Source: Eledone cirrhosa | Taxonomy: Eukaryota | Assembly (NCBI GenBank): GCA_964016885.1 | Contig: OZ024741.1 | Span: 327,360,001 to 327,424,000 of the forward strand | Direction of reading: 5' to 3' | DNA: 64,000 nucleotides | Part shown: positions 1 to 64,000 of the stretch, piece by piece | Layout of the letters: every line of letters starts with the position of its first letter | Position numbering within the stretch: the first letter of the stretch is position 1 | Position numbers and translations under genes: made by a program | The notes under the pieces: model-generated | Database searches by the model: none | What the model saw: the letters and a program-made list of their open reading frames with translations, nothing else | What the model was told of the DNA's origin: nothing

Positions 1-4
1 TTAC

Positions 5-232
5 TGGTTAGAAAGTTGGTTTCGCAATCGTTTGGTTGCGAGTTCAATCCTCGAACTAGGTGATGCGTTGTTTCCTAGAGCCAACCACTTTATTTCATGT
101 TTTTCCTTCTACCAGGAGTTGCAACTGGTAGATATTATCAGCAATGGAAAGACTAATGTAACCATTTTTTCCTTGTCCCGATTGACGAGGCCCACCCCGA
201 CTCGACCAGAGTGAATGATACAGTGAGAAATT
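5..232 (+). mobile_element. tRNA-derived SINE copy
   Basis: A-box-like TGGTTAGAAAG and B-box-like GAGTTCAATCC at the 5' end, then a body resembling the copy at 30265-30590. Confidence 0.6.
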
Positions 233-337
233 AGTGGCAAACAGCTATGTCCCTATATATCTATCAAATTTCGCAGTATCTATCTGTTATCTCTTTCTCG
301 CTCTTTCTTTCTTTTTCACACACACATACACACACAC

Positions 338-423
<86 letters not shown>

Positions 424-429
<6 letters not shown>

Positions 430-1044
430 AATATAGTGAATTTTGCAATACACTCTATGCTTAATTAAAAGCTTTTTGAAGACCTTACGCTATTGATTTA
501 GAGTAGTGACAGTCTCACTTACTTTAAATTTTCAGCCAACAGTGGGAGATAAAGCTGACAGAGCTCTGGTTCGTACTATTTGGTACTTATCAAAGCTAAG
601 TACTCCACCTGTTTGATGAAAATCATGAATGTTTGATTCTTATAGATTTGTAGTAATAATCAGGAACTGATTATACACTATATATACATTCATATGTATA
701 TCGTTATTTCAGACCACCAATTCTAATTTTCAATTTCTGCTTGACCGGCAACCGCTCTGTATAATCAGTTCCTGATTATTACTAGAATTCTATAAGAATC
801 AAACATTCATGATTTTCATCAAACAGGTGGAGTACTTAGCTTTGATAAGTACCAAATAGTACGAAACAGACCTCTGTCAGCTTTATCTCCCCCTGTTTGG
901 TGAAAATTTAAAGTAAGTGAGACTGTCACTACTCTAAAACAATAGCGTAAGTTCCTCAAAATGCTTTTAATTAAGCATACAGTGTATTGCAAAATACACT
1001 ATATTTACATTCATATGTATATCGCTATTTCAGAGTACCAATTC

Positions 1045-1051
<7 letters not shown>
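424..1051. mobile_element. HHR family A fold-back element in (TA)n: minus arm 424-677, plus arm 675-1051 with ~320-nt terminal redundancy
   Basis: 424-677 is the reverse complement of ~758-1010; 675-730 recurs directly at 995-1051; (TA)n on both sides; an HHR motif in each arm. Confidence 0.85.
838..882 (+). ncRNA. Type I hammerhead ribozyme, U3-A8 core variant (family A)
   Basis: AGCT-TTGATAA-GTAC caaata GTAC-GAAA-CAGA cc TCTG-TC-AGCT: stems I, II and III all pair; GUC cleavage triplet at 876-878. Confidence 0.8.
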
Positions 1052-1078
<27 letters not shown>

Positions 1079-1775
1079 CTAGCTAAACCACCCATCCTTT
1101 TTTGGTATGTAGTTCTTTAAACTAAACAAAGTAAATTTGAATACATAGAAGAAAAACGTACTTTATGTAAACATGAAAACCTTAGGCACTATTCCAGCGA
1201 AATAATTACTATGTGAGCTCGGTGTCGTTTTTGACAACAGTAAAAACGCATCATGAAATAGAGGGGTGAAGTGAATAATAGACACTATTATGTACAAAGC
1301 ATAATATTGTAACAGTTATAACATCACTTAATGTATGAACATCAAGCTTAAAACGACAAATTATACAATGTCAAATCTTTAACTTAACTTAGTAATCTGT
1401 TAGAAATTGCTGGTTGAGATATATACAAAATAATATTGTTAGTCTCAAGGAATCGTCCATTTTGTTAAAGTACAAAGAGTAAATTAAAATCCGAATCAGC
1501 CGAATTACGAAAGATAACTCTTGTCTTACTTAAAGATAACTCTTGTCTTATTTAATCACGAAAATTCACACAAATAACCGAAACTTTTTTAATGTCTCAA
1601 AAGGCCCCAATATCGATTTTTGAAAGCCTTTGTAGATCATGTACAGGTTTTGTGCAAAGAGAAGATCTGTAAAAAGTTTCAAAGAAATCGCATGAATGGT
1701 TTCGAATATATGAGCCCTTATTAAAAATTGTCCACACACACACATAGAGAAAACCTCGTCTTTATGTATATATAC

Positions 1776-1778
<3 letters not shown>
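1079..1778 (-). mobile_element. Non-autonomous Helitron-like element
   Basis: Minus strand begins TC (A|TCTGTATATATACATAAAG) and ends CTAG|T; inserted between A and T with no TSD; short (GT)n near the 5' end. Confidence 0.6.
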
Positions 1779-1811
<33 letters not shown>

Positions 1812-2160
1812 AGAGAGAGAGAGAGGGGGAGAGAAGTAGAGAGAGAGAGAGATCATTTGGCTAACTAACATTAAATATATACGTTCCATTAATCAATTGA
1901 ACATAGTTTTGCTCATTTCATTGAAAAATAACATTTCACAATGTTTCGCACAACGTTATTGCGTTCGATCGAAGCCGAAGCTGAAATATGTGACGTTAAT
2001 TTCATTTTCGTCGATCAGGCTTGCCACAGCGAAATTAACTTAGACACATGCAGAGAATATTTTGACCCGCTCACTCATTGTAATAGACCAAAACTATATC
2101 TCATGTTATTTCACACTGTGCCTTTTGATTGTATGTATACACATATATATATATATATAC

Positions 2161-2278
<118 letters not shown>

Positions 2279-2290
2279 GTATATATATAT

Positions 2291-2337
<47 letters not shown>

Positions 2338-2342
2338 CATGT

Positions 2343-2407
<65 letters not shown>

Positions 2408-2419
2408 CATATATAAATA

Positions 2420-3993
2420 GTTACATATAATATTATTTATAGTTATGTATACACTATATACAACTATAAACATGAAAGTTCAGTAATATATTACTAACTT
2501 ATTATCAGTAAGAAAGTTAGATCAATGTAAAGACGAGATGTTTTACAGAGCCGGAATATAAGTTACACAATATTCAAAGCTATGTTCAAATCATGTTATT
2601 GCTGACAATCGTTTCTTCCAAACTATCGTTTGTTTTCATCGGAGCATTAGCAATGTTCGTACATATAATTAACCTCCTATTCAACTGAACAATCATATAG
2701 ATACATGGATAGTAATGTTGTCAACAGCAGTTTCGTATTTACAGAGTGGAATGGATGCGACATAGATTTCAAGAGAATTGTACAATAATTAAAAAATTAA
2801 AAGTAAAAAGGCACAGAGTTCAATGGATGCGACAGAGATTAGTATAACAATTAGAGACAATAAGGTAGAAAGTTACTCGTGAAATGAGGACACTAGCAGT
2901 ACATATGTAAGCGTATAGAGAGTGCAAATGCAATAGGCATATACAGCAAGGAAACAAGCAATGGTACTAGGCATATATAATTTCTGCGAGGCAAATGTAT
3001 CACATAAAACCAAATAGGTTTACAAGTAGGCAAAGCTGTTTTTGTATTAAAATTATTAGTTTATGGTGGATGTAGTGTGATAATTGTTTCTGTAAAGTTC
3101 AAATGTGTATGTGCTGAGAGTATCAATGTTATTGCTTTCTTTTCCATTACATTGGCTATGTTGTATTTTAGTGAATGTGTTTAATCAGTCACAGCCATGG
3201 ATTGTATACCGGTCCTAATATATTGTTATCCGGGGTTCGATTTGTTGTAGAGTGGTTCCTCTAACGGTTTAATTTCCGGGAGTGAGTTTGATCTATATTA
3301 AGGGGAGGTAATACGAAAGGGGAGGTAACTAACGATTACATTGTAAATGAATTTAGAAAAATGTAAAGTTGTTTACAGCTCCAATTAATTAAAATTATTT
3401 GTGTTGCTATACAGTATGTTGTTTTATAAGCGAATCCCTTTTATATAATGCTATTTGTTTGTGTTTAATTTTAAATATAATCTATTTTACATTAAAGGTC
3501 TCATTATATTGTAATCTATCCATTACAGAATAAAGTATATGTAATGTATAGGAAGAGGGTAAGAATGTATAGTTGTTTACAGGTGTAATTAGTTAAATCT
3601 CTTGTGCTATTAATATACATTACATTATTTTATAATTGAATCTCATATATATAATGCTATTAATTTATATATTTATTTATAAATACAATTTATTTTCCTA
3701 TACTACATTAAGTGTCTCATCATATTATTATTTATCCATTCCTGAATATAATATAAGCAAGATATAGTGGTTATATTAAATGGTGTTAGCTTTATGGTTA
3801 TTCCACATTGTAAATACGAAACTGTTGTTGACAACAATAATATCCATGTATCTATATGCTTGTTCAGTTGAATAGGAGGTTAATTATATGTACAGACATT
3901 GCTAATGCTCCGATGAATCCAAACGATAGTTTGGAAGAAACGATTGTCATCAATAACATGACTTGAACATAGCTTTGATTATTGTGTAACTTA
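2420..3993. mobile_element. Penelope-like 3' remnant (minus) with inverted HHR-bearing terminal repeat (family B)
   Basis: 2560-2742 is the reverse complement of 3808-3993; the minus strand near 2980-3000 reads ICLAEI, like the PLE endonuclease C-terminal CxLCLxE motif; internal ~204-bp diverged direct repeat at 3365-3760; TA flanks. Confidence 0.7.
3900..3958 (+). ncRNA. Hammerhead ribozyme motif with CCGAUGA (U4C) core, family B; second copy on minus at 2594-2652
   Basis: TGCT-CCGATGA-ATCCAAAC gata GTTTGGAA-GAAAC GATT GTC; the minus copy supplies the matching AGCA stem I. Confidence 0.7.
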
Positions 3994-4045
3994 TATATAT
4001 ATATATATACACGCACACACACACACATATATATTCATGTATATA

Positions 4046-4790
<745 letters not shown>

Positions 4791-5342
4791 ACATATATAT
4801 ACAGATGCATACCTATGCCAGCAAATATATAGGTTTTGTCTTATTAACTTTAAGGTTCAATGCATTTGGATGCAGAACAATAATATGAAAGACGTAAAAT
4901 AATAAAATTATAAGTAGATATACTAATTCTTTATAATTATCTCCAAATTATTTTGTCGAGCCAAAATTGGCCAAAACTGCTACTATAGTTCATAGTAACG
5001 GTTCGGCTGCTGTCTTCGTAACAAAACACCCCCTCACTGATTAACCTCGATGTCACGTGATTGATTCTTTTGAATTTGCCACCGACGCCGTAGGCAGTGA
5101 TTTTTTCAATGGCTTGGAACTTAGTCCACACTTTGCTTTTTTCCATCCACTGAATTATTTTTGTATAAGTTCCCTGTGTCCACGCATTGCCTGGAAACTT
5201 AGCTGAGAATAGACTTCCCTGATGACGAAAGGCTTCTCCGTACGTTTCTTCGGAAACTATGTTTATTCCCTTTCAGAAACTAATTAGTTGGAGTGAAATT
5301 CTAGTAAGTAAGTTAATTTTTATAATTTTCTTATTTTACGTC

Positions 5343-5390
<48 letters not shown>

Positions 5391-5395
<5 letters not shown>

Positions 5396-5772
5396 TATAA
5401 GTATATATACGTACATACATATATGTATACACACGTACAGTAGTATGTATATATACATACATGCACACACATATACATATATGTACGTATGGGTTTACCG
5501 AACATTTATTATAATGTACGGTTTGTTTGTAAACAAACAGCCCGAATTATAGCCGTACAGTGTTCAGCAACCATCGTTGCCATTTTGTTCAACACTGTAA
5601 AAGGAACGATGAACTAGTTTCTAGCTTATTAGCTCTCATCAGCACCATATACCTTCCTGTCAGTTGATTGAACGTTTGAAAGTATATACTTTCCTTATGC
5701 ATATTAACGGCTGAGCAGCCTAATTTGCATATCGAATGAGTTAGTCGGCCGGGTGAACCGAAAACGATAAAT

Positions 5773-5775
<3 letters not shown>
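5391..5775 (-). mobile_element. HHR family C, single-arm copy in (TA)n
   Basis: Homologous to 21484-21892; minus-strand HHR at 5607-5646 GGTG-CTGATGA-GAGCT aata AGCTA-GAAACTAGTT-CATC (GUU triplet in this copy). Confidence 0.8.
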
Positions 5776-5839
<64 letters not shown>

Positions 5840-6216
5840 ATAGTTTATCGGAAATGACTTAGAAATAACAGGGAGAAACTTCGTTAGGCGTAAACCGTAC
5901 AAGAATTTGCAAAGAATATCTAGAATCTTAAAATATAGTCTATTCAATTGTATAGCAATCAGACAGCAGATGCACGTATAGGTTCACCACAAATGACAAG
6001 AAAATGCCGTTAGCGAAATGTGTTTTTCTTAAATATAATTATTTCACTGTTTTAGTTACTTGAAAGAACCGAAGCTGCTCTATCAGCAACTTATACAGAG
6101 TCTGCCAATCAAATATACACACATTGCAGGAAAAGGTATATATCTATATATCTATATAGGGTGAAAGCAGCGATTCTTTGGTTAAACTTTAAACTGTTAT
6201 TTTAATAAATAAATAA

Positions 6217-6286
<70 letters not shown>

Positions 6287-7150
6287 GAAAACAGAGAAAT
6301 TAATGTGAGCAAGAAGCCAACAGTAATTCATACATATAAGTGACTATTACGTCAAGATGGAAAATATTTAACGTAAGATATGGGAAAATAATTCAATCTC
6401 AATTCAAAAAAAGTCAAGACAGAAATTTTATCCACAGATTTTGTGTAATCCAGGGAAAAAACCTATAGAGTCTTAACTCAGAATAAAATTAAGAGTAAAT
6501 ACCTATCCTTCAATTTGGAAAAATCTACACATGCTCTATATAGTCTTAAAAAGACTATTTCACGAAACTTTTCAGTCGGGTTAGTCACGGTTGGAGTCGT
6601 TCATCAGTAGAGCTCAACACGATAACTAAGTAGCACAGCTAAAATATGCCAAAAGGGAATTTAAAAGCAGGCTGGTTTCACGTCGTGTGGAATTAAGATA
6701 ATAAACACACATGGAGAACAGGGCTAGTGAGGTCAGAATGAGACGAATGACTGTTTACAAGAAACAGCAGTCAAAACATTCCGAAAAAAAATCAACAAAA
6801 ATTATGTGGTTCAGCATAAATCAAAATACAGAGAGAGAGAGAGAGATAGAGGGAGAGAGAGAGATAGCGAGATAGATAGATAGATATGTTTCTTTTATTT
6901 GCCACCAGGGCATCAAAAGTGGGACAAGTACAATGGGGGGAGTTTACAAAACAAGGCGTCCTCAATAAGGAGGAGGCAATAACAATATATAAAAATAAAA
7001 TAAAATATAACAAAAAATATAATTTATAACAAAGTCCTCAATAGAGTGGAGGCGCCTTGGGGGGTCGCACACACCCCCGAAAAAAGTGTGCAACCCTTCT
7101 CCTCGGGAGCACAGAGAAGGGGTGCTCCCTTGGTGTTTCATCTTCCTCAC

Positions 7151-10100
7151 CTATAGTCTGATGTAGAGTGAAGGCCCATTCACACGGGCCATTCTCGCCA
7201 CTTTCACCCATCTTTCATAAAAACGGCTGGGGTGCAGCACCTCTCTCTCCATCCTGATCCTTCTTCCGAAATGATATCGGAAGAAACGGACCAGTTGTTG
7301 GCCAGAGAGAAAGGTGTCTGACCTCAGTCCTTTCAGACGCGTCCACCATACAACCTCTTTCGCCATGGATATTACGCACAGAAACACCGCCTCTCCTTCG
7401 TTTTTGAAGAGGGGAGGCGGCTTGATCGTTACAATAGACTCGGTGGTCAACCGGATCGGTCCCACCCTTGACAGCAGTTGTTCGACATAGCCCCACAGAT
7501 CGGCAATGCCCGAGCAGTGTACCAATACGTGTGCAACCGTTTCCTCGTCGCACACGCATCTGGGACAGATCTTTTTCGATGGGTCCCTACCCGGGCGCCC
7601 GTGTCTGTAGAGCCTTTCTCGAACGGGCAGAGCCCTTCTGTAGCATTGCCAGGCCAGGGACCTCTGTAAGTTATCCATGAGTCCCGGGCTGAATGTCCTA
7701 CCGAACAGGTTGGCCAGTTCGTCTTCCTCCATGCCTAGGGCTTCTCCGAGGGTGTCGTCGCACCTGCTAACCACCAGCCCTCTATAGAATGACGAGGTGG
7801 ATTCTCCACTGACAGCCGGGTCCGCCTGCCAGAGAGCCGTGAGCGCCTGGGCACACACGGTGTGCCAGGCGCCCAGTTTTCTCGGTCTTTGCTTGACCCA
7901 GGATTGCAGCTCGGTGAGTGAGACGAGTCTGGGAAAGGTTCGCCTCACAAACGGGGCCCACACCGGTTGACCGGAGAGGAATACCTGAAGGTGCCGTAGC
8001 CTTAATGCGTGTTTACGTATCATTAGCCACGGCATCCCCAGCCCTCCTTTCGAAGGGTATTGACGGCAGATGGATCTCCTCACCATAGGAACCCGCTTCT
8101 TCCAAAGGAATTGGACGAGTGCGCGCTCCATTTTGGCGAGCGTTTCCCTTAGGCAAGGCACAACGGTCAGGTGGTAGTAGATGACGGACGCTATATAAGT
8201 GTTCGCCACCTCCGCCCGACCTTTCAGGGACAGTTTGCACTCGGCCCACTTCTGGGTCAGTGCAAACACCCTGTTCGTCACCTCACCCCAGTTCTTCTCC
8301 ACCTGGAGGTCTGGTCCGAACCAGACCTCGAGCAACTTCACCGGGCCCTCCGTCCAGCGCCCGACGACGCCATCGGAGGGCATCGATCTGCCCCTTCACG
8401 TGCCGAGTTGCAGACCGATCGACTTGTCCCGGTTCAACTTAGCCCCTGTAAACCTTTCGTACTCCTCCAGTAAGGTGCCGATCGTCCCGATTTCCGAGGC
8501 CGTGGACACCATTACTATTACGTCATCGGCGTAGGCTGACACAGCTTTCCGCAATCCCGGTTCCAACGGGATGCCCTGCAACAACTCCAGCTTCCGCAGC
8601 AGTGGCTCTAGAGTCACTACATACAGAAGGGAGGAGAGAGGGCACTCCTGTCGGATGGACCGCGCGATTTCGAACGGCTCCGAGAGGTAGCCGTTCACCT
8701 TGACCCTAGAGCAGATGCGGCTGCTGTGCATGGCATTGATCCAGCTCCTGAAAACGGGTCCGAAGCCTGCCGCCGCTAACACCGCGTCCAGGTAACCATG
8801 GTCGACCCTATCGAATGCCTTAGATTGATCCAAGTTGATCTGGGCCCCACCAAAGCCGGGTTCGTTCCCAACCCTCTCTATGATGTATCGTATGAGGTGG
8901 AGGTTATCGTGGATGGACCTGGACGGGATAGCACATGTCTGCGCATCTCCCACCAGGTTGCCCACGACAACCGCCAACCTCTTTGCTAGCACCTTGGCCA
9001 AAATCTGTAACTCTGTATTTAGCAGAGTTATGGGCCTGAAATTATTTATATCGTATCCCTTGTTCTCGTCCTTCCTCACTAGCGTGACTACGCCCTTGGT
9101 CACAGCACAGGGAATTCTCCCGTTCTGTTGCCAGTTGCAGTAGACCGCCTCGACGAGTTTGGGGAACAAGTCCGGCATAGCTAGATATAGTTCGTATGGA
9201 AGACATTCGAGACCCGGGGATTTGCGTTTGCCGCATTGGCTCAGCACGTCCTCTATCTCAGCGGCTGAAATCGGCTCCTCGCAGGTTTTCGCCTCCCAGG
9301 CCGTCGAAGTATGGACCGAATTCCACGTCCCCAACCGGCCCACCGCCCCTTTCGAACAATCCGGCAAAGTGCTTTTGAAAAGCCTCGCACATCTGCTTAG
9401 GTTCAAGGATGACCCATCCATCCTGGTCTCGCAAAGACCGGATAGTGGATCTGCTCCCTCTTTTGGCTTCTGTCACGCGGGCCCAGCTAACAGCTTTGGT
9501 CCCCTCGTTTCCCAGAGCACGTATTTTGCTTCGGACGATGCAGCCTTCGTGTTTCGCGTCGAAGAACTGGCCCAGGGCCGTTCTCGACGCTAGCCCTCTG
9601 GCCACGTCGCCGCTTCTAATTGCCTCTTCTGCACTATCTACCAACTCCCCTTCCTTCCTATTTCTATTGGAAGCTAACTCCTTACTAAATTCTATAGAGA
9701 CTACTCTAATCTCTCTTTTGAGAGATCCCCACCACCTGCTGTTGACGATGGCGCCCGTCAACCGCTCCTTAACTAAAGTGCTAATCCGGTTCCTGTAAGC
9801 CTTACTTGCCGGTAAGGACAAGTTGAGCTTCCAGTAACCGGGTCCCTGTCTATGAGTTCTGTCAAGGTTGACCATGCAGGTCACTAATTTGTGGTCTGAA
9901 TAGCCAACCATGCGCATTTTTGGACAACTTAAAAAGTCCTTATCTTTAATTCTAACTAAGAACCTATCTAGGTAAGACCTAGATGATCCGCAACGATTTG
10001 CCCAAGTCCAGGTTGGCGCAGTCGGAAAATCTAGTCGATATCTATCGGCCAGGTCAAATCGACCGATTAACCCTTTGAGGCTATTACACCCCTCTCTATC

Positions 10101-10571
10101 GGGACAGGCCCCTACGTAGTCCCAGCGTGCATCTAGGATACCATTCCAGTCCCCCACTAATAGCAAGGAGTGGGACGTCCCTACAAAAGTCTCCAGACGA
10201 TGGAAGAAGTCCGGCCGCATTGATCCGAAAGGGCCGTAGGCGGCTACCAACCTAAACGCTCCGCCTTTACCACTGCCAAGGTCCAGAACCACTAGTCGAC
10301 CCTCCGGGTCCAAATGTACCATCTGTGTTGCGAGACCCAGATGTTTTTGCAGCAGAACGACAACTCCACCCCCACCTCCGGGCTGACAGAGAGATGCGTG
10401 CATCTCAAAGTCATCAAAGGTGGGGGCCAGCTGTCGCACGTTGCTGATCCGGGCCTCGCAAATAACCATCACATCTATACGTTGTGACCTGAGGTCATTT
10501 AGAAGCATTGCTTGCTTCCAAGTTGAGCCCAGGCCACGCGCATTTAAACAGCCTACTCTTAGCATAGCCAT
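7151..10571 (-). pseudogene. LINE ORF2: AP endonuclease, reverse transcriptase, C-terminal zinc knuckle (one frameshift near 9290-9300, one in-frame stop at 8396)
   Basis: APE motifs LNARGL, GDWN, SYLDRF, SDH; RT motifs NFRPITLLN, LDQSKAFDRVDH, RQECPLS, YADD; C-terminal CPRC..EETVAHVLVHC. Confidence 0.93.
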
Positions 10572-10595
10572 GTTGGTGGTGAAGAGAAAAGGCAC

Positions 10596-12236
10596 TTACC
10601 TCTCTGCGTCCCGGGTATCGGGCAGCACAATTTCCATTAGGGTGTGGGATGGGTTGATGGGTGGGGTGGTGGTTTGTGGAAGTGTAGGGGCATCAGTGTG
10701 TTGTGTGGTTGGGGAGCTTGGAGTTGTGTGGGGATTTGGCGAGGGGGTGGGGTAGTTTTTTAGGAGGACGCGGTTAATGGGCCCGACGCAGGGGGGACCC
10801 ACGTCCTCTTTAAAGTTGTTTTTTTAAGTTTTATAGGTGTCCTGTGGGGCCTTAATCATTTTGAGGGGGGGGGGAAATCCCCTGCCTGGGTGAAGTTAGG
10901 CCCTTGTGTTTTTATTAGATTGTTGTTGTACACAATGTTTAACAGTTTTTTGTTTCTTGTGTTTATGTATGTGTATGCATGTTTTTGTTTTTGTGTGGTG
11001 TTTTTTGTTTGCTGTTGTTGTGAGCTCTTTTGTGTTGGTGTCAGTGTTATGTTTTGGGGAGGGGTTGTTTTCATTTGTGTGTCTGAGGTGTGTTTTCTTT
11101 TTTTTCTTTTGATTGTGTGGAAGTGCTCCTCCTCGTCTGACGACGAACTAGGGTCATCTTCGGCGTTGGAGGGGAGGGGTATATTTTCGGGTTGTGTTTG
11201 CGGTGCGGGTGTTTTGGAAATTGTTTTTGTTTTTTGAGTGGACGGGATGGGTTGGACATTGTTTTGTTTTGGTTTGAGCTGTGGTGGTTGTTTTTGTAGT
11301 GGTAGTTGTGGTGATTGTGTTGGATGTGCAGTTGTTGGTGGTGTAGGCAGGATTGGGGTTTTCTTATTAAGTTGGGGACACACAGCCCACAGGTGACATC
11401 TGGTTCCGCAGAGGTAACACGAGGGCCGTCTACCCTCAACGGTAATGTTGATGAAGGTTAGATCATCCAGTATGACGCGTTCAGGGATCTGGGCGATCCT
11501 TTCGGGCCTCATTTGAACTATAAGTTCGAGGCTCGTTCCACTGAACGCGTCACCCAATGCCTTTCCCATGGACACCAGCATGTCATCCTCCAGGTCCAGG
11601 AAACCTGTCAAAACCCACCATATGTCCATAATCGGCAGGATGGTGTGGATTTTTATTTTTTGTGTTCTTCTACCCATGTACGTAGGGTAGAAGGTGCATG
11701 CGGTGGATGTGATTGGTTTGATGGACAGTTTCACTGCTGTGTCCCTGTCCTTCATGAGAATGGATAGACTCCCGTAGAGTCTATTCTTCTGAATGAAGGT
11801 GATGTCCTTCATGACGTCTTTTAAAACCAGCTCTATCTCACTCTGTGATGGTTGAGCTGGTTTTTTACTTTTGTTCGAGATTGTCCTAAACATGACCGTG
11901 TTTTGGAGTCTCTGGCTTTTTAGTTCCGGGGGGGGGGGGGATTGTGAATGAACCATTTTCTCCGTACACTATATATTTTTTCGCATCTGCCAGTAGCTCC
12001 TTCGCTTTGGTTATATCTACTGGCAGATAGTCGAGGGTTTTCCTTGTCGTCTCGGCGAAGGAGAAATTTTGTTTGTTTGTGTTGTTGTTGTCGTTGGTGG
12101 TGTTGTTGTTATCATTGTTGTTGTCACCGTTATTGGTCTTGTTGTTGTTGTTATTGTTATTGGTGTTGTTTTCGTCCGTCGCATTGTTGTTGTTGTTGCT
12201 GTTGCTGGTGCCGTTGGTTCTTTGGGTTGTTGCCAT
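10596..12236 (-). pseudogene. LINE ORF1 (gag-like) split by frameshifts at two poly-C/G runs
   Basis: Segments 12236-~11935, ~11935-~10870 and 10802-10596 abut; CX2CX4HX4C knuckle CYLCGTRCHLWAVC; Asn-rich N-terminus; stop lies just upstream of ORF2. Confidence 0.8.
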
Positions 12237-12332
12237 GGCAACGTCAAGATAGATAGATAGATAGATAGAGAGATAGAGAGAGAGAGAGAAAGAGAGATAG
12301 AGATAGAGATAGATAGAGAGAGAGAGAGAGTG

Positions 12333-12442
<110 letters not shown>

Positions 12443-12524
12443 ATGTAAACATATTAAATATTTATACAATTTCTTTTTCTGAAGTGTGTATACATCTCTT
12501 TGGCGGAATCTCTATTGACACCAG

Positions 12525-12755
12525 AAAAATTGAGAATTAGCAGAATTGCTAGATCACCGAACAAAGTGTCTTACGGTATTTACCTACGGCGCTTTAAAAT
12601 CTGTCTTCTAATCCCACCGTGAGGAACATTGCCTTTCATCTTTCGGGACTCGATAAAATAAATTAACAGTCAAGATTTGGAATCGATGGGATCAATATAT
12701 CTCTCCCCACTCCAACTAAATTCCTGGCCTTGTATCTAAATTAGAAACCATTGTA
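12525..12755 (+). mobile_element. SINE copy (TTGCCTTTCATC...TCGATAAAATA family)
   Basis: Shares the GCCTTTCATC-GGG-TCGATAAAATA and GGCCTTGT..CTAAATTAGA blocks with 26090-26200, 60100-60190 and 61600-61696. Confidence 0.65.
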
Positions 12756-13165
12756 TTGACAGCAGTATTTCGCTTGGGAGATTAGCAGTTACTTTAGTAT
12801 TTTGGACAAGATATTCACGGTACTTAATTACAGCTCATTAGATTCAGAGAGCAAATTTACCTCTATAGATGAATATGGAATCTCCACCTTTTCTTGTTCA
12901 ATAAAATAAACTAGCAGTCAAGTAAGGAAGACGATATAATCCGGAAAAATGCTGAGTCTGCCAGTCCACTGCTCTAGATTTATTTATCGATTTCAAAATG
13001 CCGGTCAACTGATTTAGGTTTATTTATCGATCTTAAAATGCTGAAAGTGTAGAGCTGAGTTTGTTTCGGATTGAAATGTGATAAGAATGCAAAGAACTAA
13101 AATTAATATCACAGAGCATTTCCTCCGCAACGCTAACGTGTCTGCACATTGAATGTCTTTAAGCA

Positions 13166-13241
<76 letters not shown>

Positions 13242-13244
<3 letters not shown>

Positions 13245-13870
13245 GATATTAATAAATGGATACTATATTTATAAAACGATATTTATTTCATTATACATAT
13301 TTCAAGGATACCATGTTAATTTATGTTAACTCAACTTAATATGACATGACTTAAGGTTTTCGTTCTCTCCCCCTCTCTCTATCTCTATATTTCTCTCTCT
13401 TGATTTTTTCTCTCTGTCTGGTGGTTGGATATCTCTCTGTTGTTTTTCTCTGTTTTCTTTTTTTCTTTTTTCTTTCTTCTTTTTTCTTTATTTATCTCTC
13501 CCTTTCTTTTCTCCACTTTTATCTCTCTCGGTTTCTCTCTCTCTCCGTTTTTTTCCGTCTCCTTAACATAACGACTTACAAAAATAAACAAACCACTATC
13601 CTGATGTCTTCCAAAAGTAACGGTCGCATTTTGAAAGGGTACGTCAATGTTTATTTATAAAACTGGTATATATTGTATTTTGTCTGATGAAGGCATACCA
13701 TAATTTAACATGGTATCCTTGAAATATGTATAATGAATTAAATATGGTTTTATAAATATAGTTTCCATTAATAATATCGTATATTTACTCCAAATACATG
13801 TCGAGTGCTTTATATCAGTTATAAAAATATTTGCTTGTTGTATCCCAACAATTTAAATAGAACTTTTGCA
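13242..13870. mobile_element. HHR family D element with short inverted arm
   Basis: 13243-13325 is the reverse complement of 13699-13780; plus-strand HHR CTGATGA(13684)-AGGcATACCAT..ATGGTATCCTT-GAAATATGTATA; TA flanks. Confidence 0.8.
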
Positions 13871-13954
13871 TATATATATATATATATATACATTCATGCA
13901 TAAATACACATACACACACAAAGACCGACACACACACACATGCACACACACACA

Positions 13955-14025
<71 letters not shown>

Positions 14026-14205
14026 CCAGTCACACACACTCATATATATATATATAAGCTCCTTCGGTCATAACGCAAAGGCGCAAGGTTACTTTTGGAA
14101 GACCAGCTGCCGCCCACGCATACCGGTCTCCGGTCTCCTCTCTCCACACCAATGATGCCCTTGGTAAAGACAAAGGCCGATAAACCTGACACTAGTGACG
14201 CCGAG

Positions 14206-14253
<48 letters not shown>

Positions 14254-14546
14254 CTTAAATTTCATATAACTAACTGTTTCTTATGCCATGTTCGGTAATA
14301 TCTCTCACCTTCTTCTAGCACCTATTGAGTTGAGCATGGGAGAGTTCCAATTAATAACACCCCACTTCAGAATGATGCAACGAGATTAGTTTTGGCAATA
14401 CAGATTATTTCGTGAGCGATCAGGCCTACGGCAAAAGGTATCCCACCTATGATCATCCAGTAGGTACTTTCTCACATCAAGATGATTCAAACTATATCAA
14501 ATTTCTGTGCAGTGCTGGACTTACTTGACAGCTAAAGCCGCTATAG

Positions 14547-17104
<2,558 letters not shown>

Positions 17105-18419
17105 AGCTATAGCTTAGGCCTATATATCCTTGGGCCGCATTTAAAAAAATATTTTTTTTTTATTTTGTCGTTAGTTTTTTTTTTCACTTTAAAACTAAAT
17201 CAGTAAAAATTATATATGTCTATATATTATTTACATTTTATCATTAACATAAATATAAAAAATAATTTTTTAGCCAATGTTTTTTTTTTTAAAGAAGGAC
17301 CTAACATTTCGTATTACGTAGAACCTCAGCAAGTAAAAGTTCGGAGTTGTTCTTTAGAACAGTCTGTCATAGTCTAAGATTATCTAATATATATTTTCTT
17401 ATGTAAAACGTTACTGTGTGATATGTGGAATATTAGCTGCTAATTCTAGCAGTTCAAGAGAAAGAATAGAGACATCCATGTTACATCAGCTTCTATAGAA
17501 TGTAATGTTAACTGTGTAATCAAGCTAAACAAATGTGTATGCTTTGTAGTTAAACAACCTTAGCTTCATTGTTGGAAACAAATCTGAGACGATGACAGAT
17601 GTTATGAAATATATACTATTTAATATTATACTTCGTATTTGAGGCTTTTTGTTTCATTCATCAAAAAGTTGCCCGGGAACGATTTCCATTGAATGATAAA
17701 AACAAGAATAACACGGAGATGACATAAACATTAAGTATAGGTCTTACATAACTTCGAGATGCTATTCACAGTACCGTGCAAAATATGGAGAGATAGAATC
17801 AGTTCAAGCATGATACATAAACTCTTATTTAAAATATTACGATATCAGCAGTATTTTCGTATAATATAATACAGGTTACACATACTGACACACAGGAACA
17901 GACAAACACTCACATACATAGAGACAAACGCATGTCGACAAACACACGTATGGACAAACACAGACAACGATCAAACTCGTATACATCCTTCTCTAATTAA
18001 TGTAACTATATATATGTAAGTGTGTATGTAAGTATGCAAGTATTTGTATAAACATACATTCATACATACATACACATATGCATACACACATAACTTTATA
18101 GATCCATACATGCATACATGCATACATACATACACACTTACATACATATACACATATATACGCATACACATACACATACATACACACACATACATACATA
18201 CACACACATACATACATAAACTCATACATACATGCGCACATACATACACACACATTCATACATGAATACATACATACGAATGTAGATAGATATAAAGATA
18301 TAGACAGTGAGGCAGAGAGAGAGATAGATATCCAATTCAAATATACTCAATACGCAACGTAAAACGTAAATATATTACGAAACATTGCAATAGTAGTTAT
18401 AATGTAGCGAATATATGTA

Positions 18420-18509
<90 letters not shown>

Positions 18510-18510
18510 A

Positions 18511-18680
18511 TTTTGGAAACTCTGCTTCGTAGAATTGAGACGTATCCAAGGACCTTGCGATTTCAGAGTCAGGTTCGATCATTACATCGATCGTGCTAAG
18601 AGCTGGTCGCCAGAGAAACGATTGTAATATATATAATAAATGTTATTCGTTGCAACACTAATTCTCCGTTTCTTGTGTGA
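18511..18680 (+). repeat. Dispersed family F insert in (TA)n; second copy on minus at 49773-49944
   Basis: The two copies align over ~170 bp; contains GGTTCGATC and an HHR-like 3' half GCTGG tcg CCAGA-GAAACGATTGTA. Confidence 0.7.
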
Positions 18681-18706
18681 TATATATATATATATATATA
18701 TATATG

Positions 18707-19200
18707 AGCTGTCAACACATATATAAATATATATGCAAAAGTTCTATTTAAATTGTTGGGATACAACAAGCAAATATTTTTATAACTGATATAAAGCACT
18801 CAACAAATATTTGGAGTAAACATACGATATTAACAAATGGAAACTATATTTATAAAACCATATTTATTTTATTATACATATTTCAAGGACACCACGTTAA
18901 AATATGGTGTGCTTTCATCAGACAAAATACAATATAGATCAGTTTTATAAATAAATATTGACATACCCTTAAAAAATGCAACCATTACTGTTGGAAGCTC
19001 CCGGATAGATGACTATCCGGGAGCTTCCAACAGTAATGGTTGCATTTTTTAAGGGTATGTCAATATTTATTTATAAAACTGATCTATATTGTATTTTGTC
19101 TGATGAAAGCACACCATATTTTAACGTGGTGTCCTTGAAATATGTATAATAAAATAAATATGGTTTTATAAATATAGTTTCTGTTTGTTAATATCGTATA
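18707..19200. mobile_element. HHR family D near-perfect fold-back (arms 18822-19008 and 19013-19199, 4-nt loop)
   Basis: ~187-bp inverted repeat centred on CCGGATAG-atga-CTATCCGG; left arm extends a further ~115 bp; TA flanks. Confidence 0.9.
19084..19163 (+). ncRNA. Type I hammerhead ribozyme (family D); mirror copy on minus at 18858-18937
   Basis: ~15-bp stem I with one bulge (CTATATTgTATTTTGT / ATAAAATAAATATGG), CTGATGA, stem II AAGcACACCAT / GTGGTGTcCTT, GAAA, quasi-palindromic stem III, AUA triplet. Confidence 0.85.
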
Positions 19201-19974
19201 TATATATATATATATAGAATAAGGAAAAGCGAAGTAGTTTCAGATGTTCAAGTCTTTTAATAATAATGCTGTGATATATATTTGAATGGCGACAGTGGCC
19301 ACACTGTTCCGTGCGCCAGTGTCGCGACATTGTCAGACAGCTTCTTACATAATAAGGTTATGTTTCCGAGATAATCCAAATTGAATCGACATGGGAACGG
19401 ACGAAGTGTGTGCTCTTGTGTTCTTCATCCATTCCCCTGTGAGTACCAATTCACACCCACCGGTCTGCGCAGGCGCAGGTCCGAAGGAAGTTGACCAATA
19501 GCTACCGCAGATTTCAACGAAATTCATTTAGTCAGTTCCCCCTCTCAGCCAAACAATGACCCATTCAGGCCTGTAATATAGCTTACTGCTAAATACCCCG
19601 GCTGTGGCAGTCAGTCGAAAGCCAGTGGGGATGAGAAATTGTGAGTATTTATAGGTCTCAATACTACATCTCACTAAGAATGGACAGTATAGTTGACCAT
19701 CAACCTCTAAGAGAAAATATACTTAATTCTATGTATCATGGTTTCACGGTGGAAGTTGGAAATTAGAACTAACAATTAAAATTTAAAATCGAATATCAGA
19801 AATCAAATATTAAATATTAAAAATTAACAATTAAAAATTAATAATGTTTCAAGTGAGAATCTGGATTGAGGTGAGTAAAAAAATATAGATTGAAGTGAGT
19901 AAATAATATGCAGAGAGATGTTTAAGTAAGAAGTTTTGGAATGGGTATTAATGTTACAGTTATATTATCTATAT

Positions 19975-21229
19975 ACTGAACGATAGTACCGATTGTCCAG
20001 CCAAAACGCTCACCAACATGGAGCGCGTGCTCTTCCAATTCCTTTGGAAGAAACGTGCTCCTTTGGTAAGAAGATCCATCTGCTGCCAACACCCTTCAAA
20101 CGGAGGGCTGGGGTGCCGTGGCTGACGATTCGCAAACACCCGCTCAGACTGCGGCACCTCCACGTATTTCTCACCAGACAACCGGTGTGGGCCCCATTCG
20201 TGAGGCGAGCCTTCCCACGACTCATCTCGCTGACCCCGCTGCAGACCTGGCTCAAGCAAAGACCGAGGAAAATGGGCGACTGGCATATCGAATTTGTTCA
20301 GGCGCTCACAGTCCTCTGGCAAACGGACCCGGCGATCAGTGGAGACTCCACTTCGACATTCTATAGAGGGTTGGTCCGCAGCATGTGCGACGACACGCCC
20401 GGAGAAACTCTAGGCGTAGAGGAGGACGAACTGGCCAGCCTGTTCGGTAGGACCTTAAGCCCGGGACCAATCGACAACTTCCAAAAGTCCCTGGCCTGAC
20501 AGTGCTACTGAGGAGCTCTACCGGTTCGAGACAAGATCTACAGACACGGGCGCCCGGGTAGGGACCCTTCGAAAAAGATCTGTCCGAGATGCGTGCGCGA
20601 CGAGGAAATCGTCGCGCACGCATTTGTACACCGCCTGGGGGTTACTGACCTGTGGGGCTATGTAGAACGACTATTGTTGCGGGTAGGACAAATCCAGTTG
20701 ACCACCGAGTCCATTGTCATGATCAAACCGCCACCCTCCTTCAAAAACGAGGGAGAGGCGGTTTTCCTATGTGTTATGGCTATGGTGAAAGAGATTATAT
20801 GGTGGACGAGGTTAAAAGAGCTGAGGTCAGACACCTTTCTTTCCAGCGAGCAACTGATTCGTTTTTTCAAATATCATTTTGGAAGAAGAATCTGGATGGA
20901 GAGAGAGGTGCTGTATCCCAGCAAATTTTATAAAAGGTGGGTGAATGTGGCAAAGCTGACCCGAGTGGTTGGGCCTTCTCTCTATATAAGCCTGTAGGTT
21001 GAGGAAAAAGAGGAAGATAGGAAGGGAGTACTCACTCTTGGTGCTCCTGGAGATGAGGGTTGTACATTTTTTCGGGGTGTGTACAACCCCTGTGTAACAC
21101 CTCCCACCTATTGGGGATTTCAATTGTTATTTGCTATTGTATTAATAGTTTCATTTTCATATAACTGTATGTAAACTCCCCACTTGGATTTGTCCCCTTC
21201 TTTTATGCCCTTGTGGCTAATAAAGAAAT
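19975..21229 (+). mobile_element. 5'-truncated, decayed copy of the same Tx1-like LINE family
   Basis: Translations match the 7151-8383 ORF (PVWAPFVRR, KPPPSFKNEGEAVFLCV); 3' AATAAAGAAA; candidate 10-bp TSD TTATCTATAT at 19965-19974 and 21230-21239. Confidence 0.9.
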
Positions 21230-21423
21230 TTATCTATATCACCCTCATCTCTGCTCCTCCAACTTATTACTAATATTGCTTTCATTCTATTTATATTATT
21301 TGTTCATCTATTTATAAATACTAGCGCACTGCATCATGAACACAGAGCAGTATTGGTCGGATATCGACTGTAATTAAAATCGAGTGACGTGGCTAATAAA
21401 ATAAATTTATCTATCTATCTATG

Positions 21424-22175
21424 AGTTGGAATAGGATGAAACGAAATTTCATTTCTCACTCTTAGTACGGCACTTACTTAAATGTAAGTATGTATGTATA
21501 CGTACATACATATATATATACAGACGTACAGTAGCATGCATATATATATATATACATATATATATATACACATACAGGTACACATATATATATATGTACG
21601 TATCAGTTTAGCGGACGTTTATTATAACGCCCGCTTTGTCCGTTTGTAAACAAACGGACAGCCTGATTTATGCCGTACGGTGTTAAGGCAACCACGTCAC
21701 CTTTTTGATCATCACTGACACAGGAACGATGTACTAGTTTCAAGCTTCTTAGCTATCATCAGCACCGTATACCCTTCTGCCAGATGGTTGAACGTTCGAA
21801 AGTATATACTTTCCTTATGAAAATTAACGGCTCAGCAGCCTAATTTGCATATCGAGTGAGTTCAGTCGGCCAGGCGCCCCTAAAACGATAAGTTGGAATA
21901 GGATGAAACGAAATTTCATTTCTCACTCTTAGTACGGCACTTACTTCGAGCGTTCAACCATCTGGCAGAAGGGTATACGGTGCTGATGATAGCTAAGAAG
22001 CTTGAAACTAGTACATCGTTCCTGTGTCAGTGTTGAAAAAAAGGTGACGTGGTTGCCTTAACACCGTACGGCATAAATCAGGCTGTCCGTTTGTTTACAA
22101 ACAGACTAAGCGGGTGTTATAATAAACGTCCGCTAAACTGATACGTACATATATATATGTGTATCTGTATGTATA

Positions 22176-22255
<80 letters not shown>

Positions 22256-22276
22256 CGTATACATACATATACTTAT
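21424..22276. mobile_element. HHR family C fold-back element with ~468-nt terminal redundancy
   Basis: 21595-21797 is inverted at 21950-22147, with weaker homology continuing to ~22276; a 55-bp block at 21424-21478 is repeated at 21891-21946. Confidence 0.88.
21977..22019 (+). ncRNA. Minimal type I hammerhead ribozyme (family C); mirror copy on minus at 21726-21768
   Basis: ACGGTG-CTGATGA-TAGCT aaga AGCTT-GAAACTAGTA-CATCGT; palindromic stem III ACTAGT, GUA triplet. Confidence 0.88.
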
Positions 22277-22379
22277 ATCTATCTATATATTATTCAGCAT
22301 TCAGAAATAGGTGTATCTACCTTTGAATACATACACACAAACGCTCACGCACAGGTACATATATGTGTACACACACACA

Positions 22380-22410
<31 letters not shown>

Positions 22411-22583
22411 GCACGCGCGCACATGCACAGATCTATATTGAAAAGCAGAAGAACCGCGAAACGGTAAAGGAACCAAATAAATATATATATTTTTTTAAAA
22501 ATAAGACTCCAGTTGCATTTTCGATTTCTTCTTTTTTTCTTTATAAATATACATATATATATATGTGTGTGTGTGTATATGTA

Positions 22584-22707
<124 letters not shown>

Positions 22708-22741
22708 TGTGTGTATATATATATATATATATACATATTTG

Positions 22742-22772
<31 letters not shown>

Positions 22773-22783
22773 ACGTACTTATG

Positions 22784-22836
<53 letters not shown>

Positions 22837-23619
22837 ATATATATATGCAGAGACAAAAGATAATTAATTACAGATTTTGACACAGCACTCTAACTTAAAT
22901 GGTTGAAGCATCGTACGTTGAGTGTAAGGTTTAAATGCAATACAACGTCGACTGCAGTAAACAAAGGAGTAAAAGCAGATCGATAAAATGGATTGGGAAT
23001 CATTGAAAAATAAGTTGAATGGACACATTTCACGGGTGGATGGACTTAGGATGGAACGTTTAATGTTGTAATGCATCAATGGACGCTCGCTGGATGCAAT
23101 CTAGTAAAAACATTATTGGAATTGATTAACTAATATAAATATCAGATTAATGACCACCCCTCTCTCTCACTCTCTTTATCTCTGTATGGTTATCTTGTAC
23201 TTCTCACACAATCTCTAGTCACTCTATCTCTCCTCCCCTTATATATAAGGATCGAGAGAGGTAGAGTGAATGAGAGATAAAAAAATAATAATTGCTGTAT
23301 GTACACACACCCATGCACTCAGATATTTATCTATATTCACTCATACACACACACACACACGCGCGTGCACACGCACACACACAGACACACACACACACAT
23401 ATATTATATATATATATACATACATATACATATATATGCATACACATATATATGCACACACATGCATTTATATATATAAATATATATATATATAAACGTA
23501 TGGATGTATATGTATATATATATATATATGTAAAATGTAAACAGACACAACAAAAATATCAAAACAAACGGCACAGTACATTGAAGAAATATATCAGTTT
23601 AACGCTTGGATTAGCAGGA

Positions 23620-23657
<38 letters not shown>

Positions 23658-23767
23658 ATTATACACCTCCACATATATATATATATATACACATATAAAT
23701 ACATATATATACATACATATATATACATATACATATATATATATATACATCTATATATGTATGTATA

Positions 23768-23982
<215 letters not shown>

Positions 23983-24155
23983 ATACACATACACATATAT
24001 ATATATATATATACACATATAAATACATATATATACATACATATATATACATATACATATATATATATACACATATATATATATGTATGTATATGTACAT
24101 ATATATATATATATATATATAAATATATATACATATATATACATATATATATATA

Positions 24156-24226
<71 letters not shown>

Positions 24227-24820
24227 GGAAAACATAATTGCATTATCATACATATACATATGTAGTTCACACTTTAATAGCAACAAAGCCCTAACAATAG
24301 ATGTAACTGCAATAACCAGAAGATGTACACATATGCACGTAGGGAAGAATGCATATGTTAAAACTAAGTGATACTATGGGCGGAAGCTGGAAATTACGTG
24401 TTTGATAAGTGAATATCGTGTAGCCTATCTAATTGAATAATCCATCTGGTTGATGTGCGTGTGTGTGTCTGTATGTGTGTGATGGGAAGGGGTCGCAAAA
24501 TTTGTAATGGTGATTATCATGTTGGCGGGGATTTTATTTGTGGTTGTGACAGCTTCGATAACAATAATGAAAATCATATTCATTGTTATCGCTACCATAA
24601 TTATCATGACCAGAGAAGGGGGCAGGGCCATAATTGTTAGCATGGGAGTTCAAACACCCCGTCATCTTTCAGAGTTTGGATTATTCTGTTGCTGTTGGTC
24701 ATACTTTACGCATTATGTCTAGTAGGGATTTTTTAATGTATGTATTTATGTATGTACATCTCTCTCTCTCCCACTTTCTCTCTCTCTTTCTCTCTCTCTC
24801 CCACTCTCTCTCTCTCTCTC

Positions 24821-24888
<68 letters not shown>

Positions 24889-25174
24889 ATTCTATACTAT
24901 AAACCCCAATTGAATATATATCTGACCACGAATGCTTTTTGTGAAAATCAGTCATATGTGACTATTGTCATCTTGCCTGATGGTTTGAACTTTACAACAC
25001 CACCTGCCTTTTTGAGGTCAAATACCACCCCTACTAGCATCTACAAACTGACCAATGAGAAATAAGATTATTCCTGCTGACAACATTAAATTGTTTCTAA
25101 CAAGCTCATATGTCCCAAGGCTCTGATACAATCAACACCATAAACACAGAGCTGGCATATCTAAGTACTGACTA

Positions 25175-25230
25175 ACTGCCTGATCAGGTCATAGCCATTC
25201 AATGGCTATCATCGAAATATATATAGCAGT
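25175..25230 (+). ncRNA. Hammerhead motif with G8C core change inside a TA-flanked insert (24885-25276)
   Basis: ACTGC-CTGATCA-GGTcATAGCCATT c AATGGCTATcATC-GAAATATATATA-GCAGT; all three stems pair. Confidence 0.7.
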
Positions 25231-25271
25231 AAATAAAGGATTATGAGTTCATGCAATTGACTTATGTTTCG

Positions 25272-25330
<59 letters not shown>

Positions 25331-25509
25331 CTGAACAAAATAAAAAACGAACACAGACATATATATATATATATGTTCAAATTGTAATAGACCAAATCGT
25401 AATGGACCAAAATCGCTAAGGTGAAAAATTGGAAATAGGTAACGGCCAGTCTTTTTCCTAGAGCTAATGTTCTGTAATGAGACTATTTTGAGTTTCTAAC
25501 TCATGCTTT

Positions 25510-25543
<34 letters not shown>

Positions 25544-25545
<2 letters not shown>

Positions 25546-25762
25546 CGAAGGAAATGTGGTAAGGAACCAGGTGGACCATAACGCACCAAAGTACTCAATA
25601 CTTAGGGTAGTAGAGTGGGTAATAGGAACAAGTAAGACCCCGACGGCTGAGCTCAAGCCGTTTCGACTGCTAATTCTGGACTGAATGACAGAATAAATTT
25701 TCATTCAGTCCAGAATTAGCCGTCGAAACGGCTTGAGCTCAGGTGTCGGGGTCTTACTTGTT

Positions 25763-25766
<4 letters not shown>
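25544..25766. mobile_element. Family E fold-back insert in (TA)n
   Basis: 66-bp arms 25623-25688 and 25701-25766; homologues at 39788-39983, 49626-49700 and 53768-53971. Confidence 0.85.
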
Positions 25767-25818
<52 letters not shown>

Positions 25819-25823
<5 letters not shown>

Positions 25824-25962
25824 TAAAATAACAGATTAAAGTTTAAGCAAAGAATCGCTTCTTTCACTCTCCACGGGATCTTCTGAAACTAAAAATGTCA
25901 ATCTGTGAACGCAGAAGTAAATATTTCAAAAGACGTTGCAACCGAAGGAAAACAGGAAGACG
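25819..25962. repeat. Dispersed TA-adjacent repeat family I (also 40521-40662, and inverted at 6158-6212)
   Basis: TTTATTAAAATAACAGATTAAAGTTTAAGCAAAGAATCGCT is shared; all three copies end at the same AATAAA next to (TA)n. Confidence 0.75.
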
Positions 25963-26037
25963 ACACTTTGGTTCGTGGAAACGTTCCCTGGCAAAGAACG
26001 GAAAACAACGAAGATAATACGTCATTATTTTGTGCGG

Positions 26038-26200
26038 TTTTATCGACCCCGTAAGGATGAAAGGCGAAGTTAATCTCGACGAGGTCTGAGTTCAAATCCC
26101 GTCGAGGTTAACTTTGCCTTTCATCCTTACGGGGTCGATAAAATAAAGTACCAGTAATGTACTGGTTAATTGCTGGCTTTGTGCCAAAAGTATAAACAAT
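26038..26200 (+). mobile_element. SINE with inverted duplication of its core
   Basis: 26038-26081 is the reverse complement of 26100-26143 (CGTCGAGGTTAACTTTGCCTTTCATCCTTACGGGGTCGATAAAA). Confidence 0.75.
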
Positions 26201-27455
26201 TATTTGGTGCGGTGAAAACAATTACACGCAAAGACGAAAACCACGTTTATGGTATAATGAAGTCGTAGACTAATATTCTATTAGGTAGTTTGTGGAGACG
26301 TTCTCTGTGAATGAACGGAAAAAACGAAGATAATACGTCAATATGTGGCACAGTGAGAACAATTACACGCAAAGACAAAACCACGTAAATGGTATACCTA
26401 AAGTCGTAGACGAAAATTATATTTAGGAAACCGAATGATTCTCGGCTTCAGAGTTGAGGATGGATTAAATTTGAAACTGGTTAGACAATTACTCATCAGA
26501 GTACTTGATACTTGGAGAAGTAGAATATGCTTATATTATAAAGCGTTACGGTTAGTGTCAGCTCTTGCCATTTCAACAGCTATTTCCAGACGGTATTATG
26601 CATGCTTCTCTATCTAACCATATGATTATGCAGTAATTGCATGTTAAACAAGTGGAATATTTTACATTTTTTTACATTTCCATTACCGGATTGTAGCCGT
26701 TTACGGTTGTACTACTGAACCGTTGTATCCGAAGTTAGGCTGCTTCGTTTACGACCATACCAGGTAATTAAAAAAACAGGCTACAATCATTTTACACTAT
26801 CCCCACTTTTCTAAACAGCCCCATTCACCTGCTACTATGTGTGTATGTATGCACCTAATGTAGAATTTCATATACATTATTATACTCCCCCGTAGCTAGG
26901 AGAGTTCACGCGCGCACGCTCACTCACATATCCACACACTCACATTCAAACATAAAAACACACCGTTACGAGCGCGCACACACATGCGTATACACACGTA
27001 CGTACACGCATATTCCCATGTTCATCTTACATAAATATTTTGATTACTTCTCACCCTAAAACTTTCAAACGCGTAAGATACCCATTGACCGCAACACACC
27101 TAGATGGCCGATTGAATAGAGACAGGTGCTTTTTCTGCCGCGTAGTCCCCTCTCCCATCTTCCCCCGGTTCCTTCCTCTTATCACTCTTTACTTTATATT
27201 TATCTATTCATCTTATATTTCTAACTCTGTCTTCTGATAAGGACTACTGACTGAAACGTTATTTCAAGCGTTAAACTAATATATTTTTTCGATGTACTGT
27301 GTCGTTTATTTTGTTATTTCTGTTTATATTTTACATATATATGTGTATTTATATATGTATGTACGTATTATGCATGTATGTATGTATTCATGTCTGTCTG
27401 TATGCCTCTATGTATGTATGTATTCGTGTATGTACATGTATGCGTTTGCATTATG

Positions 27456-27539
<84 letters not shown>

Positions 27540-28589
27540 GTATGCGTATATTTATGCATGTGTGTGTGCATATGTATACATCTCTGCTGGAGTATATATT
27601 AGGACGTGTGTGTGTGCGTTCGAACGCATATTTTTACTTCATTTTATACCATTTGGTTTGTAACGTGTGATTTCTTTCTCTGAAGTATGTGCGGGTTTCT
27701 GTGATTGTATGTTCATTTAACTGGTTTGTTGTGTGTGTGTTAACGGGTACACTCACGTACGCGTGCCTGTTTCAGAGTTGAAGCAAACCGCATGCAAATA
27801 TGTGAATATATTACTCGAACAAAAAAATATAAAAAAATATTTCCTTTGTGTATTTAGGAGAAAATGAGCAATTTTAATTACTGCAAGTTCATTTATTTAG
27901 GGAAATGCGAGGACAGTGATTTTAGTAGAGGTCATTCTCCGGTTATTACTAATTAAGGCAGAAAATGCTATTTGATGAGCGAAAGGATAATGTTATGTTT
28001 TATTTGAATGCCATGTTAACGTAACCGATATGATGTTATGAAATTTAAATCAGTATCTTCACTTTTGATACGCCAAGAAATTAATTCTGTGCATTCATTC
28101 GATGTTTTGTCATTTCAAGAGTGATAACCTTTTTAGGGTTTCAAAATGTTTTGAATCTGGATAACATGACGCTTTATTTAAACGTTGCAATTTAATACTG
28201 TAGGGCAGATTTTATTTCTGTTTACATAAAAATAATAAAAACAGATCTGTGTTACTACTGTTGTGTCCAATATTCACCGCAAAGTTTTAACCGTGTAATC
28301 CAGTAAATGAATAATAGTCTGTTCTTGAACTGATTAGCAGTAACACTGTAGTAATCAATGCTGGTACATTTAATATCAGCATGAAAATGCGCATAGAATA
28401 GAGATTGAAGTGTTTGTTATACGAACGTAACGTACGAGTTCGGTTTCTGCACAAGTGCTAGCTATTTTTATGCTATCGACAAATTTATTATACAACTAGA
28501 GAAAATTATAATGGTTTGTCGAAAATCTACTGCCAAATCGGTGATTTTTTATGAAAGAAAATGAATCCTATCTCGTTGATAGATTATTC

Positions 28590-29098
28590 TAGGAAGCCTA
28601 TATTACCATGTCAAGCACAAGCAAGGGGGACAACCGTCTATGCCTTTTAGGCTTAACTGGCCTTCGTCAGGACTGTCCCCCTTGCTTCTGCTGGACATCA
28701 CCAGAGGGCGTTAGCCCCCCGGTGTTTGGATAGCTACGGCTTCCTAAAACTGTATTTCTTTGGAGATACGAAATATTTATACATATTGTATAAAACTATG
28801 CTTGAAGCGAAATCCTATTTCTTTTTTATTATAAGTTGAGCCAACTAATGCAGCTTCATATGCAAATGCGATTAATCACCTCATTTACGCAGACGAGAAA
28901 AGTATATATTCTCAGCTGTCTTCTAGTCCAGCAGTCGCAAGCGGCGGGAGAGACCGTCCTGGCTAAGGCCAGTTAAGCCTGAAATGCATAGACGGTTGTC
29001 ACCCTTGCTTCTGCTGGACATCACCAGAGGGTGTTAGCCCCCCGGTGTTTGCATAGCTACGGCTTCCTAGAACTGTATTTATTTGGAGATACGAAGTA
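28590..29098. mobile_element. HHR family J: short minus arm plus ~1.3 monomers of 323 nt
   Basis: 28674-28775 is repeated at 28997-29098; 28607-28673 is inverted relative to 28956-29021; HHR remnants in both arms. Confidence 0.82.
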
Positions 29099-29108
29099 TA
29101 TATATATT

Positions 29109-29190
<82 letters not shown>

Positions 29191-29229
29191 TGGGTCTGAT
29201 TCTATGTATATATATATAAATGTGTAAGC

Positions 29230-31330
29230 TAGGTGGATTTGAATGGTACTTCATGAGAATTTGACGAGTTTCGTTTGTACAAATGGATTCCTAGATACAG
29301 ATGGCGTGTGGTTTGACTTAGTCGGCATATTAAGTCGTCTGTTTTAATGTATGTTTTGAATGTGTTATGTTTAAGTGTAAATGTTACATTGGGACATTTT
29401 CTATTTTGAAGTTATTATTTAATCAATATTTTTGCTTCATATCATAGAATAATTTCAATTTTTACTCATCGTAATTGTTTGCTGCCGATTCATATTTTCC
29501 GTTATAGGTAACCGGGTTAATGGTGTGACATTAGTTGTTTATTAAGTCCGTTATATGTAATCGAGTATTGGGCGAATTGTCTGTCTGAAATGATTACCGT
29601 GGACAGATGAACCACTGTTATTCATAATATTAATAAGTTATCATCAAAGATTTCTGATAATTGATTTCATTGTATAATTTACAATTGATTTGTGGCTACA
29701 TATATGATGACACTTTGGAACATGACGAAATCTAGGGATTTCAATGCTTGCTGTTCAATGATGAATGGATAGAAATCAATTATATCAAATTGGATGAATG
29801 TGTATTTGTGTTTAACTGGGATATGTGCACATTTTATAAAAGAAGTGCCGCTTGTTCCTAAATTACTGTTGTTTGTATTATCCAAACATTCGTTTCTATG
29901 TATGTATCAATACATATATATGCCAGTATATTAACGTTTTTCCGTATTGTATCTATGTATCTTTCCATATTCGTATGTATGTATACATAAATAGCTTCAT
30001 TACATGAAGTGGTTGTTACGTGGTCGTAATTTTTCATTATGATATATGCGCCAGTCTTCTGAGTTTTTCGTCAATAAATTTCTCCTTTGAATGCACTGTT
30101 GAAGCCGTTACACATTTACTCAAGATGCCACGTGACTGAAAATAGAATCCATTCCAGATCATCTAATGACATGTATCGTATTAATTTCTCTCGGGTCATT
30201 TTTTGTTGGTTTAATAGAATCAATTATAAAATACCTCATAAATTCATGTTTAAAGTCATACAGTTATGGCTTAGTGGATAGAGCGCTGGGTTTGCAATTG
30301 TGCGGTTGTGAGGTCAATACTCGGGATGCGCTGTGTCCTTGAGAAAGACACTTCATTTCACGTTGCTCAAGTTTACACAGCTGTAGAAATGAGTTGCGAC
30401 TTCTCTGGTGCTAAACTGTATCGGTCTTAACATTTCCCTTGGTCAACATCAGTGACGTGGAGACCAGTATGCAAGGGCCATTCCTGGTCTTCCATAACCC
30501 AACTTTCCCAGTCTTGTGCCTGAAGGGGAACTTTCTTCGTGCAAATAGCATGTTCCCTTATGACGGAAGGAGGTCTTTACCCTTTATACATTTATTTGTT
30601 TTAATGCGACTAATTCTACGCTGTTATTTACGTAAGGGATCAACCTAAGTATTAGTCATGTTATTTATAGAACTTAACCTGTTGTTACAAGCATTTGTAT
30701 GAAATAGAAAATTATTTATTTAGGATCAATGCACTCTTACTTCAAATCCTGTGGAAGTCCCTTTCACCATTCATTATTTCTAAGCCGATAATAAAAGTAA
30801 CAGTCAATTATTGTAGTGTTTTTCTATGTATTCTTTCTATCTCTCTATATCATATTATCTCGCACTCACTTCGTCTGGATAAAAATCGTTTTTTTCTGGC
30901 GTGGAGAGGGATTTAAAAAACATATTCAAATCACTTTGTAATATAGGACGGCATCCCTACGAGACCATGGAAAAGTATGCCCCCTTTACTTTCCTATTGT
31001 GATGTGGGTGTTTCTGTTAAATATTTAATAATTTGATAATGATACCATTTTTCATTAGGTTATTGTACACATTACAGCATTGAAGCTACTCTCAGAAGTA
31101 GGTGAGTGTTGCGTTTGACATTACAAACGTTTTGTATGATTCTCGAATATCATTTATGTTGTTTACGAGGTTTGACTGGAAGGCTTTGTTTGAAATTCTT
31201 GAACTTTATGTTCTCTATCTATTTGAAATGTCAGCTTCGATGGTTTCGAGTGTTTCATTACTGCTGGGCATAATTTACTCATGAAGTGTAGTAGGGATTT
31301 TTTCGTATATGTTTGTAGGTAAGTATATAT
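29230..31330 (-). pseudogene. Highly decayed Penelope-like RT remnant interrupted by a SINE
   Basis: FIQFDIIDFYPFI (PLE RT motif) in ORF 29679-29885; minus strand near 31230-31100 reads IENIKFK..AFQSNLVNNINDIRES, like the PLE pre-RT region. Confidence 0.55.
30265..30590 (+). mobile_element. tRNA-derived SINE
   Basis: TGGCTTAGTGGATAGAGCG A-box, GGTCAATACTC B-box-like, TGTGTCCTTGAGAAAGACACTT core, 3' GACGGAAGGAGGTCTTTACCCTTTA. Confidence 0.75.
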
Positions 31331-31353
31331 TTATTCATGTATGCTTGAACGTG

Positions 31354-31770
<417 letters not shown>

Positions 31771-31995
31771 AATGAAAAATGGCGTGCTATGTTGTTGCAA
31801 ATGTGATATACAAATTAAAATGAAGAATTAGAAATAGAAGCCAGGACTATCCATCATCAGTGGTCTACTAGCCATCATAGATATTGTGTTGTATGTATAA
31901 TATAAGATATACACATATGTGTGAGAATGCTTATATACATATATACACACATACACATATGTGCATACACACACACACACACACATATATATACA

Positions 31996-32086
<91 letters not shown>

Positions 32087-32399
32087 CTGATTATGTAGAG
32101 ATGGTTGAAGTTTTTTATGACAGGATAGTGAGTTGCATAATACATACTGGGAGTAATTGGAGTTGAATACACAGTTGTCTGCTATTTAGTTGATGTTGTA
32201 TATTGAGATTTTATTAGAGTGTCTATATTATTTAAATATTTTAATTGTATAAGGTAAAAGATCAAACAGGGGTTTATTGACTGTATGTAGGTCAGTGTGG
32301 TCTTTTAATTAACGTGTAGTCCTATATTCATGAAGGTCTAGTTGGATAAATTACAAGGTGGTGGTCTAGTCTTATCTCCGACATTGGTCTTTAATTTTA

Positions 32400-34230
32400 T
32401 TTTTACTATTATTATTATTAGTTACTAGCTTTGAAATAGTGGAACAAGAATCTATGGTAATGTGGACACGTGTAGAAGATCTCTGATTTCCTATTTAGTA
32501 GGCTAAGGTTAGAGTGAATAATATTTTTAGACTCGAGAATGCAAAGGTTACGAAATTTGTTAGGTCGTCTATATGAAGGGGCCTTAGCTATCACTTCCCA
32601 TTTTAAGGTATATGGTATGTTACTTGATTTTAATGAGTGTATGTATGTGGATAGTAAGGTTACGTTGCTAAGTTTAGGGTTTCTGAACGAATGAAGGTGT
32701 CAAATATATCTGGTCTTAAAGCTATTCGATGTTGAGCCTATATACTTTCGAGATATGATTAACAGTTACAGTACGGGAATAGACAATGTCTTTAATTAGG
32801 CAGTTCTTATTTAATAGACATGTCTTGTTAGGCCTACAATTACAATTGTTTTGTTTACTAGTATACTGGTTAACGGGGTATGCGTTTGAGTGGTTGTTTC
32901 TGTTTCTACTTCTAGTATTATGATTATGGTGAGTATTATTACTATTGGTATTATTAGTGTGACTTGCTGTATGGTTTTGTACTGTGTTATTGTTCAGATT
33001 ATTTCTATGCTGGACATTATTACTTTGGTGTAATTTGAAGAACTCTTTAATCTTTCTATTGTTGGTGTTGGCTATATGATCTGCTATGTTAGGTGTGGTG
33101 GAGTAGGATATGTTAATTGTGTTTTTGTTAAATAGATTGTGGTATTTATGGTTAGTTGGGAAGTTTTTGTCTAGAATAGAGAAGAAAGCTTTAGGTATGT
33201 TTGTTGATACATTTAAGTTGCGCGGAGGGTTAAAGAATGTGCTACTTCTCCTTCTATTCTTCTTATGCTTTCTTATTCATACTACTGTTTAGTGTGGTGT
33301 TAGGTTCCTTCTTATCTATGTTTTTCTTTCTGTGGTGTTTCTTAGGGTTATTGCTGTGGTGTAATTTAACTTTTTTATGGCGCCCTTTGTATAGGAGTCA
33401 GGATTTTCAATACTATGATCATATTTACTTTTATTCATGGCCATGGTGTGTGAAATTATATTAGGTTGTCTATGGGTGGTTGAAGATTTAGGTTTAAATT
33501 TAAATTTATCTCTAAGGCCGGAACGGACTAAGGCTTCATTATAGTATTGGTAGTTACGATTAAATGTATTCTCGTTGTAAGAAAGGCTAGAGATTCTATT
33601 AAATACCCCTTTAAAGATTAAGGTCAGTACAGATTTGAAGTGGTTAGAGTTGGTATTAACATAGAAAGGCTTTTCATTAGGTTTATTATAAGGTGTGTAT
33701 TTTTTAGAGTCTAAGTAGAGAGTGACGTCCAGGAAGTTAACATTTTCGCTGTTTTTATCTAAAGTGATACCTAAGTTATAGTTTTTAAATATTTTATGTA
33801 ATTGTTTTCTAGTTCTTTCTATATTTAACGTTTTATAGTCTAAGAGGAAGAGTGCGTCGTCTCGGTAGAGGCCACCGTTGAGGTAAGGTAGGTTCTTGTG
33901 TATTTCGATTAAGAGAAATAGACCTACTAAGTCGGTTACCTGTGCCGAGACACTAGATCCCATGGTGATATCAAAGTTGTTCGGTGTATTCTTGCGGGTC
34001 CATAGTTGGTCTTCAAATTTAATTATTGTTTTCCTGGCCGCAAGGATTATATCTACCTGGGATCTATTGAGTTCAACATTGTTCATCGCCATTATTAATG
34101 CTTTATTTAGGAGGATAGGCGAAATGGAAGTGTAGTAGGAGTTTATATCAAATTGCATGAATTTCTTATTATTATCCTCATTAATACCACTAAACCATTC
34201 GATTACTTCACTAGTGTTTCCAAGAGGTTA
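32400..34230 (-). pseudogene. Penelope-like element RT plus GIY-YIG endonuclease, 5'-truncated and frameshifted
   Basis: QFDINSYYTSI, FDITMGS, GGLYRDDAL, NFLDVTL and KPNEKPFYVNTNSNH in ORF 33316-34158; downstream frames FFNPP..KAFFSILDKNFP..ISYSTTPNI, CNC, YIGST, NLCILE. Confidence 0.9.
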
Positions 34231-34854
34231 AAATGGAATTTTTGAGATATACTCAACCGTACACCCCTAATCCCCCATGATTCTCTCTAAAAGACCATAG
34301 GATGGCTTCAATACTAACCCCTCAGTTAGACTTATTTGCCCATCCAGATCCGACGTTGGTATAATTAGTAAAAAAAATATTACATAATGTAAACCCCCAA
34401 ATTAAACCAAAAATTCATTTTAACCATTCTGTAGTGATACCTGTTGAGGTTGTAATGTAGGAAGCTTTTGTTGGGATTTTATGTTGTTTGGGTGGAATTC
34501 TTCTGGAGTATATGTTGTTTATGTTTCAGGTTAGTGCTATGTTGTTTTGGGCTTGGTTTCTGTAGGAGATATTTTTGTGGATACCTATGTTGTGGTGGTT
34601 GGGTATGTTTCTTCTACTGTAGTTGGTTGTATTTCGTTTGTGTTGAGTGGTATTTATGTGTGGTTTATGCGTTTTGGAGTTGGTGGTATGAATGTTTCTG
34701 TGATATGTATGTAAATAAATATATGTGCGTGTGTGTGTGTGTGCGTGTGTGAATGAAGGTATATGTACAAATGTACATATATTTACATTATATGTATATA
34801 TGCATGTATGCATACATATACATACATATACACACACTTTCACAAACACACACA

Positions 34855-34907
<53 letters not shown>

Positions 34908-35346
34908 GCCTGCATACATACGAACTTATATCAGTACTTATATTTGAGAATATAAATGCACAACAATAGGTATTTCACTTAAGCTAAATCTCTTTGAGAG
35001 TGTGTGTGAGACAAAAATCATTTCAATATGACATTCGACGCACTTAATGACATTGAACGAAGGATATGCGGACGATATACAATGCTTAGTGAAGGAAGGT
35101 CATTTCATGTGGAACGTATATATATATACCCGTATATATATATATATATATATATATACAGTATATTTTTTTTTTCTGCCCGCCGAAATGCGATTCTCGC
35201 TGAATTTATATTCATATATATATCGATCAATATCAATCCATCTGTACTGAAGAAACGTCATTGAAAATTGGCAATGTAAAGATATATTATATATATACAT
35301 TTATAAATGCATACATTATACATACATACATAAATATATATATATA

Positions 35347-35438
<92 letters not shown>

Positions 35439-35988
35439 TATATTTATATATATATATTTATATATATATATTTATATATATATATATACACACATATACA
35501 TATATATATATTTGAATATATATAAATATATATATATGGGGGCGGGGTGTATTTATAAACGCCTACCTATATTAGTTTGAAGGGGAGTCAATGTTTGAAG
35601 TGTCGAAATGTTGATAAAGGATAAGGAATTGTAAGAGTGTATCGTTTGCGGTTCTAAGAAGCTTTTAATATGTGAAACCTTAAACAATAAATTGGTGAAG
35701 CGTAATTTGAGAATAAAAGTGAATTTTGATCGTTTTCCGAGTGGTTCACTTTAAAAGCTCAGTTTAGTCTTATATGTGATATTAAAATAGAGATGTAAAA
35801 GTCGTATATGAAGATGGAGCAAAATTTACTTTATTTCTTAACTATTGCAAACAGAAATCATTCAATTCTCACTTATTCTCTTCTCTCGCCTCCAGTACAT
35901 TTCTATTTTATCGAATACTTAATTTGTTTCTCTGTATATAAACTAACACACATAGACACACACACACACACATACACACACACACGCG

Positions 35989-36027
<39 letters not shown>

Positions 36028-36243
36028 ACACTCAAACATATGTATATATATATATTTATATACACACATACACACACACGCGCACATATATATATTTATA
36101 TAGATATTAACTATATATATATATATACATATACATATACATATATATGTATGTGTGTATATATATAGGTATATATATATATGTGTATGTATATATATAA
36201 ATATATATATATATATACATACATATATATATATATATATATG

Positions 36244-36329
<86 letters not shown>

Positions 36330-36748
36330 TTATATATATATATATATGTATATGGTTGGGTGTGGTTGTGTGGGTGTGTGTGTATGTATATGTGTGTGTT
36401 TGTGCGTGCATATACGTATGTTTGTATGCCTGTTTGTGGTTGTATGTTCACATATATATATATTTACCGCGAAATATATTATTTATGGCTGCTTATATCT
36501 ATACACAATAATCTTCTTACTGCATTGATTTATGATCTTACTGTAAAGCAGTTCTCACCGTTAATGCCCTCTTATATATTAACTATCTACCCAAAACCAT
36601 ATATGTATGCATGGCCTCTGGACCCAAAGCAAGTTTCAGTGGTACTTCCGTGAATGGATGAGAGAATATACTATTCAATAACATGAAACTGAATCCATAA
36701 AATATATTCTAGATATGATACGCTGGCTATACATGTATACGTACATAC

Positions 36749-36779
<31 letters not shown>

Positions 36780-36828
36780 GAGAGAGAGAGAGGGAGAGAG
36801 AAATATATATATATATATATATATATAC

Positions 36829-36935
<107 letters not shown>

Positions 36936-39097
36936 CATAAATATATATATATATGAATATATATACATATATGTACGTATATATTTATATCCTCATATCT
37001 GTATGTGTATATATATATATATAAATAGAGAGAGAAAGACATAAATATGTTTGCCTTTATGTGTATGTGTTTGTGTGTGCATGTGTAGTTGTTATTCATG
37101 TAAAATATAAATCAAATGTAAGGCGTGAAACATATCAATGTTAAAGATGTGTGACATCTACAGTTATATTAAAAAGATTGAGACATTAATATTGAAAATG
37201 ATGTCGATTACATACCTTCTAATGCTTACTCCCAAGTTCTTACGCAGACACGTATAATACACATTCTATTACCGCATATGTACACATAGTCGCATTACAA
37301 TTAATGAAATGGGGACCACTTCGGCCTTTATCCGCTTTAGGTCACTATTTATTTTGATTTCTCTTCTACTTTTACGTGCTAGCTTACCTTGGAATTGTTA
37401 ACTCCCAACCTACCTTTTTTTTTCTTTTGACTTACTAATGAAGCAACGTAAAATAAAGTACATCAATCAAAGTCACACTTGCCCGTCCGAGAACAAACCA
37501 TATTGCGATCGTGAAACTCTCTTTAAAATCTTGGCACGCATACTTACAGATAGACATTGTATATGTGTATGGACCTGAAACTCAAGATTGAGTCACAGGG
37601 ACGTAGAAGATCCGCATGACATTTCTTGGGCATTATAAATCTGGCGGAGGCTATCTCTTAGCCAAATCTGAACACAGTCGATTTCTTCCAGCAATGAAAA
37701 AGAGTATGTAGAATGGAGATATAAAGGAAGAATAGGCCCACAGTAATGGACTAGTACTTTGATTATTGCCTTGAAATAAATGTAAAGCAATGTTGACCTT
37801 AGTTGAATTTGAACTCAGAACGTAGAGAGCTTGAGCGTATAACACAAAGTAGTGATCTAAATATTATGTCAATGCCTTATACATGCGGTTTACGTGTACA
37901 TAATTAATAAAGCTGGAAATATAGATTAAAATATATAAATCTACATTCAGATTGCTCATTAACATAACTCATATATTACTGATTAACTTGGCGTTATTCG
38001 CAAAGTATCATACTTTCCCTAAGAACTTTAGGTGGCCATCCAATTTCTAGGTTACTCACGAACCCTCTTTATCAGTCCTCAGTTGATCCAGTGCAGCATC
38101 TACGATGCTGAAATGTATGTGGGCTGTCCCAGTATTAGAATTGTTCATTCCTCATCGACGCCTGAATATAGGAAATGCAAATTGGAATCGTGATATGTCT
38201 GTACTCTAAACACAACGAACAGATACAATTATCCAACGTTCTAACAACTCGACTCTGTATAATTGGCCACGGTATATTATATAATCTGCTTAATATTAAC
38301 AGGTTACACGATACAACTGACCGATGTATTTTCAAAATTATAATTTCAGCCGGAAAAATAGTATAAACATTAGACGTTCTCTACAAATTTATATAACTGA
38401 GACACGGTTGTGTGGTTATGGAGTTGGCGTCGCTACCACCTGGTTCCTATTTCAATCCCACAGCGTGTGACCATGGCTAAGTGTCTTCTAGATTTTAAAT
38501 ATTATATATAACATCCGTTAGACCAATAGAAAGTATTAGTTAACTTATAATAACATTTTATGATCTCTGATGTCTTTATCAGGTTTGTGACAGTAGTAAA
38601 CATTCGAAACAGACATTATTCTGTGATAAACCATGATTTTGAACTGGTTATTGGCTTATACATGTTCAGTTTAAACATCAACCGCATTAATCCTCGCAGA
38701 CTTGGGAAACCTGTGAAGGCAATGGACATTTTTCCATCTCGCCTGAAAGGGCCATGCTCCTTATATCTCTGAAATAATTATATGACACAAGAACCGGTTC
38801 TCGGGTCACCCTGGTATTAACTAACGTTCGTTTAAGTTGAGCATCCACCGGACATATCCGAGAAAGACAAAGGGTCTATTTCATTATTAGTCTATTATAA
38901 GATCTAAAACTGAAGACTATACAAAACATCTAAGTCGGAACCCATAAATATAGACGTTAATCTCGCGCAAATGTAATGTATGATGGCATTTGTTCCCCTA
39001 GTGTCACTAACATGGTAATAGATAATTTTACAATGCTGAAATATATGAATAAGTTTTGATAGCTTTCTCACTATTCTACTATAGAGAAATAGCAATA

Positions 39098-39224
<127 letters not shown>

Positions 39225-39235
39225 ATATATATATA

Positions 39236-39622
39236 TGGTATTAGTTTTGGTGCTCTGAAATAGCGATGAATACATGAATGTATATATAGTATATTTGGCA
39301 ATATACTGTATGTTTAATTAAAAATATTTTGAAGACTATTCACTGTGAGTTTAAAAGTCGTGACTTAGTCAATAACTTATTCTTGGCAAAAGCAAAGGAG
39401 AGTAATTGACAGTCCTGTTTCCCGCTCATTACTATTCACCCCTTCGCTTCTGCTGGATTCTTATAGAATTCCATTCATATTTAAGAGCTGATTAATCAGA
39501 GCGGTTACCGGTTCAGCAAAAATTTGGTATTAGTATTAGTGCTGGGAAATATAGATGTATACATGAATGTATGTATAGTATATTTGACAATACTAATACC
39601 TAATTCTTGCAGTATATTGCCA
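39236..39622 (-). mobile_element. Diverged relative of family A with ~290-nt terminal redundancy
   Basis: 39236-39304 recurs at 39525-39593; shares CTGATTA..CAGAGCGGTT.CCGGT with A; HHR 3' half GAAACAGGACTGTC on minus with the 5' core deleted; short inverted tail at 39610-39622. Confidence 0.65.
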
Positions 39623-39626
39623 TACA

Positions 39627-39757
<131 letters not shown>

Positions 39758-39787
39758 ACACACACACACACAAATATATATATATAT

Positions 39788-39979
39788 AACAAAGGAATTT
39801 TGGCAAGGAACCAGATGGACCATAACGCACCAGAGTACTCAATGTTTAGGGTAGTAGAGTGGGAAATAGGTAAAAGTATGACCTCGACGGCAGAGCTCAA
39901 GCCGTTTCGACGGCTATTTCTGGAGTCCAGAAACAGCCGTCGAAACGGCTTGAACTCTGTCATAGGGGTTATACTTTTT

Positions 39980-39983
<4 letters not shown>
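39788..39983. mobile_element. Family E fold-back copy
   Basis: Arms centred on CTGGA-g-TCCAG (39925); same outer ends as 25544-25766. Confidence 0.82.
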
Positions 39984-40028
<45 letters not shown>

Positions 40029-40659
40029 CTTTCAGCGACATTCTTTGAAATCTTTGATCGTTTTGTAAATCTTGCTTTCATTCAAATCAGACATTTATAT
40101 TTGGCTTTAAGACCGTTCTATGTATACACTTGGAAGATTCCAATAAGTGTATCTGTTTCAAAAGAAATATTGTTATTTTTTAAGGAGTTCTTCTTTCTGA
40201 TATATTCGGCTTTGATAGATAGAAAACAAAATTGAGACAACATTAAAAAGTACAATCGAATTTCAAAACGTTCCGTAAATATTATATAAAGGAAAAGAAA
40301 ACATTGATTCGAAACTTGAAAAAAGGATGAAAAAAGTTATGTCTACGTATCGAATATTAAAATACGTAATAACTGAATGGTCTTTGGAAAAATCATATGT
40401 GCGTGTGTGATCGTATATATGTGTGTGTGTGCATGAGTGTGGTAATGTACATATATATATTGGATTTTAGTATTCACATTTATTATCATTACTATATATA
40501 AATATATATATATATATATATTTATTAAAATAACAGATTAAAGTTTAAGCAAAGAATCGCTGCTTTCACCCTTAACGGGATCTTCTGAAACTAACAAAGT
40601 CAATCTGTAAACGCAGAACTGGATATTTCAAAAAACGTTGCAACCGGAGGAAGACAGGA

Positions 40660-40696
<37 letters not shown>

Positions 40697-40702
40697 TATA
40701 TA

Positions 40703-41182
40703 CTAGCCGAATTACACGCGCCTTGCTGCGTTTCACACATTTTTTTGTAAGAAAATGATGATTGATTTTAAATCAGAGATATAATTAATGGAGAAAAGCT
40801 CTGATTTTCAATATTAATCAATGTAAAATGTAATGCATGAAAAATTGGAAAATATTATTTTTTGTAATGTATCAAATCAAAATTACATTATTAAACCTTA
40901 TTTGTATTTTGTTTCTCGTAAATAATTTTTTTCGAATATCAATTCAAACTTTTGTGAATAGGCATCATATCTTACCATTTACCTATGGTTTAAATTTCAT
41001 ATAAATCGAAGGGAAGAAGCTTTCAGCAGGTGTTTGTGCCCCCTGCGAACTCTTTGATTAAAATGACATATACTTATCCAAGGACGCAGGGCAATGTTCC
41101 AGAATATATATGGTTATGGGGGTCTATCTCCAAAGCCATAGGAGGAGTTCGTGAACAAATAAACAAACAAAGGAACAAATAG

Positions 41183-41183
<1 letters not shown>
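40703..41183 (-). mobile_element. Non-autonomous Helitron-like element
   Basis: Minus strand ends CTAG|T after a GC-rich patch; AAATTTCAT...AATCG block and (AAAC)n near the other end, as in 1079-1778 and 47290-48150. Confidence 0.55.
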
Positions 41184-46988
<5,805 letters not shown>

Positions 46989-47289
46989 AATATATAAGTT
47001 TATCCCGGGTTCATATATATATATATATGTGTGTGGGTGTGTGTGTATATATATAATTGTAGACATGTAATGTGAGAAAATAATAAAACGATCAAATTTA
47101 ATTATTAAAATATCTGATCTCGAGTGAATAAAGTTTGCCGTTTTATCATTCTGTCAATTTACACATCTACACATGAAACATGGGCATATATATATATATA
47201 GCCACAGTCTCGGTTGGCCATTCTGTATATATACAGACACAACTTTATGGTAACATTAGGCTCACTTAACTCACTTATATATATATATA

Positions 47290-48257
<968 letters not shown>

Positions 48258-48595
48258 CGTTTGTGCAAGTGTGGATGTTGTAATGTGTTTCTCCTTTCTC
48301 TTCTTAATACTTATGTACAAATATGTCGATATGCCAACACAACTGTCACTGGCGAATGTTTTATACGTAAAACGAGATTCTAGTAGTGTTATACGATATA
48401 TATTTCATAGATCTTAAATCATAAGTGAATCGATAGACCCATCTATGTTTTACCCAGACAAATATAAATATATATGAATACATACACACGGAACATACAA
48501 ACATCTAGAAGGGAAACGAAGGAAAAATACGTTATGACATACATTGTCAGATATATTCTTGCCAACTAGGACACGAAATGATACGCCTTTACTAT

Positions 48596-48651
<56 letters not shown>

Positions 48652-49004
48652 GTATGTATATATATATGAAGTTCTTTCCCATATTTTATTGATACTGCTC
48701 CAATTGTGTTATGCTCAAGGAAAAGAAGTATTTAAGAACTGTTGTACAATGTGCAGACAAAGGACACTGAGTTGTAGGACTGGCAAGAAGTGACAATAGG
48801 GGAAAACAGGCTTGATGGTGTGATGTCCAGCATATGATAATTTCCAAAAATCCTGCATTGCTAATTCCTTAGAATATAAATTCATAATAAGGAGCGCACA
48901 GGACAAATAGAATGGAAAAAACAACGGAAAGACGTACAGTCACATTTCCGCAGTTACCATGCACACATGCACGCACAAACGCACACACACGAGCGTTTAA
49001 TTTG

Positions 49005-49037
<33 letters not shown>

Positions 49038-49465
49038 TGTGTGTGTGTGTGTTTATATTTATATATATATACATATATAATATATAAATACACACATACC
49101 CCCCACCCCATCCACACACACCACCTCGTCTGGTATCAGCTGTTCTTCCTTCGTAACCGTTCTACACCTCAGTCTCCTTCGATGTCTGCACATTGCACTA
49201 CAGTCCTTATTCTCTTCTGTTCTACTATTTCTCTCCTCTCTACATGTTTTCCCTATGGCTAAGCCTTTGCGCACGCTATATTTGTGAAATTTGTCTAAAG
49301 GCATAACTTGTCTCTACCTGTTTTGTCATGTTTCAATGTGCACTGGAATGAAATGTATCGACCTTAATGGACCGAAACTGTAGTGACTTCCAGAGGTTGA
49401 CAGAGGAGTCGGGACTGTCCGTTTTTCCGTTGTTTTTTTCCATTGTCTTCGTCCTTTCCTTATTT

Positions 49466-49612
<147 letters not shown>

Positions 49613-49625
49613 TATATATATGTAT

Positions 49626-49965
49626 AACGAAGGAAATGTGGTAAGGAACCAGGTGGACCATAACGCACCAAAGTACTCAATACTTAGGGTAGTAGAGTGG
49701 TGTCGGATGCTTAAAGCGTCCGTATGCGGTAGGCCGTTTGAGCACTCGATCCTCTTACAGAGCAGAGTATAATATCACATAAGAAACGGAGAACCAGTGG
49801 TGTGACGAGTTAAAATTTATTAGACATATTACAATCGTTTCTCTGGCGACCAGCTCGAGGCGCGATCGATATAGGGATCGAACCTGACTCTGAAGTTGCA
49901 AGCTCCCCAGATACGTCTCGATTCTTCGGAACGGAGTTTCCAAATGCTGGAAACTCTGCTTCGTG
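49626..49965 (-). mobile_element. Mosaic insert made of an E end, a G-like segment and F, with a short fold-back
   Basis: 49626-49700 = E; 49727-49770 resembles 31497-31541; 49773-49944 = F reversed; GAGTTTCCA-aatgc-TGGAAACTC fold-back. Confidence 0.7.
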
Positions 49966-50330
49966 GGTGAATGTTAATCAATTGCTTCTTCATGTATATC
50001 TTAATTAATTACTACACACGAACATATATTATATGCAAATTCAGAATAATACTAAAAGTGAATGGGTATATAAGCCCATCGATTATGTTTACTTGTGATT
50101 CCTCCGATTCTAGTGACTCCTCTTGGTGAGAACAACATTAGCTTGAAATCGATTAAATACTTCTATATCTTCTTTTCAATATACAAGGAAGTTCTTATTG
50201 TCTGGCATTTTTACACCCCCCTTACATTAAATATGTGTATAGTTATATACAGAATGGTGCAGTCTCATCTACCCACACTGCTTGTATACAGATTTAACAT
50301 TATCATACATTACAGCTACTAGCGCACTAC

Positions 50331-50385
<55 letters not shown>

Positions 50386-51216
50386 GGGAGGTGGCGCTTG
50401 TGTGTGTGTGTGTGTACGTATGTACGTATGTATGTATATATATATATATATATATATATTGTGGATGATATGATGAAACCTTACAATTTCATTTATTTGG
50501 TGCATCATTAATAGTGTAGTCTTTATAAGAGACCCTCTCACCTGCCTTCGTTCCTCCTTATCACCAGCAGAGTATATGGTGAAAGAAACGTTCGTTTATG
50601 CATGCCGTAAATGCGAATATCTTTGATTTGTTTTCTCGAAATGATTAAAAGCCAGTCCACCATGTCTAACCACTCTTCTGATAAACCACTGATAAAATAA
50701 ATGAACGATGCTTCCTGCTCCTTCATAAAGATCCTAGCAACATAAACTAAAGGCTTTCTATAAATGTTGTTGATCACCAACAATAAGCAGAATGTCGAGG
50801 TTTAACGTCATAGCAATGACAACGTAATTGTTTCGAGTTCAAACCTGCTCTCTACTCACAAAAGGGGAGGCCATAACCGGTGAAACGCATGCAACTGATT
50901 TCGTCTCAAATAGGGAGAAAAAAAGTAGGTAAGCTTTGCAGATCATTAATGCGTTATATTCGTATATACACATAAACACACATATTCACACATACACGCA
51001 CACACAGACATACAAACATGCATATAGGCTATACACACACATATACACTAACACACATGGACATACACTCACTCAAACATATATATGTGCGTATTTGTGG
51101 AAAGAGATATATGCCATTTATATTTACATCCAGATATATATATATATATATGTGTATGTCAGTGTGTGTGTGTTTACACATATATGTGTTTGTGTGTTTG
51201 TGTATTTGTAAGTATG

Positions 51217-51269
<53 letters not shown>

Positions 51270-51294
51270 CCACCCACATACATTTATATATATA

Positions 51295-51331
<37 letters not shown>

Positions 51332-51695
51332 GTGTCGGTGGGTATTCGTTTTCCTGCAATATCAAATAACCACAGCTGTTGCGATATCATAACAAAGTAA
51401 AGATAGAACAAAACAAAAAGAATGAAAATATATAAATGATATGCAACAGTTACGAGCAAATTGTAAAGAGCTCTTTCAAAGCTATTGTAATCTAATGCAT
51501 ATTCTGTGGAGGAAAGACTACCTCACACGGATTAATTAGTATGTTTTTTTATGATACAAATGCCAGCTTTACTTAGCACTAGGGAAATGTTTGTGTAAAC
51601 TGAGTAAAATACATAAAACAACGATATGGATATGTTTACTCTCCTTCGTGAGTCTTATGTATTCAAAATATATGATATATGTATGTTTGAATGGG

Positions 51696-51736
<41 letters not shown>

Positions 51737-51739
51737 TAC

Positions 51740-51832
<93 letters not shown>

Positions 51833-52157
51833 CATATATATATAATAATGAGTAGGAGTGTTTATATCTATAAGTATATATGCATTACGTCGGTATATAT
51901 ATGTATATATGTATGCATCTACGAATAAACACTTAATGGGGATACAGAATGAATCACATTTACGTTATTTACTGTCGTCTTCTAGAGTGAGTTTTTCTAT
52001 TGTAATTATATATTCTTTACACATATCGCATTAATATTAATCTACTATTTCATTTATTTATTATCTGGTCTATTTGCCATTGTATGGATAGTTTTGACAT
52101 GCGGGGCGGGAGTCTGGATGTCTTGATACTCGCAAAATATAGATATATAGATATGTA

Positions 52158-52269
<112 letters not shown>

Positions 52270-52345
52270 TATACATATATATATACATTTATATATATAT
52301 ATACATATATATACATATATATATAAATATATATATATATATATG

Positions 52346-52414
<69 letters not shown>

Positions 52415-52418
<4 letters not shown>

Positions 52419-52674
52419 GAATGTATATATAGTGTATTTTGCAATACACTGTATGCTTAATTAAAAGCATTTCAAAGACTTTATGTTATAGTTTTAGAGT
52501 AGTGACAGTCTCACTTACTTTAAATTTTCAGCAAACAGGTGGAGATAAAGCTGACAGAGCTATGTATCGTACTGATTGGTACTTATCAAAGCCAAGTACC
52601 CCACCTGTTTTCTGAAAATCATGAATGTTTGGTTCTTATAGAATTTATAGTAATAATCAGGAACTGATTATACA
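52415..52674 (-). mobile_element. HHR family A arm
   Basis: Matches 424-677; minus-strand HHR TTGATAA-GTAC..GTAC-GATAC (A14 mutated). Confidence 0.85.
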
Positions 52675-53712
52675 GTGTGTTTCTAAATATATTGTTAATA
52701 ACTCCCTCTGGTCGAGCAATCTTTGAAGTGTGGGGACAACTGGAAAGCTTCCATTACTCATACTTCTAGCCTTCTTCACCACCTCTTCTGCGGCCTCGAT
52801 ATGAATACCCCCTCCGCCTCCGTGGTATTTTCTTCGTGGTTATAAGTGGCTTAGCTCTGTTTCTCGACCGTTATATCGCGTGACTATCCCCCCCTCCGCC
52901 TTTTGGGATTCTTTCTCACGTCGTGTAGACGCGTTCTTGAGACTAGTAAAATGAGGTATCCTCTTAATAAGTCGGCAGACCTCGCAGGGACTCTATATCT
53001 TTATGATATATTGTTTTTGTTTATGCCACGAAACTACGTAGTCGAGGAATTTAGGAGCAGTTTAGGTATGATACATTTTATTACTAATTATATCTAAATG
53101 TTTCTTCTCTCTTCATAATGTATTTTTAACTCTGATACTGGTTCAGTCTAGTTCAACTGAATTGGTCTGTCCCGGTCATTCATTGAGCAACATCGGTGAA
53201 GTTGGCACCCTTAACTCACAGTTGGGTGCGGATGCATTCATGTATATATGTGTGTGTCCGCATGTATCTGTGTGTTTCTAAATATATTGTTAATAACTCC
53301 CTCTGGTCGAGCAATCTTTGAAGTGTGGGGACAACTGGAAAGCTTCCATTACTCATACTTCTAGCCTTCTTCACCACCTCTTCTGCGGCCTCGATATGAA
53401 TACCCCCTCCGCCTCCGTGGTATTTTCTTCGTGGTTATAAGAGGCTTAGCTCTGTTTCTCGACCGTTATATCGCGTGACTATCTCCCCCTCCGCCTTTTG
53501 GGATTCTTTCTCACGTCGTGTAGACGGGTTCTTGAGACTAGTAAAATGAGGTATCCTCTTGATAAGTCGGCAGACCTCGCAGGGACTCTATATCTTTATG
53601 ATATATTGTTTTTGTTTATGCCACGAAACTACGTAGTCGAGGAATTTAGGAGCAGTTTAGGTATGATACATTTTATTACAAATTATATCTAAATGTTTCT
53701 TCTCTCTTCATA

Positions 53713-53718
<6 letters not shown>
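52674..53718 (+). mobile_element. HHR family K: ~1.75 tandem monomers of 595 nt (retrozyme-like)
   Basis: 52674-53122 is repeated at 53270-53717 with few substitutions; one HHR per monomer. Confidence 0.85.
53554..53643 (+). ncRNA. Type I hammerhead ribozyme, U3-A8 core, long stem II (family K); upstream copy at 52959-53048 has G5A
   Basis: TCCTC-TTGATAA-GTcGGCAGAC...GTTTaTGCCAC-GAAACTACGTAGTC-GAGGA; palindromic stem III ACTACGTAGT, GUC triplet. Confidence 0.8.
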
Positions 53719-53767
<49 letters not shown>

Positions 53768-53772
<5 letters not shown>

Positions 53773-53970
53773 ACGAGTAGGAGCCCGACGGCTAATCTCA
53801 AGCCGTCTCGGCGGCTAGTTCTGGACTAAATTAGTCCAGAATTAGCCGTCGAAACGGCTTGAGCTCAGCCGTCGTGGTCCTACTCGTTCCTATTACCCAC
53901 TCTACTACCCTAAGTATTGAGTACATTGGTGCGTTATGGTCCATCTGGTTCCTTACCACATTTCCTTCGT

Positions 53971-53971
<1 letters not shown>
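53768..53971. mobile_element. Family E fold-back copy (opposite orientation)
   Basis: Arms centred on CTGGACTAA-a-TTAGTCCAG (53830); same outer ends as the other E copies. Confidence 0.82.
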
Positions 53972-54047
<76 letters not shown>

Positions 54048-54152
54048 TAATATATGTATGTATATATTTATTTATTTATTTATTTATTTATTTATATATA
54101 TATATATATATACATATTTATATATATATATATATATATATACATATTTATA

Positions 54153-54269
<117 letters not shown>

Positions 54270-54286
54270 GTTTATATGTATGTATG

Positions 54287-54328
<42 letters not shown>

Positions 54329-54342
54329 TATATGTATGTATG

Positions 54343-54420
<78 letters not shown>

Positions 54421-54842
54421 GGTATGTATATACATCTATACTCTTATATATTTATGTGTGAGTGTCTGTGCGTGTATATGGGTTTATGTGTGCATTCTCC
54501 TTTTCTCTCTCTTTATATATAAACTAATATGTATACATACACACATACGCATTCACACACACACACAAATACATACAAACACATAGACACTCACACATAT
54601 GTGTATGTATGTACGTATGCATGCGTATGCACATATGTATGCATATTTATTATACATAGAAATGATTTTTAGATGACTAAATAACTAGAACTGTTTCACG
54701 TTTATAAAATTAATATATTTGTACTCTTCTATCGCATTGAGTACCTAATTTAACTGTGTTAATTTCCTGGTCCTCTTCAGGATACCATCCTTATATACAT
54801 ATATATATAATTCGCACACACACACACACACCACACACACAC

Positions 54843-54923
<81 letters not shown>

Positions 54924-54948
54924 ACGTATACATATAATTATATCCATA

Positions 54949-54989
<41 letters not shown>

Positions 54990-57441
54990 GTAATGAATTT
55001 TGTGTATATCTACTCGCGCTCATCCATGGTGATATTACTTTCTTCCTTGCTTGGTGTTTATTTTTTGTGTGTGCCTGTGTTTATATTTTATTCTCCGTTT
55101 AGTATGTCGTGGAGATCATTTAACGAGATAACGTAACTCTATTTACTGGTACGCTTAATCTTTTTAGGTATTTCATTGTTGTATGAGACATAATTTTGTT
55201 ACTATGGACAGAGTTGATTAATACATGTAAATAGAGACCTGCTTATATTTTCTTCTCTCTTCTTTGGTTTTCTTCGTTTTTATGTTAATATTTTCTGTTT
55301 TGTTACATTGATATTTTACTATAGATATCATCCCTTCACTTGTATAAGACAGTACAAGAATCTATGAACACTGCCCCTCTTTTGTGTGTGTGTTTCTATT
55401 ATCTATCTCTATATATATGTAAGTATGCACATATATATATATAACGACACAAATATATAAACATGCATTCAAGCACACACACAGGCACAGATACTTATAT
55501 GTACACACACACACACACATATATATATAAGATAAATGTATGTAAGAAAAAAAAAATGATAATGCCTAACTGCCTGAAAATATGAAAAGTAAGAGAAAAC
55601 GATTGTCGCGGATAAATAACATGAACAAAAAAAGCAATGAAATATAAGAGTGAAACATAAATATTTAGCAACACAGAAAGCAGGAACAGAGGTGAGATAC
55701 GGAGAAAGAGGTTGAGCGGGACGGGACGTAGGAGGTAAAGGCTGATGAGGGGGGGGGGGGTAAGGAGGAGGGATAAGAAAGAAGAGGATAAGGAGAATGA
55801 AGAGGGAGAGTAATTCTTTCATGACTCGGGAGAACATACTGGACGTAAGTGTGACAAGTGCAGAACATACTGGAGGGAAATAGAGAGAAGATGAAGGAAA
55901 ACAATAAATAATGAAATACATAGATAATAAAGAATAAAGATGAATTCGGAGTTCTGCCAGCGATTAAATCCATTATTTCGTATTTCTCCTATAAATATAC
56001 CGGGGGAATGTCTATTTATTTATATATAAAGCTTTAACTTAGAAACTATCTTATAATGGCAACTTATGAGTAGAATAGGGAAAAATAATTAAGCAACGAA
56101 AATATGGAAATTGGGGAGCGACAGACTCTGCACCCAAGACTGAGCCGTATTTCAACTGCACCACACTGATAAGATAGCAAAGGTATTGCAGCAGAAAAAG
56201 GCCAGCAACACGAACTTCAGCAACCACCCCATTTCACTGGACGTATTCCTCAGGTGTGCTGTTGTCTTTCCGATTTTACAAAGCATTACGGGGAATGAGG
56301 ATGCATGAGATCTCGACGGTGACTAATACCAAATGAAGCGGACGGTTAAGCCTCGTTGATCACTAAATAAGCAAATAACCCTAACGAAAATGTTAGTAGA
56401 TCTATAATTGCTCTCTCTCTGTATTGATGAGAATTTCATAAAGAAGGAAACAAGAATATACATACAAGTTTTTTTTCAGCTAATTTTACAATTGACTGAC
56501 TCAGCATCCCTGACCCCCACCCCTAGTGATACAGCGATACGTGCCCGTACGGAGTGTGGGCGCCCATGGGTATGCCGGCCTGTGGTCTCATTGGAGAGAA
56601 TAGAGAAAACGTTGCCATGGAGCATGGGGAATGTTACAGATTGAATAGCTATCTCAACTTCCAGGGCTCACCCTTGTGGTTAGCCACCTCCGAGCCAATA
56701 ATGGTGGATAGGGATAAGATCACCGGAAATTTCCAGTGCTGCAGGTTCGTCCAGACACATATCGAAGAGCAACCGTAAGTTCGTGTCTGGTAAATGACTT
56801 GATCTGGAACCTTGTATTGAAACCAAACCAACTACAGCGTGGAGGAGACATCTTAGATATGTAAACATTGTTAATCTTACAAAGGACCTGCGTCAGTGAG
56901 GAATAACTTGATAATGCAGATTCATGTGGTAGGGGACGGTACGTGCTACGCAACCATGTATGATATCACAAGCACACATTTAGGAGTCCACCATGATGAA
57001 AGTTTGCGAACCATTTCTCCACTAGTCGGATGTTCTGCTCTCTTCCTCTTAGCAGTATAACGCGTCCTGGGAAGTTATCACGGGTTCTGCCTATCCAGCA
57101 CAGAACCAAACGATTAAAGATGCAAACTCTTATTCAGGCAAATGTATTATTTTAACCATTAGGTTAACTGAAGAGAGCAAGAAATGTTATCATGTTATGT
57201 TGACAGCGAAACGTTTGATTAATGGTGAAAGCCAAATTCATTTCCTTTCCAATAGCAAACGCTCTGATCAAAATCATAGCAGAATTAAAAGCCATTTATA
57301 TTATTTGGTATCAAATAGACATCCATGCGCCAAAGCAAAAATAGCCAAACTCACTTGTCACTAAGATACTGCATTTTCGACGTTGATAGTCTCTATCTAC
57401 TGTATGTGAATGGAATGACCACCACTGTATGCGATACTATG

Positions 57442-57534
<93 letters not shown>

Positions 57535-58819
57535 GTGTGTGTATAGTTGTAGTTAATTTAAAGAATGATGTGCTCCTGCGCGGAAATGCTATGAAATATT
57601 TTAGAAAATAGGTTGAAGATCCTAAAAAAACGGGAAAAGATAGTGCCATCGGCCATAGGTCTTGACTCTATTTTATAAGCTATTAAATAGCATCTTATTG
57701 CATGAGCACACAATATTTTATATTAACTTTACCTTCTCAACGATTTGTAAGATTCTGTGACATCGGATATGGATGCATAATGTTTCTTTGTATATATATA
57801 GTTACATTTAGTCAAATTCATATAATATGTCTGATATTAGCACATGTTCACGCATGATGGGGAAGTTTTATATTTCTTTTAATTAATTACAGAACTGATA
57901 TTCTCGTTATTCAATTAATTCCAAAGTGGTTTGCAGACGTAATTCTTCTCACCATCATAAGGTAAGAAGTTCAATAATCGGACTGGGAGGTGCATTATAT
58001 AATTTGCACTGTTCGTTATTTTACGTTGCTGCGATCCCCACAAGTGAAAATGTGTAGCAATTACAACCGGGAGTTAATTTTGTGATAACCTGAGAATCTC
58101 GTATTCTCAATGATCTAACGCCAGATGAAACCAGAAGAGGTTGCGGCCTGATGCACATCTGCGTCCAAGGAAAACTTGTACACATGAATATTTATGTTAT
58201 TTGAACCCATGTTAATCACCATGAAGGTGGCGAATTGGTGGAGTTGCTAGAACGTCGGATAGAATGATTACCCCCCCCCCCCCCCAATTGTTGGCCTTGT
58301 GTCTAGATCAGATACTATTATGTGGTTGCTTTCTCTGTATATGGTGTGCATCTGTATATCTGTTTTATTTTGTTTGGGTGAAAGTAATTTGTTACCTTCT
58401 ATGTATTTATTGTATGTAGGAAGGCAGCGAATTGGCAGAGTCGTTAGAACGTCGGATAGAGTGCTTTGCAGTACTTGTGCTGCCTGTCTGCTCTCTGAGT
58501 TCACATCCCGCCGAGGACTAGGGTCGATTCGTTCTCTGTATCCCTTTTTCACTTCCTTTGCTTTACTCTCATTCTTTATGCGGAAAAAATTTGCTGTATT
58601 CTGACCAAGAGGGGGATGGGTCCCACGATGATTAAAAGAGGCCCTAGAAACGCCGTATGTCAATATGGTGCCCCTAAGACTCCCCAGATGTTACGAGACC
58701 CTGTATGCAATCATGATGAAGCTGATCTATAATTAAAGGCGTAACAGTCGATAACAACCGTTTTTGGTTTCCAGATGAACTCAACTTCCATCTCCATTAA
58801 CGTCACAACCTAATACTTT

Positions 58820-59200
58820 AACAAACCCTGATTACAAGCAAGATTGGTAAAACGATCTAACTGTAGACAGCCTGAAAAGTTTTCCCTAGAAGGTAAATGC
58901 CTATATAAGAACATAGTGTATAACTGTGAGGTAAATTCCATCAAAAGCACACAAAATATATCGATGCAACAGCAAACAATTTCAATAAACGACAGATGCA
59001 CAAATCAAATGACCTCACGAAAACGTCAGTACCTCGCAGCAGATATATGTCCATAACGTTACAAATACGTATAGATAACACTATTTATTCAGACAACACA
59101 ATTAATCACAACACAGAGGTAATAATTACTACTTATGAAATACGTAATATAATAAACAGCAAAATATTGGGTCGTCCAGTATGAAATTTGTAGATATTTG
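58820..59200 (+). pseudogene. Decayed PLE linker/GIY-YIG fragment
   Basis: SNCRQPEKFSLEGKCLYKNIVYNCEV resembles the CNC..CPL..KCL..VVY segment at 44110-44180. Confidence 0.6.
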
Positions 59201-59424
59201 TTTATTTTTCCAGAAATATCTACCAATTTTATACTTGACGAACCAATATAATATTCTTATAATAATCCCAATATCACCCATCTACATAATTCGAACTCCC
59301 TATCTCCCAACGCACAAGAAACACACATACAACCGCATCGTAACAACTTTATAGGATTCCACCTTAACCCTTTATATATATATTACTACTCTATAAGGTT
59401 AACACAATAAGTGTCCATTTTTGT

Positions 59425-59650
59425 AATAAAACATTTTATCTTGATATGAAACAGTTTATCTTAAAATAGAATAGTTTATCTTGAAATAAACAGTTCATCC
59501 TAAAATAAAACAGTTTAGCTTAACATAAAACAGCGTTTTTTTTAAATAAAACAAATCATCCTACAATAAAACAGCATATTTTAAAATAAAACAAATCATC
59601 TTACAATAAAACAGCATAGTTTAAAATATAACATCTTTTTTTTAAATAAA
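59425..59650. repeat. Degenerate ~19-20-bp minisatellite (AAAATAAAACAGTTTATCTT)
   Basis: About 11 diverged tandem units. Confidence 0.75.
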
Positions 59651-60283
59651 TTAAATGAATATTTAATGAAAACACCCCTGCAACTTACAATTATAGAAAT
59701 AATCTAACTATAACTAATACACAAAAGATAAGGCAGACAACTTGTTACCAGTGAATAGGATAAATACATGACAATGGCACTCATAACAGAAGCTAGAAAG
59801 GTAGATCCTGCATTTACCATATGAAATATAAGTCAAATTATAGATAATAGATAGATATTTGACGCTACTCCATAACAAGAAAGTAAGTAGAACAGACTGA
59901 AGTGGTTTAGTTATTATCATCGTCAAGAACATCCCATAATTCCTCAAACGCTGATTGTATATCTTCCAGCAATTCATCTTTATATTAAAACCCCAAAACA
60001 ACCGGACGTCACCTTTCTCTAGAGAACTGTAATTATAATATATTCCAGCGCAGAGAGCAGTAATACGTTTGTGCATTTATAATCAACATTATGGAGTTAC
60101 GGCCCTTGCCTTTCTGAGTTCGATAAAATAAAGTACCAGTAATGTACTGGATAATTACTGGCCTTGTGCCTAACGTAGAAACAATTATTGACTGTTGCAG
60201 GCGCATACTGTTTCCAATTATAGCGAAACATGTGTCAGAATGATTAATAAATGAAATATTGATTATTCCATAACCTCTGGTCA

Positions 60284-60407
<124 letters not shown>

Positions 60408-61999
60408 GCTCACACAAACATACATACACACTCACACAGAAACGCACAAACACGTTTAGTCTAAAAAACAGAAGCACAGATGTGTTTATGAAGTAATATG
60501 AGTTAACCTATTTTGCGGGCTACCTTTGGTATAGAAACACATGAGAAATATTTTGATTGTCGTTTGGTGAACGTGCAACACCAAGAAACATAGAGTATCA
60601 ACGGAGTGAATCAACAACACTTTAAAATAATAAAATCTATTATTAGAATTATCTTTAATGGTGGTCTGGCATTTAAGGGAGATTTGACTGGTACTTATAG
60701 CTAGTCGAGTGATCTTGCAAATGCCCCTTCTCAAGTTAGTTTGAGTGGTGTTATGATTCTGAGTAGGAAGTCTACCGCTTTTCCTTGTTAAATTCTTTCT
60801 TCATTATATTCTCCTTTCTTTCATAATTTATTGTATAGTGATCTGCCAGGATCACACACAGCTTAAACAGTGCCCCTTACAAGCGTCGGTTTTCTGCTCG
60901 ACAGCCTTTGTCAATCCCCTCATTAAGTCTTGATCGATTAATTCGTGAAAAGAAAGAACACCTCCATAATTTTAATCAAGAAACTGCTCTTCAAACCTAT
61001 TTCAAAGGTTAAATTTCGTTATGCAATTCATAAGATGTAATTTGAAATGCAACGCATTGTGAACAATATCTTCAATCACCCATAATGTTTCCTTTCCAGC
61101 ATCGAGGAATGAAAAGAAGGAAACGGGAGACAAATGTTTAACGCTTCATTCCACGTTTTTAAGGTCTAAATTATTAGTATTTTTTTCTTTTGGTTCCTAT
61201 CAAATTTAAATGGCTATTGTGGCATCCATTATTGAAATTCTAGGGAGTTGATTATAACATTACGCCACAATTCCTTCTTTGATGGATTATTTATTATGCT
61301 AATAAACATATAACAATGTTATGGGAGCTGTCATTGTAACCTCATATTTCATTTTATATCGTAGAAAGCTGTTGGCCCTGGTATGAATAAAACTATTATT
61401 CAATAATTTCGATAACGCCATTTGCCAAAACAATTTTCACCATTAATTTTTAATGAATATACTGAAAATACACATTTATTATATGGGAGTTCAAAATGGT
61501 GAATTTCTTAGTTCGTTAGAAAGTTGTAGATACATACTGTGCGGTGTCTCTACTGACTCCTTACGTTCTCATTTTAAACATCCTTTACTTTTATCATTTT
61601 GGTTTCGATAAAATAAAGAAATAGTCAAATATTTGAGCCCATCTAATCGACTTTCACCTCCAGGTCAATATGTCTGGCCTTGTTCCTAAATTAGAGGTGT
61701 ATGTATGCAAGTTTATTTATGTATTTATTGTATAGCCAGAGACTCCTATTCTTGATTAAGACATCTCTCTAGGAGAAGGTCACTGATATAAAACCTGAGA
61801 CTTCTTTTGCATCCAATGATGTAGACCAGATTTACTTTTTGGCCCCGTACAAAAGCATTTCCTCACTTAAAAAAGGTTCAATCGCAGGCATCGCTTGATA
61901 TGTGACATTTTTTTGCGATGCATGACATGGCTGGCCATAGACATGTCACTAACAGGACTAAAATTCCACGTCCGTCATGCTCATGTTTAAGTATCAAGT

Positions 62000-63040
62000 G
62001 ATGGCGTTACTCAAAAACGAATTGCAGCCATCCTATTCTCAGTTGTAAAGTGAGACCAGTGGTTGACTACCAGGCTGCTGTCAGAGATGCTGCTCATCAT
62101 TCCTGTCAAGCATGTGGAAGAGAGTGTAGATCAGCAGGAGGGCTCAAACAACATACAAAGATACATGAATCCAACCACAGCCGGGTATTGCTAGTGAATG
62201 TTTTGTTTAACACAGTGCAAGACATTTTAGATCATTGGCTGGGCTAAAATGCCACATTTGATCGCAGTACCGCTAATTATTAATACAAATGTTTTTTTTT
62301 TTGTTTTGTTTTTTAATTATTCATATATATGTTTTTTTTTTCATGCAATGGTCATACTCGATAATGAGGGGGCAGTCATCATCATGTATGTATGCATGTA
62401 TGCGTGTGTGTGTGTATGTATATATGTATATATGTATGTCAGTCACCAGTTGGTGCTACTGGTAACAAGTATCCCAGTACAACCTGACTCATGGTCGGGT
62501 CGTTGGCGATGTAAACTGGCACCCCACCAAGGTTTCTTGGTGAGGAGGGTGACTTTGGACATCCTGCTGTACTAAAAACAAAACCTGTCAAAGGGCAAAG
62601 GAGCTCTAAGAGTCATTGGCCATCCAAAATCACCGGGAGAGATGACACCTTAGCCTTTGTCAAGGCAGAATTCGAGGAGAAGGAAAACTCTGATATAACA
62701 CACACCTGCAACTCTGATGGTATACAATGATGTTAACTTATTCTTCTTTTTGGTAAATATCATCTTGGTTAAGAGAGTGGGACTGGCTTTGTGCAGTGCC
62801 TTTCTTCACTATAAAAGCTTCACGGCACAGGCATTGCTTTATATCTGGAGATCTCTCTGCACTTGTTGTCACGTGGTACCATGGGGCCAGCACTATGTGT
62901 CAATAATTGTCACAAGTGTAGTGTTTCAAGTCGCTGGCTGGACTAAAAAGTCACACTCGTTCAGCGCATCGGTAGGAGTTCTCCTACATGGATATAAAGT
63001 AGTGGTCGTACTCGAAAACGAATTGGCAGCCATCATATAT
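62000..63040 (+). mobile_element. RTE-type LINE fragments: C2H2-finger 3' end plus an internally deleted copy
   Basis: CQACGRECRSAGGLKQHTKIH; recurring 3' motif GGTC.TACTCGA.AA.GA...GGCAGCCATCAT at ~62005, 62350 and 63003, the last two followed by (TATG)n. Confidence 0.55.
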
Positions 63041-63065
63041 GTACGTATGCATTTTTTTATGTATG

Positions 63066-63099
<34 letters not shown>

Positions 63100-63488
63100 T
63101 GCATTGTATGTATATTTATGTATGTATGCATATATGAATGCATGTATAGATCTATGTGTATGTTAGTAAGTGTGAAAGCTTGTGGCTTAGTGGCTGGGTA
63201 TGTTAATAAAGGGAGGAGCGCGGGAGTGCGTGCCTAATTTTTTATTTGTTCCCGTTTGTAAAATAAGTTGGGTTACTTTGAATAAATAATGAATGAATAT
63301 TACATAATTTATGTACTAAATTTCGTAACTATTTATTGAATATAATAATTGTTTTGCTTATTTTAAGATTCACCTTTTTAACATTTTCAAATGTCAACAC
63401 TCCGGTTCGCTTAGATAAACATTCATATATTTCCGTCGCTAATTTCCTCCTGATGCAGTTTATATATAATATCGTCTGTTTTTAATGT

Positions 63489-64000
63489 ATCATGGATTAC
63501 TTTACTGATTACAGAAGAGAGTGATCATGAATTACTTTACTGATTACAGAAGAGAGTGATCATGGATTACTTTACTGATTACAGATGAGAGTGATCATGG
63601 ATTACTTTACTGATTACAGAAGAGAGTGATCATGGATTACTTTACTGATTACAGAAGAGAGTGACCATGGATTACTTTACTGATTACAGAAGAGAGTGAT
63701 CATGGATTACTTTACTGATTACAGAAGAGAGTGATCATGGATTACTTTACTGATTACAGAAGAGAGTGATCATGGATTACTTTACTGATTACAGATGAGA
63801 GTGATCATGGATTACTTTACTGATTACAGAAGAGAGTGATCATGGATTACTTTACTGATTACAGAAGAGAGTGATCGTGGATTACTTTACTGATTACAGA
63901 TGAGAGTGATCATGGATTACTTTACTGATTACAGATGAGAGTGATCATGGATTACTTTACTGATTACAGATGAGAGTGATCATGGATTACTTTACTGATT
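63489..64000. repeat. 35-bp tandem minisatellite, >14 copies, runs off the window
   Basis: Unit GTGATCATGGATTACTTTACTGATTACAGA(A/T)GAGA, head-to-tail with no spacers. Confidence 0.95.

Follow-up and report, generated by a model that had tools for sequence, protein, structure and literature searches.

Head-to-head twin arms of a hammerhead-bearing repeat in Eledone cirrhosa: a likely non-LTR retrozyme and the probable rolling reverse transcription of its RNA

For the non-LTR retrozymes of animals, Cervera and de la Pena (2020, PMC7229834) proposed that primed RNA circles are copied into tandem cDNA with Penelope-like elements (PLEs) as helpers. The same authors had already proposed ligated circles as the templates of more-than-unit copying, and they described hammerhead pairs lying 100–700 bp apart on opposite strands as well as a U3-A8 core as a variant of the PLE hammerhead (2014, PMC4209133). 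Retrozymes were later linked to pLTRs, and local amplification was suggested, by Li, Clavereau and Pollet (bioRxiv 10.64898/2026.07.22.740005). The PLEs themselves form partial tandems with an inverted 5'-truncated copy and a tail that is often present at one end only; Craig et al. (2021, PMC8557442) ascribe the tail to endonuclease resolution and term the route to tandem and inverted insertions undefined. Frangieh et al. (2024, PMC11167929) reported two internal start sites, cutting and extension of both strands and a predicted dimer.

Our window, the whole stretch of 64,000 nucleotides from Eledone cirrhosa that was analyzed (GCA_964016885.1, contig OZ024741.1, positions 327,360,001 to 327,424,000, forward strand), holds a repeat, here called element A, that resembles both systems. 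Like the animal retrozymes (PMC7229834; bioRxiv 10.64898/2026.07.22.740005) it has an AT-rich noncoding monomer of about 300 nt with a type I hammerhead and occurs both dispersed and as tandems that range from partial dimers up to long arrays, and the genome also contains autonomous PLEs. Like the PLEs it combines a partial tandem with an inverted arm, a tail at one end, an AT-rich target, two internal starts of reverse transcription and a hammerhead with palindromic stem III and the U3-A8 core variant, but it has no ORF. In contrast to the published animal retrozymes, the ends are resolved here, as two fixed starts, (TA)n targets and head-to-head twin arms (the word 'inverted' occurs 0 times in PMC7229834). 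Circular RNAs were demonstrated for the animal retrozymes (PMC7229834), whereas A is known from genome sequence alone, and while 24 of 57 Xenopus retrozyme families are described as matching known elements, nearly all of them PLEs, A shows no sequence similarity to the PLE families compared. The earlier note on this DNA had likened the copies to retrozymes, and A is indeed of the retrozyme kind; its anatomy is also that of PLEs, which that note left unnamed. The circle model is already published and A is a family of known kind; in the literature searched, which was mostly non-subscription, we found neither haplotype-based evidence of rolling nor a one-site-per-arm rule with counts nor head-to-head retrozyme arrays.

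Element A and its neighbors in the window

Element A consists of a (TA)n tract, a short arm, a long arm standing head-to-head with it and a second (TA)n tract (Table 1), the left edge of the short arm being given as 413/427 because positions 413–426 are indistinguishable from the TA tract. The arms are inverted copies of each other (94% over 265 nt) and the element is noncoding, with no ORF of at least 120 aa over 413–1051. As in retrozymes, the GC content is low (32% over positions 1–2000 of the window), the monomer of 321 nt falls within the range of 150–450 bp, and a head-to-tail tandem is present. This tandem had been described earlier as a repeat of about 56 nt after about 320 nt, and self-comparison bears it out with 54 of 58 positions identical at a period of 321, the best among 200 dinucleotide shuffles reaching 34/58.

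Table 1. Positions in the window of element A, the other short families and the broken PLE.
Feature	Position	Strand	Remarks
Left (TA)n target tract of element A	374..426	.	sequence
A short arm, 0.83 monomer	413..677	- (RNA sense on -)	starts at monomer position 30 (upstream site)
A long arm, 1.18 monomers	673..1051	+ (RNA sense on +)	downstream start site at 1051
58-nt run-on into second round, copy of 994-1051	673..730	+	self-comparison and shuffles
29-nt tail, bounded by the fixed start sites at 1022 and about 1048-1051	1023..1051	+	
Right (TA)n target tract of element A	1051..1078	.	
Type I hammerhead of A long arm	838..882	+	core UUGAUAA (U3-A8) at 842, predicted cut after C878 (878/879)
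Hammerhead of A short arm	553..597	-	GAAA core changed to GAAC
Family C twin-arm copy	21421..22148	.	left arm 21421-21946 (1.13 x 467), right arm 21945-22148
C hammerheads	21727-21767; 21978-22018	-; +	motif scan
Family J	28608..29109	+	arm 28674-29109 (about 1.37 x 323) and degenerate inverted piece 28608-28696
J hammerhead	28953-28996	+	core mutated in window copy
Broken autonomous PLE (RT and C-terminal endonuclease pieces)	32430..34221	-	relative of intact 832-aa family elsewhere in genome
A-relative, period 289	39237..39592	-	window copy lacks the hammerhead core (read by eye) and stem II
Older A arm, upstream site, joined to K	52409..52675	-	17 differences/266 from the majority letters of the family
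Family K arm, 1.75 x 595, young	52675..53718	+	
K hammerheads	52959-53048; 53554-53643	+	first with core changed; second with U3-A8, long stem II, predicted cut after 53638

The hammerhead of the long arm lies within a longer hairpin at 815–905 (z -5.4, pattern scan and folding). Since it is found on the plus strand of the long arm, the RNA sense ends at the (TA)n side, so that a reverse transcriptase would start at 1051 and reach the predicted cut after 173 nt. Among 76 loci with the full motif the whole core is intact in 57 and the U3-A8 pair in 73, and stem II covaries across the loci, one pair being U-A in 63 and C-G in 9 of them and another C-G in 65 and U-A in 4. A young relative of A, described below, carries the canonical C3-G8 core. 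Judged by sequence, the A RNA likely cleaves itself to monomers. Hammerhead motifs are also present in families C, J and K, the fold of K by itself being nonsignificant (z -0.9); an Rfam scan of the window returned no family at the gathering score. The earlier description of the ribozyme as internal holds for the long arm of A; the copy at 39.2 kb has no core, that of J is mutated, and the first unit of K and the short arm of A carry core substitutions.

The same terminal redundancy had been pointed out in four further copies, and all four were recovered: 59 nt at a period of 467 in C (21421/21888; previously 55 nt and about 468), 119 nt at 323 in J (previously about 100 nt at 323), 67 nt at 289 from 39237 in the relative of A (previously about 290 at 39236) and 449 nt at the reported period of 595 in K. 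Inside the C monomer lies a (TA)n tract of its own, which varies in length and at which one of the start sites is located. We could rule out that its 59-nt repeat is a captured flank, as it is family sequence (328 candidates) and part of the (TA)n-containing monomer. At 52675 the older A arm stands head-to-head with the young K arm and no TA lies between them. An origin of this join in one event was not accepted, the A arm being diverged at 17/266 positions and the K arm at less than 1%. Elsewhere, too, some unpaired arms of A, K or J (about 9 of 53, by eye) adjoin arms from other short families. Such joins reflect either a subsequent insertion accompanied by a deletion or the use of two different RNAs at the same break. 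In contigs of four sequencing runs of unspecified kind K closes to a 595-nt loop in 3 of 4, a result that tandem DNA would give likewise.

The window also holds repeats of other kinds. Another twin-arm hammerhead family is present at 13595–13880, 18735–19204 and 45875–46116 (cores 13684, 19100 and 18921) and occurs about 19 times per 0.75 Mb. The commonest short TA-flanked family (25545–25767, 39789–39984, 49627–49700 and 53767–53972; about 31 per 0.75 Mb) has an internal hairpin and gave no hammerhead in the motif scan. Hammerhead-like cores were seen in further repeats at 6539–6613 (-) and at 41272–41478, 42461–42687 and 46765–46926. Positions 41272–43750 form a local tandem duplication of about 1.19 kb, 99.5–100% identical in its unique parts, which could be recent or an assembly artefact. 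A non-LTR retrotransposon of another type at 7061–11968 (-) is near-complete with breaks and shows a gag-like ORF, an AP endonuclease and an RT (by eye), and a 3' fragment of it lies at 19987–21090. A 172-bp tandem repeat at 47340–47976, which is joined to an A arm at locus L002, a 35-bp minisatellite at 63489–64000 that continues past the window end and a DNA-transposase-like fragment at 15965–16686 (by eye) complete the list.

Start sites, far ends and paired arms across the genome

A first look at the genome gave at least 2,686 A candidates, and a random sample of 75 arbitrarily placed 10-kb stretches contained two close and two distant A-type elements. Our collection of A arms was compiled from three similarity searches, two random hits and one array and comprises, with duplicate loci dropped, 143 arms at 79 loci; the loci were picked by similarity rank, not at random, and one search set is mostly made of copies with shared rare words and thus not unbiased for length. 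The same rare-word selection probably accounts for the single young A-relative units without variant 47C.

The downstream site is the start of 62 of the 141 unclipped arms; another 61 begin 29 nt upstream of it and 18 elsewhere, and a TA-type flank, scored with a loose pattern, adjoins 107 of the 123 canonical starts. The far ends, in contrast to the fixed starts, spread smoothly from 40 to 1015 nt in the 121 canonical arms outside the array. Only 3 of these 121 end within 5 nt of the predicted cut (4.1 expected), and among the 52 less-selected arms that reach 160 none ends at 168–178. Copies range from 0.1 to 14 units overall, with arms of up to 2.9 units and one array of 14.3 units, and arms longer than one monomer make up 20 of 44 in the least length-biased sample, which is common but not the rule. 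With a fixed start and a free far end, the 1.18 units of A in the window are therefore not special. The earlier note had asked whether genomic copies are circular permutations with variable start points and had taken them to be read slightly more than once around; neither idea was supported, as the starts are fixed at two sites adjoining (TA)n and 'slightly more than once' is one point on a smooth range from 0.1 to 19 rounds. Reverse transcription through the hammerhead site, on the other hand, is supported: the site was passed once by 99 of the 121 arms and twice by 18. Arms of the latter kind hold the two hammerheads of a retrozyme, whereas the copy in the window has one per arm on opposite strands. 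Partial tandem, fixed 3' ends and variable 5' truncation are likewise found in PLEs, as are the inversion of the second arm and the tail at one end only.

In 83 of the 87 twin pairs with two canonical starts there is one start site per arm (binomial p 1.5e-20), a count that omits non-canonical starts (A 13, J 6, K 2, PLE 1) and pairs clipped by the locus edge. It is composed of 36/39 pairs for A, 15/16 for J and 8/8 for K, and of 7/7 further K pairs, 8/8 pairs of the young A-relative and 9/9 of an autonomous PLE, all counted by eye. This almost strict rule differs from the PLE of Frangieh et al., for which no strand difference in the start site was seen. The tails between the two sites measure 29 nt in A, about 46–49 nt in J and 164–165 nt in K and the young PLE, compared to 30–40 nt in the published PLEs.

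Where the two arms meet, the 40 A junctions analyzed show an overlap of 1–37 nt in 26 cases, filler in 13 and a flush join in one, and overlaps of 21 nt coincide with the hairpin that flanks the hammerhead. The arm pairs at L032, L043 and L044 are not contained in each other, from which it follows that each arm needed its own templating. Fold-back copying of one arm off the other is thereby ruled out for these non-nested loci; moreover, the longer arm shows no association with the start site in A (17 vs 19).

Templates of the tandem copies

Variants are shared within loci far more than between them. For A the shared-variant fraction is 0.30 between units and 0.27 between opposite arms against 0.07 between loci, for K the values are 0.56 and 0.59 against 0.06, and for J 0.16 and 0.30 against 0.06. 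The clearest case is the young A-relative with a 310-nt unit that was found through the random sample and followed at 20 loci chosen off the hit list plus L275 (L175 was dropped as an assembly duplicate of L335). It forms head-to-head arrays of 19.3+10.8, 7.1+5.6, 7.3+5.2, 8.1+3.4 and 10.7+5.2 units, which begin at both sites beside TA and whose units are 99.5–100% identical, although long arrays might be smoothed by assembly. The first of them is the 9.3-kb array of L335 (G000:C3:190012701-190022700), the left part of which occurs twice in the assembly around a gap (L175). Over the 21 loci there are 14 haplotypes, each present in at least 75% of the covering units of its locus, and at L339 a private change is found in 16 of 16 covering units on both arms.

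Arms of this relative cross the predicted cut 160 times, and the 5 nt on either side of it contain 0 of the 34 indel columns, a weak test since with so few indels about one was expected by chance; 1 of 32 far ends falls within 5 nt of the cut, without a pile-up. The older A array of 14.3 units begins at the upstream site beside TA and has three to four haplotype changes common to its units. Its divergence is star-like (8–16% pairwise), with neighbors marginally closer than chance (0.124 vs 0.129, p 0.036). Taken together, the sharing of haplotypes, the scarless crossing of the cut and the absence of a far-end pile-up favor rolling reverse transcription of a monomer circle. For most insertions we therefore consider it probable (about 0.65) that the A RNA is cleaved to monomers, circularized and reverse-transcribed round the circle at a DNA break, as far as genomic copies can tell.

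In the strongest competitor, reverse transcription copies transcripts of existing arrays that are linear and uncleaved, or else multimeric circles; it starts internally on them and reads through into the next unit, the arrays being renewed occasionally. It is suggested by locus K119, where both arms hold different units in identical order, and by those A variants that the two arms have in common at one round, of which 14/54 are missing from another round compared to 1/41 in the mirror test (Fisher p 0.0015). Both observations mean that some loci need mixed multimer templates or later conversion between the palindrome arms, and this minority fits one or the other. Unprocessed RNA was also the dominant substrate in vitro, and a multi-copy mRNA was proposed (PMC11167929). 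Existing long arrays could act as parents, and 9 of 18 full-ORF PLE arms stop 226–427 nt into the second round (by eye), some of them on hammerhead palindromes, which could possibly mark a transcription start. Against this, the number of units cannot rise by linear copying alone, and the 14 haplotypes, several with private changes, would each need a long homogeneous parent of their own. As the copying of a linear template can never make the number of units larger than it was in the parent, the repeated fixation of private changes would need a routine step from monomer to multimer, of which rolling on a circle would be the simplest form. The divergence of A is, in addition, alike for same and different rounds (0.051, 0.053, 0.055). 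We thus regard such templates as unlikely to be the general explanation, while they probably explain a minority of loci. Of the circular or multimeric templates proposed in the earlier note, one monomer copied repeatedly is what the haplotypes common to units point to, and mixed multimers suit some loci better.

A linear cleaved monomer, on which the reverse transcriptase jumps precisely from the 5' end to its own 3' end so that the functional circle stays unligated, would predict the same homogeneity of haplotypes, and stem I together with the long flanking hairpin could hold the cut ends together. Template jumps of other non-LTR reverse transcriptases are usually imprecise, which weighs against this route, as do the 160 crossings without an indel near the cut and the lack of a far-end excess there; we therefore judge it improbable, even if the bacterial DRT2 system is reported to copy a noncoding RNA repeatedly into tandem cDNA (PMC12039810).

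Still less probable is that the tandem units were made at the DNA level, either from a small DNA circle or, once the element had inserted, by slippage or unequal crossing-over. Local amplification through unequal crossover was raised for retrozymes (bioRxiv 2026.07.22.740005), and a patch common to the adjacent units 9–10 of the A array and one apparently duplicated K119 unit are of this kind, but near-identical arrays of 3–19 units are found in both arms at several independent loci with an exact start at the start sites, and the old A array is star-like without near-identical neighbors. That the redundancy is the fixed terminal repeat of a longer LTR-like or autonomous element, the case named earlier as fatal to a circular template, is hardly credible: a lone copy of 1.18 units does resemble R-U-R, but unlike the fixed repeats of LTR retrozymes the run-on is continuous in length, the hammerhead is of type I and not III, and no longer parent was found in two PLE families and 50 PLE loci.

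Penelope-like elements and the proposed route

A search with the broken PLE of the window gave more than 100 near-identical matches to a family with an open frame of 832 aa; a first look at the genome had yielded 40,219 RT candidates, of which 143 were scored. The translated frame shows the motifs RWR, DKT, CxCX5C, CxxC and CxH and a C-terminal endonuclease. With the Hydra-clade PLEs of Craig et al. (2021) it agrees in an RWK-like motif, DKT, CxCX5C, CxxC/CxH, the C-terminal endonuclease and the TA target, whereas its 4.2-kb unit exceeds the '<3 kb' given for that clade, to which it may be assigned by motifs only. Pfam and PDB sequence searches with the ORF gave nothing significant, and its 85 homologs are unnamed or called 'hypothetical protein'. 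The young intact copies (L264, L267–L273 and L279–L286) have a unit of 4199 bp, (TA)n targets, a 164-nt tail and a hammerhead-like motif with a CCGAAGA core. Their twin arms start from two sites 164 nt apart and reach 2.4 units, and private variants are common to the arms and units of a locus. An identical 9-nt motif follows both of these sites, and the start sites of K, 165 nt apart, each have a similar 6-nt motif within a few bases downstream (both by eye). The spacing of the PLE sites fits K but not A, and K may be a passenger of this PLE. Two further pieces in the window belong beside it, a second PLE endonuclease remnant at 43750–44900 and an inverted pair at 2481–2752 and 3800–3996 that is about 70–74% like the end region of the young PLE.

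Element A is likely a non-LTR retrozyme and non-autonomous passenger of PLEs. In the search for its autonomous partner, blastn against 50 PLE loci gave only separate neighboring insertions, and no similarity between A and the pLTR of an autonomous PLE was seen in the two PLE families compared. According to the model that we favor, a locus with two same-strand hammerheads would be transcribed, and the RNA cut and ligated to a monomer circle. A dimeric PLE protein would cut both strands within (TA)n and its two active sites would prime at the two start sites, on the same RNA or on sister RNAs. Each reverse transcriptase would then keep rolling up to its stopping point, after which microhomology or a short filler would join the 3' ends of the two cDNAs. 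The 58-nt redundancy of A would be where one of the enzymes stopped during its second round. Extended to PLEs and their retrozyme passengers in general, the idea reads that one dimer on a single RNA circle uses two programmed start sites, is twin-primed from the cut (TA)n strands and makes up to 19 independent rounds. We put this forward tentatively and rate it somewhat below even odds. Speaking against a circle, a Poseidon PLE used unprocessed RNA in vitro and showed no difference between the strands in its start site (PMC11167929), and 8 of 9 Xenopus retrozyme dimers failed to cleave in vitro (bioRxiv 2026.07.22.740005).

As the in vitro work on PLEs favors linear RNA and the retrozyme papers favor circles, the young insertions described here bear on the choice, and the value of the analysis lies in this genomic evidence and in a testable rule of twin priming. 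The one-site-per-arm rule spans four short families and the intact PLE, and the intact 832-aa PLE and the K RNA, which share the site spacing of 164–165 nt, are a ready test pair. If the general idea is true, twin-primed rolling-circle reverse transcription would, as one mechanism, account for pLTRs, for inverted arms and the tail on one side, and for retrozyme satellites arising in one step. A eukaryotic reverse transcriptase would then write two long tandem cDNAs into one break, and tandem satellites would be born full length via reverse transcription.

Follow-up and report, generated by a model that had tools for sequence, protein, structure and literature searches.

The hammerhead motif at 820-899 of the window (the whole 64,000-nt stretch of Eledone cirrhosa DNA analysed here) is probably a type I ribozyme with a U3-A8 core pair, carried by a 321-nt non-coding non-LTR retrozyme that is likely copied in the Penelope manner; a conserved helix containing U3 is predicted to block the ribozyme in a single unit, and two co-folded units are predicted to cut. 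The conserved off-helix and the predicted monomer-off/dimer-on switch are new; the U3-A8 variant alone is ordinary. More tentatively, we propose an animal retrozyme lineage with a two-state switch inside the hammerhead, in which U3 would pair with A8 (on, tandem dimer) or with base 15.4 (off, monomer or circle). Such a switch would lock U3-A8, tie it to C17 and allow reversion to C3-G8 upon shrinkage of stem III, as in the 14,000-copy 310-nt sister family; we hold this wider reading possible rather than probable.

The plus-strand sequence folds as a type I hammerhead with a z-score of -3.97, and none of 200 shuffled sequences folded equally well. It has three stems, the residues U4, G5, A6, A9, G12, A13 and A14, the A15.1-U16.1 pair and an H at position 17, together with a Watson-Crick 3-8 pair, which is U-A in A, A', B and D and C-G in the 310-nt and G families. 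The characters of the minimal hammerheads of Penelope-like elements (PLE) are absent: A9 is followed by G10.1 with no extra base, and stem III comprises 12 nt. Rfam matched 824-901 to Hammerhead_HH9 (19.6 bits, E 0.039), missing the gathering score of 52; since the HH9 model has C3-G8 and different stems, this sub-gathering score restricts the HH9 label only. When Rfam was run over the whole window, miRNA matches to microsatellites drowned the output. By analogy with the HH9 consensus, which they resemble, the stem I bulge and loop II (Table 1) are likely the elements of a tertiary contact.

The preliminary description had listed three TTGATAA cores. Those at 842-848 (+) and 52583-52589 (-) were placed correctly; the third lies at 587-593 (-), 10 nt away from the approximate site given (577-583). 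Its statement that only the 838-882 copy retains an intact GAAA agrees with our reading, as the copy with core 587-593 carries A15.1C at position 569 and the 52-kb copy carries A14U at 52566.

Table 1. Coordinates of hammerhead and retrozyme features in the window
Feature	Positions	Strand	Basis
Type I hammerhead, extended stem I	820-899	+	fold z-score, HH9 match, 92.9% of 812 cells paired (28 copies)
Core positions 3-9 (U3 = 842, A8 = 847)	842-848	+	sequence
Stem I proximal, 838-841 with 879-882	838-882	+	fold and covariation
Stem II	849-862	+	fold and covariation
GAAA	863-866	+	sequence
Stem III	866-877	+	fold and covariation
Predicted cut	after C878	+	fold
3-nt stem I bulge (833-835) and 6-nt loop II (853-858)	833-858	+	HH9 alignment, tallies
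Off-helix, 838-844 with 867-873 in the family; broken by C871 in the window copy	838-873	+	
One unit of 321 nt; GC content 33%; no stop-to-stop frame above 59 aa	701-1021	+	
Right arm, 379 nt (1.18 units), up to long end E2 (tail), then (TA)n	673-1051	+	
Left arm, inverted, 5'-truncated, up to short end E1, then (TA)n	421-677	-	
Single-arm copy, the third of family A in the window (core at 52583-52589)	52409-52675	-	
Sister family B copy, deletion removing the core and half of stem II	39228-39593	-	

The insertion consists of a minus and a plus arm arranged head to head and flanked by (TA)n, the left arm being identical to 758-1014 at 242 of 257 positions. At other loci the unit recurs in tandem with a period of 318-321. 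Examination of 122 loci (95 distinct) revealed 60 head-to-head junctions, and 40 of the 46 classed two-armed insertions had one short E1 and one long E2 end, about 30 nt apart (p = 3e-7). Arms longer than 351 nt were frequent (65/167), and an 18-unit tandem array of subfamily A2 (L367, 2457-7956, minus strand) consists of units 86-90% identical to the window copy. The long arms and this array imply that the copying enzyme continues past the cut site, with which a circle and an uncut multimer both fit. The 5' ends of the arms did not cluster at the cut site (2/167), and there was no A-to-G editing asymmetry (15 versus 13 in A', 38 versus 42 in A).

A tandem non-coding unit of about 170-400 nt, a GC content below 45% and one type I hammerhead per unit are features of non-LTR retrozymes, and family A has all of them. 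Craig et al. (2021) described Penelope-like elements with an inverted 5'-truncated copy, a tail of 30-40 bp, partial tandems and microsatellite targets (PMC8557442). Family A insertions match this anatomy in the inverted 5'-truncated copy, the tail at one end and the microsatellite target, but the unit itself differs: the 321-nt unit contains no ORF for a reverse transcriptase (RT) and GIY-YIG endonuclease. Judged by its anatomy, the element would work like a non-autonomous Penelope-like passenger; an autonomous partner with the same element end was not found.

To assess the core across the family, the genome (3.0 Gb) was searched with a family A pattern of 20 places in which positions 3, 7 and 8 were free. 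This gave 1,103 matches against 2 for a control pattern. In keeping with the preliminary description, the genome-wide core is not CTGATGA: U3-A8 was present in 96 of the first 100 listed of the 1,103 matches, with no C3-G8 family copy, and the copies aligned at the loci of the best matches had U3 in 48/48 and A8 in 50/50 cases. G8 occurred in seven matches genome-wide: six are U3-G8 copies of the family, and the seventh, the lone C3-G8 match to the pattern, is unrelated DNA.

That the double change reflects selection had been argued from the three window copies, but three copies of one repeat sharing it show descent only. The conclusion itself holds on other grounds, namely compensatory stem changes between subfamilies and the switching of the core pair, C3-G8 or U3-A8, among homologous families. 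We compared 28 copies (27 of the 30 pattern loci, three truncated ones being dropped, plus the window copy). In the hammerhead, 92.9% of 812 cells were paired, 37 had changed on both sides and none of 500 shuffles reached this, kinship among the copies inflating these counts. For example, one stem I pair is UA in 20 copies and CG in 8; two stem II pairs are CG 17/UA 10 and CG 18/UG 2/UA 7; two stem III pairs are GC 21/AU 5 and AU 19/GU 4/GC 5. Wobble intermediates were seen among these changes. Stems I-III have been rewritten in a compensatory manner across the subfamilies (A1, A2/3, A4, A') and the sister families around a fixed core: eight fixed core positions are the same in all six families, compared with 54 of 280 other columns (p = 3e-6), and positions 3 and 8 change jointly in every family majority. 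These sequence comparisons support a real hammerhead with U3-A8 held by selection, for which catalysis is predicted; the U3-A8 covariation appears genuine and selected, and is already known in kind. Perreault et al. (2011) reported it from nature and stated such cores to be active in vitro; their variants share the covariation with family A, but are few and scattered, and the accessible part of that paper describes no family history or switch (PMC3088659).

U3-A8 had also been called a rare functional covariant. It is indeed a known natural variant, but it is not rare here. A descriptor that left positions 3 and 8 open was run on 1 Mb, sampled as 100 evenly spaced stretches of 10 kb, and gave 51 C3-G8, nine U3-A8, three U3-G8, no C3-A8 and five other matches; five shuffled sets combined gave no C3-G8 and four U3-A8. 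Eight of the nine U3-A8 matches, from four families, are credible, making up 8/59 of all credible matches in 1 Mb. The expectation that CUGANGA searches miss such motifs is borne out, since these descriptors overlook about one in seven hammerheads in this sample. C17 accompanies U3-A8 in three of four families and C3-G8 in none of 11 (p = 0.009), a tally of families seen more than once to which the exception, family E, was added by hand (its copies had collapsed to one string). As a side hypothesis, the cut site might become trapped in a U3-A17 pair, by analogy with what has been proposed for C3-G17 (PMC3884650). Family E comprises short mirror-image (TA)n insertions with a U3-A8 core and A17 (L116, L126, L201).

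The damaged copy at 39228-39593 led us to sister family B, whose stems differ from those of A and whose core is the same. Its pattern gave 130 matches; among the first 100 listed, 91 were U3-A8 and none was C3-G8. The 310-nt family is colinear with A and B and gave 13,989 pattern matches, of which the first 100 listed were all C3-G8; this count comes from the pattern, as a DNA search using the unit as query found no matches despite such abundance. Family G (C3-G8) is homologous downstream (19/20 copies above 5 bits versus 0/120 controls), and family D (U3-A8) shows homology to G on the upstream side (19/23 copies versus 0/138 controls). Outside the ribozyme, 0/23 copies of D exceeded 5 bits against A, B or the 310-nt family, so that its link runs only through G. 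Trees that include D rest on a weak alignment; a single U3-A8 clade was rejected both for the complete unit (p-AU 0.0017) and after removal of the ribozyme (p-AU 0.021), but not for the ribozyme alone (p-AU 0.12). According to these trees, at least two switches between C3-G8 and U3-A8, in either direction, would be needed. Grouping of A with B had support of 92/94 in the tree without D, with alternatives not rejected (p-AU about 0.2); the ribozyme-only tree joined B with the 310-nt family (support 91/89).

Two further features of these families may be mentioned. The base of stem II is mismatched in B (A-A or C-A) and in the 310-nt family (U-U; loci L271-L300 and L136). The old families D and G have in common an octamer-like word, ATGCAAAT, about 85-90 nt upstream of the core (L301-L360); A, B and the 310-nt family lack this word, which we assume may act as a promoter element.

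In families A and B, positions 2.4-G5 (the 5' strand of stem I plus U3-U4-G5) are complementary to stem III positions 15.2-15.8, a complementarity that the hammerhead fold itself does not demand. Because of the resulting off-helix, the predicted probability of the hammerhead fold is only 0.001-0.004 in intact family units, against 0.37 in the window copy. The median off-helix probability was 0.95-0.99 in A1 (25 of 62 copies folded), A2/3 (13), A4 (3), A' (25 of 29), B1 (11) and B2 (19), compared with at most 0.07 in the 310-nt, G and D families and 0.12 in the window copy. Whichever of three parameter sets and two temperatures was used, the energies favoured the off state by 1.2-7.6 kcal/mol, and in the window copy the hammerhead by 1.8-5.2 kcal/mol. 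Across 45 rows of A and B (40 distinct), 91.4% of 280 off-helix cells were paired: pair 2.1:15.5 is CG in 20 and UA in 14, pair 2.2:15.6 is CG in 16 and UA in 16, and pair 3:15.4 is UG in 35 and UA in 3. The chance of this covariation is about 0.001-0.006 under a simple null, for what amounts to about two independent double changes with related rows inflating the shuffle test; complementary runs in other families reach at most 3 pairs.

The folding suggests that the monomer is off and the tandem dimer on, through the self-complementary 12-nt stem III, with U3 predicted to be partnered by A8 in the on state and by base 15.4 in the off state. All four natural A' tandem dimers folded as double hammerheads (marks 0.84-1.0); two natural tandem pairs of A1-3, one with a damaged site, did so only partly. 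In two-strand folds the median double-hammerhead probability was 0.78-0.86 in the A subfamilies and 0.24-0.29 in B. Swapping in C3-G8 brought it to 0.00-0.26 in A1-A4 and to 0 in B, and in A' weakened the off-helix from 0.98 to 0.28; C3 is thus predicted to over-stabilise the off state in A1-A4 and B and to weaken it in A'. For the 310-nt family a double hammerhead was predicted in none of five tandem pairs, yet at 0.90 in the two-strand fold. All of these folds describe secondary structure only, and tertiary loop-bulge contacts and Mg2+ could outweigh 1-4 kcal/mol in A1-A3. As the U3-A8 families C, D and E lack the off-helix, it is not a general explanation of U3-A8. Nor does the dimer-switch model account for most family A arms being short compared with the arrays of the 310-nt family.

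According to our proposal, tandem copies would be transcribed, as literature on related elements suggests, and two ribozymes would swap strands through stem III, which is self-complementary, and cleave behind C17. The released monomer would refold into the off-helix and, by the same literature, be ligated to a circle that persists; a Penelope-like RT would then copy this circle at a (TA)n break from both sides.

The flagged copy is not representative of its family. It carries C871 where 70 of 75 copies have G, and this private change (G871C) breaks the off-helix, so that cleavage of a monomer from the 820-899 region would misrepresent that of the family. The insertion is likely a dead end, since a single intact site does not allow release of a unit, and the folds suggest that this copy could cut while monomeric. 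Read-through of both arms is predicted to give a long hairpin in which the probability of the flagged hammerhead is 0.0.

A ribozyme that is real and selected might instead cut well as a monomer, with tertiary contacts overriding an off-helix that is incidental or serves product release. The canonical bulge and loop II are retained, 4 bp capped by a tetraloop can form in stem III, the off-helix margin in A1-A3 is merely 1.2-2.1 kcal/mol at 37 °C with two parameter sets, and coral monomers cut efficiently (PMC7229834). The margin is, however, 2.5-7.6 kcal/mol in A4, A' and B; compensatory changes keep stem III self-complementary, which is relevant only in a dimer; and in B the 5' strand of stem I is matched better by bases 15.5-15.8 than by its own partner strand. 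We regard monomer cutting as unlikely, though it deserves the most attention among the alternatives to the dimer switch.

Two other readings are far less probable. Copies of family A might be truncated terminal repeats of an autonomous Penelope-like element rather than a self-standing retrozyme. The inverted-arm and tail anatomy is the same, and in another family the U3-A8 hammerhead is embedded in inverted repeats that precede an RT-like ORF, which matches GIY-YIG weakly. But the arms run through the unit as through a circle (65/167 longer than 351 nt), one array has 18 units and the 321-nt unit has no frame above 59 aa; we regard this reading as very unlikely. Least probable of all is fixation of U3-A8 by drift in a master copy, the ribozyme being dead or irrelevant and its core shared by descent only. 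Here the test within family A is weak (shared variants in 0/11 core columns versus 17/279 columns overall, in a sample partly chosen by its core), but drift would leave unexplained the paired turnover of stems around a fixed core, the joint change of positions 3 and 8 in every family majority, and the prevalence in 1 Mb of 51 C3-G8 and nine U3-A8 over no C3-A8 and three U3-G8.

Our preferred reading, a retrozyme switched by dimerisation, has close parallels. Metazoan non-LTR retrozymes likewise have a tandem, low-GC unit of about 300 nt with a canonical type I hammerhead and no ORF, and share their genome, as here, with Penelope-like elements; members from amphibians are known to depend on dimers for cutting (PMC7229834; 10.64898/2026.07.22.740005). 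Li, Clavereau and Pollet (2026) linked animal retrozymes to Penelope-like elements (10.64898/2026.07.22.740005). Family A, known here from its DNA sequence, differs from them in the U3-A8 core, the long stem III (10-12 nt) and the local off-helix. The monomers of plant LTR retrozymes and viroid hammerheads are inactive through competing pairs, as predicted here, but the block there is a separate complementary sequence in a type III context, whereas in family A it would lie within the type I motif and engage core residues U3-U4-G5 (PMC7229834). Cervera and de la Peña (2014) found about 1,300 U3-A8 minimal motifs in the Cercyon elements of Schistosoma mansoni, and their Figure S3 places a U3-A8 motif of S. 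mansoni beside a similar C3-G8 motif of S. japonicum (PMC4209133). Cercyon hammerheads share the U3-A8 core with family A, but are minimal motifs (one additional base behind A9, hardly any stem III) in the terminal repeats of coding elements, as opposed to canonical geometry in a non-coding unit (PMC4209133). In the literature covered, where subscription papers are thinly represented, we found neither a canonical retrozyme with U3-A8 nor an internal off-helix of this kind.

The Discussion of the 2020 retrozyme paper predicted a free ribozyme in most metazoan circles, some mussel circles excepted, and considered it probably blocked otherwise than by self-pairing (PMC7229834). How animal circles avoid cutting themselves is left open in that paper, and family A suggests a specific answer by self-pairing. 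The proposed switch would also be a reason for a catalytic core pair to remain non-canonical, and natural on/off variants are at hand in the flagged copy versus its family and in A' versus the 310-nt family.

Some observations concern other elements. In U3-A8 family C the hammerhead is carried by inverted repeats, and the RT-like ORF behind them matched GIY-YIG weakly; this ORF had no PDB match and no Pfam match at threshold. At L093 (6260-9950), a U3-A8 hammerhead within inverted terminal repeats is followed by an RT-like ORF of 725 aa and, in another frame, an endonuclease-like piece. An RT-like ORF fragment in the window (33318-34227, minus strand) is 62% identical over 265 aa to this Penelope-type ORF. 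The window also contains a broken LINE-like element (7153-11968, minus strand), one piece of which matches Pfam Exo_endo_phos. Hammerhead-like motifs of other families lie at 13684-13732, 19100-19148, 45928-45976 and 25180-25225 on the plus strand and at 18873-18921 and 6539-6607 on the minus strand; most of them combine C3-G8 and A17 with a palindromic stem III, the copy at 25180 being C3-C8.

What the first reader, a model, noticed from the sequence alone, without database searches (positions are those of the whole stretch)
52415..53718. Chimeric two-arm insertion: left arm family A, right arm family K
Seen: a minus-strand A arm is fused without spacer (CTGATTATACAG|TGTGTTTC) to plus-strand K monomers, with (TA)n outside both ends. 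This is the usual divergent geometry but with unrelated arms. Inference: the two arms are copied from two separate RNA molecules, so the inverted repeats come from two priming events rather than DNA fold-back, and different families share one machinery.
Basis: partly seen in the sequence, partly recalled or inferred. Interest (0 to 1): 0.78.

Follow-up and report, generated by a model that had tools for sequence, protein, structure and literature searches.

The report
Two Penelope-type retro-arms fused head-to-head
Two unrelated small ribozyme-carrying jumping elements sit fused head to head inside a TA-repeat stretch, but one arm carries about three times more mutations than the other, so they likely arrived one after the other rather than being copied together from two RNAs in a single event.

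Summary
A minus-strand arm of family A (52416-52675) joins 1.75 plus-strand monomers of family K (52675-53715; period 595) through one shared G, with (TA)n outside. A and K do not align better than shuffles. Both carry a type I hammerhead motif with the U3-A8 core known from Penelope-like elements (PLEs), which fixes the 5'-to-5' geometry. The window holds nine same-family inverted insertions and two decayed Hydra-type PLEs. The one-event, two-RNA reading is not shown. Against the family majority in one public run, the A arm differs at 10 of 260 positions and K1 at 8 of 595 (Fisher p 0.03-0.04); K1 and K2 differ at 5 of 446. Neither arm carries the one-sided tail seen in 8 of 9 same-family pairs, lone arms occur, and another spacerless join of two families looks tandem. 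Best reading: a younger K insertion beside an older A arm (0.55). Co-insertion stays open (0.25): a PLE extends both strands in vitro, and two-RNA twin priming is proposed for L1. No genome or ortholog was available, so the decisive tests were not run.

The parts
52164..52415 (.). left (TA)n target tract, interrupted
52416..52675 (-). family A arm, 260 bp, 3' end at the left (TA)n; carries only about 5 nt of the 42-nt A tail
   Evidence: 18 of 253 columns differ from both other window copies
52549..52593 (-). type I hammerhead motif, U3-A8 core, palindromic loop 3; GAAA box changed to GATA at 52566, predicted inactive
   Evidence: the other letter is 99.9% of depth in X1
52650..52673 (-). short hairpin at the inner end of the A arm; the A- arm at 427-677 ends within 0-6 nt of the same place
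   Evidence: predicted fold of the A monomer
52675..52675 (.). junction: one G shared by both arms, no spacer
52675..53269 (+). family K monomer 1 (595 bp); its start lies 7 nt inside the 3' foot of a long predicted hairpin of the K monomer
52959..53048 (+). hammerhead motif of K1, core damaged by a private change at 52966
53270..53715 (+). family K monomer 2 (446 bp), ending at the inner of two K 3' ends, that is without the 164-bp tail
   Evidence: loose ends with (TA)n at 53123 (11 contigs) and 53287 (7 contigs) in X1
53554..53643 (+). intact type I hammerhead motif of K2: 5-bp stem I, U3-A8 core, long stem II, palindromic loop 3
   Evidence: three-way fold in the centroid structure, z -1.5
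53716..53769 (.). right (TA)27 target tract
427..1050 (.). comparison locus: same-family A-/A+ inverted insertion, tail on the right arm, 5-nt overlap at its centre
43724..46120 (+). decayed, 5'-truncated Hydra-type PLE whose 3' end is family C with a hammerhead; candidate class of enzyme donor
32424..34218 (-). second decayed Hydra-type PLE reading frame (RT, CxCx5C linker, GIY-YIG-like end)

Best explanation
The locus is a spacerless 5'-to-5' fusion of two unrelated hammerhead-bearing repeat families inside (TA)n, and it likely formed in two steps: an older A arm first, then a younger K insertion into the TA tract beside it. Shown: anatomy, orientation, unrelatedness, hammerhead motifs, unequal divergence. 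Inferred: a PLE protein acting in trans nicked the (TA)n and copied A RNA from the left target end, stopping at the A hairpin (the arm stayed alone or had an A+ partner). Later a PLE protein nicked the TA tract to the right and copied a multimeric or circular K RNA for 1.75 rounds until it entered the long K hairpin. The free K end was then joined to the inner end of the A arm through a 1-nt overlap, with loss of whatever lay between (a few TA units or an A+ arm).
For: Age gap: at four cut-offs for the other letter's share in X1 (50, 75, 90, 98%), A has 10, 9, 8, 7 of 260 and K1 has 8, 7, 5, 4 of 595 (Fisher p 0.034, 0.030, 0.028, 0.041, from the 40 rows shown; 33 rows hidden). K1 and K2 differ at 5 of 446, 0.56% per copy, which predicts 1.5 changes in 260 bp (upper bound 3.4; P of 9 or more 0.008). 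One A change hits the ribozyme core. Tail: 8 of 9 same-family pairs carry it on exactly one arm; here neither arm does. Lone arms between two TA tracts exist at 18510-18679 and 40522-40661. A second spacerless join of two families, at 49700/49701, appears tandem, and pairs a piece 100% identical to another copy (74 of 74) with one only 83% identical to its other copy.
Against: The divergent geometry with no TA left between the arms is exactly what co-insertion predicts, and needs an extra loss under this reading. The age test is modest: a comparison using contigs of run X6 gives 9 of 200 against 10 of 577, p 0.058. An A RNA from an already diverged copy would give the same gap; K1 and K2 share a letter at 52768 that is rare in X1, which shows that rare letters can come from the source. 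X1 holds only 0.62 of the sampled words, so it need not be the window's own individual or species. One of nine same-family pairs (21596-22148) also lacks tail asymmetry, and hidden loose ends (205) could hold other K 3' ends. The nine pairs were chosen by me and three are one family.
Confidence: 0.55

Rival explanations
1. One event, two RNAs: a dimeric PLE protein cut both strands of (TA)n, copied an A RNA from the left end and a K RNA from the right end, and the two cDNA ends were joined.
For: Geometry fits without extra steps. The anole PLE protein cleaves and extends both strands in vitro and is predicted to be a dimer (PMC11167929). Twin priming on two different RNAs is proposed for antisense L1 chimeras (PMC13174262) and a like case is described at L1 breakpoints (10.1101/2024.12.14.628481). 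A and K share the U3-A8 core and the target. Both inner ends lie at predicted hairpins, as expected for two stalled cDNAs. Filler copied from the flank at the centre of 21596-22148 fits joining of two free ends.
Against: Arms differ about threefold in divergence; the A arm has a damaged ribozyme core; neither arm has the tail; nine same-family pairs against one clear mixed divergent pair suggests both arms usually come from one family; 5 of 9 centres are near-symmetric. In a rotifer, no cross-mobilisation between PLE classes was seen and each family relies on its own terminal repeat (PMC3846280).
Confidence: 0.25
2. Later deletion: two complete neighbours, A-/A+ and K-/K+, lost everything between their two centres, leaving A- fused to K+.
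For: The A arm ends where the A- arm of 427-1050 ends. Loss of the inner arms would remove both tails and leave two tail-less outer ends. Different families often stand in neighbouring TA tracts. It allows unequal ages.
Against: The shared A end is explained more simply by the hairpin there. It needs two breaks at two centres and has only 1 nt of overlap.
Confidence: 0.12
3. Assembly artefact: two repeat copies joined by the assembler.
For: No listed contig of 4 runs spans 52675.
Against: The junction has no long shared sequence to mislead an assembler; long TA tracts around it are resolved; X1 need not be the source, and 3609 pieces were not shown.
Confidence: 0.04

Closest known systems
Insertion unit of endonuclease-bearing Penelope-like elements: partial tandem, adjacent inverted 5'-truncated copy, one-sided tail (Craig et al. 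2021, PMC8557442; Arkhipova et al. 2013, PMC3846280)
   Same: Partial tandem on one side, inverted truncated arm directly at its 5' end, (TA)n target that hides a target duplication, hammerhead near the 3' end.
   Different: The inverted arm is from another family; no tail on either end; no reading frame in either arm.
Animal non-LTR retrozymes (Cervera and de la Pena 2020, PMC7229834; Li et al. 2026, 10.64898/2026.07.22.740005)
   Same: Non-coding tandem monomers with a type I hammerhead in each; proposed to be non-autonomous PLE derivatives.
   Different: K monomer is 590-595 nt against the 170-400 nt reported; K1's core is damaged; expression, cleavage and circles are untested; the passages read do not describe head-to-head pairs.
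Hydra clade of PLEs (PMC8557442, section 11)
   Same: Short C-terminal-endonuclease PLEs that insert into (TA)n, with a CxCx5C linker, RWK and DKT motifs and hammerheads; two decayed window elements show the linker and their relatives show RWR/RWK and DKT.
   Different: No sequence link from A or K to a Hydra element was found; only family C is tied to one.
Antisense L1 chimeras by twin priming on two RNAs (PMC13174262; 10.1101/2024.12.14.628481)
   Same: Two unrelated cDNAs in opposite orientation at one site; told from sequential insertion by orthologs.
   Different: L1 machinery, with target duplications and ortholog support; here neither is available and both arms end at their own 3' initiation region.

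Membership tests
PLE-type insertion unit | partial tandem forming pseudo-LTRs | tested here: met
   K is 1.75 monomers, period 595
PLE-type insertion unit | inverted 5'-truncated copy of the same element directly at the 5' end | tested here: not met
   inverted arm present but unrelated to K; met at nine other places in the window
PLE-type insertion unit | tail on one end (often, not always) | tested here: not met
   A arm has about 5 of 42 nt; K ends at the inner of two 3' ends
PLE-type insertion unit | hammerhead motif in the terminal repeat | tested here: met
   own descriptor scans (7 sites against 0-1 in 20 shuffles); U3-A8 core and palindromic loop 3 are described for PLE hammerheads (PMC4209133). 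Rfam listed no hammerhead among 9 matches at E up to 10
PLE-type insertion unit | RT plus GIY-YIG reading frame | tested here: not met
   longest open frame in K 80 aa, in A 35 aa; non-autonomous
non-LTR retrozyme | tandem non-coding monomers each with a type I hammerhead | tested here: met
   K1 and K2 each hold the motif, K1's damaged at one core base; A+ at 673-1050 is a partial tandem of 321 bp
non-LTR retrozyme | monomer of about 170-400 nt | tested here: not met
   A 321 nt fits; K 590-595 nt does not
non-LTR retrozyme | expressed as linear and circular RNA | tested here: inconclusive
   no RNA holder listed; a 620-nt self-closing contig in X4 fits a 590-nt circle or tandem DNA alike
non-LTR retrozyme | self-cleavage | not testable with these tools
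   needs an in vitro assay
two-RNA twin-primed chimera | opposite orientation, joined 5' to 5' | tested here: met
two-RNA twin-primed chimera | both parts present or absent together in orthologs and alleles | not testable with these tools
   no genome held; no relatives in metagenome, viral or prokaryote collections
two-RNA twin-primed chimera | one target duplication around both parts | not testable with these tools
   both flanks are (TA)n
two-RNA twin-primed chimera | equal age of the two parts | tested here: not met
   3.8% against 1.3% from family majority, p 0.03-0.04; weaker comparison p 0.058; a diverged source copy is not excluded
Hydra-clade PLE (window elements at 32.4-34.2 kb and 43.7-46.1 kb, not A or K) | CxCx5C linker before a C-terminal GIY-YIG-like domain; RWK and DKT motifs; (TA)n target | tested here: met
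   linker read in both window frames; RWR/RWK and DKT in relatives P0001, P0004, which align to both; Pfam GIY-YIG only weak, 1 of 5 relatives at E 0.012; no tree built

The most novel reading that the evidence does not exclude
A Penelope-like protein dimer can load two different non-autonomous RNAs and copy one from each cut strand in a single insertion. Mixed-family pairs would then be natural markers proving that PLE inverted ends come from two primings, and that unrelated retrozyme families share one enzyme.
Probability: 0.25. Interest if true: 0.62.

Novelty: new member of a known kind. Interest (0 to 1): 0.3.

Why it matters
How PLEs make their tandem and inverted ends is named as an open question in PMC8557442. 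Same-family pairs cannot tell fold-back from two primings; mixed-family pairs could, because fold-back cannot make an unrelated arm. A genome this rich in short hammerhead arms would allow a count. This single locus does not deliver that proof, since its arms look unequal in age, and two-RNA twin priming is already proposed for L1. If the two-step reading is right, it is an ordinary pile-up of (TA)n-seeking elements. Families A and K are still usable new retrozyme-like families: U3-A8 core, and a K monomer larger than those reported.

Tried and rejected
Whole genome: none held, so no genome-wide junction count and no empty-site test. Exact-pattern scans for A or K found 0 matches in viral contigs, metagenome contigs and prokaryote genomes. 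Rfam: whole-window scan was swamped by simple-repeat microRNA matches (150 of 269 rows shown); the locus scan gave no hammerhead. The repeat finder was swamped by (TA)n. No RNA holder listed. K-like words in runs of 17 coded organisms were not taken as horizontal transfer: of the 4 runs laid, X4 gave one K contig at depth 8, X6 one K contig at depth 105 plus scattered A pieces, and raw reads X22 (about 1 in 100 read) showed neither family; the K contigs carry the X1 majority letters, which fits trace carry-over. Homology of A and K rejected. A DNA-transposon (MITE) reading rejected: no shared terminal inverted repeats, tandem monomers and hammerheads present. A possible second mixed divergent pair at 4270-4790 was set aside: its plus piece is a 37-bp, 97% inverted copy of DNA about 120 bp away, more like local filler. 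The stretch 25820-26430 could not be resolved. TA-tract purity was considered as a clock and dropped as uninformative. Searches for a described mixed-family PLE pair (Creative Commons PMC and bioRxiv only) listed none by title or abstract start; earlier scan notes had none either. No supplements were read; those of PMC8557442 may hold related families.

Full report
Observation. The window is AT-rich and crowded with (TA)n tracts. Self-BLAST with simple repeats masked shows that 52417-52675 matches 757-1014 in reverse (91%) and 426-677 directly (90%), and that 52675-53120 repeats at 53270-53715 (98.9%). The layout is (TA)n 52164-52415, A arm 52416-52675, K1 52675-53269, K2 53270-53715, (TA)27 53716-53769. 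The G at 52675 fits both arms, so the overlap is 1 nt and there is no spacer. A and K do not align better than shuffles in four comparisons.

What the arms are. Descriptor scans found a type I hammerhead motif on the minus strand of the A arm and on the plus strand of both K monomers. All have the U3-A8 core and a palindromic loop 3; both features are described for PLE hammerheads (PMC4209133, passages). The A arm's GAAA box reads GATA and K1's core has a private change; K2's motif is intact and folds as a three-way junction in the centroid structure, with a weak z of -1.5. Rfam listed no hammerhead at the locus, so the call rests on my descriptors. The K monomer as a whole is strongly structured (z -5.7, 0 of 100 shuffles). 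Neither arm has a long frame. The motifs fix the geometry: sense strands run outward and the 3' ends touch (TA)n. In run X1 both families are high-copy, and K shows two 3' ends followed by (TA)n, at 53123 (11 contigs) and 53287 (7 contigs), 164 bp apart. This matches the two start sites that bound the PLE tail in vitro (PMC11167929, parts 1-2 of 4 read).

Surroundings. I picked nine TA-flanked same-family inverted pairs, leaving out 4270-5346, 26038-26143 and 28608-29095 as unresolved; three of the nine are one family. Eight have an unpaired 42-157-bp tail on exactly one outer end, and five have centres of 12 nt or less. This is the PLE insertion unit of PMC8557442 (passages and sections 11, 15) and PMC3846280 (parts 1-3 of 5). 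Two decayed PLE frames lie at 32424-34218 (-) and from 43816 (+); 11 relatives were found among 2037 candidates. Both window frames show a CxCx5C linker and two relatives show RWR/RWK and DKT, the marks of the (TA)n-targeting Hydra clade; no tree was built. The second element ends in family C with its hammerhead, which ties one short family to an enzyme donor class. No such tie was found for A or K.

Test of the one-event reading. If both arms were made at once they should have aged equally. Using the 40 rows shown for the laid runs (33 hidden), the window letter departs from the X1 majority at 10 of 260 positions in A and 8 of 595 in K1; stricter cut-offs give 9 and 7, 8 and 5, 7 and 4 (Fisher p 0.028-0.041). 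K1 and K2 differ at 5 of 446, which predicts about 1.5 changes in the A arm. Against the two other window copies the A arm has 18 own differences in 253 columns; five of these are places where its letter is the X1 majority, so that count overstates its age. A comparison with X6 contigs is weaker, 9 of 200 against 10 of 577, p 0.058. The gap could also come from an A RNA made from an already diverged copy: K1 and K2 share a letter at 52768 that is rare in X1. X1 holds 0.62 of the sampled words and need not be the source.

Further signs. Neither arm has its tail: A stops about 5 nt into a 42-nt tail and K stops at the inner end. Lone arms with (TA)n on both sides exist at 18510-18679 and 40522-40661, so an A arm could have stood alone. 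At 49700/49701 a 74-bp piece identical to another copy is fused without TA to a piece only 83% like its other copy, apparently in tandem (orientation of the second family is tentative). With one divergent and one tandem case the window shows no orientation bias. Both inner ends at the finding lie at predicted hairpins: K1 starts 7 nt inside the 3' foot of a long stem, and the A arm ends with a short hairpin where the A- arm at 427-677 also ends. This explains where each cDNA stopped and fits either reading.

Fold-back or two primings. The window does not settle the general claim. Near-symmetric centres at different positions fit fold-back or trimming of the tip. The 59-bp, 98% copy of flanking DNA (21421-21479) at the centre of 21596-22148 fits joining of two free ends. 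The 5-nt overlap at the centre of 427-1050 fits both.

Mechanism. Most likely (0.55): A was inserted first by PLE-driven priming in (TA)n; K was later primed in the TA tract to its right, copied for 1.75 rounds from a multimeric or circular RNA, and joined to the inner end of A with loss of the DNA between. These steps are inferred. Rivals: one event with two RNAs (0.25), later deletion between two complete inverted elements (0.12), assembly error (0.04; no listed contig spans the junction).

Comparison with what is known. The parts work like non-autonomous PLE derivatives or non-LTR retrozymes (PMC7229834, abstract and one passage; 10.64898/2026.07.22.740005, part 1 of 5); K exceeds the reported monomer size, and expression and cleavage are untested. 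Extension of both strands by a PLE is published. Twin priming on two different RNAs is proposed for L1 chimeras and is told from sequential insertion by orthologs (PMC13174262, passages and section 10; 10.1101/2024.12.14.628481, passages). My searches listed no paper whose title or abstract start describes a mixed-family PLE pair; the library lacks most subscription journals and I read no supplements. Earlier notes of this scan on other genomes reached the same PLE reading for same-family pairs; they are unchecked and not independent support.

Verdict. A real, well-defined fusion of two PLE-type retro-arms, most likely a two-step pile-up in a shared target. The genome-wide count and the ortholog test could not be run (searches found no related loci). 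Interest 0.3; the co-insertion case would merit about 0.6 if shown.

Noticed in passing
window 21596-22148: Inverted pair whose centre holds a 59-bp, 98% copy of flanking DNA from 21421-21479: locally templated filler between two arms.
   Followed up: partly
window 43724-46120: Decayed Hydra-type PLE ending in family C with a hammerhead; family C also forms inverted pairs at 13244-13869 and 18706-19196, the latter a near-perfect 372-bp palindrome with a 4-nt centre.
   Followed up: partly
window 32424-34218: Second decayed Hydra-type PLE frame on the minus strand, 35-47% identical to 680-800-aa relatives.
   Followed up: partly
window 49627-49944: Spacerless join of a young 74-bp tail piece (family of 25545-25764) to an older unrelated piece (family of 18510-18679), apparently tandem; sequential insertion or template jump.
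   Followed up: partly
window 4270-5346: Compound TA-flanked block: a minus-strand arm with a minimal hammerhead (4354-4393), a 37-bp inverted copy of nearby DNA, and a further divergent pair whose arms share only 27 bp well.
   Followed up: partly
window 25545-25764, 39789-39981, 53770-53973: Three very short hairpin insertions of one family (arms 56-64 bp, tail 80-83 bp) whose centres differ from copy to copy; one stands directly right of the finding.
   Followed up: partly
window 39237-39592: Distant A relative (68%), lone minus-strand partial tandem with tail; its hammerhead region is lost.
   Followed up: partly
window 41272-43748: Near-exact tandem duplication of about 1190 bp (629 bp at 99.5%, 300 bp at 100%) spanning TA tracts; recent duplication or assembly duplicate.
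   Followed up: no
window 7061-12000 and 20004-21090: Decayed non-LTR retrotransposon with RT (PF00078) and an upstream frame on the minus strand, and an 81% identical fragment on the plus strand.
   Followed up: no
window 52695-53286 in run X4: One 620-nt self-closing contig equal to a 590-nt K monomer, depth 8; K-like words occur in runs of 17 coded organisms, probably as trace carry-over.
   Followed up: partly
window 6533-6613 and 25175-25230: Two further hammerhead-like motifs with no second copy in the window.
   Followed up: no
window 63489-64000: 35-bp satellite, 14.6 copies, 97% matches, running off the window end.
   Followed up: no

Follow-up and report, generated by a model that had tools for sequence, protein, structure and literature searches.

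A 595-nt hammerhead repeat in Eledone cirrhosa, probably a non-autonomous retrozyme of the Penelope-type class

Results

Organisation of the K locus

The window, by which we mean the whole 64,000-nt stretch of DNA that was analysed, contains a non-coding repeat, here called family K, lying 5'-to-5' with an inverted piece of a second repeat family, J, between two (TA)n tracts (Table 1). Sequence comparison revealed a direct repeat at an offset of exactly 595 nt, in which the 449 nt at 52675–53123 recur at 53270–53718 with five mismatches (52847/53442, 52889/53484, 52932/53527, 52966/53561 and 53085/53680). The locus is composed of one whole 595-nt unit followed head-to-tail by a 449-nt part, giving 1044 nt or 1.75 units. 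A preliminary description of this DNA had placed two hammerhead motifs exactly 595 nt apart, which is borne out by the 449-nt direct repeat at that offset, and had recognised a 595-nt unit between the two predicted cleavage sites, which we also find. Its reading of the locus as tandem 595-nt monomers holds for the head-to-tail 595-nt unit and fails for an array, there being 1.75 units only, and the start that it gave, 52674, should be moved to 52675, where the repeat begins.

The longest stop-to-stop frame overlapping K spans 80 amino acids, and a tblastn comparison of 22 proteins of Penelope-type elements (PLEs), all of one group, with K gave no match at E-values up to 1. Non-coding, with a GC content of 42% (under 45%) and a length of 595 nt that lies in the known size range, K has the sequence characteristics of a non-LTR retrozyme, and its head-to-tail unit carries one type I hammerhead motif.

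Table 1. Features of the K locus and its flanks, and PLE-type sequences in the window
Feature	Position	Strand	Basis
Family K whole unit (449-nt repeated and 146-nt unique part), non-coding	52675–53269	+	Repeat comparison; joint 53269→52675 in X4 and X10
Family K second, partial unit, 449 nt; stops at the family's recurrent 3' end	53270–53718	+	Repeat comparison; X1 contig ends
146-nt part of K unit, occurring once at the locus	53124–53269	+	Covered in X1, X4 and X10
Predicted unit-length RNA between two predicted cleavage sites, 595 nt, 42% GC	53044–53638	+	Folding
Hammerhead motif of type I in copy 1; U3-A8 core carries the private G5A (52966); cleavage predicted after 53043	52959–53048	+	Descriptor; X1 depth
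Hammerhead motif of type I in copy 2; U3-A8 core intact at 53559–53565, stem II 53566–53624, palindromic stem III 53628–53637; predicted cleavage after 53638	53554–53643	+	Descriptor; folding; shuffles
(TA)n tract, 3' end of J piece, left flank	52137–52414	.	Repeat scan
(TA)n tract forming the right flank, at the 3' end of K; shares 3 nt (TAT) with the sequence of the unit itself	53719–53769	.	Repeat scan
Inverted piece of family J, about 260 nt (family also at 427–677 and 678–1051), 5'-to-5' with K, shared base G 52675	52417–52675	−	Sequence comparison
Decayed U3-A8 hammerhead motif, family J, GAAA box reads GATA	52549–52593	−	Descriptor; family letter at 52566 in 99.9% of X1 depth
Broken PLE-type gene, reverse transcriptase and C-terminal endonuclease-like part	32418–34227	−	ESM Atlas neighbours; homologues
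Broken PLE-type gene, reverse transcriptase and C-terminal endonuclease-like part	43750–44515	+	ESM Atlas neighbours; homologues
Weak PLE-type match	29697–29825	−	Homologue search
Weak PLE-type match	58847–59017	+	Homologue search

The hammerhead motifs

Each K motif has a 5-bp stem I, a 59-nt stem II region, a GAAA box and a GUC site, with C17 at 53043 and 53638, and stem III is a perfect 10-nt palindrome over positions 15.1–16.1. The cores read TTAATAA at 52964–52970 (copy 1, G5A) and TTGATAA at 53559–53565 (copy 2). Copy 2 thus has all the parts of a type I hammerhead, namely the core boxes, the 3-8 pair, GAAA, an NUH site and three stems, and copy 1 departs from it at G5. The G5A change inactivates hammerheads. 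A 2026 survey calls an element active when it has two consecutive complete hammerheads, an arrangement that the K locus lacks because of G5A in copy 1; other K loci may possess it, the family letter at this position being G.

A strict descriptor identified three sites in the real window, K copy 2 among them. In 100 block-wise dinucleotide shuffles the mean was 0.02 sites, and none of these shuffles produced a match whose palindrome reached 10 nt. Because descriptor count and palindrome length both exceed those of the shuffles, we take the K motif to be beyond chance. Rfam gave no match, and hence no hammerhead, across the whole 64-kb window at the gathering score; the 37 weak matches that it returned for 52400–54000 at E-values up to 10 include no hammerhead. 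Since the Rfam models do not score the K motif, its identification as a hammerhead is based on the descriptors and on folding. A descriptor scan of the minus strand within K found no hammerhead.

As regards the preliminary description, the 10-nt palindromic stem III and the stem II region of about 59 nt that it gave for both copies were recovered by descriptor and by folding, and its assignment of an intact TTGATAA core to copy 2 and of G5A to copy 1 was correct, the latter being a private decay in a family with G in 99.98% of the depth of run X1. The word intact is apt for the core sequence of copy 2; the site belonging to that copy is not necessarily the one that would be cut, as a dimer-type hammerhead is predicted to cross sites. 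K is, as had been stated, unrelated to the window's other U3-A8 family, with no sequence likeness outside the core. To call the U3-A8 core rare was an overstatement, for it is a published PLE variant, with about 1,300 matches reported in PLEs of Schistosoma mansoni (Cervera and de la Pena 2014, PMC4209133). The anatomy of a PLE-type insertion and the 5'-to-5' joining of K to the other U3-A8 family are additions to the preliminary description.

Predicted folding of K RNA

Folding calculations suggest that stem III is poorly stable by itself: its energy as a hairpin is +1.5 kcal/mol, and it is paired about 8–11% in the monomer. When two K motifs are folded together, the minimum-energy structure is an exact double hammerhead, at −60.1 kcal/mol versus −46.4 kcal/mol for two single hammerheads. 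In the locus transcript, the double form is again better than two singles, by 8–10 kcal/mol. Two results count against the model: the double hammerhead of the locus transcript lies 7.7–8.8 kcal/mol above a minimum that already pairs both palindromes, and with longer flanks the single hammerhead fold lies 5.3–7.5 kcal/mol above the minimum. Overall, the K hammerheads are predicted to work only in pairs. In the dimer geometry each core would cut the site of the other copy, so that G5A in copy 1 would silence 53638 and the copy 2 core would cut 53043; with a predicted cut at 53043 only, the K locus would no longer release unit-length RNA. The private G5A offers a natural test of whether cleavage involves a dimer or a monomer: under the dimer fold, 53043 should be cut and 53638 should remain uncut.

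The 595-nt unit folded as a circle has a minimum free energy of −180.1 kcal/mol, against −139.2 ± 6.9 kcal/mol for its shuffles, none of 60 being as low. The circular z-scores are −5.9 and −6.1 for the sense strand and −0.3 for the antisense strand, and those of four control stretches range from −2.8 to +1.3 (15 shuffles each). The high self-pairing of retrozyme unit RNA is thus seen for K in prediction. This predicted structure, confined to the sense strand, points to selection acting on the sense RNA.

The K family in public sequencing contigs

From 24 listed runs, contigs of runs X1, X4 and X10, together with the raw reads of X22, were placed on 52440–53269, which contains the unit of copy 1 and not that of copy 2. 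X1 is possibly the source of the window itself and so does not constitute an independent sample. It provided 2,183 contigs on this stretch, with a summed depth of 1.0–5.7 × 10^5 in bins wholly inside the K unit, a quantity that is no copy number yet is far above that of one locus. The depth is uneven, with a peak at 52804–53139, and in the 146-nt spacer it is 1.0–2.6 × 10^5, of the same order as in the repeat. A short plus-strand frame across K is broken by a 2-nt deletion in 30% of the X1 depth.

At 52966, G accounts for 442,078 of 442,156 X1 depth units, and G is also found in single contigs of X4 and X10. Because of this near-uniformity in X1, we regard G5A as a private decay of copy 1. At the U3 and A8 positions, no alternative letter reaches 5% in X1. 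Besides 52966, the motif contains two common X1 variants, both of which keep the fold: a G·U to A-U change in stem II at 52987 and a loop II deletion at 53002. Among the five differences between the window copies, three are private to copy 1 and two sit in copy 2. Both copies have A at 52768/53363, where 99.8% of X1 has C and the A allele amounts to 0.2%; this shared A implies one template or one homogeneous source. On these sequence data, G5A is private to the window copy, U3-A8 is the family state and the K family is abundant.

Among the X1 loose ends listed, eight contigs leave the K unit at 53123 to enter (AT)n, which is the same end as that of the window copy at 53718, and this is the single K 3' end to be seen there. 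Contigs that run from the end of the unit back to its start, 53269→52675, occur at depth 8 in X4 and at depth 10 in X10; X1 has this joint too, with two letters changed there. One 620-nt contig of X4 closes the K unit on itself.

The flanking J piece and the J/K junction

The J piece has 17 private differences in 243 columns. Positions that depart from the letter held by at least 95% of X1 depth number 8 of 236 in the J piece versus 5 of 595 in the first K unit (Fisher p 0.012), and the same 8 of 236 can be set against 5 of 898 between the K copies (Fisher p 0.0015). On this comparison, the J piece looks older than K. There is no TA at the J/K junction, the two families sharing one G only, and the J arm breaks off within one base of the point at which the J/J pair does so, at 677. 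Four head-to-head hammerhead pairs were located in the window: J/K and three that involve a single family each (593/842, 18921/19100 and 21762/21983). K is accordingly adjoined at its 5' side by an inverted hammerhead element, but one of another family and more diverged. No contig spanning J/K was found among 17 of about 2,200 contig pieces, and a search of literature listings found no description of a mixed-family inverted PLE junction.

Elsewhere in the window, family J forms a head-to-head inverted pair between TA tracts at 427–1051, with a unit of about 321 nt, U3-A8 hammerheads at 593 (−, decayed) and 842 (+, intact) and a circular fold z-score of −6.0. A diverged relative lies at 39240–39592. 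One end of the J pair has about 35–40 extra bases, and this spacing of the J ends resembles the 30–40 nt PLE tail produced from two reverse transcription start sites.

PLE remnants and other repeats in the window

The PLE-type fragments of the window are 34–47% identical to 22 database proteins. Pfam did not name these fragments, five of seven proteins compared with it having no family, and it named none above cut-off in six relatives, one of which gave a weak GIY-YIG match (E 0.012). The PLE call is based on the ESM Atlas neighbours, the homologues and PLE motifs; the clade is presumably Hydra. Comparison within the window gave no sequence likeness between K and the PLE remnants. Judged by their sequence, the window PLE genes are a candidate for the kind of element that would help K to move.

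Several further repeats surround these. A C3-G8 hammerhead family with a 30-nt stem II and an 8-nt AT-rich stem III occupies 18706–19199, 13595–13869 and 45875–46116, its motifs forming an inverted pair at 18921 (−) and 19100 (+), the ends of which differ in length, while 13684 and 45928 mark single copies. Another inverted pair between TA tracts, at 21596–22148, has intact hammerheads at 21762 (−) and 21983 (+) with a 6-nt palindromic stem III, and a related piece is found at 5493–5770. Single hammerhead-like motifs of other sequence families are at 5219 (+) and 25180 (+). A TA-flanked hairpin family, seen at 53770–53970, 25535–25818, 39779–40026, 49615–49700 and 51788–51858, consists of a near-perfect hairpin of 115–145 nt and a conserved one-sided tail of 80 nt, the loops differing among copies; the hairpin at 53768–53895 has a z-score of −17.8, no hammerhead was found in the family, which could represent MITEs or PLE-type insertions of the fold-back kind.

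A near-complete LINE-type retrotransposon at 7061–12440 (−) has a gag-like frame, an endonuclease and a reverse transcriptase with Pfam RVT_1, and a hammerhead-like motif at 6607 (−) lies just beyond its 3' end; a LINE-type fragment at 19987–21090 (+) is 80% identical near 20,500. The fragment at 15965–16686 (+) resembles a DNA transposase, presumably hAT-like, with no Pfam match above cut-off. The window further contains a duplication at 41272–43468 (offset about 1,185; unique parts 99.5–100% identical), which is either very recent or an assembly repeat, a 172-nt tandem repeat at 47340–47939 whose units are 76% alike, and at 63489–64000 a 35-nt satellite that runs off the window end.

K in runs from other organisms

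The stretch, or part of it, occurs in 20 of the 24 listed runs, with no RNA run listed among them; the 16 rows with a share of at least 0.25 carry 13 organism codes, and the four with a share under 0.2 were left out of use. In X4 and X10, which are from other organisms, the depth of K is 8–13 versus 10^5 in X1, and the letters are variants that also occur in X1. X10 contains, in addition, diverged J-like and K-like pieces at depth 2. The raw DNA run X22, from organism C, had no K reads in 1,938 million letters, which is a weak test. Pattern matches to K from metagenome (one, L001), viral (none) and prokaryote (16) sequences were considered as relatives and rejected: none of the 17 aligns beyond the pattern, the best alignment being 20–22 nt, and we take them as chance.

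Discussion

Origin and mobilisation of K

We consider it probable that the K locus arose by recent insertion of 1.75 units of an abundant non-coding repeat of 595 nt, and that this repeat is a non-autonomous non-LTR retrozyme which uses the reverse transcriptase and endonuclease of a PLE. In the proposed mechanism, a multi-unit K transcript would be made, in which two hammerheads would pair through their 10-nt palindromes; the double hammerhead, as folding predicts, would cut out a 595-nt RNA. A host ligase may then close this RNA into a compact circle, by analogy with other animal retrozymes. A PLE enzyme would nick (TA)n, and reverse transcription would begin inside the unit, at a constant position 80 nt beyond the cleavage site, and continue for 1.75 rounds; the fixed end, the TA target and the 1.75 units are observed at K. 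The five observed differences between the units, G5A included, would have been gained after insertion. The circle, which we infer from other animals, is the weakest step.

A partial tandem with a fixed 3' end in a (TA)n target, as found for K, is characteristic of elements mobilised by PLEs. PLEs are described as recognisable by partial tandems, a neighbouring copy in inverse orientation, a tail and a bias towards (TA)n (PMC8557442), and the PLE of the anole starts reverse transcription internally on AT-rich nicks in vitro (PMC11167929). In that system, reported as the sole PLE so tested, hammerhead cleavage was dispensable for insertion in vitro and uncut RNA was the main template (PMC11167929). 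Among nine predicted Xenopus retrozyme dimers, eight were without cleavage (bioRxiv 10.64898/2026.07.22.740005).

Such observations bring into view the same kind of element without a circle: the template of the PLE enzyme would be a multi-unit transcript that had not been cut, and the hammerhead would be weak, assisted by protein or active at a later stage. We hold this possible, at well under even chances. It would accord with the normal insertion of anole PLE hammerhead mutants and the reported lack of RNA-seq reads ending at the cleavage site (PMC11167929), with the poor cleavage described for PLE hammerheads (PMC4209133), with an insertion end that lies 80 nt off the predicted cleavage site and not at it, and with an active fold above the energy minimum in long context. 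The closed contig also counts against the circle, being equally expected from a tandem DNA repeat. Against copying without a circle, no core variant reaches 5% in a family of very great depth, the common variants preserve the fold, and predicted structure in the unit is limited to its sense strand. Moreover, the 0.2% allele of X1 found in both units is most simply derived from one circle copied round, although a homogeneous source array also fits. The fixed end past the predicted cleavage site and the rare allele in both units bear, for this reason, on whether PLEs copy circles or uncut multimers.

The manner in which J and K came together is a separate matter. One insertion might have produced both, the PLE enzyme cutting both (TA)n strands, copying J and K RNAs and joining their 5' ends, and this we regard as somewhat unlikely. 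The order (TA)n–J(−)–K(+)–(TA)n repeats the layout of those three head-to-head pairs of the window that involve one family each, the junction is clean, the J arm stops where the J/J pair breaks, and the anole PLE, predicted to be a dimer, cleaves both strands and extends each of them (PMC11167929). The greater divergence of the J piece (by both Fisher comparisons) and its decayed hammerhead speak for different ages, PLEs tend to insert beside existing copies (PMC6765202), and the arrangement is known from a single locus only. We favour two events, in which K landed beside an older J copy, and find them about twice as credible as one insertion from two templates. A single insertion, if true, would mean that each arm of an inverted PLE insertion is copied from a template of its own, and mixed-family head-to-head junctions, if common in the genome, would show how such insertions form.

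K could also be an internally deleted autonomous PLE, with two 449-nt pseudo-LTRs around a 146-nt remnant, arising as a rare by-product of an abundant parent. The repeat-spacer-repeat layout would fit, as would the uneven X1 depth, highest at 52804–53139, and retrozymes have been reported to derive from pseudo-LTRs (bioRxiv 10.64898/2026.07.22.740005). This origin is nevertheless improbable. The spacer is as deep, in order of magnitude, as the repeat; the K unit closes on itself in X4 and X10; none of six listed X1 loose ends (120 further ends exist) falls inside the spacer; and the 22 PLE-type proteins of one group have no match on K.

The near-identical units in runs under at least 13 organism codes, and the K unit joined end to start in X4 and X10, might be taken as signs of a circular K RNA that passes from one organism to another by infection or horizontal transfer. 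We think this very improbable, and equally so the combined proposal of an animal retrozyme circle that is active at present and also spreads among organisms. The low depth and the X1-type letters are those of trace DNA of a very high-copy repeat, the antisense strand of K has neither hammerhead nor excess structure, and K is integrated in DNA with PLE hallmarks. Judged from the sequence, trace DNA of a high-copy repeat accounts better than transfer for K in the runs of other organisms; a search of literature listings found no treatment of retrozyme transfer between organisms. An assembly artefact, or a local DNA duplication without an RNA step, has the least to commend it and appears already largely refuted: PLE tandem and inverted structures do trouble assemblies (PMC8557442) and the region is rich in microsatellites, but five substitutions separate the K copies, the repeat-spacer-repeat order follows the circular order of the family, and the head-to-tail joint recurs in other runs, being present in contigs of all three contig runs, so that the artefact which the preliminary description had named as a hazard to its duplication is not found.

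Comparison with known systems

Tandem units with type I hammerheads are the mark of metazoan non-LTR retrozymes (PMC7229834), which are reported to measure 51–972 bp and to derive from PLE terminal repeats (bioRxiv 10.64898/2026.07.22.740005). As these are described (Cervera and de la Pena 2020, PMC7229834; Li, Clavereau and Pollet 2026, bioRxiv 10.64898/2026.07.22.740005), they share with K a non-coding head-to-tail unit with one type I hammerhead each, a GC content under 45%, a predicted self-paired circle, high copy number and coexisting PLEs. At 595 nt, K is inside the size range of the 2026 survey and above the 170–400 nt of the RNA circles measured in animals (PMC7229834). It differs from the accounts of both sources in its U3-A8 core, 5-bp stem I and extended 59-nt stem II, which replace the canonical 6-bp/4-bp motif, and in being a dispersed (TA)n-targeted 1.75-mer whose locus, with one core broken, is not active by the 2026 definition. 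The literature listings likewise contained no treatment of crustacean retrozymes and no activity data for U3-A8 hammerheads.

The hammerheads of PLE pseudo-LTRs, those of Schistosoma Cercyon included, are in several respects closer. As set out in PMC4209133, they have the U3-A8 core, with UUGAUAA in S. mansoni family 3, a short stem I, a palindromic helix III (in PLE motifs of fly, rotifer, shrimp and mosquito), a dimer design and nearby motifs on the opposite strand. K departs from that description in being without a reading frame, in having a 10-nt palindrome where stem III is minimal, in a stem II far above the 6–8 bp given there and in the absence of an extra base after position 9. Insertions of endonuclease-bearing PLEs (Craig et al. 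2021, PMC8557442; Frangieh et al. 2024, PMC11167929) are described with the partial tandem, (TA)n target and fixed internal 3' end that we see at K. They also have an inverted copy adjacent at the 5' end, where K has an inverted neighbour from another family, and a 30–40 nt tail, the like of which is seen for J.

Two other classes were considered and rejected. Plant LTR retrozymes resemble K in having two direct repeats, each with a hammerhead, and a circle size of 600–1000 nt, but as described they have type III hammerheads, whereas K has type I topology, repeat ends that are not TG..CA, low GC and a (TA)n target. A viroid-like replicating RNA is at odds with the lack of a minus-strand hammerhead, the antisense z-score of −0.3 and the integration of K in DNA. 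Dimeric PLE hammerheads are said to have been studied by Lunse et al.

Overall, K is real, recent and ordinary in kind, probably one more retrozyme family of the known Penelope-type class. Two things in it are somewhat unusual: a stand-alone unit that combines the U3-A8 core with a long stem II, and the junction of two families.
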